Part shown: positions 1-63,202 of the stretch, piece after piece
Layout of the letters: each line of letters starts with the position of its first letter
How positions within the stretch are numbered: position 1 is the first letter of the stretch
Assembly: GCA_021432655.1 (NCBI GenBank)
Contig: MU271196.1
Span: 124,001-187,202 of the forward strand
Length of the DNA: 63,202 nt
DNA from: Atractiella rhizophila
Taxonomy: Eukaryota
Direction of reading: 5' to 3'
Made by a program: the position numbers and the translations under genes
The notes under the pieces: generated by a model
Databases searched by the model: none
The model's input: the letters and a program-made list of their open reading frames with translations, nothing else
What the model was told of the DNA's origin: nothing

Positions 1-1857
1 ATGCATTGATTCATAAGTAATTCCATTATTTTCTTCTCGTTTTAGACTCTTGAGGTTCGCTAGATTGACACGGGAGCATGTTTTGACAAATCTAACAAGA
101 GCACTTCGCTTTGTCCATGATTGTTCAGAGACATGTCTGCGCAAAGGCGACATTTTGCTCCCAAAAATAATTTTCCACAGTTAGACTTCAACGGGTGCAA
201 GGACAATTCAAAATAAGACGGATAATATGTTTCCAGAGTCGAGAGAGCTAGTGAAGCTCGGATGATTGTAGAAAGTCATAAAAGATGATCTTGTGAGGTT
301 CCTACGCTACGTGTGGTCAGGTCATCGTAACATCGAGTTCTTCACCTGACACCCGCAAAATTTTGATTGACTGTTTGATTGTCCTCAGAAGTGGGAATAA
401 AAGTTACTCAGAACTTTAACCGAACAGAGCCAGTCCAGGAGCCTAAAGAGCAGGCAATGTCGAGTTCAGATTAAGATCGTGAACCAAAAATGTCCTGAAC
501 CTCATTACGTTCTTCCTAGAATTCTGCTTAACGGCGTCTCGATAGGTGAAATAGCTTGGTATTTTCGAAGCTCCAACTGTCCACTACGAAAGAGAAATCG
601 AAGTAGCTCTGTGGGTAGATTTTCTAATGAAGAGACGCCTGTCTGAGCTGGATTGTTTGCGGCGCACCCAAGTTGGAAAGCGTCATGCAAATGCGCTGAA
701 AAAGGTGAACGAAACTTGTTGCAAAGGTTCTGACTGAAAAGGTCGAATGACTGCTTAGAATTTGGATCAGCTTGGAAACAAAGTTGTTGTAAACTAGAAG
801 ACCGAATTGAAAAGACAGGAAAGAGGAAGAAGTAGTCTCGGAGGCAAGATAATCAGACACAATATCTCCTGTGACTTTATTTACGTGGGCCTTGATACTG
901 AAACTTGAGGGGCAATTGTGGTCCAAAAATTCTGAAGAAGTGTCTTCAATCGAACAGTCTCTGTGCTTGCTACTGGACGAGTCACTGGGGCAGCATCAGA
1001 TCCAAGTCTCGCAAGGGGGCTGCTGCCATATGTATCCCTTCAATCTTTGAGAAGTCATGGTACTTTCTGGCCACAGTCGGCATTGCTTTGACGTGCCTGG
1101 TGCTTTACTTTTTGGTTTGGAAGGGCGCAGCAGTCAGGTCGAGGTCAGGTGATCTCGTCTTGACAGCCTTATGGACGCACTTCCCGTTGAGCTGGTGGAC
1201 ACGATTTTCTCTTTCGCCGTGCTTGGATGGAATGTCGGGACCTACAGTTGGCTGTGTATTTCTAGAAGGATTGAAGACGTTTATAAGTTTATCAGTTCAG
1301 GGCTTTGATGAGATTTGCTTCCACATGACAAACAGGTCTGATCTGTGATTTTCATAAATGATCTCCCTGCTCCTCTCAAGGAGTATGAAATCATCGACGG
1401 GAGGATCGTGTTGTCTCGTGTTGTCCGCACATATAAAAATATTTCGTGATAAAGTGCGCATCCTTGCATGCTTGGATTGCAATAATTGACAAACTGATGC
1501 ACTATTGCTATGACCAATTTGACAACAGGCCTGTCTATGATCCGTACATATAACCTGCCATCACCTAGCACCTAACCAATAGAACGAGTCCATTGCATTC
1601 GTAACTTTACTGCTACCAGCTGTCACAACCTTCCTCTCCTCGTAGAGTACCTGTTGCCATCAATAAGCCTCATATTAAATCTCAGTCTTTTGACTGGCTA
1701 GCACTTTCATCTTGCGATAATAGTCAATGTACTTCAACTTTGGATTTGGTGGCTGTTTATTGATAAGCCCTCTATTTGTGGAATGCTGCGATCAGCGATT
1801 AATTATCCTGCTTCTTCCTCACAGAACTAGAAGTCTAAGAATTTACTGCGACTCTAG

Positions 1858-2991
1858 GTGAGACGAGCCTTGTGCGAGGAACCTCCCGGCATCTTTGAGT
1901 ACAGTGACGTGCATAAACTGCTTCGATACCTTGCTCGATATCCAAACTATGCACAATGCGTTCGACACTTTCAAATCGATCTCTACGACGAAGCTTATTA
2001 CGATTACGAATTAAATTCCAACAAGCTGGAGAACGAAAACAACACGGCTGCTCTCTCTCAGCTCCTCCTTCTCTGCGTCAATGTCACCACACTTACATTC
2101 TAGGCCCCCTTCAACTTTTCAGGCACCAACGGTCACATGTGGGAACTCCCCTGTTTAAGGCACATTCGAATTCTGAACACTCATCCAAACTTCCTCTTAC
2201 CTCTCTTGGAGAGGTATCTCAGCATTACCACCTTCGAGATTCTCGGAGCTGACGGAGACGATCGAGGGTGGTTAGGCAACGCTCCTGGGGTGTTTACGCT
2301 CAAATATTCTACGGAATCTTCCAAAGATGATCTACAAGCCAACTGTGTCCATGACGGTGTCCTTTCGAAGGGCCTCAGGTCACTTTTGATGCCTGCTAAA
2401 GAGTACGATTCTGCTGCGACCACCATACAAGATGTTCTCGTCAGTCTCCTACACGACAATTTCAATCTGCCTCCTCTTCAAATCCTCGAATTGGCACTTT
2501 TCGAATATACAGCCGATGATCTCCTGTTCCCCCTCCTCCTGCAGATACAAGCTTCGATCAAAGTCCTACGACTTTCCGGCAGCGAAGAAAGCATTGATCC
2601 AGACTACGGATACAGAGAAGCAGATGAGTCCGACGATGGTGCTGGATCTGCTCATTTCTACGAACTACTGGAAGGCTGCAAATCTCTTCAGGTGCTTCAT
2701 TTAGCTCAAGTGGGTTTGAGTGGTTGGAAAGAGTCATCGCGTGGATACTTCACTTCTTCTGTTCGTGAACTCGTTTTGGATAAAATCGAAGGTTATTCGA
2801 TTGATATTTCTCTATGGGAGGAGACATTCAAAAGATTCAACCCACCTATCTCGACAATCACGGTAGTTCCCAGCTTCGATTGGTCCCATCCCGTTGTCAG
2901 CGCCGAAAGGTATAAGGCTATGGAAGGAACACTTGAAAGATACAACATTACATTGCAATATAAGCATTTTGTTGTAGAGCGAAAGCCTTAG
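1858..2991 (+). pseudogene. F-box/LRR-like protein, probably disrupted
   Basis: ORFs 1858-2103 and 2137-2991 share a frame and are separated by a single TAG (2101-2103) with no intron of plausible size around it. LxxLxL leucine-rich units are present (LPCLRHIRI, LPPLQILEL, CKSLQVLHL, VRELVL). The 5' end is unresolved. Confidence 0.5.
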
Positions 2992-3068
2992 AGTTAGGGT
3001 TTTGAGGGTCGTGTTGGTTTAACATAAAATTTTGTAGACAGATCATGATTGTACTTGGAAGATGATAT

Positions 3069-4381
3069 TTAGACAAAAAGACTCGACTCGATGTGGGCAT
3101 TGTAACGCCCCCCTTTGACCGCAGCATCAGCTGCGCACTTTCTGATATCCTTGTCTTCATCCTCCGTTATTGTCACCTTCAGAGCACCCACGTTCTCTAA
3201 AACACCTTCCGGGCGAGTCTACACCGATGTGCTCAACATTCGTCTCTGTGGAGGGTACAAACATACGGAACCAGGAATAGGAAGGACCCATTCCTGTCTC
3301 AATGCCCAAGCAAGACAAAGCTGAGGAAGCGACACGTTCTTCTTAGCCGCCAGCGCGGATAACTGGTGAACAAGTTGAAGATTATGATCGAAATTCTCAG
3401 GCTGGATGAAAATATAAGTCGCAAACACTAGAGTGAAGAGCTATCTTACTTGGAAACGATCAAAATAGGATCTTATGTCGCCTTTGGGTACGTCAGACGC
3501 TGATTTGAGAGCTCCTGCCAGCATTCCTCTCCCTGAGAAATAGGAGCGTCAGAAAGGCAGCACTGTGATAGAGAGTTGCGAACCAAGAGGAGAATAGCCC
3601 ACGATTGGGATCTTCAATTCCTTGCACGCTTCAAGCAAGCCATTGTTTTCGATATCTTGGGACCAGACGGAATATTCCGCTTCAACCTGCAAGTGATGTT
3701 AAGACCTTGATAGGATAGCAAGTGGAAAAATATGTGCTCACGAGAGAGATAGGATACACAGCTTGAGCACGTTTCAAAGTAGCAGCCGAAACCCTAGTTA
3801 TTTGGTCAGCAACGCGCTGCCTGACACTGGGTACAAAGTTGACCACATACTCAGACAGTCCAATGTGATCGAATTTTCCCTCCTCGATAAGGCCTTTTAA
3901 GTCTTTCACAATATCCTCGATGGACCTGGAACGATCAATTCTAGCAGGCTGGAACAAATCCAGCTTCTTAGTTCCATCCAAATGAGCTAGTATCCTATCG
4001 ACACTGCCCCTCAGATTTTCGGACGAACAGTCCGGATGAAGGTTTTCCAAATTGGTTGCTCCTTTGACAGAAAGGAAGACCTTGTCGGCGTATCCGGGGT
4101 AAGCTTTGAAAAAGCGCGCGAGAAGCTTGAGATTGGCTCCCGGTTCTTCGGGACGATTGTAGAACTCGCCAGCGTTGATAAAGGTTGAACCAGAATCAAT
4201 CGCCGCTTTGATCGCTGGAAAGGCACGTTCGTCTGGGACCGTAACAGGCTTCCAGGTGCTAATTGTGGGTTTAGTGACGTTTCAATCTGAAGGGAGGAAC
4301 TCACAAGTTCATAAGACCATAGCCTAGCTTGCCCACAGTTGTGCTTTTCAAGCCGTTGCTTATCGTGATGGAGGGGGACAT
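3069..4381 (-). CDS. Aldo-keto reductase, pyridoxal-reductase-like (multi-exon)
   Basis: ATG at 4381 gives MSPSITISNGLKSTTVGKLGYGLMN. AKR motifs: LDLFQPARID, EGKFDHIGLSE, QLCLAW...LPIPGS, ENVGA. Stop TAA at 3069-3071 after GGRYNAHIESSLFV. Confidence 0.9.
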
Positions 4382-6368
4382 GGTCTTCTCTGTATTCAAT
4401 GTCAGCAGCTTTTTTTTTTGAGAAGTGGGAGGCCTACCAATGTGAGTTTTTTGATAACGCTCGGTGACTGTCTTCTGAGATTCGTATTTGAGTTGCTTCT
4501 TTCAAGGGCAGGACCATCCGATTTTATAGCCCTTTCAGCACTCCACTTTCAGCTTCATTAGAGAATCCAACTCCACTTCCTATTGCAGGTGCATTCATTC
4601 TGAGAGAGATGTGGTGGAGGTACGGCCTCGCCGATGCCAATGGAGGAGGCACAGGCAGGCATAGGCGTTAACACAGACACATTCGGCCATAAGTCGGCGA
4701 CAACGTCGGGTCGTCGACGATAAGAGGCCTACATCTAAACTGAGGAGGAACAAGTATTAGTGGAGCTCGCCGATCTAGGGGACGTGTGCCCATGCCTCCT
4801 TCGGCCAAACGGACTTTCTGGATCGAACGAAAGCGTGGAGCCCATATACAGGAACAGAATACGAGGTTCACGTTTGCCCTTCAAGTCAGCCGACTTTGGT
4901 TTTTTACGAAGAGGTGGATAGGGCCCAATTAAAAGTTTCAAGATAAGAGAGACTTTGGTTTCTAACGAGTCGTCGAGGTATGATTCTTAACTCCCATTCA
5001 GTCTTATGCGTTCAGGGATGTTATCATTGTCAGCACTCCCTTACATTCTTCTTCTTTCCCATAGGGGAAGAGAGGATGGTGATCAGATGATTAGCAAATT
5101 GACAGTTATCCAATAGCCATAACATTAACTCCAACGACACTCCAGGAGCATTTCCAAGAGGTTCTTGTTCTTTCCTCCTTATTCATCTTTGGAAGTCTTA
5201 ACGGCCTGAAGTGGGACATGGTAGGCGTCAGTCGAGCGAGGATTCTTTCCTCCTTGAAAGAAGAAGATTTAGCTTCAACGTATCATATATCAATTTCAGG
5301 ATCACGCGACGATGCGACAAAAATGTATCCCAATCCTTGTCCTGCCTGTGAGGCAAAACATCCTGCTACAGCTGATGGCTTCGAAGAAGTACATCAGGCA
5401 TAGGCGTTCGCCACATGAACGAAAATGGAAAAATGATTCAATCAAAGCAGCATCCACACTCAGAGGGAACGCGCTTAAGCTGTTGACTGATAAACTGGTA
5501 ACATCCAGGGAAACTGTCGCACCGACTTCAAGGGAGGAACTCCAATGTCGTAGAAACCCTCTTTGCTCCAGTCTCGTTACTTGGTTCATGGGCTCGCTCC
5601 CCTGCCAGTCCTTTCTCAAAGGATGGTCATATTGACAACTTGAAGGCACAAAACACCGAAACCCAAATACCCCATACATATTCCCGCCGGCCCGCATTAT
5701 TCTTCGATCGTTTTCAGATTGTCCGACTTCCTCGAACGACGACTCCAATTCTTCCTGCTCCCCATCCCACCCGCCCCACCCGCTGCCTTATGCCCTCCAC
5801 TTAACACTCACCCCCCTCTGACTCGCACCATTCCCGCGTTATTGTCACGCCGAAAGCTGCACGAAGGGGTGGGTCGCCTCCACTTCTGCTTATCGAAGGG
5901 TCACGAAGTCGAAAACGAATCACGATACGTCACACGGAAGAGAGGGTGGTAGCTGTAGCGGACTACTTGATTAGTGATCCGCAAGTGGAGGTTGCTGGTG
6001 CTTAGCAAATACTTTATAACGGATCGCGACACTTGGGATTGCCATCAGCTCAGCCCAGAGACGAGGCAGTATAAAAGATGTCGCTCATGATTGCAGCCAT
6101 GTTGTTGTCCAGTGGAGGCAGGTTCGATATGTCTCAGCCATTTGCGCACTGGGAAGGAATTGGAGGGTTTGGTGGAGTGGACGAAGGACCATTGTGCGTC
6201 TCTCTCTCCCTGTGTTTCTGTTACTTCGGTTCGAGACCGCGACAAACTGTGGAGACTGATGTGTTTAATTGTTCCTTTTTTAGTTCGCTCAAGAGATACA
6301 CCTCCGCAACTACCAAAACCTCCTGCCCTGAGGCAGAAACAGAACCAGATGAAGGAGAGCGGGAGACA

Positions 6369-8668
6369 ATGCACCCATCAGGTCTCAAACTCTCCATCTC
6401 CCTCTCCTCACCGTCCTTCCGCACCCACGACATGGCACAGGGCAGCATCCGCATCACTCGTCTTTCCCAACAACAACAACAACGAACACTACCGAGAATC
6501 ACAGCGCACTCCCTCTCCTTCCGCGTCTTCTACGAATCCCGTTCCCTCTTCCGGCACGCAAGTATGGAAACCACCTTACCTCCCTCCGGCCCCAAATCCA
6601 AGCGCGCAAGACCCCGGCCGGTGAGGACGATCAAACACGATTGGTTTCGCTCCTACCTCGTTAGACATGGTGTGGTGTTCGATGCTACCACTCAGGCGTA
6701 TGGTGATGAGGAGGTCGTTTTGTTGGAGGAGGGAGAGAGAGAGAGGGAGTGGCCGATCGCTTTTGAGATTCCTGGGAGAGCTCATGTCGAAGAGTGGGCG
6801 GGAGGAATTCAGGGTGCGTACTCGTGATTCTTTTGGCCTTTTTCTGTTCATGCTCTGTTCATGCTTGTTCGATTGTTTCGATTTCGCGTCATGACGCGTT
6901 GTATGCTGCTTTCATGGAATGAGGATGTCCATTGTTGGAGATGATGGCCTATTTTCAAGGGGATTTCTTAACGAAGTGGATCAAGTTCAATTTAGCTGAG
7001 CCGATGGATATCTCGATCTCGCTTCATGTCCTAGATTCTTTCCGCAAGAGGTTTTATTACCCTCAGTATGTTATTAATTTTTGATATTTTATGGAACAGG
7101 AGCCATACGGCAACCCGATATCTTATTCGGATGGCGCTCCCCTCCCCCTTCTTTCAAAGGAGGAGACGACGCCTTAGTCGAATACATCGTCGAAGCCGTC
7201 TTGGACTTGGGCACATCGAACCACACATCCAATCCGTCTGCGTCTCCCGACTCTCCCGCTTCCCCTTCTTCCCTATTATCTTCGGGAGGGGAAGAAGATT
7301 CGGAGGAAGAAGAGAGGTTGCCTGGTTTTGACGAGTCTGCGAACACGAGGGAGGAGAGGGATGAACATGGTTGTTTGAGGAGTACGAGGAGGACGGTAGT
7401 CTCCAGAACTGTTTTTGAGTGCGGTATGTCCATCTATTTTTCTGGGAGTTGATGAAACTGATACGATTGATCGATGTTGGGATGGTTAGAGCCGAGGAAC
7501 AGTGATGTCATGCCTTTGTATTCTACCCTGGATGATGGAGAGCAGGAGCAGGATTTTGTGCAGTTTGGGAGGAGGATAGAGAACGAAGGTACGTCGGTTG
7601 CTTTAGGACCTTTGTTCATGTTACAGACATAATTATTGACATTGGGTGTAGGAATCGGCGGAAAGCTGATGCTGAGGACGAATACAATGCTCAAATCTGT
7701 GTTTCGTCATGGCGGGGAATGGAGGACGTGGGAGAAAGAGTATGATCTGAGAAGCAGCAAGCTTTCGCGGCCATTAGGAATACTGAGAACTGAAGTTCGC
7801 ACATTTTCTCTTTCTCTATTCCAAACCAAGATTAACGAGTCCGAAAAAGCTTTCTCAACCATCGCCCCCACTGCTTGGCCGTACATCCGAAACTCTCACC
7901 CTATACCTTGCACTTTCTTTCCGTCCTCCTCCTGCGCCATCCTCTTCCTCGTTCCCATTTATCAAAGCGAAGCCCGCAGAAAATCAAATGTTGTACATCG
8001 AAAGATGCCTTGTCACTCTTTCCTGTCGTACCATGGTTCGAGGGGGAAGAGAATATCGAGGACGGATGCACTTGGTAGAACTGAGAAGGCAAGAGTTCGA
8101 TTTCACCACTCCGGCCCCTGTTCCCGTCTCTCCCTCACCTAGGGGAGGACGACGCATATCCATCTCGCTCCCCTCTCGTCGACCACGTCCAACTTCGACC
8201 CATTCTCTGCCACCTCCAACGACAACGACGCCGACGACGACCACCGCACACCAAGGTATCCCACTCCCTTGTCTTCCACCAGGATCGGGAGGCGAAGAGC
8301 TGCTCCTCCTCCCCTTCGACCTCCAAACCGAAACACAGAACCCGTCCCGTCCACACAGGAATATCCCACTAGGGGATCAGGCGATCAGTTTTCGACAACA
8401 TAACATCGAGCGTGAATACGTCGTCAGCGTCTCCCTCCAGATTGGAGGACGCGGAGCGGGTGGCGGGAGACAGTATTGTGTCGCTAGGTTTCCGATCCAG
8501 ATCGTGCCGGGAGAGGAAGATGGGCATCTGGATTTGGGATTGCCGAGTTGGGAGGAGGCGGTGGCTGGGTTGGATGAGGGCGAGAGGGAGAGAAGGTTGA
8601 GTGGAGAGATTCCTAGGGAGGTTGTGGTGGTGGATGCGAGAGATGATGGTTTGCCTGGTTATGATTGA
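6369..8668 (+). CDS. Arrestin-like (alpha-arrestin) protein (multi-exon)
   Basis: N-terminal LSISLSSPSF...GSIRI, WPIAFEIP, PPSFKGGDDALVEYIVEAVL and IEREYVVSVSLQI fit an arrestin fold. C-terminal LPSWEEAV and LPGY resemble PY motifs. Internal exon structure is approximate. Confidence 0.6.
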
Positions 8669-9186
8669 GTTTCTTGTGCTTGAATCGTTTTCTCTTTGTT
8701 CTGTTTCTATCGAGTTCGTGTTGAAAGAAAGATACCAGTAGGCTGCTTTTTGATACCCAAAGAATACCTATGCGAAAGAACTTTGTTGCTTGTGATTAAT
8801 ATTGCCCATAACTTGATAGCAACCAAATTGAAATGTGAAATGTTAATTTTACTTCGCGGAGTGAGTTCATGAAGACAGGGAGACATTGCATCGATGTTAA
8901 TTCCACTCCAGCTCTCAGCTAGTATGCCATGGCACCGTAACATGAACATCGTCAATCCAATGGCGTGACACGTTAACATGTTATTAGATTAACATTGACA
9001 TTTAATTAAGCATTAAACAGCAACGAGGCACGTGCAGTCGGCGTCTAATGACCGGAAACAAACGACGATTTCTCCTAGTACTTGGTTCTTCTTCACGGCC
9101 TTCATCCCAACGTCTCCTTCTCTTCCCCTTCGTACTCCTTCTCTACTACCTGCCCAAGTACTCCTAGCCTGCGCAAACGGGGGACA

Positions 9187-12100
9187 ATGACGACGACGCC
9201 CACCGGAGTTCCGCCGTCCTCGGGACTGGCTTACAGCGGCGTTGGACGTACCTTCCCCATGACAGCAGCTGGCGTGAATGGTGGCGGTAGTCGCGGTGGA
9301 AGTGGGAGTGGTACTCCGATAGCCAGCGGAAGTGGGAGTGGAGCAGGACTGACGCTGAAGGATTTCCTGCCGTTCGACATCATGGACTCTGACATGTTCT
9401 CCGTCCACTACTCCTCTCTTCTTTCACAGGATCAACTCGTCTATGCTGGTTAGTCGTCTCATTATCTAGTTCCAGCCATTCTTTCAGATTCATATATTGA
9501 CGTTTGTGCTGTGCTGTGGATATAGGCATCACGCCAGAGGAGCAAAAGTCTGTTTTCTCCCAGTTGAAACGACAAGGAATCCACGAATTCATGCTCGCCC
9601 ACGCCTCCTCCTCCATCCCACATCTCCGACGGGTCCTAGCCTGCTTCGGAGTCAACGTTAGTCCATCCCTCCTCTTCCCAGCCTAGCCCAGCCCAGCCAT
9701 CGGAGACCACAAATGCTGACGTCGGTGTTCTGTGGGACACAGCCGGACTCCCTGAAGATCCAACCGTCCGATTTTTCAGCAGCGCTTTACCGTCCAGAAA
9801 CTATCACTTCTCAATACCCCGAGTTGCTGGCTGAACCGTCGACGGAGAATCAGATCAAGTCGAGGTTATTGACCGCTCTCTCTTGCACTGCTACTAAGGA
9901 GTGGGTACCGCCTCCATTCCCCGCTTTTCCTTTCTTGTGACCCTCTTGCGAGTTTCATTGATTGGTGGATGGATTGTGTGTGGCGGACAGGTTGAGGAGG
10001 AGAGAGAAGATCAGGAAGTACCATTCGGTTGACCATGTCCTCGATTTACTCAAATCCAGCAGGAGGATCATCGTCCTCTCCGGAGCTGGCGGTTTGTCTC
10101 CCCACCTGTTATCTTTCTACCTGCAACTTGCGAAGTGAAGGCAAACATAGCCGCTGACTGACTTGTGGATTGGATATGTTTTAGTGAGCACAAGCTGCGG
10201 CATCCCCGACTTCCGTTCCGAGAATGGACTTTACGCCAAACTTCAGGAGAGGTATCCAGAGCTCCAAGACCCACAGGACATGTTTCGTTCGTTCCTTTCG
10301 CTCTCCATTTCCGTTTCTCGGTGCTAAACAATTGCTGACGGTCCTTTTTGTGTCCGGCACAGACATGGACGTGTTCCGTGATGACCCCTCCATCTTCTTC
10401 TCCTTCGCTCGCGAAATATACCCCTCCCAATTCACACCGGCGCCGTCCCACCAATTTGTCAAGCTTCTTCAAGACCAGAAACAGCTCCTTCGGTCTTACA
10501 GTGCGGTCTCCTTGCTTCTCATTTCCATGCGCCTTCACTGACCGGTGTGGTGTCGCAATGGCTGACGTGCAGCCCAAAACATCGACGGTCTCTTTCTGAA
10601 ATGTGGAATCGACCCCGCCCGCTCGATCGAGTGTCACGGATCCTTCAAAACCGCCTCCTGCATCTCCTGCAAGACTCGTGTGCCAGGGACGGAGATCGAG
10701 GCGGCACTGTTGAAGCAGGAAATGGAGTATTGTAAGTTATGTAGAGCCAAGTTAGAGAGTACTGTGGAGAAGAAAAGGACGAAGGGAGCGCCGAAGAATT
10801 GGCAGAAGGGAAAGAGGGCTTTCGATGATGACTTTGATGACGATTTGGTCGATTTGGAGGGAGAGTTGAAGAGGATCGTCATGAAACCAGTACGCGTTCC
10901 TCGTCCCTTTGACTCGCGAATGTGGTGATGGATGGCAATTGGCAGGATATCACGTTTTTCGGTGAGAAGGTCGCCAACACTTATGATCGCTTTTTGCTCG
11001 CCGACCATAAGAAGGTCGACTTGATCGTCATCATGGGCACTTCGCTGCAGGTGGCTCCTGTCAGTCAACTGGTTTGTCCGTCTTCCGTACCATCCATGTC
11101 TTCTTTGAAATGACCGATTCAACGACATAGGGCATCTCCCACATACAGTGTACGCGTCGTTTCTCTCCAAATAGAAATACCCATTCATGACATGTGCACA
11201 GACCTCAAATTCTCATAAACAAAGAACCCCTCCCCTCCAACCGCATAAATCCCGACATCGCCCTGTACGGCGACTCCGATACCATCGTCTCCTACCTATG
11301 TCACCGTCTCGGATGGTCTCTGCCCGTGTGTGCGACGTCTAAATCGGCGGAAGACCTGCGTCGAATATCTTCCAACATCCGGCGAAGGGAGCGGAACGAG
11401 TGGGTGTTCGAAGGGGCAGCGATGGGAAGGGAGTGGGAGCAACAAATCAAGGAAGGGATTAAGCCGGTCGAGTATTCGGAGACCTGGTTCCTCGAAGACG
11501 ATGGGAGTGAACTCAGCGAAGTCGAGGATGACGGCGACGGAGAGGGGGACGGAAGTGGAGTTGGGGATGGAGAAGACGGAGAGGGGGGAGGGAAGGAGGA
11601 GTGGGACGGCCTACAACCGTTCGGTGTCGTACCAATGGGCATTGGTTTCCTCGCGGCCACGAGTCCAGGTGGAGGACCCCTGTTCCAGTCTGCTGTGGAC
11701 TTTGATCCTCCCCCCCTTGTCGGGGCACAGATGGTCTCCTTCGGAGGCTATAGAGACCCATACGCGCACGCTGGCGGGTCGTATGGGTTTGCGGAAGGAG
11801 GAGGATATTGGAGGGAAGACCTGGACAGCACCCCGACTGAAGACGAGAAACCTTTCGTTCACGGGTCACAGATGCAGCTTTCGCACAGACATCTCCTCAT
11901 CCCACTCCCAATCGCTCCCACGGCTTCGGTCGCGAAACCGAAGAAGAAGAAGGTGTATTCCAAGCGCACGCCAGAGGGGAGGTTGAGGGCGCCGAAGGCT
12001 TGTGAAGCTTGTAAGTACCTCTCGTTTCTTTTCCCGTCCTTTCGTGGAAAGAGGCCTGATGGTTTATGGTTGGGGCACAAAGGTCGGAGACTGCACGCTC

Positions 12101-12306
12101 GCTGTCAGTTTGCGGTGACGGATTCGATCTGTGCACGATGCAGCACCATGGGCCTGCGCTGCTCTTTCGAGGATGACGGATTGAGGGAGGATAGGAGAGA
12201 GGAGAGCGTTGAGATTCCAGAGTTGGGGAGTATGAAGAGGAAGATGTCGATGGGGCACGAGCTAGAGGAGGAACTGACGAAAAAGAATCGTCGAAAGACG
12301 AGGTAG
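9187..12306 (+). CDS. SIR2: Class I NAD-dependent deacetylase (Sir2/Hst1-like) with C-terminal Zn(II)2Cys6 domain
   Basis: Spliced motifs IIVLSGAG / STSCGIPDFRS, YTQNIDGL, ECHGSF, CxxC...CxxC (CISC, CKLC), MKP-DITFFGE, GTSLQVAPVSQL, PQILINKEPL. The last large ORF continues into CEACRRLHARCQFAVTDSICARCSTMGLRC after removal of intron 12011-12082. Confidence 0.9.
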
Positions 12307-12505
12307 ATTATTACGACCACCGTTAGGAAGGGAAGGATGGATGGAGTTCGAATTTCTTATCCTTGTTTATTGTTGTATATTCTCTCACTCTCAGACTCTG
12401 TCGGTTCTTGTTGCTATCGAATGATTCGATTGATTACCGCAATAGTATTCACATGTAAATCATAATCTAGCAATCCTGCACGCGAAAGAGTCGTCAGGGC
12501 ACTGA

Positions 12506-14846
12506 TCAAAGTATACCAGTGCCTCCACCCAACCCCTGAATCGTCTTCCTCAAAAGATCCCAATCGCTTTCTCGGGGGTTCGCCATCTCGCTCCCAATCT
12601 CATAAACGTAAAGTTTGCCATCACTGCTCCCAACCACCGTCCTCTTCCCTTCCTTATCCCACGCCAGCTTGTTCAGTCCCTTTGGCGCTGCAGGGTTCAC
12701 CGTCGTCGACACCACGGGCACCTATATCGATCCCGTCAGTCCGGAAGCAAGGTAGGAAGAAGAAAGGGGACGTACCTCTGTATCCACGTTCAAATTCCAA
12801 ACGTCGAATTTTCCGATACCGTCGACAGTCCCGAAGAGTGCGGGATGGTGAGGATGCCACTTAACATCAAATACGTAGTCGTCATTCTCCTCCATACTAG
12901 CCAGAGGGGCAATGGCCTGAATCGCTCCTCCTCCCGCCGCCCTCTTCTGCCCAGCACCAGCCTTCGCGCGCCAGAGCTTGACTGTCCAATCGACTCCACA
13001 AGTGAGGAAGAGGTCGCTAAAATCCACATTTCCATGAAGAGGATGGAAGTGCATTCCCATCACCGGCCCACCATGTCCTCTATACACCTCTCCACTGACG
13101 AGACCAGCCTTGGACCCAGCCCGATCGTACCTGTTGGCGGCATACACGTTCCCCTCTTCCGTACCGACGCAAAAGCTCGTCGTCTCACCCTCCGAAAAGG
13201 CCATAGCGGTAACAGCGACCTCGTCCGTCTTATTCGCGTTCGGGAGGACGAGTTGGAGGGTCTCTTGAGGCTGAGCGAGCATATCAAGGACCCAAGCACA
13301 CACCGTCCCGTCCGTGCTCGCACTAAGGAGGTTATGAGCATTCTGCGTACCCACGATAGACATAGAATAAATAGGATGAGTGTGTCCCGCAGACGCTGAG
13401 AGAGGAGTCTTGAGAGCAGGGTTGGGAGAACGGTTGCGGGTGTCCCAGAGGAGGATCTGGCCAGAGTAGGTACCGCCGATGATGTGATTGGGGTGGAAGG
13501 GGGTGAAGGAGACGGAGAGAACGTCGGACGGAGCGTGGAAGGTGTATTCGGGACGTGCAAGTAAGTGGAGGTTCCAGACGCACGCGATGCCATCTGGCTC
13601 GTTCAGTGCGAGCGGATTCTTGTTGTAGGACGCAACGCAAAGTTCCGGGAACTGAGTGAAGGAATCAGGTGCGGTTGTGGGATGGAGTGGAAGGTGGGGA
13701 CAGACCTTGGGTGACCAATCTACGTCCGTCACCGATCGATTCTTGTTCCACCGCTCGTCCCAAAAGGTGCAAGCAAGTCGCACGCGCTGTCGGTTCTCAT
13801 CGTCCCTACCCCACCCCATCAATCAGTCGGTCGTTGAAAGGTAAAGAAAGCGGAAGTAAGAGCGTACATGTCATCTCCTCCTCCACCTGAGATGGAATAA
13901 TCTCTCAAATAATCGTATCCCTCGCTCAGAGCCCTCATCGCGACCTTTGTGGCATCATCCAAAAAGTCCCTAAACTCCGGGTCCTCCAAAACAGCCTCCA
14001 ACCTCTCTCCTTGCAAACCCTTCACCCTCTCCTCCATCAACTCCTTCTCCAACTTCTCCCTCTCCTCCGCAATTTCCTTATCCAATCTCTCCTTCTCAGC
14101 TTCGAATTCAGCTTTGAACCGCGCACGGAGCTCAGCGTCGCTCTCCCTCCCAACTCCCCCAGCCGAATCTAAACCGTCCGTCCCCTCCTCCCCCTCCCCG
14201 ACCTCTCCCCCAACCCCTACGCCTACACCGACGGCGATTCCAGAGGAAGGACGCTCAGTGCCAGTACTCGACCCTGAACCCGAAAAAGTCGTCTGTATCC
14301 CCTTCTCATACACCAACTTCGGACGTGGCGCTATCTCGAACACCTCCAACGTCACATCGGCGAATTCAGGGACTACTTGACCGGCGAAAGAGCTCGTGTC
14401 GAAGTCAGTCCCGACAGCCGTGACACCTGTCGTGGAGGGTGCCCAGGTGGGGGCGTTGGCCTCTTTACCGCCGCGGGAGGAGGAGGAGCCGCCATCGTCG
14501 AATGCGGATAGGGGAGTCGAAGGCGGAATGGGCGATGGTGACGATGGTGATGGCGCAGAGAGGAGGCCATTCACGAGCTCTTCTAGTTCTCGACGGGACG
14601 TTGGCGCTTTTTCGTACGGCGTCTGCCCCAATAATCTCCATTAGTTCTCTCAATCGTGTAAACAGAAATGTTGGGAAGTGGGAGAGGCGGCAGAGTGAGA
14701 ATAGGGCAAACCTGTGCGCCTGAAGATACCCCTCCGCCGCCACTGGCTGCAGCCCGTCGCTCTGCTTCTCGACGTGCCCGCGCCTCTTTGAGCTCAGCGA
14801 GTTTGGCACGCTTTTCTCGGATTTCTGATTTGTGCCGTGATTCCAT
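12506..14846 (-). CDS. Cytoplasmic dynein intermediate chain (WD40)
   Basis: N-terminal helix MESRHKSEIREKRAKLAELKEARARR, light-chain site YEKGIQT, WD region RSVTDVDWSPKFPELCVASY, GGTYSGQILLWD, GHTHPIY, DWTVKLW, DVKWHPHHPALF. Confidence 0.92.
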
Positions 14847-14904
14847 CGTTACTTGTTATTAGCCCTAACTAATTGTAAATCTTTCTCGAGTCAAGGTAGT
14901 AAGG

Positions 14905-14914
14905 ATCACGTGAT
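14905..14914. promoter_or_regulatory. Palindromic ATCACGTGAT (E-box/CACGTG) ~60 nt upstream of the dynein IC start codon
   Basis: The same motif is conserved at 19513-19522 in the duplicated copy although the flanking DNA has diverged. Confidence 0.5.
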
Positions 14915-17201
14915 GTCCACGTCATGGTATTCGCTTACCACTGGCTCAAGGGACAATCAAGGGGGGAGACTAGGAATACGCCGCAGTGTGTGGCTCTCCA
15001 GCGGTGGGTGCTCCAAGAAATTTTTCCAGCTGATGCAAAACGACTGCCAGTGGTGTGACCCAATGTCGAATGTTTTCGCACAGCGACTCTGGACCTGTTA
15101 TCGACTATCACTTGTCACAATAGACACACCGAATTCTAACCTTCCTCTGCGCTCAAGCGTAAGCTTGTTTGCATTGGCTGCGGGTCAATCCGGATTTTCT
15201 GCTCTGGATGAAAACGATGACGAGCAAAACAACCCGTCAGATCTTCACCTCCACCTATGGACCACTCCGGCACTTGTGTTAGCACAAGAAGGGGAAACGA
15301 GAGAGCAGATTATGACGTACGAAGCGACGGGGTGGATAGAGACTGCTCAACAAACCTATGTCCGGCGCTTCACATCTGTCCACCCCAAACACAGCCTGAA
15401 GCCTTATGTTCAACTTGCTTGCACCCGCATGATGACAACTGATTCCTCTCTGCATTGTAGGCACGAAGCCGTTTTACCGCCTGGCACCGTTAGAACCTTT
15501 GAGGGAGCCTTTTGGAGCTTTCGAAATAAAGCGCCTGGATCTCTTCTATCTTAACGTTGGAAGTCACTGCAACAATTGCGTGGTGGTGGTGGCGGAGACC
15601 AGGCAAGATTTGAGAGTAAAAGAATGCTCTCTCTTGCCTCTCCACATGATTTCCATTCTCACCCGCCACATTGAACACGATTCTAGTTTCAGAATCCATT
15701 TTCAGTTTGCCTTTTCGCAGCACACTCTAGCGCAGCCAATGCCAGAGCCAATGTCTGTAGAAATGATTACTTGAATGATTATAGATTAATGGTCATCAGC
15801 ATTGATATTGTTAAGAGGCCCTGGTATGCACCACAAGTGAATAGTGAGAGCTGTGATCATCTTCAATTTTTCTTATCCTGCCTCTCTCTCTAGCTCCTTC
15901 TCCCAGGGTTATTCATCTTTGCTCTTTAATTCGAGAGCTTGAAGCCTCCTAGTATGAACTTCAAGGAAGCGGGAGAAAGAAAGGGTCTCCGCTTTAAATC
16001 GGTATAAATCAATGGGACTCCTTCTACGAGCAAGGAGGGTCTCCTTTTAAATGCCACCAACTGAGGGTCACAAGACACGGCAACCTCGCGGTGGTGCAGG
16101 GCTCGTCTCTTTCTCTCGAATAAATATACATACTCCGGCGCCGATGCTGTGACTGATCGAGACACAGGAACAGAGCGTATCGACGAGATGACTTCATGCA
16201 ACGTGGAGCTCATAACCATTCTCTGGACTTATAATACTTTCTCGGATATCTACACAGTCACTTTTCCTGGGGGAACAACACGTTCTCCTCGGGGATTCTT
16301 TGGTCGATACACCCCGTTCTCTTCCAGGTGGACTGAAAAAAGCCTCTGGTTATTCGTACCATACAATGTCAGAGTCAGGACGAGGTTTTCGCAATCTGGT
16401 TCAGTGGTTGGCTTATGTGCCTTGGTTCCCCTGTGAAAAATTACCTCATTAGAGGTAACGAGAGTCGGGTGTATTTACTGGCAAGCGATAGCGACAATGC
16501 GCTCATCCTGCACATCGCCGTCACCACATTCGGACAATTCCTATAAATTATTTTGCGCACCTGGTCTGAAATTTGGTCTGCGAACTTCGTGGCGACAGGA
16601 CCCCATCCACCGCCATTCGTAGCCTGAATGTGTGGTGGGCCGATACCACCGATCCAGACGATCTGCCTCATCACAACGGGTGTAGCTCTAAAAGCACCAG
16701 CCATTCTTTCTTCTCCTCTTGATGATTGCTTCGGCTAGAACCAGGAGGGGAGCAGCCTTTTATGCACGCAGAGTTGGTCCAGCGGAAGTTAGGTTGCGTA
16801 AAATTTGATGTAACCACCTTGCTTAACTTACCGTTCTTGTTTATTACATAACTGGGACGAAAAGAGTCAAGCCTTGAAACTTGAAAGTTTAAAAGCGATT
16901 TTGTGACCTTGAGACTTCGACACAAAGGAATTGAAAAGAATGTCCCTGTGCAGTAAAATTTGCTACACAAGAAAAAGTCAGGTCACTTTTTATTTGCAGG
17001 TCAGCTCAGGAGAGACTGCCTGCGAGAGTCTCGCATTGATATAAATAAAGTTGCAACTTTACATAACACAATACCGTTCATGTTTTCATGTTCGATTCAA
17101 CATAACCTTGAGCTTACTGTAGTGGCTGAGTAAGGTTTAGGGCCCCAAAACTTGTTCCCTGTTCCTCTGCACTCTTCTCGCCTCAGGCTCCTGCTGCCAT
17201 C

Positions 17202-18620
17202 ATGCGACGATTCTCCCATAGTTCCTCGTTGAACCCTTTGCTGTTAAAGCCGACGCTTCCTATTGTGCACCGGGCTATGATACCTCCTCGAGTGTTTCCG
17301 ACATCAGGTTTCCAAGTAATACCAGAGTCCACTCTGCTCGACGAAGAAACGCTTCCTTCTTATCATCCTGCCCAATACTACCCAGCACGGATTGGTCAAG
17401 TCTTAAATACACATTATCAGATTGTTTCAAAGGTCGGTTTTGGGACTACATCGACGGTGTGGTTATGCAGGGATTTGAGGTATGGAGCAGCGCAGTGGAA
17501 CTAGGTATTATTTGCTGACTTACAACAGGTCAGCGGTGGCGGAGTATAAGGTCGTCAAGATCCTCACCAAGTCTGCTTCTAGAAATGGGAATTTTGAACT
17601 CGACGCCTTTGAGCATCTAAAATCAAAGCCATGGAAACATGTTGGAAAGGAGTACGTGCATATAATCGACGAGCGATTTTCCTTGGTTTCAAATGAAGCC
17701 TCAGCGCATACGTGCTTGGTCTATGAACCGTTGGCTATCAGCTTACACGACCTTCGTAATCGCCTCCAGGGAAAATGGCCAGTGGAACTTCTTACGAAGC
17801 TGATAGTCTACCTCCTTTTAGGACTCGATTTTCTCCATTCCGAAGCTCAGCTTATTCATACAGGTATGCCTCGAGCTCTCCTCTTTATTATTAATTGCTG
17901 ACTGTGGTGTAGATCTGCAACCCAAGAACGTCCTCTTCACGATGAAGGATCTTTCCGTGTTGTTGAAGACTGAAGAACGTGAGATCCGATCCCCTATCCC
18001 TCGCAAGATTCTCTCCGATCGCGTCATTTATCCTTCTATAACCCCTCCATACACCATCAACTTCCCCATAATCTGCGACTTCGGCCAGACGCGATTTGGC
18101 GATCTCGCACCGTGGAAGGATGACATCATGCCTGATCTCTTTCGAGCACCGGAAGTTGTACTTGACATGCCTTGGAGCTATCCGGTTGACATTTGGAGCC
18201 TGGGAATGCTGGTTTGGATGACTGTTTACGACAAGCACTTGTTCAACGCCAAAGACAGTGAAGGGAATCTTTCAAATGCTCATCACCTTGCAGAGATGAT
18301 TGCACTAATGGGAATGCCGCCGAAAAAGTTTTTGAAAGGTGAGAGGGCCCAGAAATATTTTGACGAAGACGGTGAGCACAACCGTACCAAATTGTTCTTG
18401 TTCTCACTGTGTCCTTCAAGGTAATTGGAGGGGCCTTGCTCCCATACCGAAGAAGTCATTTGAGGATTTAGAGACCCGTTTTGAGGGCGACTGTAGGGAG
18501 TTGTTTCTCGCTTTCATTCGGAAGACGCTCAGGTGGGATCCGGCTGAGCGACCGACAGCAAGCGAATTATGGGGAGATCCGTGGCTTGCGACTGCATGGG
18601 GTGATGAAGTGCTGAAATGA
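17202..18620 (+). CDS. SRPK/Sky1-like (CMGC) protein kinase, copy A (3 introns)
   Basis: YYPARIGQVLNTHYQIVSKVGFGTTSTVWLCRDL, VVKIL, IHT|DLQPKNVL, ICDFG, FRAPEVVLDMPWSYPVDIWSLG, LRWDPAERPTASEL. Confidence 0.9.
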
Positions 18621-19222
18621 ACAGGCTGCTTTGATTGTGAAGCAATCCGTTCTGCCTGGAAGCTTTCGTCTGCCCTCTGCTTAGAACATGATGCAATCTA
18701 CCTGTGAATTCGTGAGAAAGGAACCCTTTTAGTATCTTGCCTGTATCAAGGAGTTGCAAGCGAACAATCGAAGAATCCTGCACTCCAGTTGACTGTTGAC
18801 TTGAGGGCTGTTGCCTCAGAGCTAGCGGCACCTCAGCTGCTTTCAGGCAGAAACTTCTTCGGTTTGGGTAAGTCTCTCCTTCAATACCCATTCTTACGTC
18901 GTGAACGAAGCTGATGGTTCTGCTTCATAGGGATCGCTCCACGAATTCTACGCGGCTCCTCACCCCCTTTCCCTTCCCTCTCCTGCCTCCTCTCATCGTC
19001 CCTACCTCCCAACCCATCGGATTCGATCATGAAACTCTCAACTCAGGTTTGACAAGAATGATACAACTCTGAGAAAAAAAAAGGGGGTGTTCCGGCTAGT
19101 GAGAAATGTATTTTCTGCCACTTTGCACTAACAATCCCCAATCACTTATTAGTGAGTGCAAATGGTATAAACGAATATGTGATTGGGGAAAAAGAAAAGG
19201 AAAGAAAACACATCAAGCATAC

Positions 19223-19453
19223 TTATAAGTCCGGATTAGCGGTGAAGTGCACATGTTTGGCACGGCATCCGGAACGCAATGCAAATAGAACAAACAAGTG
19301 ACATCCACGAATCTCCAACACGGCTAGGTTACTATACATGTTGCCGCCACTGGCTGCAGCCCGTCGCTCTGCTTCTCGACGTGCCCGCGCCTCTTTGAGC
19401 TCAGCGAGTTTGGCACGCTTTTCTCGGATTTCTGATTTGTGCCGTGATTCCAT
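19223..19453 (-). pseudogene. Truncated duplicate of dynein IC exon 1 (37 dynein codons read into 39 unrelated codons)
   Basis: 19343-19462 is identical to 14736-14855. The ATG at 19453 is retained and the ORF runs to 19223. Confidence 0.75.
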
Positions 19454-22050
19454 CGTTACTTGCAACCTACCAGCCCTAACTGTATCCTTCTGTCCCTTGC
19501 TGGGGAGGGACGATCACGTGATCTCCACCGACGAACACTCGCTCTGAGGCCTCTGAGGGACTGTCGGCATTACGAATACACTGCAGTATGCGGCTCTCCA
19601 GCGAGAGGGGGAGCTCCCAGACATTTTTCAGCCGGACGCTCGAATTTCACAATACTCTCCCTTGCAGCTAACTGCCAGTGACTGGTTGTGACCCAATGTC
19701 GAAGGTTTCCGCACCGTGATTCTGGACATGTTATCGACTATCACTTGTCGCATGGTTCACTTGTCAAAATATACCTCATTGGATGGTAACGAGAGTCAAA
19801 GCTATTTACTAGCAACCGAAAACAACAATGCGCTCATCCTGCACATCGCCATCACATTGGGGCATGTCCGATAAAAATATTTTACCCACCTGGTCTGAAC
19901 TTTGGACGCCAACGTCGTGGCGACGAGACCCATTCACCCCCATCTGTGGCCTGAATGTGTGGTGGGCCGGTTCCACCGATCCAGACGAACTGCCTCGTCA
20001 CAAGAGGGGTCGCTCTGAAAGCTCCAGCCATGCTTTTCTTCTTGATGATTGCTGCGCTTCCAGAACCCAGAGTTGGTGCCAGCGGAAGAAGCTTGCCTAA
20101 AATTTGTTGTAGCCACCTTACATAACTTACCGTTCTTCTTTGCATGGCTGGGACGAAAAGAGTCAAGCTTTGGAAGCTGAAAACTGGAAAATTCTGGAGA
20201 CTTTGTAGCCTTGAGGCTTCAGCAGCTCCAAACGCTGCAACCTGAAGGAATTGAATGTCGTATGCAGTCCAGCTTAGGAGACAGAACACATTACGCGCTC
20301 AGCTTGACATGGTGAGTTGATATGGACATCCTTGACGTAATGACTCTGATATACGGGCCAACTGTAGTTTGCAGTGGGTTGAGTAGGGTTTCGATTCCCA
20401 AACTTGTTCCCTTGCACTCTTCTCGCCTCAGGCTCTTGCTGTCACCATGCGACAATTCTCCCTCAGTTCCTCGTTGAACCCCTTTATTCTAAAGCCGACG
20501 CTTCCTATGGTGCACCGGGCTATGATACATCCTCGAGCGTTCCCGACGTCTGGTTTCCAATTAATACCAGAGTCCACTCTGCTTGACGAAGAAACGCTTC
20601 CTTCTTATCATCCTGCCCAATACTACCCAGCACGGATTGGCCAAGTCTTAAATACACATTATCAGATCGTTTCAAAGGTCGGTTTTGGAACTACATCGAC
20701 AGCGTGGTTATGCAGGGATTTGAGGTATGGAGCAGCGCAGAGAATTAGTTATCATACGCTGACTTAAAACAGGTCAAAGGCAGCGGAATATAAGGTTGTC
20801 AAGATCCTCACCCAGTCTGCTTCTAGAAATGGGAATTTTGAACTCAATGCCTTGGAGCATCTCAAATCAAAGCCATGGAAACATGTTGGAAAGGAATACG
20901 TACATATAATCCACGAGCGATTTTCCCTGGTTTCAAATGAAGCCTCAGCGCATACGTGCTTGGTCTATCAACCGTTGGCTATAAGCTTGCACGACCTTCG
21001 TAATCGCCTCCAGGGGAAATGGCCAGTGGAACTCCTTACGAAGATGATCGTCTACCTCCTTTTAGGACTCGATTTCCTCCATTCTGAAGCTCAACTTATT
21101 CATACAGGTTTACCTCGAGCTCTCTTTTTATTAATTGCTGATTGTGGCGTAGATCTGCAACCGAAGAACATACTCTTCACGATGAAGGATCTTTCGGTGT
21201 TGTCGAAGACTGAAGAACGAGAGATCCGATCCCCTATCCCTCGCAAGATTCTCTCAGATCGCATCATTTACCCTTCGATAACCCCTCCATACACCATCAA
21301 CTTCCCCATAATCTGCGACTTCGGCCAGACACGATTTGGCGATCTCGCACCGTGGAAAGATGACATCATGCCTGATCTCTTTAGAGCACCAGAAGTTGTA
21401 CTAGACATGCCTTGGAGCTATCCAGTTGACATCTGGAGCCTGGGCATGCTGGTTTGGATGACTGTTTACGACAAGCACTTGTTCAACGCCAAAGACAGTG
21501 AGGGGAATCTTTCTAATGCTCATCACCTTGCAGAGATGATTTCACTGTTGGGAATGCCGCCAAAAACGTTTTTGAAAGGTGAGAGGGCCCGGAAATATTT
21601 TGACGAAGACGGTGAGCACAGCCGTACCAAACTCTTCTTGTTCTCACTCGGTCCATCAAGGCAATTGGAACGGCCTAGCTCCCATACCGAAGAAGTCATT
21701 TGAGGATTTGGAGACCCGTTTTCAGGGCGACTGTAGGAAGTCGTTTCTCGCTTTCATTCGGAAGACGCTCAGGTGGGATCCGGCTGAGAGACCGAAAGCA
21801 AGCGAATTATGGGGAGATCCGTGGCTTGCAACTGCATGGGGTGACGAAGTGCTAAACTGAACCTGACTTCTTTGATTGTGAAGCAATCCGCTCCGCACGG
21901 GAGCTTTCCTGTGCTGAGAACATGACTAGGGTGGGAAAGGAGGTCTTCTTGTATCTTGCCTGTATCATGTTACAGGAATTGCAAGCAAATAATCGAAGAA
22001 TCCTGCACTCGAGTTGACTTGAAGTTTGTTGCCTCAGCGGCGCCTCAGCT
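19343..22050 (+). repeat. Copy 2 of the tandem segmental duplication
   Basis: Matches copy 1 but lacks the equivalent of ~15120-16450. Confidence 0.9.
20447..21860 (+). CDS. SRPK/Sky1-like protein kinase, copy B
   Basis: Same exon structure and kinase motifs as copy A, with scattered substitutions and no stop or frameshift seen. Confidence 0.88.
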
Positions 22051-22101
22051 GTTTGGAAGTAATGTAAATCCACACAAATGAAACTAAAGAAATCGCGCCA
22101 A

Positions 22102-24593
22102 CTACCTCCTCCCTCTCCCCCTCCGTTTGCCACCTCCTGACCGTCTCCTATCGCCCCCATCCCACTCCCCAAAATCATCCCTCATCGCCTCCTCCTGGCT
22201 CCTCAACGCCCCTCCACCTCCCCACCCTCTCCCACCACCGCGCTGCTCCTCCCTCCCCTCCCTTCCCCCACCTCCATATCCATTCCCGCCTCCACCCCCA
22301 CCACCGTAGTCCCGTCCAGACCCTGGCCCTGGTCCGCCGAATCCTGGGATGTCCATCTGAAACTGAGGTGGGGGGGCGAAGGAGGGTTGGGCGGAGGCGG
22401 GTTGGTGGTGCGAGTTTGAGTTTGAGTTTGAAAGTCCCATCTGGGCTTGGTACATTGCGAAAAGGTCGGGAACCGCCGGTTGGTGTTGGTGTTGTGGAGG
22501 TGGTGGGAGTACCGGGAGGGCAGGTGGTTGACCCATACCCATTCCGCTCATGCCCATGCCCATGCCTCCTCCGAGGGATGGAAGGGAGGCGAAGTTGGAG
22601 GGCTGGTTTTGTTGCTGTGCGTTCGAGTTGGAGAGACCAAGACCTGGGAGAGCGGGGTGGGATTCTTCTTCTCCTGTCCCATTAGTCAGCTTCACATTGG
22701 CTATCCTACAGATTGAAGAATGAAGGCGGAATAAACGCACCCTCCTCCCCCTCCTCTCCTCCAAGCTCTTTCGCCTTCTCCTTCCCAACATGGAACCTAT
22801 CCCTCCCCAACTTCCCCCCTGGCCTTCCCCTACTCCAAAATCGCGTGGTGTGGTCATTCGATCCCGAGCACAGGACGGTTCCGAGGTTGTTGAAAGCGAG
22901 GGACCAGACGTTAGAGTCGTGTGCAAACTCAAGGTTATCGACAGGGACGGTTGGGGTAGAGGAGTTCAGGTCCCAGTAGAGGATTGAGCCTTCTGAGCCG
23001 CCTGTGACGAGGTGGGAGTGGGTGTGTGGGTGCCACGCTAGGGCTGGACAGAACGGGAATGCGAGAATGCAATGCAAAGCAAGCAAGTCGTCAGATTTGG
23101 GTTGGCTAGGTTCGGTACGACAGGAATGGAGGGATGGAGGACGCACAACAGACTTCTTTTTTGTGTGCGCGCAGAGAATGTACCTCTTTGAACGTTCGTA
23201 TGTCATAGACTTTAACCAGTTGGTCTCTGGAGGCCATCCCAACCAGATGACCATCAGGACACCATTCGACCGCTTGCACAGTGCCTTTGTGCCCATACCT
23301 GCTTCACCATTCAGTATTCGCCCTAGTATTTAAGGGAGATGGAGAAAGAGAGCAGAGCAGAGTACGAACAAAGTGGTGAGGCAAGTAGCAGTCCTGGGAT
23401 CCCAGAACTTAACCTGATTATCTTTCCCACCACTAACGATCAACCCCTTGGACATATGCCACCTAACAGCCTTAACGTCCCAAAGATGACCCTCAAGCGT
23501 CCTCTCCTCCCTCCGCTCCTCAAAGTTCCATAGCTTAATCTTCGCGTCGTCTCCACAGGTGACGAAGCGCATATCGTTCGGAGAGAAGGAGACGTCGCGT
23601 ATGCAATCGTTGTGTCCTTGGAAGAGGGTCAAGTTGTTCATGTTGCCACTGAAGTATTTGATGATCCCACTCTGGTCGACGGAGACAAGCCATTGACCGG
23701 AATGCGACCAAGTGAACGAGCGCACTGCCGTGTCGTGAGCCTAATCCCTCCATTAAGATTGTACTCTTTAATGATTTTTTGGCGCAAGGATGAGAAACTT
23801 GCCTGAAGCAATGACTCAAAGTTGAACGTCAACCCATTCCACAACGTGAACTCACCACTCGTTAGTCCAGTGAGGATACGTCGGCCTTCTGGGGTCCAAC
23901 GGACGACGTTTACTGGACATCTAACCTTGTTCGTCGAGGTGTGGACGTAACGCGTGCAGATAGAGAGGGAACGGTTGGTATATGCTTCGGGAGGTAGCAT
24001 CTATCCCGTTCTCATTCAGTATGTTGCGACGAGATGGAAAAAGGATGATAGGACAGACCTCGATTGTGTAGTCTGCGGTAGGGCGAAGAGGGTAGTCCAT
24101 TGCTATGTGTGTGCGCTCTTGACGTAGCTGGAAGAATCAATGTTAACTCTGGGGTATTCAACTGAAGTCTCAAGCACTCTTATTCTCAAACAGAAAGATG
24201 AGCATTAGCATAGTAGAGATATACTAGCACATCAAGAGAGTATGAAAGAGCCATGTAAATGTCAAAGATCGCTCAGTAGCAACCATGGCTTCGACCAAAA
24301 TCAAACATTGTTGACATACAAAGAAGAATGGTTGCGTCAAGAGAAGAAAAACCACGTACTAGCTTCCACCTCGCCATCTCTCCAAAATAATCCACCGTTC
24401 TCCTAGGCCTATTTTTCTTATTCGGCAAGGGCCTTCCATCCTCCCCAAGCTCCAAAGGCTGCCCTGCCTGGACAGCTGCCAGCTGTTCTTCTTTCCAGGT
24501 TACTTTCGGTGGTTCAGGTAGGTCCGCAAGGTGCGAGGGCAGCCATTTTGGGGGAGGTTCTGCAACACGAGGCGGACGTAAGTCCTGTATCAT
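22102..24593 (-). CDS. PFS2: Polyadenylation factor subunit 2 (WDR33 orthologue)
   Basis: [88 protein letters not shown]; Gly/Pro-rich tail. Confidence 0.93.
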
Positions 24594-24685
24594 GTTCGCG
24601 TATGGATTGTAGAGTGCTTATCACTATGAGGTTAATTTTTCTCTAGTTATGGCAGATAATGAGCTGGCATTGGCCGAATACAGCT

Positions 24686-26284
24686 ATGTCTCCAACACAG
24701 TCCCCACTGCCAACAACAGTCAACGAATCGCAAGAGAGCGCTCAGGCATATGCATTGGTACGTCTTGCTTGAATATCTTCAAGTTCTTTGTCTGACGAAC
24801 ACCAGGCGTCAGATCAGTACTTAGGGCTTTCAACTCCTAGCTCTCTCTCTTGCAAGCTGCCAAACGAGATCATTGAGTTGATCGTATCTATCTTCTTCAT
24901 TCGCAGTGACCGTCGCATTGCGGGGATGAAGCCGTTGTCTCTCATCTGCCGTTCGTGGCTTATCCTCACTCGACGCTTCCTGTTCCGCCAATTGCTGGTA
25001 AGCCATATGAAGAAACTTGAAACGTTACTCCTACGTTTCGTGGAAACACCCATTAGACTTTACGTTCTTAGCCTTACGATTATATGCAGTATCAGCGGCG
25101 ACATTTGTGCAACTCTGCCAAAATTATTTCATGCTTTTCCCAATGTCAGACATCTCCAACTCATCTTCTCGGAGGCATCACTATCAAGTTGCTCGAACGA
25201 AGTAGCCGCCGCCCTGAATGGAGTGCTCTCAAGCGCGCTTTCGAGTGGTTTAGACTTACAATTCCTCACTTTGACTGACATCACACGTTTCAACCCGCAA
25301 ATTGACGAGATATTGTCTCAATTCCAACACCTGAATACACTATCCTTGCACTACACGCGTCAATATGTATTTCCCGCCAACGAGGACGTTCCTCCATACG
25401 TTTTCCCCCCTGGACTATTTTCTTCGCGAGTATACTGCCTTGCGATCAAAGGAAGAATTCTTCATCATTTTTCCTTGTCAAGCCAGTTCCCAAACTTAAC
25501 TCGACTGTCGCTAGTTCAAGATAGTAGGTCCTTTCAAGCTAAAGATGTGAAACATTTAGCACCGCTTTTCGAACACCTCACTCACTTACATTTCAGAACT
25601 CAGATCGCTCTACACATAAAGGCTCCCAAGAAAGGAAAATGGGCACGTGTTCCCAATGAGCCAAACCTTACGGAGTTCGAAGAAGGCTTGAAAATCTGCT
25701 TTGAAACGGCTCGACGCTTGCGGTTTTTTGCTTTTGATTCTGACGCAATGGAGTTATCTATCTTCAGCATCCTGCCGCCTTGTCTTGAATCTCTTCGTCT
25801 CACGCCATTTCACGGCCTCAGTCAATTGTATGGAGTGAGGCGTGCAGTCAAGTCTCAAGATGAACGGCTACCCAATCTTGGCACTGTGTCCAGAGAAGTC
25901 CCGCTTAATTCGATCACGGTTCACACAGGAGAAGACTATCTCGAAAGTTTGGTCAAATTGATGCATTTCCCTTCATTACGTCTTGTTTCCGTAGTCTCTA
26001 ATAGAAATTTTCGCACAATGTCACAACTTGCAGAAGACAAAGCAGTTGTGGAACGATTGACGGAGGTCTGCAACCTGATCAACGTCGTCCTAGAAGTGCA
26101 GGTGACGGACGATGCCTATCCGGGGTTCAACATCTTCGAAGAGCGTTATATATCTGACAGGCGGCAACAGCTCGCTAGAGTGTCTGCGTGGAAAGATCGA
26201 ATGGGAGAGAGACAGCGAGTGGAACGTGCAGAATCGCAAGTTGTCACAAAGAGCACTCGCACCCGGAAATGCTTGCTCATGTAA
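24686..26284 (+). CDS. F-box/LRR-like protein
   Basis: Exon 1 from ATG 24686 (MSPTQSPLP...AYAL) splices in phase into the 24788 ORF. F-box-like LPNEIIELIV...LSLICRSW...RRFLFRQL is followed by LRR-like units (FPNVRHLQL, FQHLNTLSL, FPNLTRLSL). Confidence 0.75.
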
Positions 26285-26785
26285 CGGCTGGTTTACGCCA
26301 AAATTGTATCTCCAGCCCGTCTCTGCCTCTACAACAAACGGGGAAGTTTTGCTCAAAGGGTGATCGAGTCTGTGCGGTCCAGCCTGACCGCCAGTTTACT
26401 ATCGCAACAAGTTTAGAATTGATACTTATGGAAATAAATGTTGTTCACCACAAGATTATGGATCTTGAATCATTGTCTCGTCGAATTTGAAAAGTTGAGA
26501 ACGCAAGAATGCACTTTGCGGGAGCGATGCGCGCTATTATACGACGTCTGAGAGGGTTATGCTAGAAAGCAACAAGGTTGACTCATGCATGCATTAGTCC
26601 ATACGTTTAGGAGTCCTACTCGCATTTCAGAGTAGACGATGGGCTCATGTGCGATCGCAACTTCCTCAAGGGAAATGCGTCAGTAATAAAAAGGGTCGCC
26701 ATCCAAATTCATTTCTCCTGAAGAACAGCGGAGGGAATTTCCAATACAGACACCTTAAAGTGAGCGCTACTATAACCTAACGAAG

Positions 26786-27412
26786 ATGGCTCGACTCTGT
26801 AAGCTGATACTGGTATAAGAATAGGCGCAACTGACGGCATAACGCAGCAGGTAACGATCAAAGCGACAACAGCTCAAGAGGTTCTTCAGCCACGTTGACA
26901 CCTCAAAGGCTCCAGCGTGGCACCTCCGCGCCGCCAACCAGCTATTCTGGTCGTCCTTTCCAGAAGGAACACAACTTCTTCCGAGCGAGAGCTGTTCCTA
27001 GTCAGGATCAAAGGGTGTTCTCTCCTCGGCCACAAGCTGACGAGGACTATGGTGTGGCTGAACCCCAAGAACATTCCCAGCAACCAATGGAAGAAGACCC
27101 GAACAGTCAGGGCAACAGTCAAGGCACCTCGAGCTCTTGGGACCCTGAGAGTGCGGGTTCTAGCCAGGAGAACCCTTATAAAGGCGACAAAGAAGGAGAT
27201 GGCCTAGATTCCAATGTCGCCCATACAAGGCTGCGGAAGGCTGAAAAGATGGAGTGTGACCCAACGAAGGTGAATGAAGAAAGGAGGAACACTGCTTTTG
27301 CTACTATCCCTACGAGCCGAATCGCCCAGCTCCAGAGAACTGCATTCACGAGAAAAGGTAAGCGTTTTTATTGAAGTGAACTATATTTACTAATACATTA
27401 GCGATAAACTAA
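26786..27412 (+). CDS. Hypothetical low-complexity/disordered protein
   Basis: ATG 26786, a canonical intron (gtaagc...ctgac...cag) joining in frame to ORF 26895, and a second intron at 27358-27401 followed by a quick stop. No recognisable family. Confidence 0.35.
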
Positions 27413-28159
27413 AGATTCTATGATTTGAACTCAGACTTATGACAACGAAATTTATGACAATGTACTATGCTATCTGAACCATTTTGGTCCAGCATCTGTA
27501 ATAGCTATCGAGTGTCCTACCGATTTGGCACCGACATCTCCTGTAATCACGGACTTTGCCAAACAGCTGTTGTATGCGAAAACTCTACATGAACTCGATC
27601 ATCAAAATGGTGCGCAGTGGAAAGGCGAAAGTCAAACTCTCCATTAACAATGCTCAAAAGGGCGACCATCAGAAGACTTATCATGAAGCGTATACAAAGT
27701 GGGTACGAGTGCCCACTCACATCTGCCCCTTCGATCGCGAGACTAGATCCTAGCTGCATCCTGCAGGACAATATCCCCTTAACCTCCCAAACCCAAAACC
27801 ATCGTCCGTTTTACGAAAACAAGTGTGTGTGTCAGTCGCCTTCGTGTCTCAGGCCCTTGAACCTACCCTGACTCAGAATGAAGTTGCACTGCAAATAATT
27901 TTTTCACCACTTCAAAATATTCCATACCACTTTAGGAAGGTGCAGACATATCCAGTAGGATGATGTAATTCATTTCATTTCAATATTCCCGGCGACGAGG
28001 TATTGAACGCTCAAAAGTGAATTTATGCCAAGAACTGATTGATTCTTAGTGGAAGGAGAGACTAACCTATTAATCTTTCTTTAGTCTGGTCACATTTCAC
28101 TTCTAGGATTATTTCGCATCTTGCAGAACTGTCACAGAACGAATAGAAGTTCCTTCCCC

Positions 28160-31100
28160 ATGTCTCTCCCTCCGTCCTTGGTTTCTCTTAGTCCTTTCCT
28201 CGCGCCAGACTTTACACCATCTCAAACCGACCTCCCGTTGTCCACCCTCGACCAAGCCATCAGCGCCGTTAACAAGGAGATCCAGGAACTCGTGTCGAAA
28301 AATTACAAAGGTTTATTAGGAGTTGTGAAAGATGTAGGTGAGCGGGAGGGTGGAGTTAAGGAGGTTAAAGCGAAAGTTCGGATGATGGAGGATGGGGTTA
28401 ACAAGTGAGAGCTTTTACCATTTGGTTTCTCTACTATTCGATTTTGCTTTGAACTTGTTGCAGTCCTTCTTGAAGTTAAAGATTTCTACGCTATACATCT
28501 ATTGAATCAAAATCACTTTGTTTGTTCTTTCCAAACGCCCTGCTTCCCAGTTGCTCAGTTTTGTGAGGATGCTTCAGGCCTTATGTTCATACCCAATTAC
28601 AGGCTACGACACAAGATCACGACTCCGTACAAAACACTAGAGGAGACGCTTCTCTCGCTGCAGCGGACGCAAAGAGCGGCCTCGCTCGCAGAACGAACAC
28701 ATCGGTCTGTGTCTCCTCTTCCTCTGCTTAAACTTCCTTCCCATCATTGATAATTTACGACTGTACGACAGCTTCATCACGCTTGCTCGCCGTCTCGAAT
28801 CTCAAATGACGGAGATGAAAAATACTCAAAGCGTCGAAGACCGAGCACTTTCTGATGCTGCATTGACCGTTGGGGAGATGGGTAGGCGGATCTCCTTTCT
28901 TCGTCCACTTAAGAGATTATGAGAGAACACATGGAATCTAACCATGCGTCTGGCTTGCATGCAGAGCTACTGCTCGGCCCAGCGCTGCCTTCGCCCTCCT
29001 CCTCGTCTGAAAGCCTAGTAGGAGACCTCGACGTCTTGGATCTGGAAGGAGAAGTAGATACAGAACGGGACAGCATAAGACTCGTCAATTGCGTCGATGC
29101 GTATCTACCGACAATGGAACGGAGCAAGGCACAGATTGTAATGGCCATGGAGCATGGAGTTGGAGAGAGTTTGAGACGCAACGTGCGCTTCCCTTCTTTC
29201 AGTTGAGAGCTGAGCCAGAAGAACACAACGAATCTGAAACTATGGGTGGATGATGCAGAATTCGGCTCTCCTTGCTGCTTCCTTGCAAACCGCTTCTAAT
29301 CTAGGAGTACTACCGACTCTTGTCAAGTCGCTCGTGGAGGATTTGAATGATGCCGTGGAGAGTAAGTCTTCCTTTAGATCTACTTAGTCAATCAGCGTGT
29401 CTGATGAGGCGACAGGTCGAATAAAAATCACTTTCGACCTACGAGACATGGGCAAGGATATCACGGGTCCAACAAAAGGTTTTACCCTCCCCCACTATGC
29501 ACTACACTACCATTTATGGGATGTTAGATACCTCAACGATTTATAAATCACGAGCACGCCTGGAACCTACGTCACTCAACTTACCACAATTCACATCAGC
29601 ACTTTGGAGTCGATTAGAAGTGATGATCAAGGAACTCGCCACATGTTGTATCAAGGTCAGCCTCTTTTCTTGTAGGTGAGGCATAAGTTGAGTTCAGTGC
29701 AGGTTTATGCCCTTGAAAAGGTCTTACGGCTTAAGAAGGATCCTATCACTCAGCTCTCTTTCCTCGACAATGTATTGAAGGTATGGAATTACCCCCTCAT
29801 CTCACTATGACCCAATCTTCATATTTGCATCAGATTCTAGACGATAAACCGAGTTTGGTGTACTGGCGTTCCATGTCCCACGCACTGGAAACTCAAGCTC
29901 GAGAAGCGGTGAGAAGTACGCGTTTGAACAATCTTAGCCCTTTTGTTTGACCAAATCACAGGCTCGCCTTTCATTCAACAAACACTGGGAAACAATTATC
30001 CTCGCCTCTTAAGGCTCTTTCACGACTTCTTCTCCTCCATTACAGTACATACAGACACCATCTACACCTCCGAATCCCAGTCCCCGGAAACCGTCCTCGT
30101 CCTCCGATCCATCTCTCCTTTCGAAACCCTTTACACAGCACGCTTTAACTCAAGGCTTAATGAAGCAATCGGACTGTCGTTCACGACTTCCGGTGGGAGA
30201 AATGGGATCCCATCACCAAATGACGGCTTGAACATCGGACGGGTAATGGCGAACGAACTTGATGCTGCTCGATTCGACCCACTCCTCTTTAGACAGACTG
30301 CAAAAGGGATAGAAAAGGCTATGGACGGATTCATGGCACGCTGCGATAACCTCGTACGCTAAGTTCTCATGCATAAGGAAGAAAGTGCTGATCGAAGTTG
30401 AACGACAGATTGTTCGAGATCATAATGCTACGAGCGTCGTAGCGCGATCAGCGACAACTGCTCAGTTAACGAATGCTGACCTTATGGGTGCACTCTACCA
30501 AGTGTGGATGATGCTTAGTCGTTCCGTTATTGAGTACCCAGCTGGAATTCAAACTCTCTTGAGTCCTATCATCGAAGTGAGTTCGCATTCATCTACCTGC
30601 TACTGACGCTAAGGAACTTAGACATGTCGTGCACGATACCTTTCTATTATTGTTCCGCTCCTCAGCGCTGTCCGCAGAGAACTTTCTGCCATTATGAACC
30701 GAATACACCGAAGTGACTTTTCTAGGCCTGGTGGCGAAGGGACGAGCGTGTATATGAATGAACTGTCGGACAAGCTTGGCTACGTACGAACAGAGCTACT
30801 GGGCGGATTGAAGATGGGAAATCTGGTGAAAGAATGGTATGGATAATTTTGGGTCTAGAAGTCACGCTCACGTTTGTTAGGGCGGTGGAACTGGCAAAAT
30901 TTGTCGTACAGACATTTTTGATTCACATATCAATCATCAAACCGCTAGGGGAAGTCGGCAAATTGAAACTCACAAGCGACATGACTGAGCTCGAATTCTC
31001 TCTTTCAACGTTTCTTGCCGAATTTAATCTCACCCTCGAAGCCATGGGCGAGCAATTCAAATCCCTTCGTGGCTTTCGGTTCGTCCCTTTCGTTCCCTTC

Positions 31101-31420
31101 TATCGACATCCACAATTGATCAGATACCCAGAGAACTATTGTGGTCAGACACTTCGCTTCTGCTCACGTTGCCTTCAGCGTCCTCCTCAATCTCTCCCAT
31201 CTTGATCATCCACCATCTCATCGTCCGAAGCACCAGCCTCGATCTACCGCATCAGCAGCATGGTTGGACAGAAGCAGAGTATGTCCGGTGGCTTAACGAG
31301 CATGAGGAAGCGGAAAGAGTGAGACTACTCGAGAGAGTCGAAAGAGAGGAGGCTGCCAAAGACAAGGAGAAGGAGGAGCTGAAGGGTTGTATTCTGCGAT
31401 GGAAGGAGCTCCTTCTTTAA
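28160..31420 (+). CDS. COG5: Conserved oligomeric Golgi complex subunit 5 (multi-exon)
   Basis: FLAPDFTP N-terminus, YPRLLRLFHDFF, NELDAARFDPLL, IKPLGEVGKLKLTSDMTELEFSLS, LPHQQHGWTEAEYVRWL. Confidence 0.88.
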
Positions 31421-31599
31421 ATCATGTTGACCTTGCTATCTTCTTGTTTGTCACTTTCAAGTAGTTTTATGTTGCTGTTGCTAGTCAGTACACTGGAGTT
31501 TATCACAACTGACTGGGAATTCAGCGAATCACAATAGTGTCTGCGCTATCTCCCAAGTATCATTTCGATTACTGCAGATACTAGATATTACTTTGCTGC

Positions 31600-31704
31600 A
31601 CAAATCAACGGGTGCAGTCGATCAATATCAATCAATGCATTGATTTAATCAATTAATCAATATTGATTGGTATTGAAGCAACGGCCATCTGCACTGTTAC
31701 TTGT
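31600..31704. repeat. Nested inverted repeat built from ATCAAT/ATTGAT units
   Basis: Perfect palindromes at 31630-31645 and 31655-31668; arms 31622-31636 / 31662-31676 (one mismatch); outer GTGCAG/CTGCAC pair. Confidence 0.7.
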
Positions 31705-31914
31705 TTGGTATTTATCACCGAACTCCACCAGTTCTTGCATGATGCTCAATTGAAAACGGAGAACCACTGATACCAGGGAGTTGGACGCCGGTGGACCAAG
31801 GACCCTCTAGGTTTGATTTGACGGACGTCCATGATTACGCGACTGGTGGGGGTACAACCAAGGGTCCATTGTGAATATCGTTGAAGGTCAAAGCTCGCAG
31901 GAACCAATTTCTTG

Positions 31915-34296
31915 ATGTCTCGTTGCACGGCCTGCGAATGGCATAATGTTTTGGAATGTGAGCCAGTTGCACCTCCAGCTCGCACTCCATGCAAAAGGTG
32001 TCGCAAAATTGGATTGAGGTAAGTGTTCATTTGACATTGCCAATGCCAAGCACACTAATGAATGTACTATGAATCTCAAGCTGCACATTCAGTAGCACGA
32101 AGCGAGCTGGTCTACGTCTTGGTCGCAGAAACCCTGGCAATCGAGAGGTGCCTCTGCAAGGACGTCACAAGAGCATTCGCATTGGTGATTCAGGGGGCAA
32201 AGGCCAACAGCTTACGGAGCAGCGTGATGCCGTTGCTTACTCCATGTTGCGAGCCATGAACATATCCGCATCTTCGCTGAATTCCCGCCTCGGGGAAATA
32301 CAACTTATGATTAGTCTAGGTAACCATCTTTTGAGTGGTATAGTTTGACCTTTTCTGCTTCCTTATACCTGAGCTTCGTTTTCTAGTCGCATCTATTCAT
32401 CTACGAGCCGACTTCTCGTTCCTGTCCTTCCTCCCCTTCTCCGAAGACTGGGTTTCATACGAACGCTTGCGCTCGAATCAAACGTCCTTAGGGCCATACT
32501 TGGACGTGAGCATCGTTTATCTGCTGCTACTAGTGCAATGCTTTAAGTCAAATTTTAGTTGTGGATTGCGTATTGTCTTGCAATGGCGTCTTCCATTTCA
32601 AACCATTCTGCAAGTTGTTGCTACCGGCACTTCCAAATCCTAAAAGTTCGTGTAACAGGCGATTGTCGGTCATAAAAACGCTATGGAGTCCATCCCTCTT
32701 CAGACTCTGAACAGCACCGAACTCAATGATTTGAGGCAAGCTGGTTACAGCAGATATGCCATTCAAGCACACTTCGTCGACAAATGTTATAATGTCGCTA
32801 TATCGGTGCTCTCTTCGTTTGGCCAAACAGATTTTCAGGCATTCAAAATAGCAGTAACGATTTTGGGTACCGTGAACAAAAACGACGAGCAAGTTCGACC
32901 TCGAAAAAGGCTACTTATCGAGGAGTGCGCTCGCTGTTTCAGAAACCTCTGGGAACAAGCAGAGAATGACACTAAAAAGGCTGGAGATGTTACCAACCTT
33001 CGCCATGCTATGTGCACGTCCTTTCCTCTACACATCCTCATTTGTTGACATTGATTCGGAAGGCTGAAGACCATTCCGCGTGTCGACTAGCCTTGCCTGC
33101 TGTGTGCGCATGTTCTCCCTCCTCCTGACAACCAATCAATCGATAAACTAGGCGTGACGAGGATCTCCGGCGTTACTCGAGGATACAAGAATATGCCCCA
33201 ATAATCATTAGTTATTCAACTGCTTTGACACAGCTGGAGTTGGAAGCAGGCCAGTTCTCCAAGGACGGTTATGCAGAACGTATCTACGAGTGCCTTCAAT
33301 CAATCCTGAGGTCATTGGTTGTTTCTCGTGCGTTGATAATTCCCTTACTTATGACTGAAGGTTGTATTAGGACGTCGAGTATTTGAAACCGAGAGTTCAA
33401 GAGACGCTGTTGAAGGCATCTGTGTCACAGCTTGTCAAAGCCTGCATCGATACCGAAGGTGGCGGAACAGATGTTTTCAAGTGTTGACGGCCCGAGACTT
33501 TGAACAACCGGAAACCTCCTTCCTCACTGGACCTCACGGCGAGGAACCTCTCGGATACACACGAGTATTTGTTGCGCTGGAGACAAAGAACGTCTTCATA
33601 TTTACGCATACCATTCAGAAAGCCCTCAAAGGTTTTTCTGATAGTTCAATCCTTCGCCATCTCTCGATGGAGGCAGTTCGCATGACTGATGAAGCCGTCG
33701 CATTTACCATGGACTTGATGGATCATATCTTAAGCCAGACGCAGATCAGAACCCTCCCCATAGTACACGGAAAGTTTTACGGGCAGTTTCATTATCCTCT
33801 TACAATTTTCAAATTTCTTCGAGACCTTCCTGAAGGGTTAGATTACCTCACAGGGTGGATTCAACGATTCCCCCAATACGAAAACGTGATATCAAGGTGG
33901 GCAACTTCTGATTGAGGACGACTGCTGACAACACAGCAGAATATTCAATATCACGCGACACATATCTTGGCGAGGCAGGTTCGAAGCAGATTTGGCCACA
34001 GCTTTCGAAAATGCTCTCAAAGTGACCACAGTGCGTTGATGTGTCTTTTGTCTCAACCAACCTAACGCTGAAAAAAGGAATCTACAACTATGGATGATTT
34101 TTCGCGGACATTGAGCAATGTCATGACACCGGATGATAATTCGCCCCTTCTCCAGCGGGCGAGAAACTCGAAGATGACTTCGCCTTCTTTGGACGAGTTT
34201 GGTCAAACAATAGCGAATGTTTTACGGACCTCTACGTCACTTCCACACTCGGGAGAAGACCCTGAGATAGCTGTGTCAGAAAGCGGAGGGAAGTAA
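31915..34296 (+). CDS. Zn(II)2Cys6 transcription factor (multi-exon; 3' end approximate)
   Basis: ATG 31915 gives MSRCTACEWHNVLECEPVAPPARTPCKRCRKIGL, then an intron (gtaagt...aag), then SCTFSSTKRAGLRLGRRN. Downstream + strand exons (32683, 33481, 34090 ORFs) probably encode the regulatory region. Confidence 0.75.
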
Positions 34297-34621
34297 AGTC
34301 ACTACATTTCCTATCGTGATGTTTCTTAACAGTTCCATTTGGTCCAATCCCATATATTGGTTTCATTTCGTGGCAAGCATTTTGTGGACTCTGAAATCTC
34401 ACATAACTCGTTAAAGATGAATTATCCATCAGGTATCATATATCATATGTCGTACTCCTTCTATGAAAAAGCTTCGGCTTACCTATTTTCCATATTCGTT
34501 GAGGACACTGCCTGATATAACTAAGATTCTGCCCTCAGTGTTGACAAGTGTTGGCGCCATTCTCCGACCGCGACGCGAGGAGGCTCACGGCTTGCGACTT
34601 GACTCTTCTGCAGCTTCAGCA

Positions 34622-35744
34622 ATGGCATCATCCAGCTCCGTCTCACAAAAGCCACTTTCCGAACTCACAGATCAAGAGATCCTCGCGCTCACGCAGGAAA
34701 TTAAAGATTCCGAAGCGCGCCAAAATCCTCTCGTTGGGAAACTTGAGCCGTTGAAGAATCTGGAGAAGGAGTATGAACGTGGGACACAGGTGTTTCAGCA
34801 AAAGATTAAATGGCTTGAAGGGAAAGGATGGAAGAGCGTGAGAAGACTAAGAGGAGACGGGGACTGCTTTTATCGAGGTGAGCAAATTGTGGAGAAAACG
34901 TTGTTGGGGTTTTGGATTCGATAAAACACATGAGGACATGAGGCTAGATATATCATTGGTATTGTCCTGATCTTGCGTTTATCTTCACTATTAAATAGCT
35001 AAATAGCGTAGTGCGTAACGGAATTGATCCTGCCACATCCTACGCTTGAAGTGGTGCTGAATTGGAGAAACATAGTTGTTTTTGCTCTTCAGCGCTCATG
35101 CCTCCTTGTCATAGAATTGATCAGATTTAAGCTGATCAAGCTTCTTAGCCTTCGCCTACCTCTACGTTACGAATCTCTCCCTTCATCCCAATCTCATTCC
35201 TTTGGCATTGTCACACATTTCCTCCCTGCTTCCTCTACTGGACCAAGCGGGCTTCCAACCGATGATCTATGAAGACTTCTACTCCGAGTTCAAGTCGCTC
35301 ATCTCGTCTTCCGCTCCCACCTCCACGACAGAGGAGCATATACTATCCAAATTCAACGAAGCCGAGACGTCGAATAGCATCGTAGTCTTCCTCCGTCTCC
35401 TGACTTCCGCTTTCTTAAGAGCGAACGAAGATGAATACGTTCCGTTCCTTTTTTCGTTGGAAGATGATCCAAAGTTCTTTGGCGAAGGACCGCCGAGCAT
35501 GATTAATTTCTGCCAATTTTACGTCGAAGCTGTCAATAAAGAAGCCGATCACGTACAGATTGCCGCGCTGACGAAAGCGTTGAAGGTTCAGGTGGAGGTG
35601 GCATACCTTGATCAGAGTGGAGCTGGAGGAGAGGGCGAAGTCGATTTTCATAAATTCGAGGGAGAGGAAGGGAAATTGAATTTCAGCTGGGAGGGCAAAG
35701 CTTTGCTCTATCGTCCGGGTCATTATGACTGTTTGTATAAATAA
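34622..35744 (+). CDS. OTUB1: Otubain-family deubiquitinase (peptidase C65)
   Basis: RRLRGDGDCFYR catalytic Cys motif, SNSIVVFLRLLTSA, KEADHVQIAAL, LLYRPGHYD. One ~270-nt intron. Confidence 0.92.
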
Positions 35745-36085
35745 ATATGTGGCAAAAAGTCGAGAATTTTGTTAGATGTAAAATGAGCACAATGTCTTGA
35801 AACAAATATGAAATTATGAAGCTTTGCCTCCAATGTTGTCCCTGCGGCTCATTTCATTAAAGATTTAGTTTATTCGAGAACAGTAGTGTATTCGAGTCCC
35901 TATTTGCAGCTTCCACTAAAGGAAGTAACAAACTTTGGAGATTTGGATAAGAATACATAATTCCAATTCCTGATGGACGGATCAATCCGTGGGTATAGAG
36001 TGGTACTCATCATCAACGATGATTTAAAAGACTGAAAACAACTTTGAATCCCTTTTCTTCACGAAAATTCTTCCGTTAAGTGTGT

Positions 36086-37709
36086 TCACTGGAACACCTA
36101 GAAGATAAAAATATTTTAATAAGGTCCGCATAATGAAGATACGCAGGACGTACCCTGACCCATTGAACCTCGAAGTAGGCGTTGCGATAATTTGATCCCT
36201 GTTGCACCCAGGCAGTGCAGTCTTGTAACAAGGAATCATGAGCTTTGCATCAGATCAACAGGAAGAAAACATACCGCCACATCCCATGCTTTGTTTCCAA
36301 GTTGTTTCCTGTTAGAATTTGCTTTTACGCGATGGAGAGAAAGACCGACCTTCCAGAAACAGCTCCAGCCCAATCTCCACAGAGCGTGATGTCAAAGACA
36401 ATATTCTGGGGCTGGAAGTGGTTCATGTTGCACGTTGCGGAGTCCCACCGACCAATGGGGGTGCCGAAGGTGGTCGGGTTGGGGTTGACGCTTCCATCAG
36501 CAAGAGAAGCGGGTATTTGGTTCCTGGGCCAGTGCCAGTAGTAGACACCAGTAGTGTCATAAAGCATGGCCTAATTGCATTTGAGTTTGGGCGTAGTGGA
36601 AGGAAGGGACTCACCCAGATACCTCCCTGTACGTTGCTGGCTCCTTGCCCGTATGAGTTAGCAGATGTGTCGAGAACACCTGTACAGCCCCTGCACGTCA
36701 GATCATAGACGGATGAAGGACTCAAGAGCGTACCGCATCCGGCATTGGAATTGACAGCAGTCTGAATTTGTGTTCAATATTACCGAAAGCAAAGCTAGGG
36801 AGCACTTACGTTGCAGTCAGATTGCAGAACCTGTCCACTTCCCGCCATAGGCGTTCTCAAAGTGCAACCAGCCGTCGTGTGCAGCGTCGCCTGGTTGTTG
36901 GCTTGGTTGTGTACCCGAGGAAAGCAGAATGAGAACCGGAGTCAAAGAGGGTGGAAGACAAATGCGTGCCCCCTCTAAAATGTCAAGTTCTCCACCGTTC
37001 GGCCAGTTTGGTCCAACAAGCCAGAAAGCTGGCCTTGGTGATCTCAATTAGTAGGACTAAGGATCGAAAGAAGAGAACGTACCATACGGAACATCCGAAC
37101 GGGACGTGCCTATGAGATTTTAATTCAGAAGGTTTCCTTTTGATGCAGGTATCGCGCACCAAGCGTTGAGGACCACAAGTGATCCAACACCAAAGGTCTG
37201 TTGGGAAGACAGTCGGATAGAATTTCTTTTCGCACCATAAGCAAGGTTGCTGTAGGAGTCCACTGTGAGGATAGCGTGATTTTGGGACTACGATGAACAC
37301 TCAGCATCCGATAATGCGAGCAGAGAAAGTGGTACATTAATAACAGCCAATCCGAGATTCGCAGCTTGGTTCCTGTCACCAATGTAGTTGACAAGGCCGT
37401 GAGTCGGCTCGCCGTTGGGGTAAGACTCGAAGTTCCATCCGTCCAAAAAGTTTTGACCTGCTAATTGTTAACTGATTTCCAATGAATGTGACAAAGGCGT
37501 ACCATTGTAAGTGGTATATCTATCGCAATCGAAATATGTGAATAAGATGGACAGGTTGAAAGGTTAGAAATCTCACTCTTTGACCTGTGCCCAAGTGTCA
37601 GTCACGTTGAAGATTGATACAACTTCGTTTCACTCACCATATTGTAGTTGCGATTGTCTAGTGCGACAACTGCAACTGACAGAAGGGAAACGAAGGCAAT
37701 GGACTTCAT
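36086..37709 (-). CDS. Secreted GH16 endo-1,3(4)-beta-glucanase, paralog 1
   Basis: Signal peptide MKSIAFVSLLSVAVVA-LDNR, PAFWLVGPNWPNGGELDILEG (ExDxxE), IVFDITLCGDWAG, C-terminal NAYFEVQWVR|VFQ. Confidence 0.9.
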
Positions 37710-38692
37710 GGCGGGGAGGAGCTGAGAAAATCTGGAAAGGTGGGCGAATGCAGGGAGAAAAGGGATAGGAGAAGCAAACCTGATCAAAGCACGTTTATAT
37801 AGACGAGATATTCCGGCATGTCGAAACACGAGACACGAGGTGCTCTGTGGGCTGTTCTGGCGATTGTGAAGGGCGTGGCTTGACCGACAATTCTCACATG
37901 TTCTGTCTCCATGCTCGAAGAGGGAGCATGAATCCAAGAATTGGCAACGGTACACGATCCGACCAAGGACGGGCAAGCTGTAACTAGAGTTAACCTTCGT
38001 CGGGAACGGAATTTTGATGTGGCGGGACGGACTGGGGGAAGGCTCAGGTGAGCTGGAAACCACCCGCTTCCCCTCCTTCATCTCACCATAACCCCATGAC
38101 TTCCCTTTTCATGGTGGGAAGACTACTCATAGGACGGTATGGGGACAAAAATGGGATGGAAACTCCGCGCTGATGTGTTGATCCATCGTGGAGGTCAACA
38201 TGTGCATGATCCCTAGTGTATCAAGGAACTTTTTTGCACATCTATCGCCATCGATAAATGCAAGGTTTGCGAGCGAGGAAGAGCCACAGGACGGACGCCA
38301 ACGTACAACCAGCCGCGACGCGTCTGGAAGTGGAGTGAACGGACTGAAGCAAAAGCAAATTTTCGAACGTCGATGGGCGTTTGATACTCTGGCTCACCGC
38401 CGTCGTCAAGGGCAAGGAGCGAAGTAACTTGAAGGAAGGCGACTGTTGGGAGAACAACCAACCGGACTCGGACTTCCAAGTCCAGTCAGACTTAGTACAA
38501 TATTTCAGAAGACATTCACGATTGCGCCTCATCTATGTGCTGTGTGCTGTGTTTATGTTTATGTTCAGGATCAGGATAAAGCTGAGATCTGCGAGATGAA
38601 ACGGCTAAGTATGATACATTGCAAAAAATAATTAAATCCTTCTTAATCAGGAGCCATGGTCCTTTTTTTGCCATCCCAACAAATAAGGTCTT

Positions 38693-40917
38693 TTAGTAGG
38701 CAATGCCTTGCCCTTTCAGATACTTCTGCAGGTCGTGATAAAGCTCCAGTTGATCTTCCGTTGAGAGACCATTGATGATTGTTCCAAGGACTGATCCTAC
38801 GCTGACGTACTGTACTCGGACTAGGGAGGAGTAATATCTACCAACACGTTAATAAATTCACTAGGTTACCCAGGATACTGCTCACACGTAGCTGAAGAGT
38901 CCCATCAAAAACCTGCATGTCTGTTAGCTAGCTCACTGAATCCTCAGAATGAGAGAGCACGCACTGGCAGTCCATCCTGTCGGTCAAGCCACCATGTCCG
39001 GGAATAGAGTCGCCAAAGTCCTTGATATTGAAAGCACGCTTGAAACCTGACGCGAAGAATCCTCCAAATGGAGCAACAAGAGAGGCAAAGATTGCGAGGA
39101 CGATAGCGTGCACCTGGAAAGGTGCCCAGACGAAGTTCTTCACCTCTCTCCTTAACTGCAGATTATCTAATTTAGATTGGCTAGGAAAAAAGAAATCAAA
39201 CGCACTATGTACGACGCGAAGGACGCGAGGTTATCGGGAAGAGGGAACTCATGCCAAAGAAACACCGGATTTGGCTGACAATGGACATCGGAAAATGCTG
39301 TCTGAGAGAAGTCCCGAACGGAGCAGATCAAATAGTTGAATCTCATGAAAAAGGTAGCCCACTATCCCACGAATTAGTCAGCGCCATCGAGGACAGAGTC
39401 AGTCAGCCTTACAAAATAGGAGAAAACAACAGTCGCAAAAAAAGCGCCGACGAAACCCTCGACAGTTTTTTTTCGGTGAGAGTTTTATGAGTTGCGTGCG
39501 ACCGAAAAGCATGCCTGCAAGGTGTCAGGAGTGGAGCAAACACTAGGTTTGGAATAACATCTTACCGAAGACGTAAGCCGAGATATCGTTCATGATAACG
39601 AGGGAAGCAGGGACCCAGAACCAGATTAATCCCTGGAGATATGTAAGCAAAGTTGGTTGAAAGTCAGGGAAAAGTACCTCAAGAATATTATTCACAATGA
39701 AGTGCCTGTTTAATTGTCAGTGTCTGGACCACCCGTCCTGAGGACAGCTTTCAGAGCAAGACTCACGAGCAAGCAACGATGTAGAGCAGCGTCATGTGAA
39801 TCCAACAGAACAGCCCAAACTGGCGTCTCAGCTGGCCACGTTTAAGGCTTCCAACGAATGACACGAAACCGATGACGTAGAGGATGAGGGAAATAAAACG
39901 ATGGTGTTGAGCAAAGGGCAAAAGGTACGCGTCGACCAGTACAATATGCTGTGTCTTAATCAGCAACGCTCAACATACTTTAAAGCATTGCCATACCTTG
40001 AAATATTTGATGATACTTTCCCCATAGAAGAAGTAGTTGGCAACTCCAAAGAAATACCAACTCGTCGCTCGTCCCCACCTGTCGCTCTCCTTCCTCTTCT
40101 CCTCCCTCCTCAAAACTCTTTTCTCATCAACCACTCCACTGCCATTATCCTTCCCATTCCCATCATACGCCTTCCCAAACAAATTTGTGAGCTCTCGATA
40201 AACTGCCGTCTGCACAAAGAAGACCAGCATGATCATCCATCCATGGCCAAGCAACAACAGCATGATGAATCCACCTATCATAGCCAAAGACCAGATAGTA
40301 CGAGTGATGACAGCTTGAAGCCTAGCGGAGGAAGATCCAGTATGATCAGCTCCATGATTGGGCTCCGGTTTCGCCGGGACTGGCGACGGCGAATGATGGC
40401 GAGGAGACAGGCTGGAGGGAGCGCGCGGAGTGCTCAATGGAGGCTCGAACGTCGCCACTTTCGGGGTGGTTTGATCGGAAGATACGGGGGGAGAGGTCAG
40501 GTGTGTTTCTGCCTCATCATCCGTCGTGTCAATTCCATCTCCCCCAACTTCATCGGACTCCTCGTCCGTTTCCGTCGTGACTGGAGGAGCGAATGACGGC
40601 AGCGGAGCTGGAGCTTCTAGTTTTGGGAGCTCTTGCGGCGGGGGAGCGAGAGTCTCGGGAGCTTTCGAAGGAGATAGTGAGGGGGCAAGTGCAGGTGGAG
40701 AGGGGACGACCGTGATAGGTGATGGGACGTTTTCGCGTCCTTCTGGCGGTAATTCGGTCGATGAAGTGAGAGCTTCCTCTTTCTGTTGTCTCTCTTTTGC
40801 TCTTCGGCGAGCCTTAGCCTTTTTTGAGAGCGACGTAGGCGCTGGAGGGTTCGAGGAACTCGACAGTGTAGGCGAGAGAGGCGGATCTGAATCTTCGTCA
40901 TCGCCCTGCACTTCCAC
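38693..40917 (-). CDS. CDS1: Phosphatidate cytidylyltransferase (5' end uncertain, may extend to ~41008)
   Basis: [55 protein letters not shown] signature, C-terminal [14 protein letters not shown]. Confidence 0.93.
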
Positions 40918-42605
40918 TGCACCGACATGTCAGCAAGCTGTTGTTTCATCTCCGACATTTCAAAGTTACAGACGATTACAACATAGGAGACCGATGGGAA
41001 GCAGGCATCTCAAAATGTGGTCCCTTTCGTAACGTGGTTAATGGGTCTTTTGCCTTTCACAGCTTGCACCGTTTTGCACATGGTCCAGCCAATTCTCATG
41101 CACAGAGATCCACTAGGATCTACTCCAACTGCTGCCAAGTTTTGAGAAGAACTCCATGTCACTTAGAACAGTGAATTGAAGTTATAGCTCTGTAAAATAG
41201 AAAGGGCAGAATTCAATGTACCTAGCGAAAAATAATTTAATTTGGTTAGACACCTAATCCAATTGAAAGCAAGTAACGATAGTGTGCATAACTTGATGAT
41301 CCTTCGTTCATTCTTCCCAAAAAGAGTCTTATCCACTCAACGGCATGATTCAAAGCATCTCTTTTCCCAGTCGCTCTCAAATCACAAGCGAGAGAGACGA
41401 ACCAAAGTATTACAGCAAGAGAGGAACAGTAGCAGATAATAACAAATGATCAATCCACTCTCCAGCCATAAGCATCGTGATTTCACTGGCCATGGGCTTC
41501 TGCTCGTGTTGTTCACGTGTCCTTACAACACCGGTCTTACGAGCAGAAAAGGCGCATCAACCGGTTATGTCTTGCTTAACGAGTACATCTGCACAGAACA
41601 CACCAGAATCTCTGAATAATCAGGATGCTTCGCTATTCCTCTGGGAGAGAACTATGCCCTGCTGCCTCACATACCAGAGCTAGGATCCAGCCAACTGCAA
41701 TGATTCAATCCCCCTCAAACACTTTAACCAAGGGAAGAGACGAAGGAGGCCGCAGGGCACAAAGTCAGAAGGGGTCGTGGTGTTGGATCCACAAGATCTT
41801 CCCCTCGCACCCAGGGTCTGTTCACAAACATGTGTTGCTCTCCACCCACAATTGCAACGTGCGACACCTACGTCGCCAGTCTCTCCACTATGAAAGGGGT
41901 ACAACACATCCCACCGTCTATATTCATCTACTCTGCTAAACACGGATAATAGGTTACACGTGAGAAGAGACGGAGAGGTAGCCGTGCACTCCGTTCAAAG
42001 GGACAGTCGTCAAGTCGGAGTGCACGCTCGATCTCTCCATTCTTTCTAGCTGCGGCATATATGAGAAATAAGTTCTGTGCGGGCTGGCAGCAGGCCGGGT
42101 TTGACATCACGACCTCCATACCTCTCCTTTCGCATGCCACGTTGCACGTCTATGCTTCAAATGGTACGTTGCACCACCAAGCGTCTCATCCACACAGTCC
42201 TCATACAGCACAGAGAAAGAAGATGGATAAATAGAAAGACGCACATCCTTCCCACCTTCCCCCGCTGAACAACTTCCCCTCTCCTCCTCCTCCAACTCCT
42301 AGCTTGCTCCCTAGTAGACTATCAGGCTTTTTCTTGGGCGGCATGCTCTTCTCTAATCTTGCTGTCAATAAGCGTGAGCGTACTGTAAATATAATAAACA
42401 CGAACGCTGAAGTGGTTGGTGATGTTGGCGTGGCAGCTGTTGAAATCGCATCTACCTCCATCATCAAGATCATTAAGCTGCATCATCAGCACAACTATTT
42501 CGGGAATCGGGATTCCTGCCAACCAAACAACGCGGAACAACCAAACGACGATTCAAAGAATACCACCATCTTTGATCCTCAAAAGCTGCACCGAGGCAGG
42601 GCAGC

Positions 42606-45600
42606 ATGGCAGCACCAGGGATCGACACGTCCTACCGACACCTCTCCTCCTCTCCCACCGGTTCGCGCCATGGAAACGAAGAGGAAGAGTCTCTCCTCCC
42701 GCGTCCCACCTCCTCTCCATCGAGCGACTACCCCGTCTTTACCCTCATCCACAACTTGCGACTCCTCATCATCTCCCACATCGACGTCTACCATCCGCAC
42801 GCCGCGCTTTCCTCCCCTCCGCTCTCATATACTCTCATCCGTCCGCTCCAGGCTCAACTCCCCAAAAAGACGCCTGCATTGCTTTATGCGCTTCTGTTGA
42901 ATAGGGTGCAGTTTTTGAAGGAGGAAGAGGAGGGAGGTGCGGGTGTGGGTGCGGGGGTTTGTAAGACGAGAGCGAATGTGGCGGAGCTGTTGGCGGTGAG
43001 GAGCGTTGAGGAGTGGACGGGAGGTGGTGGGTGGGAGAGCGGTGGGAGGGGTCTTGAGGTACGTTATTTGCTTCTTTTGGATGTATCTGTATCTTTGGCT
43101 GGAGAAGCGGAGAGATGCTGCTCGGAACAATGTACTTGGTGTTCATTTCGTCCTGGCAGGGCGCAAGTGGTCGTCAGAGCCTGAGAGTGAAGCCTACGTA
43201 ACGACGCTTTTGGGGAGCTATATCAACGTCCCATGGCTGTCTTAACACATCCTTTCATAATTAATTAATATACATTAATGTACTTAATTTATTATCATGC
43301 ATCAAATTGCTACATTAATTTTACAGATAATCCTACCCATTGCTTTGCAAGTACCATGTTGTGGATGTCTACCAAAGCGGATGCTTCTCCTTCCGATCTG
43401 AGATGGCGAGGCATACCAAACAACGATATGTGCGGACTGCACAATCTGCTCCACTTCCTCCACCACGCGTTTAGTTCTTTCAACGCGTTGTGTCTGGATC
43501 GCGACGAGCGAGCAAGGTAAACAATCTATATGGCCGCATGTTCGTTCCAACTCAAGCAGCTTAGACAGCAACGGAACGGCCGCGCTTGATTCTATTTTAG
43601 TGGCAACTCACGTATGTAGTACTCTTGTGGGTGATGCATCTTGCAGCTTTGGACCTGTAATGCTTACACATGGCTTGATCTTTTTCGAGATATTTCCAAG
43701 CGGTGAGGGACATGCCGAATCCAACATTGCTTTTATGAATCTCTGTTGAGGCTTCATATCTGTTCCCTGTCTGTCGTTCGAGCTCTCTTGCTTTAGGGTC
43801 TAAAGAGAACTCGATATTCAATGTTCCACGTTTTGCGAGGTTGTTGATTGAATCACCGAAATTTGGAAGAGAATCGTCATTTGTTCCGAGGCACAGAAAC
43901 AGCATCAGAAGTCTTGTTAAGAGCGTTTATCATGCTTCCAAGAACCTGTTGTTCTTTGGCAAGTATTGCACGCGTTGTCATTCCGTTTAAAAAAGTCCGC
44001 CTCAGCTGCATACAAATTTTTATCAAAGTTTTGTCATCCTTTACGATCGTTGACTTGTCTCGCGATAGCTCATCACGGTACTCACGACACCTTGGAATCC
44101 ATTCAGCGGCGTATCGCAAGGCTAGTTCCCCTCAGTTCAGGAAATGCTTTGAAACTAAACGAAGGCCTCAGACCTGTTCGCAGACGATGATACGCCTACT
44201 GCAGCAGAATTAGAGGAAATGAGCGCCTGGGGTCAAAGGGAGATGATGGCGAATGCGCTCGAGATCTCGATTTTCAGTTCAGCCAAAAAGTGCCCAGTTC
44301 TTCCTTCCTCTCCAATTGTACTTGATTTTTCTGAAATTGATGTCGGAGAAAGGTTTGTCGCCACTCCACTTGTTCAGCAAGTCTTGCAGGCGATTTGGAA
44401 TGGAGAAATCGTCTACACGCCCCTCGCTTCTGTAAGCTTTGACCTGATTCCTGTTTTCGGCTAAAACACCACTGTTTTTACTTTGGAGTAGCATTCCATC
44501 GTCAGAGACAATTATAAAAGACAACCTGTCCACATTTATTCGCCCCGCTTTCGACCAGTACTCGATCATTACCGATTGAGGGTACCGCGCATTCGTGCGC
44601 TTCTGGAATTCTTGTAAGACGTTAGACATTCGAAACGATCTCTGACTTTGGAGCAGTAACTTTGCCATCATCCTCATCCTGTTCTTGATTGTCGAAAGCA
44701 CCATCAATACTGAAAGGGTGACCATTGTTGAAGGCATTTTTATGGCATATGTTTGTGAGTTCCACATGAGAACATTGCGAGTTGCTTACCTGTCAATTAG
44801 TCGGTTTCGCTCTCGATGAGCTTAGCTCTAGGTAAGACAATCCTGGCATGCAATAAAGGCTGATAGGTTGCTACTCAGCATGGAGCATGGAATTTACGCT
44901 TACTCTCTGGATATGTGGAATTGTGCGTATCAAATCATCACCCGAGCTTGCAGCATAAATCAAAGCTGGATAGATTTCGATACCTCTTTTCTGGCCATCT
45001 TTTTCGCTTACTTTGGGATTCGCTGCTACGCTCTTACGTTGGAAGTTGGTACCCCTCATCATGATACTTACACAACATTAGCATTCGATATGCTTGCTCT
45101 TGGTATGCATTCGTTTTGCAAGATTGAGGTGAAGCTGAATGATGTACAGGTGCCTGCATTTTGTTCCCTCGCTTGGCAGGATCCTTGCTGTCAAATAATG
45201 TGGTATGTCCCACACATATTCTCTAGTAAACCAGTTTGATAATGCTCGTTGTTCAGGTTATCTTGGGTTTAAAAGCTATGTTTCGGGACTTCGCGACTTT
45301 TCTTGCTCTGGCAGCCATCTGCGCATCGGGCTTCCTCTTTTCTTTCTGGGTGCTGGCGAGAGGTGACTGGAGTCTGGGGAGGATAGCATGGCTTATGCTT
45401 GAAATCTGGTGTGTTTTTCGTACTCCCATAGAACTTGAGCTCATGCCCAGAATAGGTTTGGGAATAATTTCATTGGCTTCGACCGCGCAGAACAGTTCCA
45501 TCCTTTCTTTGGTCCACTGGTGTTCATCACGTAAAGTTTCCTGCTCTCCTAAACTGATATTGATAGCTCACTTGGATTAGATATGCTATGTTGGCAAACA

Positions 45601-46671
45601 CCTTACTTCTCACAATCTTGATTGCCATTCTTTCCACCTCGTTTGCTCGAACTCAACAGTCGGCGGCAGAGGAGTTCGCGCTCCAGCAGGCTGTCCAGAC
45701 TATTGAGCGTGTGAAAGGAGACGCGATATATTCATATCAACCTCCTTTCAACCTTGTCGCTTTTGCGATTCTGGTAAAGCGGCCCACTCTTCCTTAGCTA
45801 CTTTGACAGTGATGGGTTCTACAGGCACCCCTTCGATTAGTCCTGAGCGAACGATGGCTTCACAAGCTCAATGTGGCGCTCATACGAATCATTCACTTCC
45901 CTCATCTCATCATCATCACCATCTTCGAAAGGGCGAAGTATCGCAGATTCGGGAAATTAAGCTCGATATCACTCGGGGAAGAAAACGAATGGGGGTTCCG
46001 GAAAGCAGGAGCCAGGCTGTGGGAAGCGTTTCCCCGAAAAGCTGCTGCTTGGGATGGAAGCGAGGTGTTCCTATTCCACGAGGTTGAAGATTCGAAGGTA
46101 CGAAGCAGCCCTCAGATGCAAGCGCGGGAAGAACCACATCCAGAGTCTCCGCCATTGACTCCGACCGTTTCTCGGCTGCATCGAGCTGATCTTTCGGGTG
46201 TAGCAGAACTTGCCAAAGGTGCCTCACATCTTGCATCAGTCGCTTCAGACTGACAGTGATTCTGTAGAAAATCAACGTCACATGCGCAGGTCAGAAACAA
46301 TGAACAGTCGCTTCAGCTCAGTAGTCGCTGTGGCATCTCCTATCGCCCGACTATTTGCAATGCCCAAAGGTCGAGAATCAGCCGCGTCTCTCCCCGCCCC
46401 CGAGCCGCTGTCCCCAAATCCAATTTCCAAGCCTCAACCAAGCGAGGAGTCTCGTCGTTTGAAGAAGCTGGAGACCAAGTTGTCAGAAATGGAAGAGTCT
46501 TACAAAAGGATGGAAGCCTCGCTGGAAAAGATCGTCCAGGTTTTGACACGCCATGAATCTTTCGACGATCCACCAACCGACCCTTCACCCGAGTCGAGCG
46601 GGTTCGGTCTGACATTCGAAACTACGAAGTTGAAACCGAATCCAGGCAAAACTATGCGGCGTAAGACGTAA
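42606..46671 (+). CDS. YVC1/TRP-like non-selective cation channel
   Basis: LIHNLRLLIISHID, LYALLLNRVQF, RANVAELLA, RFVATPLVQQVLQAIWNGEIVY, LRVPR, LANTLLLTILIAILS, AIYSYQPPFNL; multiple hydrophobic segments; C-terminal coiled coil. Intron 1 is ~1 kb. Confidence 0.8.
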
Positions 46672-46883
46672 TCAGATTCCCTGGGAGGATGTAAGTACCC
46701 GTGATTTGTTGCACGCAGAATGACCATGTACAGTTACATCTTGGTGCCTCGGCTCCCTAGTACCTCCAGGGCACGCTCGCTAAGTGGCTAAGGTCAGGCG
46801 GAAGCCTTACCTCATGCTATGCACCATGACATATAAAAGGGTAGCAAGTCTAGATCTATCATTACTGCCAAGTACCCCTCAAG

Positions 46884-48404
46884 ATGGTATCTGCCATGGT
46901 GTTTTCAGTTCTTTTGCCCCTTTGTGCTTCACAGGTAGCAGTTACCAGAAATGTCGCTATAATCCCCAACAACTTCTTTTCGATTCTTCCTCCTCCATTT
47001 AATCGCTCACCACCTGGTGACCCATTCAATACAACTTTCTGGCAAACGATTGTCTCTTCGACTGCTGTCCAAGACGAGATAAATAAGCTTGCCAATGCCA
47101 CTTTCATTGCCTTCACTACCGAATTTGCGTCGATGATAGCTTCAGATGCAAAGGTAGAGCGCGTGGCAGTGCTTCCTAGTGACGATAACTTTGTGACTGA
47201 GGGTCCCGTTTGGATTCCAGACCGGGGCGAATTGTTCTTCTTCCCTCTCCTACGCGACCATCAGTACCTCTACAATCCTACTACCCAAAACGTGTGTACT
47301 TCGCATTGGTTTCTGTGAATGTTCTAATCAAGTGGCCAGCTATCCGTCGTTAATGCTAACCCGCCCATCTTATCAGCGAATGGGGCAACGCTGCATAACG
47401 GAACAATTTTTCTCGCCACTGTTGGTGACGATGAGACACATCCACCGGCTTTAGTTGCTTTAGACCCCAGAACCTTCCAATCCAACGCAATTTTAAATAA
47501 CTACCGAGGTATGATTGCAGCATTCGGCTCCTTCACGACTGATGCATTGTCTGACCAGGTGTTCACTTTAACGGCATTGATGATCTGATCGTGACAACGG
47601 AAGGCTCTTTCTTCTTCACTGACCTTGGATTTGGAGGTCGGTAGCCTAATCTTCGCCCTGTGATTCCCCCATGATTGATTATTCCTAGCTCCTCTGCCAG
47701 CACAGCTGGGGCGATGGACTTATATGTACAATCCACTCTCTGGCGAAATAAGGTGAACGAAGCGGCTCCAGACCAGTCACTTGGTTCAAGCTTTAGTTAG
47801 GCTTCTTGATGATTCGCTTGTCGCACCGAACGGTCTCGCTCTCAGCCCTGATGAATCCATTCTCTACATCGGAGGTAAGCTCGTATAACAGGCCAGGTGA
47901 AGTAGAGTCTGATTCCTTCTCCTGCAGACACTGGCTCCTTCCTCACAGACGACAATACTTCCACTCGAACTATATACGCCTACAACGTAAACAATGGCAG
48001 AAGTCTATCAAATCGGACTGCCTTTCACCTGACTGACTCTGGAGGACCGGTGTGTTCTTAACTGAGCCCATCGAACAAAGCGAGGCTGACGAATGACAAC
48101 AGGATGGGGTCAAAGTTGCTTCTTCCGGCCACGTATTAACGGTTGGGGAGTTCGTTGGCGCTACCGCTTCAAGTGTCGATGTTATCAGCTCCAGCGGAGA
48201 GTTAATAGGAAAAATCAACATCCCCAACATTTGTGAGTTGCATTCTTGAGAGAAAGTTTAGAAAGAAAACTTAGAATTCTCAACAATTCTACAGGCAATA
48301 ACCTTGCATTCGGAGGGGAAAACCTCGATGTTCTCTTCGTCACCTGCTTTGGCGAACTTTGGCAAGTTACAGGTTTAGGATTAACGGGGATATCGAGGCC
48401 GTGA
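46884..48404 (+). CDS. Secreted SMP-30/gluconolactonase-like beta-propeller
   Basis: Signal peptide, EGPVWIPD, ANGAT, FNGIDDL...FFTD, PNGLALSPDESILYIGDT, DGVKV, NLAFGG. Confidence 0.8.
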
Positions 48405-49073
48405 TGTTCGATTCTTTGTTGTTCGCTGCTGAACTATACCCCAACTTGAGACACTAGATCCTAGTGATGTCACCATGGTGCAACTCCTTTATCACTCAGA
48501 TTTCCCCGTCTGCCACTCACATCCATTGCATACTCAATGTTACCGCCGATACTACTGGCTGACAATGCTCTCTCTTCCTGATTGATGCCTATGACGAAGG
48601 CAGAACAAGCTTTGGAGACTCAATACATAAACTAGCTGAACGAGGAATAAAACATGAGCTCTTTCTCAAAGGAAGCAGTGTTCGCACTGAGACCGATGCA
48701 AAGACATGCCACTTTCAAGTTGGTATTCAGTCAGTAACGAGAAAAAGACAGAGCAAAGGCGAAGTATGAAAGCTCAGACCTATCTTCAATGGTCGATATC
48801 AAGCTTTGTGAGAGCGAGTTAGTTTCAAAAGACAGGACTCAAACTTGCTCGTGGCGTCAACATAATATCGTAGGAAGTAATGGATGGTGGCCGAATCCGA
48901 CACATCGTCGATATCAAGTGGCCGCTGTTGCGCTGCTAACTCATACTGCGCATTGAAACCCATGTAAGGCTCGAATTTGCTTGATGATCATTTACGGAAA
49001 TGGTCCAGAGTTCGACCTTGTCCTTGCCTTCACTTCCCTTACAGTACAGCGCAAAGCCCCCAAAAGACACAAT

Positions 49074-50422
49074 TCACAGGATACCGCCATAATCCAGTTT
49101 CTTAGCTACCCTCTTTCTCACATCCTCGTCATCCTCCCCCTTTCGTTTAATTCCTCGTGTACTTCCTCCATGTCCCCCACCCAGTCCTAGATCAGGCTGT
49201 TCCACAGGCGGCAGCGCTCGCGGTTGAAGCTTCTCTTTCGTCTTTGGAAGATTGTCCGGCGCGGTAGGTGGAGGATCCGAGGAAAAATAAGGATGTTGGA
49301 GCGCTTGAAGAGCCGTCAGACGACGACTAGGATTCAGAGTTAAAAGCTGGTCAAGGATGGATATACAGTCTCGAGTTGCAGCTCCGAATAGGGCAGAAAA
49401 TGGAGGCCGGGGGATAGGACTGAAGGAGACGAAGTCGTTCAGTTTGTCGTGATCCTGAATTCTGGTTTCAGGAATTCTCAAAAGAGAGAGATTGAGCGAA
49501 GTTGACATACAGGCCAGTCTTCCGCAGTTGGTGTTCCAAGGGCTTTGAAGATCAGATTGAGCTGTTCGAAGTCCGTTTCCCCTGCTAAAAAGGGGACACG
49601 CAACATGAGCTCTGCAAGGATGCAGCCTGCGCTCCAAGTGTCAACGGTTGACGAATAGTACCGTGAGCCGAAGAGGAGCTCTGGAGGCCGATACCATCTG
49701 TCGACATTCTTCAGAACTGAAGACGCGAAAAGAAAGATTGTACCGTGTTACTACTTGGCTTGTCATCCTCCCTCCTGGATCTGGAAATTCCCGCGCTAGA
49801 CCGAAATCTGCGATTTTTAGCACTCCTTTTTCTGAAATGAACAAGTTGTTCGGTTTGAGATCCTAAACGCCTTTCAATTTGGAAAAATCGCACATAGGAG
49901 AGAGCAAACCCGATGAAGCACCCAATTTCGGTGACAAAATTCAAGGCCACGCATTAACATCAACATCCAACTCTTGACATCTGCTGCAGAGAACACGAGG
50001 GTTCGATCACGGATTAATGCTTCCAAATCGGTTGACAAGAGCTCCAAGACGAGCGAAAGGTTGGTGGCGCCAGAATACACGTCGAGAAGCTCCACAGTCC
50101 GTTATTACCTGTCTATCTGTAAATCAACTAGAGGAATGTGGACGAACCTCGATGACATTTGGATGTTTTAGCTCCTGGAGGAACTTAACCTCCCGAATGG
50201 CTGACATGTCCAATCCATCTTTGAACTGTCCAAGCTTAATCTTTTTGATCGCCACGTCCCGTCCCGTGGATAGTTGCTTAGCTGTCGCGGTTTCTCAGAA
50301 AGAGTGTTTGGTAAGATGGGAAATGGACCTTGGTGGACTACAGCATAGGTACCTTCTCCTAGCTTCCGAATCTTCGTGTAGTTGTTAGAGATCCGTTCAT
50401 TCGCTGCTTCCGCTGCCTCCAT
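49074..50422 (-). CDS. KIN28: TFIIH kinase CDK7
   Basis: [65 protein letters not shown]. Confidence 0.93.
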
Positions 50423-51736
50423 GTCCACTTAGACGCCTCCTTTCAACTGGTCTCCAGTTACGAAGGGGACAGAACAAAGTGTAACCGTACTAGAGAAAAC
50501 TAACCGGATAGTGACCAACTGAGAAGCAGAACCTGTCTGAGATGACTGCCAGGGATGCATGATCCAGGATCTACACCAGCCTCATGTCGAAGAACATTAT
50601 TCTTTAGAGACCTACCAAACACAGAAGAAAACGGTGAAGAAGCCTAAAACGCGGAGAAGGCATGGAGCGGAAGGAACGTAATTACTGAGAGGATGACGAG
50701 GGGAAGCTAGTCGCTGCTGGTAACTGTTTTGCTTATGGGTGACGCGACTACCTTCCTGCCTTACGTGCCTTCGATATTTGCGAAAATGATTCAAGTTAAG
50801 TATAGAGACAATTATCTAAGCTCTTTCACACTAACGAAGCTTTTTGCCTTAAAGTGTTTTCATTCCGATATTTTGTGCGTAGTGCTCAATTTTGCTGCTA
50901 CATATCCATATGTCTGTTGGAGAATAGCGCTTCAGTATGCCACGCATTATCTAACATCGCCTAAGTCCAGAGAGGGCCCACTCCGAGTGACTACCCGCTC
51001 CCTCCCGTAGCCACAGAAGGATACATGTTTGAGTACAAATTCAGTGTACGGTGAGCCGGTTTCAGGAGGCCTCTTTCAGTCTGCCAACGGATCGATGGCA
51101 CCGTAGGCTGTCGTACGTTCTTGGATATGGTATTTCCACGCGACTCAAGCTGGTATGTTAGCTGACTAGTTCGTGCGCTGTGGGCAGAAGAGCTGTCCAA
51201 CTCACCGGTCTGGGCAAATTGTACTTCAACTAGACGCTTTAGCTTTCGTCAACCTCTCGCCTCGTTTGACAGGTTTTGGGGTTCAATTCATGGCGACGAC
51301 TGGGTGCTCCCCATCAGGTGCGTTCTGTCGGGTTGCTGCAGCAAGGTACTGGGAACATATCACCTAATTCTCAACATCTGATGTTCTAAAGTTACGTCTA
51401 CGGGAGTCCTTGTCCACGTTAACCGACTCATACCATGCTCTTTGGATCGTTTGGAGTTTAAGGACTTTCTTCCGGTCACACCTCCGAAACGGAGAAGACG
51501 CGGGGTGAAATGTTTACCGACTACGGTCCTAAGTCAAGGAGAGTGGGTGCGTGATTGCGTTTCTACCTGACAGTAATGGGTTGTAAAGTAGATGCAGCCG
51601 GAAAACGACGACCGATTAAGCATGCGTCCTCCTCCTCACACTTGACCTAAGTGAGGTCAAGAGATGGATATAAAAGACGGCGTATATGTTCTCTGCCCTG
51701 CACAAATCAGGAAGTATTGATAGCTTATCAGACAGG

Positions 51737-53580
51737 ATGAAGAGCGCCATTCTCGCCCTACTCGCCACTGCCCTCCATGCAGGGCACGCACTCGACAATC
51801 GTAAATATTCGATGGTTTTTGAAAGCACGGCGAACAATGGCGCGGATTGGTTGGCGAAGTAAGGCTTTCCCCATCCACTTCCAACCGCTGACGCTTTTCC
51901 AGCTGGAATTTTGAGACTGTAAGTGAATACAAACATATCTAAGCTTCATTAATGCGCGACGCTTTTCAGCAAGATTTTACAAATGGCATGGTACGTCTGA
52001 CGTCTTGGTCCGCACCTTAACCCGGCATTATTGACGATGGCGCTTACGTCGTACAGGTGAACTATGTCGACAAGGCAACTGCTCAATCGCAAGGACTTGC
52101 AGTCATCAATCCTCAGGTCAGTTCATCCTCAGTTCAGAGTGAGGCTCTTATTGAAAGAGAACCATGGCGTGCATGAAGAATCACCTGATTCTCACCCCGG
52201 ATTCTAGCAGCAATCTTGCCTATGGAACCAAGAGAAACTCTGTGAAGATCAGCACCAAAAGAACCGTGGGTCTCTTTTCATCTTGCCCCAAAACGAAGAG
52301 ATGGTTGACTCATTCACTGGACAGTTCCAAGTTGGATCTTTGATAGGTGACTTGTGCACCGTTGTTTTCGGCAATTGCTTACAAGGAAGCTAGTGATCAA
52401 CGCTTGGCATCTGCCTTATGGATGCGCTACTTGGTATAGCCTTTGTTTTCATGCCAGTTCCTTTATTGACACAAGGGTCAGGCCTGCATTCTGGACCGTG
52501 GGAACCGGCACATGGCCGCAAGATGGTACGAGCATTCCCTCCGCCTGTAAATGGTACTTATCAGAGGTGTAGGAGAGATTGATATTATTGAAGGTCAGCC
52601 GCATATTGGAGTGAAAGTTATGCGACTTAAAGATGGAATACGGAGCAGGAGCCAACAATGGACAACAAAATCAGATTGCTCTGCATACGAGCGCGGGATG
52701 CAGTCTGAAGTATGTCCTTTGAAATCCTGAAGCATCATTGACATTCTCTCTCGAGGACACCCATGAATGCCACTGGGACGGTAAGCACTCCACACAGCGC
52801 TTTGCAGTTATTGAAGTGTGGGTGTAGCCGAGAAACCTCAACTGTGAATCTCCTGGGGCTAACAATCAGAATTTAGGTTGTCAGGTTAGCGAATCTCCTT
52901 TCAAAGCCAATATTCTAACACCTCGCTTCAGGTCGGAGACACCAGTGCCAGTAACTACGGCAAACCAGCGTCGGACGTTTCAGGGGGCGTCTGGGTAAGT
53001 CCTCTTCGATTGTTTAGGAACAAGTCTGATCCACGTCTGAAGGCTGTGTTATTTGACACAACTGGCGTATACTACTGGTAAATGACTGTCTTGTTTACCA
53101 GAAATGAGTGAACTGATGTGATTCTGGTGCAGGCACTTTCCTGTATGCACGCATCTTCTCTCAAATTGTTCTCATCGTGAAGTCTAAATAGAGGGACCAA
53201 ATCCCCGCCGAGCTCGTTTCCAGCAATATCACCCCCAATCCAGCGAATCTAGGCACTCCCATAGCAAGATATGCGAACCCTTGCAATGGAAACGAAGCGA
53301 CGCGCTTCAAAAATCAAAAAATCGTGATCAATATCGAACTATGTGGTGATTGGGCGGGCAACACATTTCAACAAGATGGGTGTGGTGCGTCTTCATTGTA
53401 ATCTTCTCCTCATGACCCAAGTGGACCGAATGCGCAACAGGTAACGACTGTAAAGATTTCGTGAGGACGGGAAGCAACTTCAAGGTACATGCTCTCGATA
53501 TTGAAGTGACTAGAACTAACTTGAATTTGACTTTACAGAATGCCTACTGGGAGATTCAGTGGGTCAGGGTGTTTCAGTAG
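51737..53580 (+). CDS. Secreted GH16 glucanase, paralog 2
   Basis: MKSAILALLATALHAGHA-LDNR, PAFWTVGTGTWPQD-GEIDIIEG, INIELCGDWAG, NAYWEIQWVRVFQ; many micro-exons. Confidence 0.88.
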
Positions 53581-54280
53581 GAGAGGAACCACTCCATGGT
53601 AGCATAGCAAAGTTGGTAGAAATGAAATGACGAACTCAAGACTTGAGGCAGAAAACTGCATGTGTTTGCTGATCGTACCATTACTTGTACCGTCCCTGCT
53701 GACAATATCGCCCGTATCCTCCATTCCTGCCTCCACTCTAAGGTCCCTAGCCCGCTATTCGCCCTCTCTTCATGATTTGCTCAACACCTTCGAGAACCTC
53801 CCTCAGGAAGCAACCCCTTACTTTCCAGCTCCGGTTTCATACCTTCCTCTCGCTGTTACGTATGCATGGTTCCAATATCTATTCTAACGGCGTCGCCAGA
53901 TTCTGGAAAATACTGATTTTCGTTGAAACCGCTCGAAGCATACCGATACCTACCATCATCACAATACTGTGAAACTATGCGACGAACAGGGAGAGACGTG
54001 AAGGGAATGTCACGCCGGCAGGCCATTACTATAGGAGAGACGGTTCAATATAACTAGGCGAAGAGTGGAGGTTATGGTACGTCAGTTTTCGTTACTTCCT
54101 TCTCGAAGAATTGACTTGCAGCAGAATTGATCATCGTACTATCAGGGCTTTGTGAAGAGGGAATTCCTTGCTTCATCGTCACGCTACGTTAGCGTTTCGC
54201 CGCGGATGCACACAAGCATACTGGATGAAAAGTGTTCCAGTCGGAATTTCCTGTCCAATCTGACGCTCAGCGGTCACGGA

Positions 54281-54316
54281 AAAGCTCGAAGATCACTAAA
54301 AGCTCGAAGATCACTA
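54281..54316 (+). repeat. Perfect 18-nt tandem duplication (AAAGCTCGAAGATCACTA x2) in the GH16 paralog 3 upstream region
   Basis: Directly visible. Confidence 0.85.
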
Positions 54317-54429
54317 ACTCACCTCACCACGAGTATGATTTCCATTTCAACCTTCCCAGGGCTGATATATATACTAGGACGCGATGAAAGCTTTCATTCC
54401 AAGTATCAGTTAGAAGGACAGTACGAGAT

Positions 54430-56207
54430 ATGAAGACTGGCGTTGCTCTGTTCCTTTATTTTGCTTTTAAAACGTGTAATGCCTTGGACAATCGTCCTTA
54501 TACGATGGTCCAAGAATATACCACCTATAATGTAAGTCAATTAGTGGAAGTCAAAGCAAGGAACTGAGTATAGTGGATCATACAGGGGAAGAACTTTTTT
54601 GACGGCTGGGTATTCGAGTCTTACACAGGCGATGAGCCAACTCACGCAAGTACCCGCTTTTGAACTCGATTTAGATTTTCTAACGATACCACAGGGGTAA
54701 GATAAATCAGTTTCGTCAGGACGCACTAAAGGAGAAAACAGGCTTGTCAACTATATCGGCAATCGCACTCAAGCAGCAAATCTGGGCCTTGCAGTGATCA
54801 ATCCACAGAACCACGCCATCATCACGGTTGATTCAGATAGCAACCTCGGGTACAACGTGAAGAGGAATTCGATTCGTTTGATCAGCGAAAAGTCGTTTAA
54901 AGTGGGATCCCTGGTGGTCATGAACGCTTGGTACGTTGAACTTGCACACAAAAGAAATGGCACTAAGACATTGTTTTTAAAGGCATGTTCCCTTTGGTTG
55001 TGGTGGGTTGATTTATTTTATACTGAGCTCTGTATTAATATATCTATATTAGCTGTTTGGCCCTCATTTTGGTGAATCACCTTACTTAATGCGACAACTT
55101 TTCGAGCTAACGTTCCAATAGGATGAAAGGAGGCTCGAAACAATGGCCGACTGGCGGTGAGATCGATGTGTTCGAAGGGGTTCACAATCAGGCTGCAAAT
55201 CAGGCAACACTGCATACTTCTGCTGGTAGAACAATAGCTTCTTTGTAATTAGCGTACTGACAGGCAGTTTAGGATGCACTCTCAAAACACCAATGGCGGG
55301 AACCGGGACCGTGCTTCAGACCAATTGTGATGCGTGTATTTTTCTTTCTTTGATGTATAACCTCTAAGAACGGGAACAGGCGAAAGCAAATAGCAATTCA
55401 GGATGCGGAGTGAAAGATACTTCTTCGAGCTCCTATGGGCAGTCCGCCGCCACTGCCCAGGGCGGAATCTGGGCTGTCCTGTACGATTCTCAAGGGATTT
55501 GGTACTGGTAGGGCGTGACTTCTCACCTTGTGAATTACGCTGACCTTTATTACGCAGGCACTGGCCCAGGAATCAGATCCCTGCTGACCTCGTCAGCTCA
55601 AATGTGACGCCAAATCCAGCAAATTTTGGTACGCCAATCGCTTACTGGGACGCAGCGTGAGTCTCCATTGTGTGGCGCTACACCATATTCACCGATGAAC
55701 CGGCATAGGAACTGCAATATCAACACGTTCTTTGAGCCACAAAAGCTTCTGTTCGATATTACTCGTGCGTGGTTTCTCCAATACGACTACCCTGCCCTTA
55801 CCGCGTTATTAGTCTGTGGTGACTGGGCTGGAAACACATTTACAAGGTACGTTCCCTAATTTGAATGATTAAGTTGGTTGAAAAAAAAAATTGTTTCAGT
55901 GCTGGTTGTGGGAGCGGTAAGCATTTCTTCAGTTAATGAGGAGTGCGGGTCCTAAAAGCCAACCAGATTGCAAGGCTTTTGTACAGACAGGCAATAATTT
56001 CAAGGTCCGTGGCTTATTCTTCATGGAATCTATTTACTTACGTTGACTTCTGCTGAAGAACGCTTATTTCGAGGTATTCTTTCTCTCTATCAAGTTACAC
56101 TAGTCTGACGCAGATTTTGTTCCTGCTCAGGTTCAATGGGTCAGAGTAAGCCATCTCAAGTCGCAACACGTCTATCAGACTAAATGGTGATAAAGGTCTT
56201 CCAATGA
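54430..56207 (+). CDS. Secreted GH16 glucanase, paralog 3
   Basis: MKTGVALFLYFAFKTCNA-LDNR, RNSIRLISEKSF, WPTGGEIDVFEGVH, CGDWAG, VQWVR|VFQ. Confidence 0.88.
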
Positions 56208-57544
56208 GAGGCTCATTCACGGTTTCCAATATGTTCTCGCGCTCCAAATAAGCTATTGGAACACCGATTCTTCCAATCATGTGCGTCCATGGCAATATGG
56301 ACGGTATCAAGCAACAACTATGGTTGAGGTACTTGAGATGACCGTCGTGCTTATCTCTTATCAAACTAAACAGACACAAAACACTTGCTGTGCTGACAAA
56401 GGCAGCAGTTTTTTTTACTTTGAATCACGCTTCGGATCGAAAGACATAGCTTGAAAACGCAGCATGTTGTAACGACGCGCGATTTACATCAACAAGCCAA
56501 ATACAACAAGCAAGCAGGCTACTCGGAAGGATATCCTCAATCGGCCATGAATGATAGGAATGTGCTGATGGATCCATTAGCTCCTCTTGATGATGGTTTT
56601 TTAGATACACTCTCACAATGTCGCCAGCGAGCGACAGTCCAAAGAATTTGATCTATATCCCCCACCTCGATCCATAGGTGATTTCACGCGTCTTCTTGCC
56701 TTCAGGCTTAACCCTCTTCTTTCCCCTTCAATTCCTCTAGGAACCTAAGAGAGCAATACTAGACACGAAAAGAGCAGAATCGCGCACCGAGATTTCTTGA
56801 AACTGAAGAGAGCGCAAAAGTCGCCGAGTATATCCCCAACATACTAGCCGCTTTCCATCGCGCCTTTCTCCAGCGCGATTTCGTTGGGGATTTTGTGTAG
56901 AAGGAGGAGGGAGACGGAGCTCTAATTAGGTTATAGTCCGATCTTTCGTTGGAGAGAAGTCGAGCTTTCAACGACCACGAACGCAGAACTGTCGAAGCAG
57001 GTCCAAGGCATCTCAGTATCAAGGAAATCGGATACAGATATTTGAGGAAATATAACATTTAGCAAGTACTCCCTTGATCTGGAGGGCTGAAAGGCGAGAT
57101 CCTGCATAGTCTGCAAGTATTTGAGTGGTGAGTACTCGCACACTTGCGCACGAAACGACGTAGAAGTGGGTGGGATGCAACTTGCAACCTTCAAGGTGGC
57201 TCATCAAAAACTCCCTTGCTCCAGTGTCATCTGCTATCTGCTATCAGAGTGCACGTATGGTGGAGAGTTCCAAAAGGCAAGAGGCAAGATTCTAACATGG
57301 TTCCGCTGTGATTCTAAAAGCAATGAACTGATGAGCTGAATTTGACGAGGTTGCCTGCATAATCGCGCTCTTGACTGTTTGGCTTTCCAGAGGACAAGGG
57401 ACCAAAGCTTAGCGGCCATTAAGTAATCACAGAGCCAAGGTATTGACATTGATTTAGATTGAATTTCTTTTCTGCGTTCAATTTGCGCCGCGATACGCAC
57501 CACCGTCCTAGTCATCCCATAATCCAATCTTTCAATTTCCTCAC

Positions 57545-60500
57545 ATGTCCACAAATCCCATCAAGGTGTTCAAAGTACCTGAGAACATCAAGAAAGAGAA
57601 CCCACTTGGTCTACGAATCCTTTGCATCGACAATGGAGGCGTCCGCACTTTCTCAGCCCCATACATGCTTGAGCCTATCATGCTCAAGGCCGCAGAGCTT
57701 CTTAACGTACCAGAAGGCGAAGAGCTCAGACCTTGCGATGTTTTTGATCTCATTTGTGGGACCAATACAGGCGGATGGATTGCACTTATGCTCGGAAGGC
57801 TAGGAATGACCGTTCGGCAGTGCATTGCGGCGTATGAAGAGATCGCGCGGAACGTATTTCTCGAAGATGGTTTGAGCACCACTGGCGAGTATGTGTACTC
57901 GGCGGAGAAGCTTGAAGAGACTTTGATCGCCATCATTCAGCGACACATGCTGTCTTCTGAAGATTCTGCAAGGTCACTTCCTATGAAGGACCCTTCTCTG
58001 CAGGACAGATGCAGGACGCTCGTCCTCTCTACTTATGAGGCCAACATTGTCGTTTCTACTGGAATGCGCACCTATGACATTCGTGGTGCTGGATCCGCCT
58101 CTCGATCCGCATCCTCATATGTCATCTGGCAGGCTGCAAGGGCTACCTCCGCTGGGCCTCCCTTCTTTCCCCCTATCAACGAAGATTCCACCCGCTACGT
58201 CCAGTTGGGCTGCAACAACCCTGCTGCAGTGGCTCTTGACGAGACCAAGCGAATTTGGGGAACCTCCAGTGAGATTGCCTGTCTTGTGTCTCTCGGCCCA
58301 GGAGTTGCACGGGCTGTCGAGTTGGGTCGCACTCGGGATGATATTGAGGAAGCGTTGAAAGCGATAGTCGCAGATTGCTCAAACATCTCGAATGATGTGA
58401 AGGTGAAGATGCAGGACCGTGAGATGGGTCATTGCTATTATCGCTTCTCAGTTGATACATTCGGAGACTTCAGGTGGGAGGATTGGGAGTGGAAGAACAA
58501 CGTTGTAGGATGCACGAAAGCTTACATGGAAGCAATGAATCACGAAGTGTCCTCCGTGACGAGATCGCTCGTGCAAGGTATTCTCCATGTTGCTTGATTG
58601 TTGGCAGCATGCTGACTTGCCACGGTCAGGCTGTAAAAAACGCATCGCTGTGCCCAGGAAGCTTCCGTTGCCTCATCCAGGAGATTGTTATGGAAGAAAT
58701 GACGAAGTTCAGTTGGCAATCACTTGCATCCTCACCGACAAAAAACATCTTGCGATTATCGGTGGTGCTGGCAATGGGAAGTCCACTGTGGCCCGACAAA
58801 TCCTGCATGCGAAGGAAGTCAAAGACGCATTCAGGACCATCGTGGATGGTGAGGAGGAAGACTTTCGGTTCTGGGCACGATGCGACGTTTTCTCTACATT
58901 TTCATCACTCTCCACATATCTTTGCAGGCAGGTCTTCGGAATAGCCCCTCAAGCTGGAGAAACTGAACTCAGTGCTGTTGCACGATATTTCAAGAACCAC
59001 AAATGTCTCCTTGTCTTGGACAATTTTGAAACTCCCGCAGAATCTGACACAGAGAGCCTCCTGCCATTCTTTCAAGCTCTTCTCTCTGCCAACAATACCT
59101 TGGGGTCCGTTCTCATCGTGGCGCATCGGGGACATCAAATCTATCGAGTGAATGTCACCGATGTGAAATTTCAAGAGCTGAGAATCAGTGGCCTAAGTGA
59201 CGCCGCCTGGATGGACCTGTTCAAGCACCTGTACACAGGAAAAGAGAAGTGTACAGAGCACGTACTCAAGGCCATCGTCACTAAGCTGGATCATCACACC
59301 CTGTCCCTCAAACTCTTTGTTCTTCGTGCCAACGGATCAACGAAACGCATCTCTGCTTTGTTGCAGGAGTGGGAGGAGAAGAAGACCGAAGTGCTGTGGG
59401 GCGAAGATAGCGAAGAGACCCAAACTCTCGGGACCTCAATATCTTTTTCACTCAGTTCACATCTGCTGACAAGACATGAAGACTTAAGCATGTTTATTCT
59501 TGCCGTCCTGTCCTGGACCCCTGACGGGCTTCTTGACAATGATATTAGAGCTATTACAGATAGATCGTGTCTTCCTGATTTGAAGGAGTCAGACAAGATC
59601 ATCAGCTCGATTTTATCCGTCGGACTGGCTGAGAACACGGACGATGCCCTGACAAAGTCGACACGATTACGCATGCTCGCGCCAATTCGTGAACACGTTA
59701 ACTACTTAGTTTCGCGATCCGATCCTCGCTTTAAAACCACAACCGTCTCCCTTGAGCCTGTAACTGAGCATCTCATCCATAAAGCTTGGGGAAATGTTCG
59801 AAAATTTCAAGTTGAGGGTGAACGGATCGGGATGTTGTGTTTCCGCAACGATCATCCGAATCTCGAACATGTACTTCTGGCTGGTCTTGAACATCTGCAG
59901 GATCCGACACCGTTGATCCATTTTCTCATGGAAATCTGGCGCTTTCAGTATCTCCAGCATCTTCTCTCAATCAAACTACTGCAGCGTACTATCTCCATCA
60001 CAAATTGTAATTGGTCCTTAATGAGATCCACAGCGGACTTGACATTAGCGATGAGCTTTGCATTCCAACAGCAAGGGTCTCGACAACCGGCATTGAAACA
60101 CTTCAAGGAAGCGAAAGAGCTGTATCTGGTGGAGGAAGATCGGCAAGGGCAAGCACACTGCATTCGTGGCATCGGGGAGATTGAGCAGCATCGAGGGCAG
60201 ATGGATGAAGCATTGAGACATTTCGAGGAAGCAAAGGAGCTGTACCTGGCGGTTGAAAGTCGGCAGGGACAAGCCCACTGCATTCGCGGCATTGGAGAGA
60301 TTGAGCAGTATCGAGGGCGGATGGATGAAGCGTTGAGATGTTTTAAGGAAGCAAAGGAGCTGTACCTGGCGGTTGAAAGTGTACCTGGCGGTTGAAAGTC
60401 GGCAGGGACAAGCCCACTGCATTCGTGGCATTGGAGAGATTGAGCAGCATCGAGGGCGGATGGATGAAGCTTTGAGACGTTTCGAGGAAGCGAAGGAGCT

Positions 60501-61263
60501 GTATCTGGTAATGGAAGATCGGCAAGGGCAAGCCCACTGCATTTGTGGCATCGGAGAGATTGAGCAGCATCGAGGGCAGACGGATGAAGCGTTGAGACGT
60601 TTTGAGGAAGCAAAGGAGCTGTGCCTGGTAATGGAAGATCGGCAAGGGCAAGCCCACTGCATTCGTCGCATCGGAGAGATTGAGAAGCATCGAGGGCAGA
60701 TGGATGAAGCGTTGAGACATTTTGAGGAAGCAAAGGAGCTGTACTTGGTGGAGGAAGATTGGCAAGGGCAAGCCCACTGCATTCACCGCATTGGGGAGAT
60801 CGAGCAGCATCAAGGGCGGATGGAGAAAGCACTAACATGTTTCGAGGAGGCAAGACAGATGTATCTGATGGTGGAAGACATACAAGGTCAACTTAACTGT
60901 CTTTTCAACATAAGTGAGCTTTATGCTGGAGACCCCCAGAGTATGTTCAAAGCAATTGCAGTCGTTGAGGAAGCAGTGCAGTTGAGCAAAGCAGCTGGCA
61001 ACTACTACGAAGCTAGGAGTACAAGGTGGTTGGCCGAACTCCTCTTCCTGTCCTGCAAGTATCACCTTGCCGGGCAGAAAATCATTCTGGCCCGTCAACT
61101 CTTCACAGATTGTCTGGCCACTTCTGATGTCGAAGCTTGTGACCATCTGCTTCACAAGATTGGGGAGGCGGAACGATTAAGGACGACATGTGGTTGTACT
61201 GGCTGTGGTACTGTCCATTCCCTCACAGCCTCTTGTGAGCTGACCTCCCGCTGCAGGATGTAG
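57545..61263 (+). CDS. Fungal NLR: patatin-like domain - NB-ARC - TPR array (frameshifted at ~60380)
   Basis: Patatin fold (LRILCID, RPCDVFDLICG, IALMLGRLGM, IWQAARATSA, NNP, CLVSLG, YYRFSV). Intron 58578-58629 joins it in frame to an NB-ARC domain (CYGRNDEV, P-loop GGAGNGKS, Walker B LLVLDNFE), followed by 40-aa TPR repeats. Confidence 0.9.
60090..60900 (+). repeat. Array of ~7 highly conserved 120-nt TPR-coding repeats
   Basis: Unit ALRHFEEAKELYLxxEDRQGQAHCIRGIGEIEQHRGxMDE starts at about 60090, 60210, 60330, 60469, 60589, 60709 and 60829. Confidence 0.95.
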
Positions 61264-63202
61264 CCCTTTGTCTAGGCAATGCTGCCAGCTATCATGAAGT
61301 CTCATGAGTGGAGGATATTGACTTGTGCTTCGAATCATCATCTTGATGCCCGAGTTTCGAAAGTACATATTGCTGTGAGGGTTCGAGGATTTGATGATCG
61401 TCTAAATCTATGATCAACAGGTGATTGTATTTATGATAGCAGGAGGATTGGAATACGAACCGCCAGAAGTGTTCAATCGCATCAACGACCGTTGAGTTGT
61501 CAACTACTACACTTGTTACACCTCCTTTGTGAGTAAACCGACATGTCACACATTATTTCGAGACGGGTTTTGTGCCCAAAGAAGCAGTAATAATCATGGC
61601 CTTCAATTATGCTAGCACGGAGTCGGTGCAGTGTGGTCGCTATGAGGCAGCAGTCACTGCTATTGGTTGAATGTCGCAGCTGCAGCTACAGAATAAGGAA
61701 TTGAAGTGTACCATGACTCCAGTCCAGTTCTTCAAGTTCCATAGGCATACCCCAAGCAATCCTCTACCTCCAGCAGAGACAACTATCTCATCCGGCTTGA
61801 AGCTCCACTTTTCTCAATTGCACTTTGATCTCCCACACTATACTCGCTTTTCCCTGCACGACCCCCATGCTGAAGGGAGCACACGGATGCCGCTGCATTT
61901 CCATCCGTCCTCCTCTCTTCAGTCAGTTGGTCCGTAGCTCGTTGCTCTCATCTCAGCACGTGCCATGGCGTATCACTTCAACAGTTGTACTCTTGGAAGG
62001 TCCGACACGTTCAAAGCTGTTGTTGAAGGAAGAGAGAGCAACCACAGGGATTTTTCCCTTTGGACTTCTCTCATTTGAGGGCTTCAGAAATGTAGATGCA
62101 GGCGAAGTGCAGTCTTTGGAGGGCGGACGATGGATTTCTTGATATCTTGGAGAACTGATGAAGTATGGAGTTCTTCTATATATCGATTGAGGATTCGAAG
62201 TTGAGATTTGGAGGGTAGCAGGAGAACGGATCTGCGTTTGAAACATTGGGGCTAGATGCCATGGAGCTCGAAAACGGAGAAAGGGTTTGGTGCAGGCCGT
62301 GGAGATGCCTACGGAAAGTCACAACCAGTTCGTCTGAAGATCGCGTCCCGAAGTCTTCATTTCCCCATTCCACATCCCTCCAGGAATCATTGTTGATGAA
62401 CTATAACTTATCTAGTTGGACCACGTCTTGTAAAGGAAGGAAAGGCGGAAGTGTCGCCTTGGGTCGCTGGTAAGAGGTGAGAGAGAAACTGTGTGGAGGG
62501 AAGTAGAGGAAGGCTCCCCGGAAGGTGCTTTTCGTAGATTGATTAACTCTGGTCGTACTTGAAGATGGCTGAAATTGGTGATGGTGGCAACTTTCCACGA
62601 TACACTCGGAACTATAAGTTGCTTCAACAATCAGTGATCCCAGGCTCTTCACTCAAAACCTGCCCGCCTCACCGGAAAAAAACTAGACATGATGTCCTGG
62701 CTCCTGTTCCCAGTTTATATCATATTACCTGTCTCTCATAGGCAATTTACGAACCTGAAAAAAGTCGAGAGGAAAGCATAGCATTGGAGGGCTGTTTGGT
62801 TGGATGTGAAGTGCCTAGTTGGCTGCCGGTGACATCTAAGCTGTTATGCTATGATATTGTGGTCGAAAAGAGCTGGCTTTTGACGTGGAGAACAGCGCCG
62901 CTGAATCGACGATTACGACATTTGTAGCCCAACCTATGCACACTGATTCACATATTCTACTTCGCGATGGACGTACCCTCAAAGTTGCAAAGATCCTCGC
63001 TCCGTAAGATCATCATAGATCAGAAATAAATTTGTGTAAGGATTTGACTTTACCGCAGACAGAGCTTCGCTTTTCTCTAGCACATATTGAATTAGCCGAG
63101 TAGGATCTCTGTCAACTATATCTCTCCTAATGTGCAAGGTCATTGCTAGATGATGAAAGAAGATACAAATTATTGCGTCAGAGGAACAGATACTAGTAGA
63201 AG

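Follow-up and report, generated by a model that had tools for sequence, protein, structure and literature searches.

A Sir2/SIRT1-class sirtuin gene of Atractiella rhizophila that continues in frame into a linker and a complete Zn2Cys6 cluster

In Saccharomyces cerevisiae, Sir2 and Hst1 deacetylate histones in an NAD-dependent manner and repress the loci to which Sir4/Rap1, Net1 or Sum1-Rfm1 tether them; a distinction between Sir2 and Hst1 orthology is not meaningful outside the Saccharomycetaceae. To our knowledge, Sir2/SIRT1-class sirtuins are thought to need partner proteins to reach chromatin, and there are fungi that do without the Saccharomyces SIR, Sum1 and Net1 adaptors. Ume6 recruits Rpd3-Sin3, a class I zinc-dependent histone deacetylase (HDAC), through non-covalent contacts. 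The minimal DNA-binding module of Gal4 (residues 1-65) is made up of the zinc cluster, a linker and a short dimerisation helix. An earlier note on the DNA analysed here had stated that Zn2Cys6 domains usually sit at the N-terminus; a known exception is the yeast repressor Ume6, for which the title of a paper by Anderson et al. (1995), as cited in PMC2447501, names a C-terminal Zn2Cys6 cluster that binds URS1.

The window analysed is a stretch of 63,202 nucleotides from A. rhizophila (contig MU271196.1, positions 124,001 to 187,202). Its + strand carries a gene of 11 exons, with an ATG at 9187, 796 codons and a stop at 12304-12306. The best explanation of this gene, and the one we consider probable, is a Sir2/SIRT1-class deacetylase extended by a linker and a complete Zn2Cys6 cluster, which would tether the enzyme to DNA loci. 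All ten introns have GT..AG ends and the joined frame is open over the 796 codons; eight of the introns, including 12011-12082, are directly visible in spliced contigs from three transcriptome-like public runs (X3, X5 and X7). No run type is recorded for X3, while X5 and X7 were only guessed to be RNA, the RNA nature of all three being deduced from their intron-less contigs; X1 is a DNA run, and the contigs derive from a k=31 graph. Of the runs X1-X18, contigs of X1, X3, X5 and X7 were used. The presumed start codon is the ATG at 9187, the first in frame, with X3 cover from 9199 on. The gene model is as follows.

9187..12306, + strand: whole coding region, with eight introns seen as GT..AG joints in X3, X5 and X7 contigs; the joined exons form one open frame
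9187-9448, 9526-9656, 9743-9900, 9991-10091, 10185-10286 and 10363-10500, + strand: exons 1-6
10573-10889, 10946-11075, 11131-11149, 11202-12010 and 12083-12306, + strand: exons 7-11
11131..11149, + strand: presumed 19-nt micro-exon, part of the W-H-L-P-H-T-V stretch directly before PQILIN
11202..12010, + strand: exon 10, which completes the sirtuin fold and encodes the linker, the basic patch and cluster cysteines 1 and 2; X3 records 10 and 11 show no joint inside it
12307..12526, + strand: 3' untranslated region, at least to 12526, where X3 record 11 ends

We infer the micro-exon from X3 record 10, in which the 149 letters between the pieces ending at 10889 and starting at 11202 match 130 (10946-11075) plus 19; both flanking introns have GT..AG ends and the micro-exon residues align with those of orthologues without a gap. 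The contig end at 12526 is a graph break common to the DNA run X1 and is not a mapped poly(A) site. A patatin-NACHT-TPR gene is also present in the window. The longest alignment of the sirtuin was to a Microbotryomycetes protein, but in view of its identity of only 40% and of the patatin-NACHT-TPR gene, a yeast of the Pucciniomycotina was not adopted as the source, which was taken to be a basidiomycete of probably filamentous growth.

The sirtuin core and the motif that follows it are encoded as follows.

9991..11328, + strand: Sir2/SIRT1-class catalytic domain (about residues 196-495), with six introns inside its coding sequence, recognised by Pfam SIR2, blastp and alignment
11392..11436, + strand: post-core motif R-N-E-W-V-F-E-G-A...W (residues 517-531), common to Sir2/SIRT1 orthologues

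Four exon frames matched Pfam SIR2 (PF02146) at 44.7, 34.1, 30.9 and 26.8 bits (cut-off 24), jointly spanning profile positions 4-180 of 180, and blastp gave 40-48% identity to basidiomycete Sir2 proteins. The orthologues fetched included those of Schizophyllum commune (P0001), Microbotryomycetes sp. (P0024), Botryobasidium (P0013) and Tulasnella (P0003). Aligned with eight homologues, the protein has the NAD-binding motifs GAG..GIPDFRS and TQNID and the catalytic His319 (10635-10637) within E-C-H-G-S-F, and its structural zinc ribbon is intact, the CxxC pairs Cys 327/330 and 351/354 facing the Cys pairs of the homologues. The earlier note had called these three elements intact, as they are; they lie in exons 4-7, upstream of the interval 11194..12306 to which it had assigned them. 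The N-terminal DUF592 segment (PF04574) scored 20.3 bits against a cut-off of 24.5 and covered only the last 29 profile positions; scanned basidiomycete orthologues mostly gave similarly weak matches, with a few above the cut-off. The post-core motif aligns with H-V-W-L-F-E-G-A-type motifs in seven of the eight homologues, P0041 being divergent, and it may resemble the C-terminal regulatory peptide of SIRT1. The gene product is predicted to be a Sir2/Hst1/SIRT1-class (class I) NAD-dependent lysine deacetylase.

All eight aligned orthologues terminate in a short basic patch, and the A. rhizophila protein continues from there, its tail beyond the orthologues' end comprising about 220 residues, cluster included.

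11485..11934, + strand: lineage-specific linker, acidic and Gly-rich at first (11485-11598), then rich in Gly, Pro and aromatic residues
11935..11952, + strand: basic patch KPKKKK (residues 698-703), NLS-like, at the position of the orthologues' C-terminal basic patch and stop
12001..12162, + strand: Zn2Cys6 binuclear-cluster motif (residues 720-749), with an intron splitting the second Cys codon
12011..12082, + strand: intron 10, 72 nt, GTAAGT..AG, phase 1, frame-preserving and free of stops
12163..12306, + strand: C-terminal tail of 47 residues, acidic and then with a basic K/R-rich end, and the stop (12304-12306)

The linker would be a disordered addition to the ancestral C-terminus; it holds no Cys and no Pfam family (exon 10 scanned alone), and no blastp alignment to a homologue ran past residue 578. 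The KPKKKK patch is a putative NLS. Relatives were sought at several depths. Among 1.84 billion representatives, all 39 phmmer matches were confined to the sirtuin part; the six-Cys cluster was found in none of 40 fetched homologues and Pfam Zn_clus in none of the 19 scanned. Word-index searches with the tail frame gave no match among 4247 candidates for longer relatives and, for near relatives, one match among 2937 candidates that was limited to the first 20%; with sirtuin exon 7, none of 121 candidates matched. A metagenome scan confirmed five loci from 200 pattern matches, all restricted to query residues 2-51, and the six-Cys pattern occurred in none of their six frames, a search that an intron-split cluster would escape. 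The ESM Atlas gave no usable match. The earlier note knew of no characterised protein of this architecture, and no description of a Sir2 plus Zn2Cys6 architecture was found in the literature and no example in the databases searched. We rate the gene as a real, lineage-restricted new combination of two well-known domain families. Because no relative with the same tail was found, the tail is probably young, and the deep conservation that would argue for function is missing.

The earlier note had read a single open frame from the PQILINKEPL motifs through the acidic linker and KPKKKK into the cluster, and the frame 11191-12306 (+) is indeed open for 371 codons. A second frame (+1) is likewise open in the tail, for 245 codons (11249-11986), so that ORF length alone is weak evidence there, and that the linker is coding is concluded from the variant pattern and the RNA contigs. 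Open frames arise easily in this GA-rich region, which would favour an artefact, that is, an assembly or frame error joining two unrelated frames or a chance six-Cys pattern. Three sets of data oppose such an artefact. Firstly, no indel was seen between 11202 and 12306 in independent DNA contigs (X1) or in spliced contigs (X3, X7). Secondly, the synonymous bias of strain variants is specific to the sirtuin frame. Among the best-supported 40 of 107 differences, which make up the variant table, 10 of the 12 in the tail are synonymous in this frame (expected fraction 0.23-0.30; P 1.4e-5 to 2e-4), and in exon 10 the listed variants are synonymous in 8 of 10 cases in this frame vs 1 of 10 and 2 of 10 in the other two. 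The nine listed indels fall in the 5' upstream region or UTR, in introns 4 and 8 and in the 3' UTR, where a 1-nt insertion at 12481 is tolerated, and none lies in coding sequence. Linker and cluster are coding and under purifying selection in this frame. Thirdly, the cluster pattern was absent from the six unspliced frames of the window (126,400 residues) and from all 200,000 shuffled versions of the last 120 residues, which hold exactly six Cys, every one part of the pattern; the six-Cys pattern is therefore more than chance. We regard an artefact as very remote, and a genuine extension of the sirtuin frame is assumed in what follows.

The first two cluster cysteines lie at 12001-12012, and completion of the cluster depends on removal of intron 10. 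The splice 12011-12082 proposed in the earlier note was recovered as the joint 12010/12083 in an X3 contig (depth 380, shorter side 255 letters) and in an X7 contig (196 letters). X3 depth fell from 380 to 165 in the bin containing intron 10, and no form retaining this intron was present among the listed contigs. Once spliced, the spacing is exactly C-x2-C-x6-C-x8-C-x2-C-x6-C, in frame with the sirtuin core; residues 720-749 conform to the family spacing C-x2-C-x6-C-x5-12-C-x2-C-x6-8-C and also fit a stricter PROSITE-style pattern, in which basic positions and a small flanking residue are specified. Exon 11 alone contributes four of the six Cys and scored 14.8 bits with Pfam Zn_clus (PF00172; E 0.031, profile positions 7-34 of 39, gathering score 21), and the unspliced frame scored 10.8 bits; a PDB sequence search with the exon 11 part gave no match at E up to 10. 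Between Cys2 and Cys3 lie the basic residues R, R, H and R, and the 22 residues before Cys1 contain KPKKKK and further K/R, forming a basic arm. The cluster departs from the usual form in lacking the Pro before Cys4 and in having Leu-His in its first loop in place of the two DNA-contacting Lys of Gal4. By eye, the post-cluster tail has no heptad pattern and contains Pro and Gly, and a Gal4-like coiled coil or dimerisation helix does not appear evident in it. The fungal-specific transcription factor middle domain (Fungal_trans) was not found in the frame with Pfam. Given its C-terminal cluster, no Fungal_trans and no heptad, the protein is not a canonical Gal4/Ppr1-like zinc-cluster transcription factor, although it would carry a Zn2Cys6 domain.

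These properties can also be read differently. The fusion may be real and the cluster not be a sequence-specific targeting device; it would then derive from a neighbouring zinc-cluster gene, as a fragment captured recently, and act as an NLS or basic chromatin anchor, mediate protein interactions or autoregulation, or as yet have no function. Such a reading would fit the apparent youth of a tail absent from relatives, the lack of a middle homology domain and of an evident dimerisation helix, and the atypical residues at the Gal4 base-contact positions. It would also fit the small number of listed variants within the cluster, only 12120 and 12154, both synonymous, so that selection on the cluster is barely sampled. 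Set against these points, the cluster keeps all six Cys at the exact spacing, with its basic residues between Cys2 and Cys3 intact, 10 of the 12 variants over the whole tail are synonymous, and the cluster-building splice occurs in two runs that are about 1% and 3% divergent from the window in sequence. We consider a cluster without a targeting role unlikely, and less likely than the tethering that we favour.

Continuity of the transcript was assessed from the RNA-like contigs, which cover the entire tail. X3 records 10 and 11 together cover 10363-12526; within exon 10, record 10 extends up to 11533 and record 11 begins at 11504, and X5 and X7 contigs cover 11382-11532, 11683-11825 and 11803-12010. 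No single contig bridges 11533/11534 beyond the 30-nt overlap, and in one X3 record the 26 letters ahead of 11504 are unrelated. The data support one unbroken mRNA over the sirtuin core and the tail but stop short of proof, since the two RNA contigs only abut at this overlap (11504-11533). The loose end found there would be compatible with the cluster being made mainly as a separate small protein of about 120-200 residues from an internal transcription start and the in-frame Met598, Met630 or Met677 of exon 10, the long sirtuin tail then being incidental. The stretch from Met677 to the cluster would indeed resemble the usual N-terminus of a zinc-cluster protein, and mean X3 depth is higher for the 3' contig (380) than for the 5' contigs (242-245). 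However, parts of a gene cannot be ordered by contig depth, and a k=31 graph yields contigs with a 30-nt overlap wherever it branches. In addition, variants with a synonymous bias lie upstream of these Met codons already, at 11370 and 11631. Finally, the earlier note had raised the possibility that transcripts end or meet a stop before about 11900; RNA-like contigs span the whole tail and the sirtuin frame has no stop before 12304, so that any complete sirtuin mRNA encodes the fusion. A separate small protein is thus improbable, and the single fused polypeptide is retained as the product of the gene.

For this polypeptide, the following mechanism can be proposed. The cluster, placed after the NLS-like K-rich patch, would bind DNA, most likely at CGG-type sites like other Zn2Cys6 domains and, since no coiled coil is evident, possibly as a monomer. 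Bound in this way, it would hold the enzyme at specific loci, and transcription there would be repressed as histone acetyl groups are removed in an NAD-dependent reaction; the fusion would represent a covalent version of the adaptor logic of Sum1-Hst1 or Ume6-Rpd3. It probably arose when the ancestral stop, directly behind the C-terminal basic patch, was lost and the 5' exons of a zinc-cluster gene were captured, and the alignment of orthologues displays this possible route, in which a stop codon is lost beside a C-terminal NLS and the first exons of a transcription-factor gene are captured. Sequence-specific self-targeting is what we infer, not what we show. More tentatively, and with somewhat less than even confidence, we suggest a one-polypeptide silencer in which the captured cluster delivers NAD-dependent deacetylation to defined promoter or repeat sequences without adaptors of the Sir4, Sum1 or Net1 type. 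Intron 10 could act as a switch in this protein, as its retention would place 24 extra residues between Cys2 and Cys3, yielding an isoform that is not targeted. If the mechanism is true, the gene offers a directly testable single-protein case of NAD-coupled, locus-specific repression and a compact natural design for targeted deacetylation. A natural fusion, if to a sequence-specific domain, would also hint, as a 'Rosetta stone', at recruitment of Sir2 by zinc-cluster proteins in basidiomycetes.

Compared with known systems, the protein resembles the basidiomycete Sir2 orthologues and animal SIRT1 in its class I core (40-48% identity), in a mostly sub-threshold DUF592-type match before the core and in the W-x-F-x-G-A motif, acidic stretch and basic patch that follow it. 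In contrast, the basidiomycete orthologues have 414-687 residues and stop at or just past the basic patch, where the A. rhizophila protein adds about 220 residues that include the cluster. With the minimal module of Gal4 it shares a six-Cys spacing within the family range, a preceding basic arm and, with about 47 residues after the cluster, a similar size; the cluster is N-terminal in Gal4 and C-terminal here, where no heptad helix, middle homology region or activation domain is evident. Ume6, to which the protein is likened by cluster pattern only, is also a long protein, for the most part disordered, with the cluster at its very C-terminal end, and would have the same job of bringing a histone deacetylase to DNA, but the HDAC is recruited non-covalently in that system and the enzyme is a fused sirtuin in this one. 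With yeast Sir2 and Hst1, the mechanism proposed here would share the tethering logic; separate proteins supply DNA recognition to the yeast enzymes, whereas in A. rhizophila a DNA-binding-type domain lies within the same polypeptide as the deacetylase.

A frame of 371 open codons (11191-12306, + strand) starts with the end of the sirtuin fold, PQILINKEPL followed by DIALYGDSDTIV and a CHRLGW stretch, and runs through an acidic Gly-rich stretch and KPKKKK to a C-x2-C at 12001-12012; the remaining four cluster cysteines are located 3' of 12083. Openness by itself is little proof in this GA-rich region, where another frame (245 codons, 11249-11986) is open as well. Of the 18 public sequencing runs listed by a search, 2 contained at least half of the sampled words, and four runs (X1, X3, X5 and X7) were compared across 8800-12600. 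X1 covers introns and flanks and thus behaves as DNA; the contigs of X3 (kind not on record) and of X5 and X7 (both guessed to be RNA) omit GT..AG intervals and therefore behave as spliced RNA.

Splice features of the sirtuin gene (joint: last base before / first base after)
9447/9525, + strand, joint in run contigs
9656/9743, + strand, joint in run contigs
9900/9991, + strand, joint in run contigs
10090/10184, + strand, joint in run contigs
10286/10363, + strand, joint in run contigs
10500/10573, + strand, joint in run contigs
10889/10946, + strand, joint in run contigs
11131-11149, + strand, putative 19-nt micro-exon between introns of 55 and 52 nt, placed by contig bookkeeping and homologue alignment
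12010/12083, + strand, joint in X3 (depth 380, 255 letters on the shorter side) and X7 (196 letters)

In X3 record 10, 149 letters (130 + 19) separate the piece up to 10889 from the one that begins at 11202; both introns around the micro-exon have GT..AG ends and the encoded residues align without gaps to orthologues. Joining the exons by coordinates gave a single open frame of 796 codons, from the ATG at 9187 to the stop at 12304-12306. The earlier note had proposed an intron at 12011-12082 and a sirtuin and a Zn2Cys6 domain in one frame: the joint was recovered in X3 and X7 contigs, and the frame is uninterrupted after splicing. This 72-nt intron keeps the frame and has no stops, as expected by chance in about 1 in 10 cases, and an isoform retaining it would carry 24 additional residues between Cys2 and Cys3; the spliced form alone was seen in X3 and X7. 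A WD40-repeat gene (12725-14640, - strand) converges on the sirtuin gene, the two 3' ends being at most a few hundred bases apart; they may overlap at 12483-12600, where the depth of X3 increases.

The X3 contigs span 10363-11533 and 11504-12526 and overlap by exactly 30 nt, as is usual for neighbouring contigs at a branch of a k=31 graph; the cover is therefore continuous, with a single molecule not proven by any one contig. One X3 record carries 26 unrelated letters 5' of 11504, at this branch in the acidic Gly-rich stretch. The run contigs show no joint within exon 10 (11202-12010), and the first stop in the sirtuin frame is the one at 12304, so every complete sirtuin mRNA with the exon structure seen here encodes the fusion. 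An internal start may additionally yield a small cluster-only protein; that such a separate protein is the main product appears improbable.

Four exon frames further upstream exceed the Pfam SIR2 cut-off of 24 (44.7, 34.1, 30.9 and 26.8 bits), and DUF592 matched weakly (20.3 bits, below its cut-off of 24.5). The catalytic His and the NAD-binding and zinc motifs, described earlier as intact, were all found in the spliced protein and aligned with eight homologues: GAG..GIPDFRS, TQNID, GTSL..APV and PQILIN, together with His319 and the zinc-ribbon Cys 327/330/351/354. Identity by blastp was 40-48% to basidiomycete Sir2 and animal SIRT1-like proteins, with no alignment past residue 578. By the SIR2 profile, the catalytic and NAD-binding motifs and the zinc ribbon, the protein is assigned to the sirtuin family. 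In the alignment, a W-x-F-x-G-A...W motif 3' of the core (11392-11436, + strand) is conserved in basidiomycete Sir2 proteins and as far as the SIRT1-like proteins of animals, and it may resemble the C-terminal regulatory peptide of SIRT1.

The exact spacing C-x2-C-x6-C-x8-C-x2-C-x6-C is found at residues 720-749 of the spliced protein, preceded by a basic arm and with R, R, H and R between Cys2 and Cys3; in a regular-expression test, these residues also fit a stricter PROSITE-style pattern. All six Cys of the last 120 residues belong to the pattern, and none occurs in the 216 linker residues examined (500-715). No copy of the pattern turned up in the window's six unspliced frames (126,400 residues), nor in 200,000 shuffled versions of the last 120 residues; its occurrence by chance is very unlikely. 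On exon 11 alone, Pfam Zn_clus matches in part, over profile positions 7-34 of 39 (14.8 bits, E 0.031), and on the unspliced frame, where the intron interrupts the cluster, it reaches 10.8 bits; exon 10 (273 residues) matched no Pfam family. With Zn_clus scored on exon 11 or the unspliced frame alone, the sirtuin protein is predicted to carry a Zn2Cys6-pattern domain, and it differs from a canonical zinc-cluster transcription factor.

The runs diverge from the window by ~1% (X3 and X1) or ~3% (X7). Among the best-supported 40 of 107 differences, 12 fall in the tail beyond the sirtuin core (11370 to 12154), and 10 of these are synonymous in the sirtuin frame (eight third-position and two CTG/TTG changes), against an expected fraction of 0.23-0.30 (P between 1.4e-5 and 2e-4); the other two are E651G and H681R. 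For the ten listed variants of exon 10, the synonymous counts by frame are 8 (sirtuin frame), 1 and 2. All 9 listed indels lie outside coding sequence (5' upstream region/UTR, introns 4 and 8, 3' UTR). The synonymous bias and the confinement of indels therefore indicate that purifying selection acts on the tail in this frame across the sampled strains or close species. Alongside the spliced joints, these counts leave an artefactual feature highly improbable.

The tail frame was searched by phmmer (E up to 0.001) against 1.84 billion representatives. In all 39 hits, the best stretch lay within query residues 2-124, which hold the end of the sirtuin and the motif conserved after its core. Pfam found no Zn_clus in the 19 proteins scanned (the 18 longer hits and P0001, Schizophyllum commune Sir2), and the six-Cys pattern occurred in none of the 40 fetched proteins; the 20 for which names were obtained are Sir2 or SIRT1 proteins from Agaricomycetes, Tremella, a Microbotryomycete, chytrids, Allomyces and animals. 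Word-index searches, a metagenome scan and Atlas gave no further relatives of the tail. This survey may have missed fused orthologues in close relatives, because the representatives stand for 50% clusters, the retained intron split the query cluster and the material searched included no genome of this organism or its near relatives. Full-text literature searches gave no description of a sirtuin with a Zn2Cys6 domain, in agreement with the earlier note, which knew of no such characterised architecture. By term look-up, a Cryptococcus/Basidiomycota sirtuin paper mentions zinc solely as the sirtuin structural zinc (PMC5399365), a Ustilago sirtuin paper contains none of the terms looked up (PMC10126416), an Aspergillus fumigatus sirtuin preprint refers only to an unrelated Zn2Cys6 factor, and sirtuin terms are absent from a preprint on rust transcription factors. 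Each family is already known; their combination appears undescribed and lineage-restricted, as far as the searches reach.

Elsewhere in the window, three frame-shifted ORF pieces at 57512-61260 (+ strand), matching Patatin (57512-58594), NACHT and TPR (58560-60392) and TPR_12 (60337-61260), look like parts of a single fungal NLR-like Patatin-NACHT-TPR gene with introns, which speaks for a filamentous basidiomycete. Two ORFs (17822-18421 and 20768-21700, + strand) match the same part of a protein kinase profile (positions 139-220) and may be tandem paralogues. Fragments at 3685-4281 and 39973-40929 (- strand) belong to ordinary metabolic genes (aldo/keto reductase and CTP_transf_1, a cytidylyltransferase family).

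Like this protein, the eight aligned homologues have the W-x-F-x-G-A motif and an acidic stretch, and they stop in a short basic patch, whereas this protein has a K-rich patch at the same point and continues into the cluster. As the homologues end there and clusters are usually N-terminal, the gene probably lost an ancestral stop beside the basic patch and took in the 5' exons of a zinc-cluster gene. The cluster could be a young captured piece devoid of sequence-specific function, which we consider rather unlikely. A Sir2/SIRT1 orthologue with its own DNA-binding-type module is the best reading, and probably the correct one. Of the self-targeting silencer put forward earlier, the fused architecture stands by the splice and the single frame; the silencer function itself we infer. 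Yeast Ume6 reportedly has a C-terminal cluster, judging by the title of Anderson et al. 1995 (cited in PMC2447501), and would be a precedent for this position. Once imported into the nucleus, the cluster would bind specific DNA sites, of the CGG type if it behaves like its family, and possibly as a monomer, because no coiled coil is evident after it; the 220-residue linker, being flexible, would allow NAD-dependent deacetylation of neighbouring nucleosomes by the catalytic core. The same working logic is found in Sum1-Hst1 and Ume6-Rpd3, and is proposed here in one chain.

Follow-up and report, generated by a model that had tools for sequence, protein, structure and literature searches.

On the forward strand of a 63-kb window (the whole stretch of DNA under analysis), which stems from an Atractiella-like basidiomycete (Pucciniomycotina), lies a gene with the patatin-NOD-TPR architecture of fungal NLRs; it belongs to a lineage-specific, expanded paralogue family. 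The patatin domain, the NACHT/NB-ARC-type P-loop and the TPR_12 repeats were recovered as Pfam matches on consecutive pieces of the gene. Exon 1 (57545..58577, + strand; 344 codons plus one base) encodes a complete patatin-fold domain (P0001), as judged from the open frame, Pfam PF01734, AlphaFold2 and Foldseek: translation of 57545-58576 on the + strand yielded 344 residues with zero stops, the exon ending at 58577, one base into the following codon, with a GT directly after it. Intron 1 between the patatin and NOD parts (58578..58629, + strand; 52 nt, GT..AG, phase 1) was read from the sequence, and one contig of run X3 is spliced exactly across it. Exon 2 up to a premature stop (58630..60395, + strand; P0002) comprises the linker, the NOD with its P-loop and, of the TPR-like repeats, the first 2.7; the TPR-like array (60090..60878, + strand; approximately 6.4 units of 120 nt, i.e. 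40-residue repeats; detected by TRF and Pfam TPR_12) contains a perfect 19-bp tandem duplication of 2.1 copies (60361..60399, + strand; TRF, 100% matches), and the remainder of the array together with the C-terminal region (60400..61263, + strand; P0003) is open over 293 codons in the +1 frame. A candidate intron 2 (61208..61256, + strand; 49 nt, GT..AG) is weakly indicated by one X3 joint, i.e. by a single contig with a shorter side of 26 letters; it would alter the last residues of the protein.

The surroundings of the gene yielded little of recognizable relationship. The tblastn search with the three protein pieces matched the gene itself alone in the 63-kb window, i.e. neither a further paralogue or partner gene nor a second patatin gene was detected there. 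Several paralogues carry an N-terminal extension of 65-100 residues, in contrast to the window gene: the search for an upstream exon corresponding to this extension gave no match better than E = 0.27. Five open frames (97-315 residues) on the opposite strand over the gene were without Pfam match, the long ones being located in the repeat array; likewise, the 15 flanking open frames (85-136 residues) revealed no Pfam match and no SNARE (sec-9-like) partner, a survey that intron-rich genes could escape.

The preliminary description had assigned the nucleotide-binding region to NB-ARC with both Walker motifs retained. Indeed, Walker A (GGAGNGKST; 58761..58787, + strand) and Walker B (LLVLDN; 59007..59024, + strand; LLILDN in the paralogues P0190 and P0192) of a STAND NTPase are both present in the translation; the family assignment needs qualification, as the NOD exceeded the Pfam cut-off for NACHT (29.5 versus 26.7 bits) but not those for NB-ARC (19.1 versus 23.5 bits) and nSTAND6 (26.8 versus 27.7 bits).

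Translation, HMMER alignments and the comparison with 113 canonical fungal homologues confirmed the earlier claim that three active-site elements of the patatin domain are altered. The window copy is devoid of the canonical glycine-rich oxyanion loop of the patatin family (residues 29-35, 57629..57649, + strand; DNGGVRT where DGGGxRG is expected), of the nucleophile Ser of the GxSxG elbow (residues 72-77, 57758..57775, + strand; GTNTGG, in which the AAT codon at 57764-57766 specifies Asn74) and of the catalytic Asp of the D-G-[GA] motif (residues 217-226, 58193..58222, + strand; RYVQLGCNNP, with Q220-L221 at the place of the catalytic Asp-Gly). When HMMER aligned the domain with solved chains of CapV and patatin type, N74 matched the Ser of GT-S-xGG, and Q220-L221 matched the D-G of YVDGG; the conservation of the respective positions in the 113 canonical homologues amounted to 1.00 (G30), 0.99 (G35), 1.00 (S74) and 0.99 (D220). 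The run contigs over 57731-58030 exhibited no difference from the window (X1 record 2 with 0 other letters), the sole other letter of X2 record 10 being located outside this interval at 58262. The runs X1 and X2 may be the assembly's own data. Soil and root runs (X5-X8) also contain small shares of the stretch, from which no conclusion is drawn.

Despite these substitutions, the domain scored above the family threshold of Pfam Patatin (PF01734; 45.3 bits versus a cut-off of 27.7, residues 26-219). Structure prediction, which the preliminary description had proposed as a check, resulted in an AlphaFold2 model of the patatin domain with a pLDDT of 90.8 and a pTM of 0.92, and the best solved Foldseek matches of this model were CapV, iPLA2-beta and patatin (probability 1.00, TM 0.68-0.75). 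According to the model, the patatin alpha/beta fold is thus kept while the catalytic residues are missing.

The close relatives of the window copy are paralogues labelled Atractiella rhizophila (the counts given here cover those in which the respective motif is visible). Paralogues annotated as 'FabD/lysophospholipase-like protein' (P0024, P0004, P0026) are 52-60% identical to the window copy over the whole domain, and the partial paralogues P0032, P0030 and P0033 78-83% over the first 100-125 residues; like it, they carry the DNGG loop and the WIALMLGRLGMTV helix, have lost the Asp and show the same start position of the NOD. The oxyanion loop reads DN[GS]G in 13 paralogues and ENGG in P0007. 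The Asp is absent from 13 paralogues, and most clade members possess A/V/L/T/S at position 220 followed by I/V/M/L/S, with no acidic residue at or beside it. Unlike the window copy, all paralogues with a visible elbow (15/15) keep the Ser, 13 of them in the exact form GTSTGG, and most contain Cys instead of Arg at position 34, i.e. the loop Arg is also lost in most clade members. Concerning the two motifs whose retention in close homologues had been suggested for examination, the Ser-bearing elbow is therefore retained and the DGG is not.

In a tree built with the motif columns excluded, the Asp-less rows formed a 14-row clade (support 97) that was nested in a 17-row group (support 99) together with the canonical P0029 and P0057. 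P0029, a stand-alone patatin of 378 aa with Atractiella rhizophila label, is the canonical protein closest to the clade; this canonical sister keeps all three motifs (DGGGVRG, GTSTGG, YVDGG). Since the oxyanion change (G30N and G35T in the window copy) and the loss of the Asp are common to the whole clade, they date from the clade's ancestor; the earlier description, in which all three losses were ascribed to this particular gene, thus has to be revised, as only the Ser-to-Asn substitution at position 74 is private to the window copy within its clade. Other elbow changes within its sub-clade are T73A (P0032) and G76S (P0033); the occurrence of private elbow changes in two of the three nearest partial paralogues as well as in the window copy suggests that the constraint on the old active site is relaxed in this sub-clade.

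The best full-length match in the protein collection was 59-60% identical; as no near-identical protein is included there, the window gene may be unannotated. Among metagenome contigs, the single-protein search returned 144 pattern matches and zero relatives; the search with an 8-row alignment yielded 73 loci with a best-segment identity of 25-55% in 71, the exceptions L043 (76%) and L065 (72%) stemming from weak, short matches. When changes unique to one protein were counted at sites on which the remaining seven full-length paralogues agree, the window copy had 26 and the others had 4-17; this count was discarded as a rate test, because the window copy is the outgroup of those seven and the comparison is consequently unfair.

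The conservation pattern of the clade was compared with that of the canonical homologues. From 67 positions that are at least 80% conserved in the 113 canonical sequences, the clade consensus keeps 57; the changes at positions with a conservation of at least 0.93 are G30N, R34C, G35T, D220A and A203S, of which we regard the last as mild and the others as non-conservative. Per-site conservation in the clade correlated with that in the canonical homologues (273 sites, Spearman coefficient 0.63; the clade set took in P0058, which is placed elsewhere by the tree), part of the clade's conservation being inheritance because the paralogues compared have a common ancestry. The preliminary description had regarded the loss as concentrated in catalytic residues: Ser, Asp and two oxyanion glycines are indeed gone from the window copy, whereas the statistical enrichment is a trend only (4 of 13 conserved motif positions changed versus 6 of 54 others; Fisher p = 0.093). 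Its view that the pattern is not one of general decay is in line with the retention of the fold and the other family-conserved positions. On the level of sequence comparison, the patatin domain of the clade's ancestor is shown to have lost the dyad Asp and two oxyanion glycines, with the predicted fold and the other family-conserved positions being kept. Since the clade retains the family conservation pattern and the fold of the window copy is confidently predicted, the patatin domain of the family has probably persisted for long as a non-canonical module, likely a non-hydrolytic one.

The reading that we favor, with a rough probability of 0.5 for the whole of it, is that of a patatin-NOD-TPR NLR with an inherited non-canonical, probably non-hydrolytic patatin module, of which the window copy is a further altered representative. 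The N-terminal domain of the family would no longer be a canonical phospholipase; most likely, it would be a patatin-fold module without hydrolytic action, gathered by the oligomerising NOD and serving either to bind membranes or lipids or for homotypic signalling. The nucleophile Ser, which would by then have been vestigial, has also turned to Asn in the window copy, and in the gene as assembled the 19-bp duplication truncates the TPR sensor.

As likened by described architecture, the window gene corresponds to Neurospora crassa PLP-1 and its counterparts, for which Podospora HET-Z1 and the patatin NLRs of the Cryphonectria and Botrytis allorecognition systems are named in the excerpted sources, in combining patatin, a nucleotide-binding domain and TPR in one protein. 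[quoted passage not shown] In contrast to PLP-1, the window gene possesses neither a catalytic dyad nor a canonical oxyanion loop, and no equivalent of the linked polymorphic SNARE partner of Neurospora (sec-9) was recognised in its flanks. The bacterial CBASS patatin effectors CapV and CapE, which are immune effectors, provided the best structural match of the window model (8zr9_A, TM 0.74) and the best sequence match among solved chains (E = 2.4e-4); they are just 14-18% identical to the window copy, and their entries comprise dimers, tetramers and filaments by title. CapV differs from the window copy by the elbow Ser present in the alignment (one entry is titled as an S58A mutant), and CapV/CapE are activated by cyclic nucleotides, whereas the window gene has a fused NOD.

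The most serious competitor regards the window copy as a gene on its way to loss, in an NLR family that evolves by birth and death, so that the private Ser74Asn and the 19-bp frameshift would both represent decay and the Asn would be functionally uninformative; we consider this somewhat unlikely. The preliminary description, which called exon 1 otherwise intact (correctly with regard to its 344 open residues), overlooked the duplication in the TPR array. In the assembly, the reading frame through the repeat sensor is interrupted by it: the gene is shifted into the +1 frame and meets a stop at 60393-60395, which favors decay, and, if real, the frameshift may leave the window copy without any function. 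Against decay, the frame stays open for 932 codons up to the break and for a further 293 beyond it, with no other stop; since neither frame shows any further damage around the break, it has either arisen very recently or is an error of the assembly. With the duplication, the window copy may be a pseudogene of very recent origin or an allele that is truncated; without it, the receptor would measure about 1215 residues. None of the run contigs listed spans 60361-60399 and none carries a 19-base omission, which says nothing about the duplication either way. A 19-nt intron restoring the frame was rejected, as there is no GT..AG pair of that length and the size is far under those of the gene's introns (52 and 49 nt).

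Decay would further be compatible with the private departures of the window copy at positions conserved in the canonical homologues (L39P, A204G, T252P), with the distance to the best full-length match in the protein collection and with the apparently truncated state of many annotated paralogue models (391-672 aa, the sequence departing soon after Walker A), on account of which the family may hold many decayed copies. However, two of the three motif losses predate the window copy and cannot be its decay; its private substitutions over residues 2-103 (5) are not above the level of the three nearest paralogues (6, 3 and 5), its Pfam patatin score falls inside the range of the clade members (43-59 bits; P0029: 105.6 bits) and its fold is confidently predicted. 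By score and private substitutions, the window copy thus does not appear as an outlier in its clade. A comparison of NOD alleles revealed 13 visible differences, attributed to the 1307-nt contig of X2, and the ratio of 7 synonymous to 6 non-synonymous changes suggests some constraint in a tiny sample. Besides the spliced X3 contig, four contigs of the RNA library X4 were located on the gene with 95-99% likeness; the window copy is probably transcribed and spliced.

A quite improbable alternative to the non-hydrolytic module is that the clade domain is still a hydrolase, in which the retained Ser would operate with a different base or through a changed oxyanion hole, as is claimed for the plant GxGxG patatins; the family would then be active and the window copy one of its alleles, null for catalysis. 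Indeed, the presence of the Ser in 15 of 15 visible elbows is hard to explain if the elbow is without role, and the plant pPLAIII patatins, which carry a GxGxG esterase box and thus no canonical Ser, are reported to be still lipase-active (PMC7031755); motif loss is therefore no proof of activity loss. The pPLAIII proteins, described there as conserved and biologically active, resemble the window copy in being patatin-family members without the canonical Ser, and differ from it in keeping the Asp of the DGG motif, in the lack of an NLR fusion and in containing Gly instead of Asn at the Ser position. The hydrolase reading is, however, opposed by the missing acidic residue at or next to position 220 in most clade members and by an oxyanion loop without G30, G35 and mostly R34; in addition, the GxSxG turn would also be structural, so that its retention need not signal catalysis.

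Least probable are, in our opinion, the specific roles proposed by the preliminary description, such as an integrated-decoy role of the dead patatin or a sensor NLR that signals through or inhibits a competent patatin protein: P0029, with its canonical motifs and the same organism label, would be a candidate for the latter and the CapV/CapE assemblies indicate that patatin folds can assemble together (mixed assemblies would be an extension of this), but neither a second patatin gene in the 63-kb window nor any recognised family in the flanking open frames was found. A complex prediction for the window patatin domain and P0029 (score 0.06, mark 0.34, w/o controls) counts neither for nor against binding.

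If the favored non-hydrolytic reading holds, a clade with the fold kept and the dyad Asp and oxyanion glycines lost would mean that NLR output via a patatin domain need not be lipid hydrolysis, and fungal immunity would gain a pseudoenzyme case comparable to the sensor/helper or decoy NLRs of plants. Natural variants for a comparison are the canonical P0029, the Ser-bearing clade members and the Asn copy; the importance of the single window copy is limited by the possible frameshift. No description of catalytically degenerate patatin domains in fungal NLRs was found in the full-text literature covered (subscription journals being outside this coverage), and a survey of fungal NLR effector domains contained 0 occurrences of 'catalytic' or 'inactive'.

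A more far-reaching proposal, which we put forward as unlikely in its entirety, would see in the Atractiella clade the first described fungal NLR family with a selectively maintained pseudo-lipase N-terminal domain, the patatin fold having been given a new, non-catalytic use as a module for assembly, for membrane binding or as bait that possibly nucleates or sequesters the canonical stand-alone patatin (P0029 type) of this fungus, with recurrent serine-less domains in other fungi as parallel cases. Elbows without Ser were common, being present in 33 of 178 aligned fungal homologues with the window copy counted (26 Gly, 6 Asn, 1 Pro). Such GTGTGG and GTNTGG domains, e.g. P0020 (Puccinia sorghi label) and P0051 (Pleurotus pulmonarius label), are devoid of the Ser like the window copy and some also of the Asp, whereas most of them keep the DGGGxRG loop, unlike the window copy; the Asp is retained in each of the other five proteins with Asn. 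Residue 74 underwent at least 17 state changes on the tree, i.e. the serine-less forms arose separately.

The patatin domain belongs to a single gene on the + strand, in which a stop-free first exon (57545-58577; ATG start, 344 codons plus one base) is followed by a 52-nt GT..AG intron (58578-58629) and a second exon (from 58630) that carries the frame on into a linker, then a P-loop NOD and an array of TPR-like repeats of 120 nt (40 residues). Of the patatin-NB-ARC-TPR architecture implied by the preliminary description, Pfam confirmed the patatin domain on exon 1 (45.3 bits, cut-off 27.7) and the TPRs on exon 2 (TPR_12); Walker A (GGAGNGKST, 58761-58787) and Walker B (LLVLDN, 59007-59024) are kept as described. 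Because NB-ARC remained under threshold (19.1 versus 23.5 bits) and NACHT was barely over (29.5 versus 26.7), the NB-ARC label cannot be considered established, and STAND P-loop NOD is the safe name. The repeats are 88% alike at the DNA level across the last 3.8 units of the array (60090-60878). Shortly upstream of the annotated stop, one contig of sequencing run X3 was joined over a 49-nt GT..AG stretch (61208-61256); this splice, if true, would give the protein different last residues. The opposite strand contained open frames only, none annotatable, the long ones being due to the repeats.

The three altered active-site motifs described earlier are real: translation of exon 1 yields DNGGVRT in the oxyanion loop (residues 29-35), GTNTGG at the nucleophile elbow (residues 72-77; Asn74 codon AAT, 57764-57766) and RYVQLGCNNP in the catalytic Asp region (residues 217-226). 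HMMER alignments with the solved chains of CapV and of patatin-type proteins place Asn74 at the position of the elbow Ser, and Gln220-Leu221 where YVDGG has its Asp-Gly; G30, G35, S74 and D220 are each 99-100% conserved among 113 canonical fungal homologues. A plain test for motif enrichment of the changes gave p = 0.093. Contigs of the organism sequencing runs X1 and X2, both possibly the assembly's own data, match the window across the elbow codons. Also in the patatin exon, position 58262 is A (Thr240) in the window and C (Pro) in contigs of all three organism runs, a non-synonymous difference; C made up the entire depth in X2 and X3 and 1645/2195 in X1.

The nearest proteins all carry the label Atractiella rhizophila: full-length domain matches are 52-60% identical to this copy, and the partial models P0032, P0030 and P0033 78-83% over the first 100-125 residues. 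A near-identical protein was absent from the protein searches, as was a close relative from two metagenome contig scans; the window would accordingly stem either from that fungus, where the gene lacks annotation, or from a closely related one. Thirteen Atractiella-labelled relatives have DN[GS]G in the loop (P0007 has ENGG), and the catalytic Asp is missing from 13; the elbow Ser is kept in all 15 relatives with a visible elbow, exactly as GTSTGG in 13 of them (GASTGG in P0032, GTSTSG in P0033). The DGG loss is thus shared and GTNTG is not. The stand-alone patatin P0029 (378 aa, same species label) contains DGGGVRG, GTSTGG and YVDGG. In a FastTree tree of 174 rows, calculated with the motif columns left out, the Asp-less rows formed a 14-row clade (support 97), positioned with P0029 and P0057 inside a 17-row group (support 99). 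Since the Asp-less rows are united in one supported clade, the oxyanion change and Asp loss have a single origin predating the family expansion; Ser-to-Asn is later and confined to this copy. The proposal of a dead patatin is consequently supported in part, loop change and Asp loss being traits of the family and only Ser-to-Asn of this gene, and the interpretation moves from a single gene to the whole gene family.

Maintenance of the family's domain was gauged by proxies, namely site conservation, predicted fold and Pfam score. The clade consensus retains 57 of 67 conserved positions (those at least 80% conserved in the canonical homologues). The ten departures are L28I, G30N, R34C, G35T, I194V, A203S, D220A, T252S and positions 276 and 311; where conservation is at least 0.93 they comprise three loop positions, the Asp and A203S, of which we regard A203S as mild and the others as non-conservative. 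Per-site conservation in the clade correlated with that in the canonical homologues (Spearman 0.63, 273 sites), although the clade set took in P0058, placed elsewhere by the tree, and the agreement is partly inheritance because the paralogues have common ancestry. The AlphaFold2 model of this domain (pLDDT 90.8, pTM 0.92) matched CapV (TM 0.74), iPLA2-beta and patatin in Foldseek, and its Pfam Patatin score lies within the clade's range of 43-59 bits (P0029: 105.6). The family may nevertheless hold many decayed or badly modelled members, given several short paralogue models whose sequences diverge downstream of Walker A: P0004, P0005, P0006 and P0024-P0027 stop at 391-672 residues, some continuing beyond the point where the window has intron 1 and others mutually diverging soon after Walker A, and presumably represent mis-modelled introns or decayed copies. 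In the partial P0007, TPR repeats directly adjoin the end of the Asp-less patatin domain, and no NOD is recognisable between the two.

Whether this particular copy is decaying has to be weighed separately. Ser74Asn is private to it, together with three further changes at conserved positions (L39P, A204G and T252P), and a perfect 19-bp tandem duplication (60361-60399, + strand) shifts the frame to a stop at 60393-60395, so that the copy is possibly truncated. However, 932 codons are open upstream of the break and 293 downstream, and the break therefore appears either very young or an artefact; none of the contigs listed spans it, the duplication being known from the assembly alone. A perfect 18-bp tandem duplication (2.1 copies) at 54280-54317, in DNA without a recognised gene, indicates that such short duplications do occur in assembly or genome. 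Over residues 2-103, where near paralogues are available, this copy has 5 private substitutions compared with 6, 3 and 5 in the paralogues. Further against decay, the splice in one X3 contig coincides precisely with intron 1, and four contigs from a root RNA library map to the gene at 95-99% likeness. A 1307-nt X2 contig differs from the window's NOD region at 15 sites; the 13 listed comprise 7 synonymous and 6 non-synonymous differences, a ratio at about one-third of what neutrality would predict, which also speaks against decay but comes from a very small sample. Within this copy's four-member sub-clade, three members have a private change in the six-residue elbow (T73A in P0032, S74N here, G76S in P0033), consistent with relaxed constraint on an active site that has become vestigial; P0032 and P0033, however, are partial models and could be decayed copies too.

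Ser is missing at position 74 in 33 of 178 aligned homologues with a residue there (26 Gly; 6 Asn, this copy included; 1 Pro in a degenerate row), and the tree requires at least 17 state changes at residue 74 and at least 10 at the Asp position. The five other Asn74 cases keep the Asp, each standing singly. Some clades altered at both positions persist, e.g. a set of six long GTGTG[GA] proteins that lack the Asp and the pair including P0020 (labelled Puccinia sorghi); the well-supported clades of fungal patatin-like domains that have lost Ser as well as Asp are P0119, P0097, P0189, P0058, P0105 and P0129, P0074 with P0020, and P0069 with P0021, their elbows reading GTGTGG, GVGTGG or GSGxGG, several in proteins of 1161-1770 residues. 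A published parallel for the altered elbow is provided by plant pPLAIII patatins, which are reported to be still active with GxGxG (PMC7031755); unlike this copy, they retain the Asp. Loss of a motif is therefore no proof of inactivity by itself.

For PLP-1, published reports state that cell death needs patatin activity and the P-loop, and that the protein self-associates (PMC12881547; bioRxiv 10.1101/2022.04.03.486892; PMC10197012). In the Atractiella clade, the TPRs may still sense ligand and NOD oligomerisation may still gather the N-terminal patatin domains; the output would not be canonical Ser-Asp hydrolysis and more likely homotypic assembly or the binding of membranes or lipids. Roles as decoy, helper or inhibitor, suggested previously, would be hypothetical sub-cases.

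The window contains no second patatin gene, and 15 flanking open frames of 85-136 residues revealed no recognisable family and no SNARE, although genes rich in introns may escape such a search. About 8 kb 5' of the gene (49700-57500; GC 0.45-0.49) lack open frames of at least 150 residues, and the shorter frames tested there gave no Pfam match. WD40-repeat open frames and three protein-kinase-like ones were located at 12725-14640 (-), 22105-23329 (-), 17822-18421 (+), 20768-21700 (+) and 49077-49640 (-); two of the three kinase-like frames align to one shared region of the kinase profile, and all may represent further repeat-receptor or kinase paralogues.
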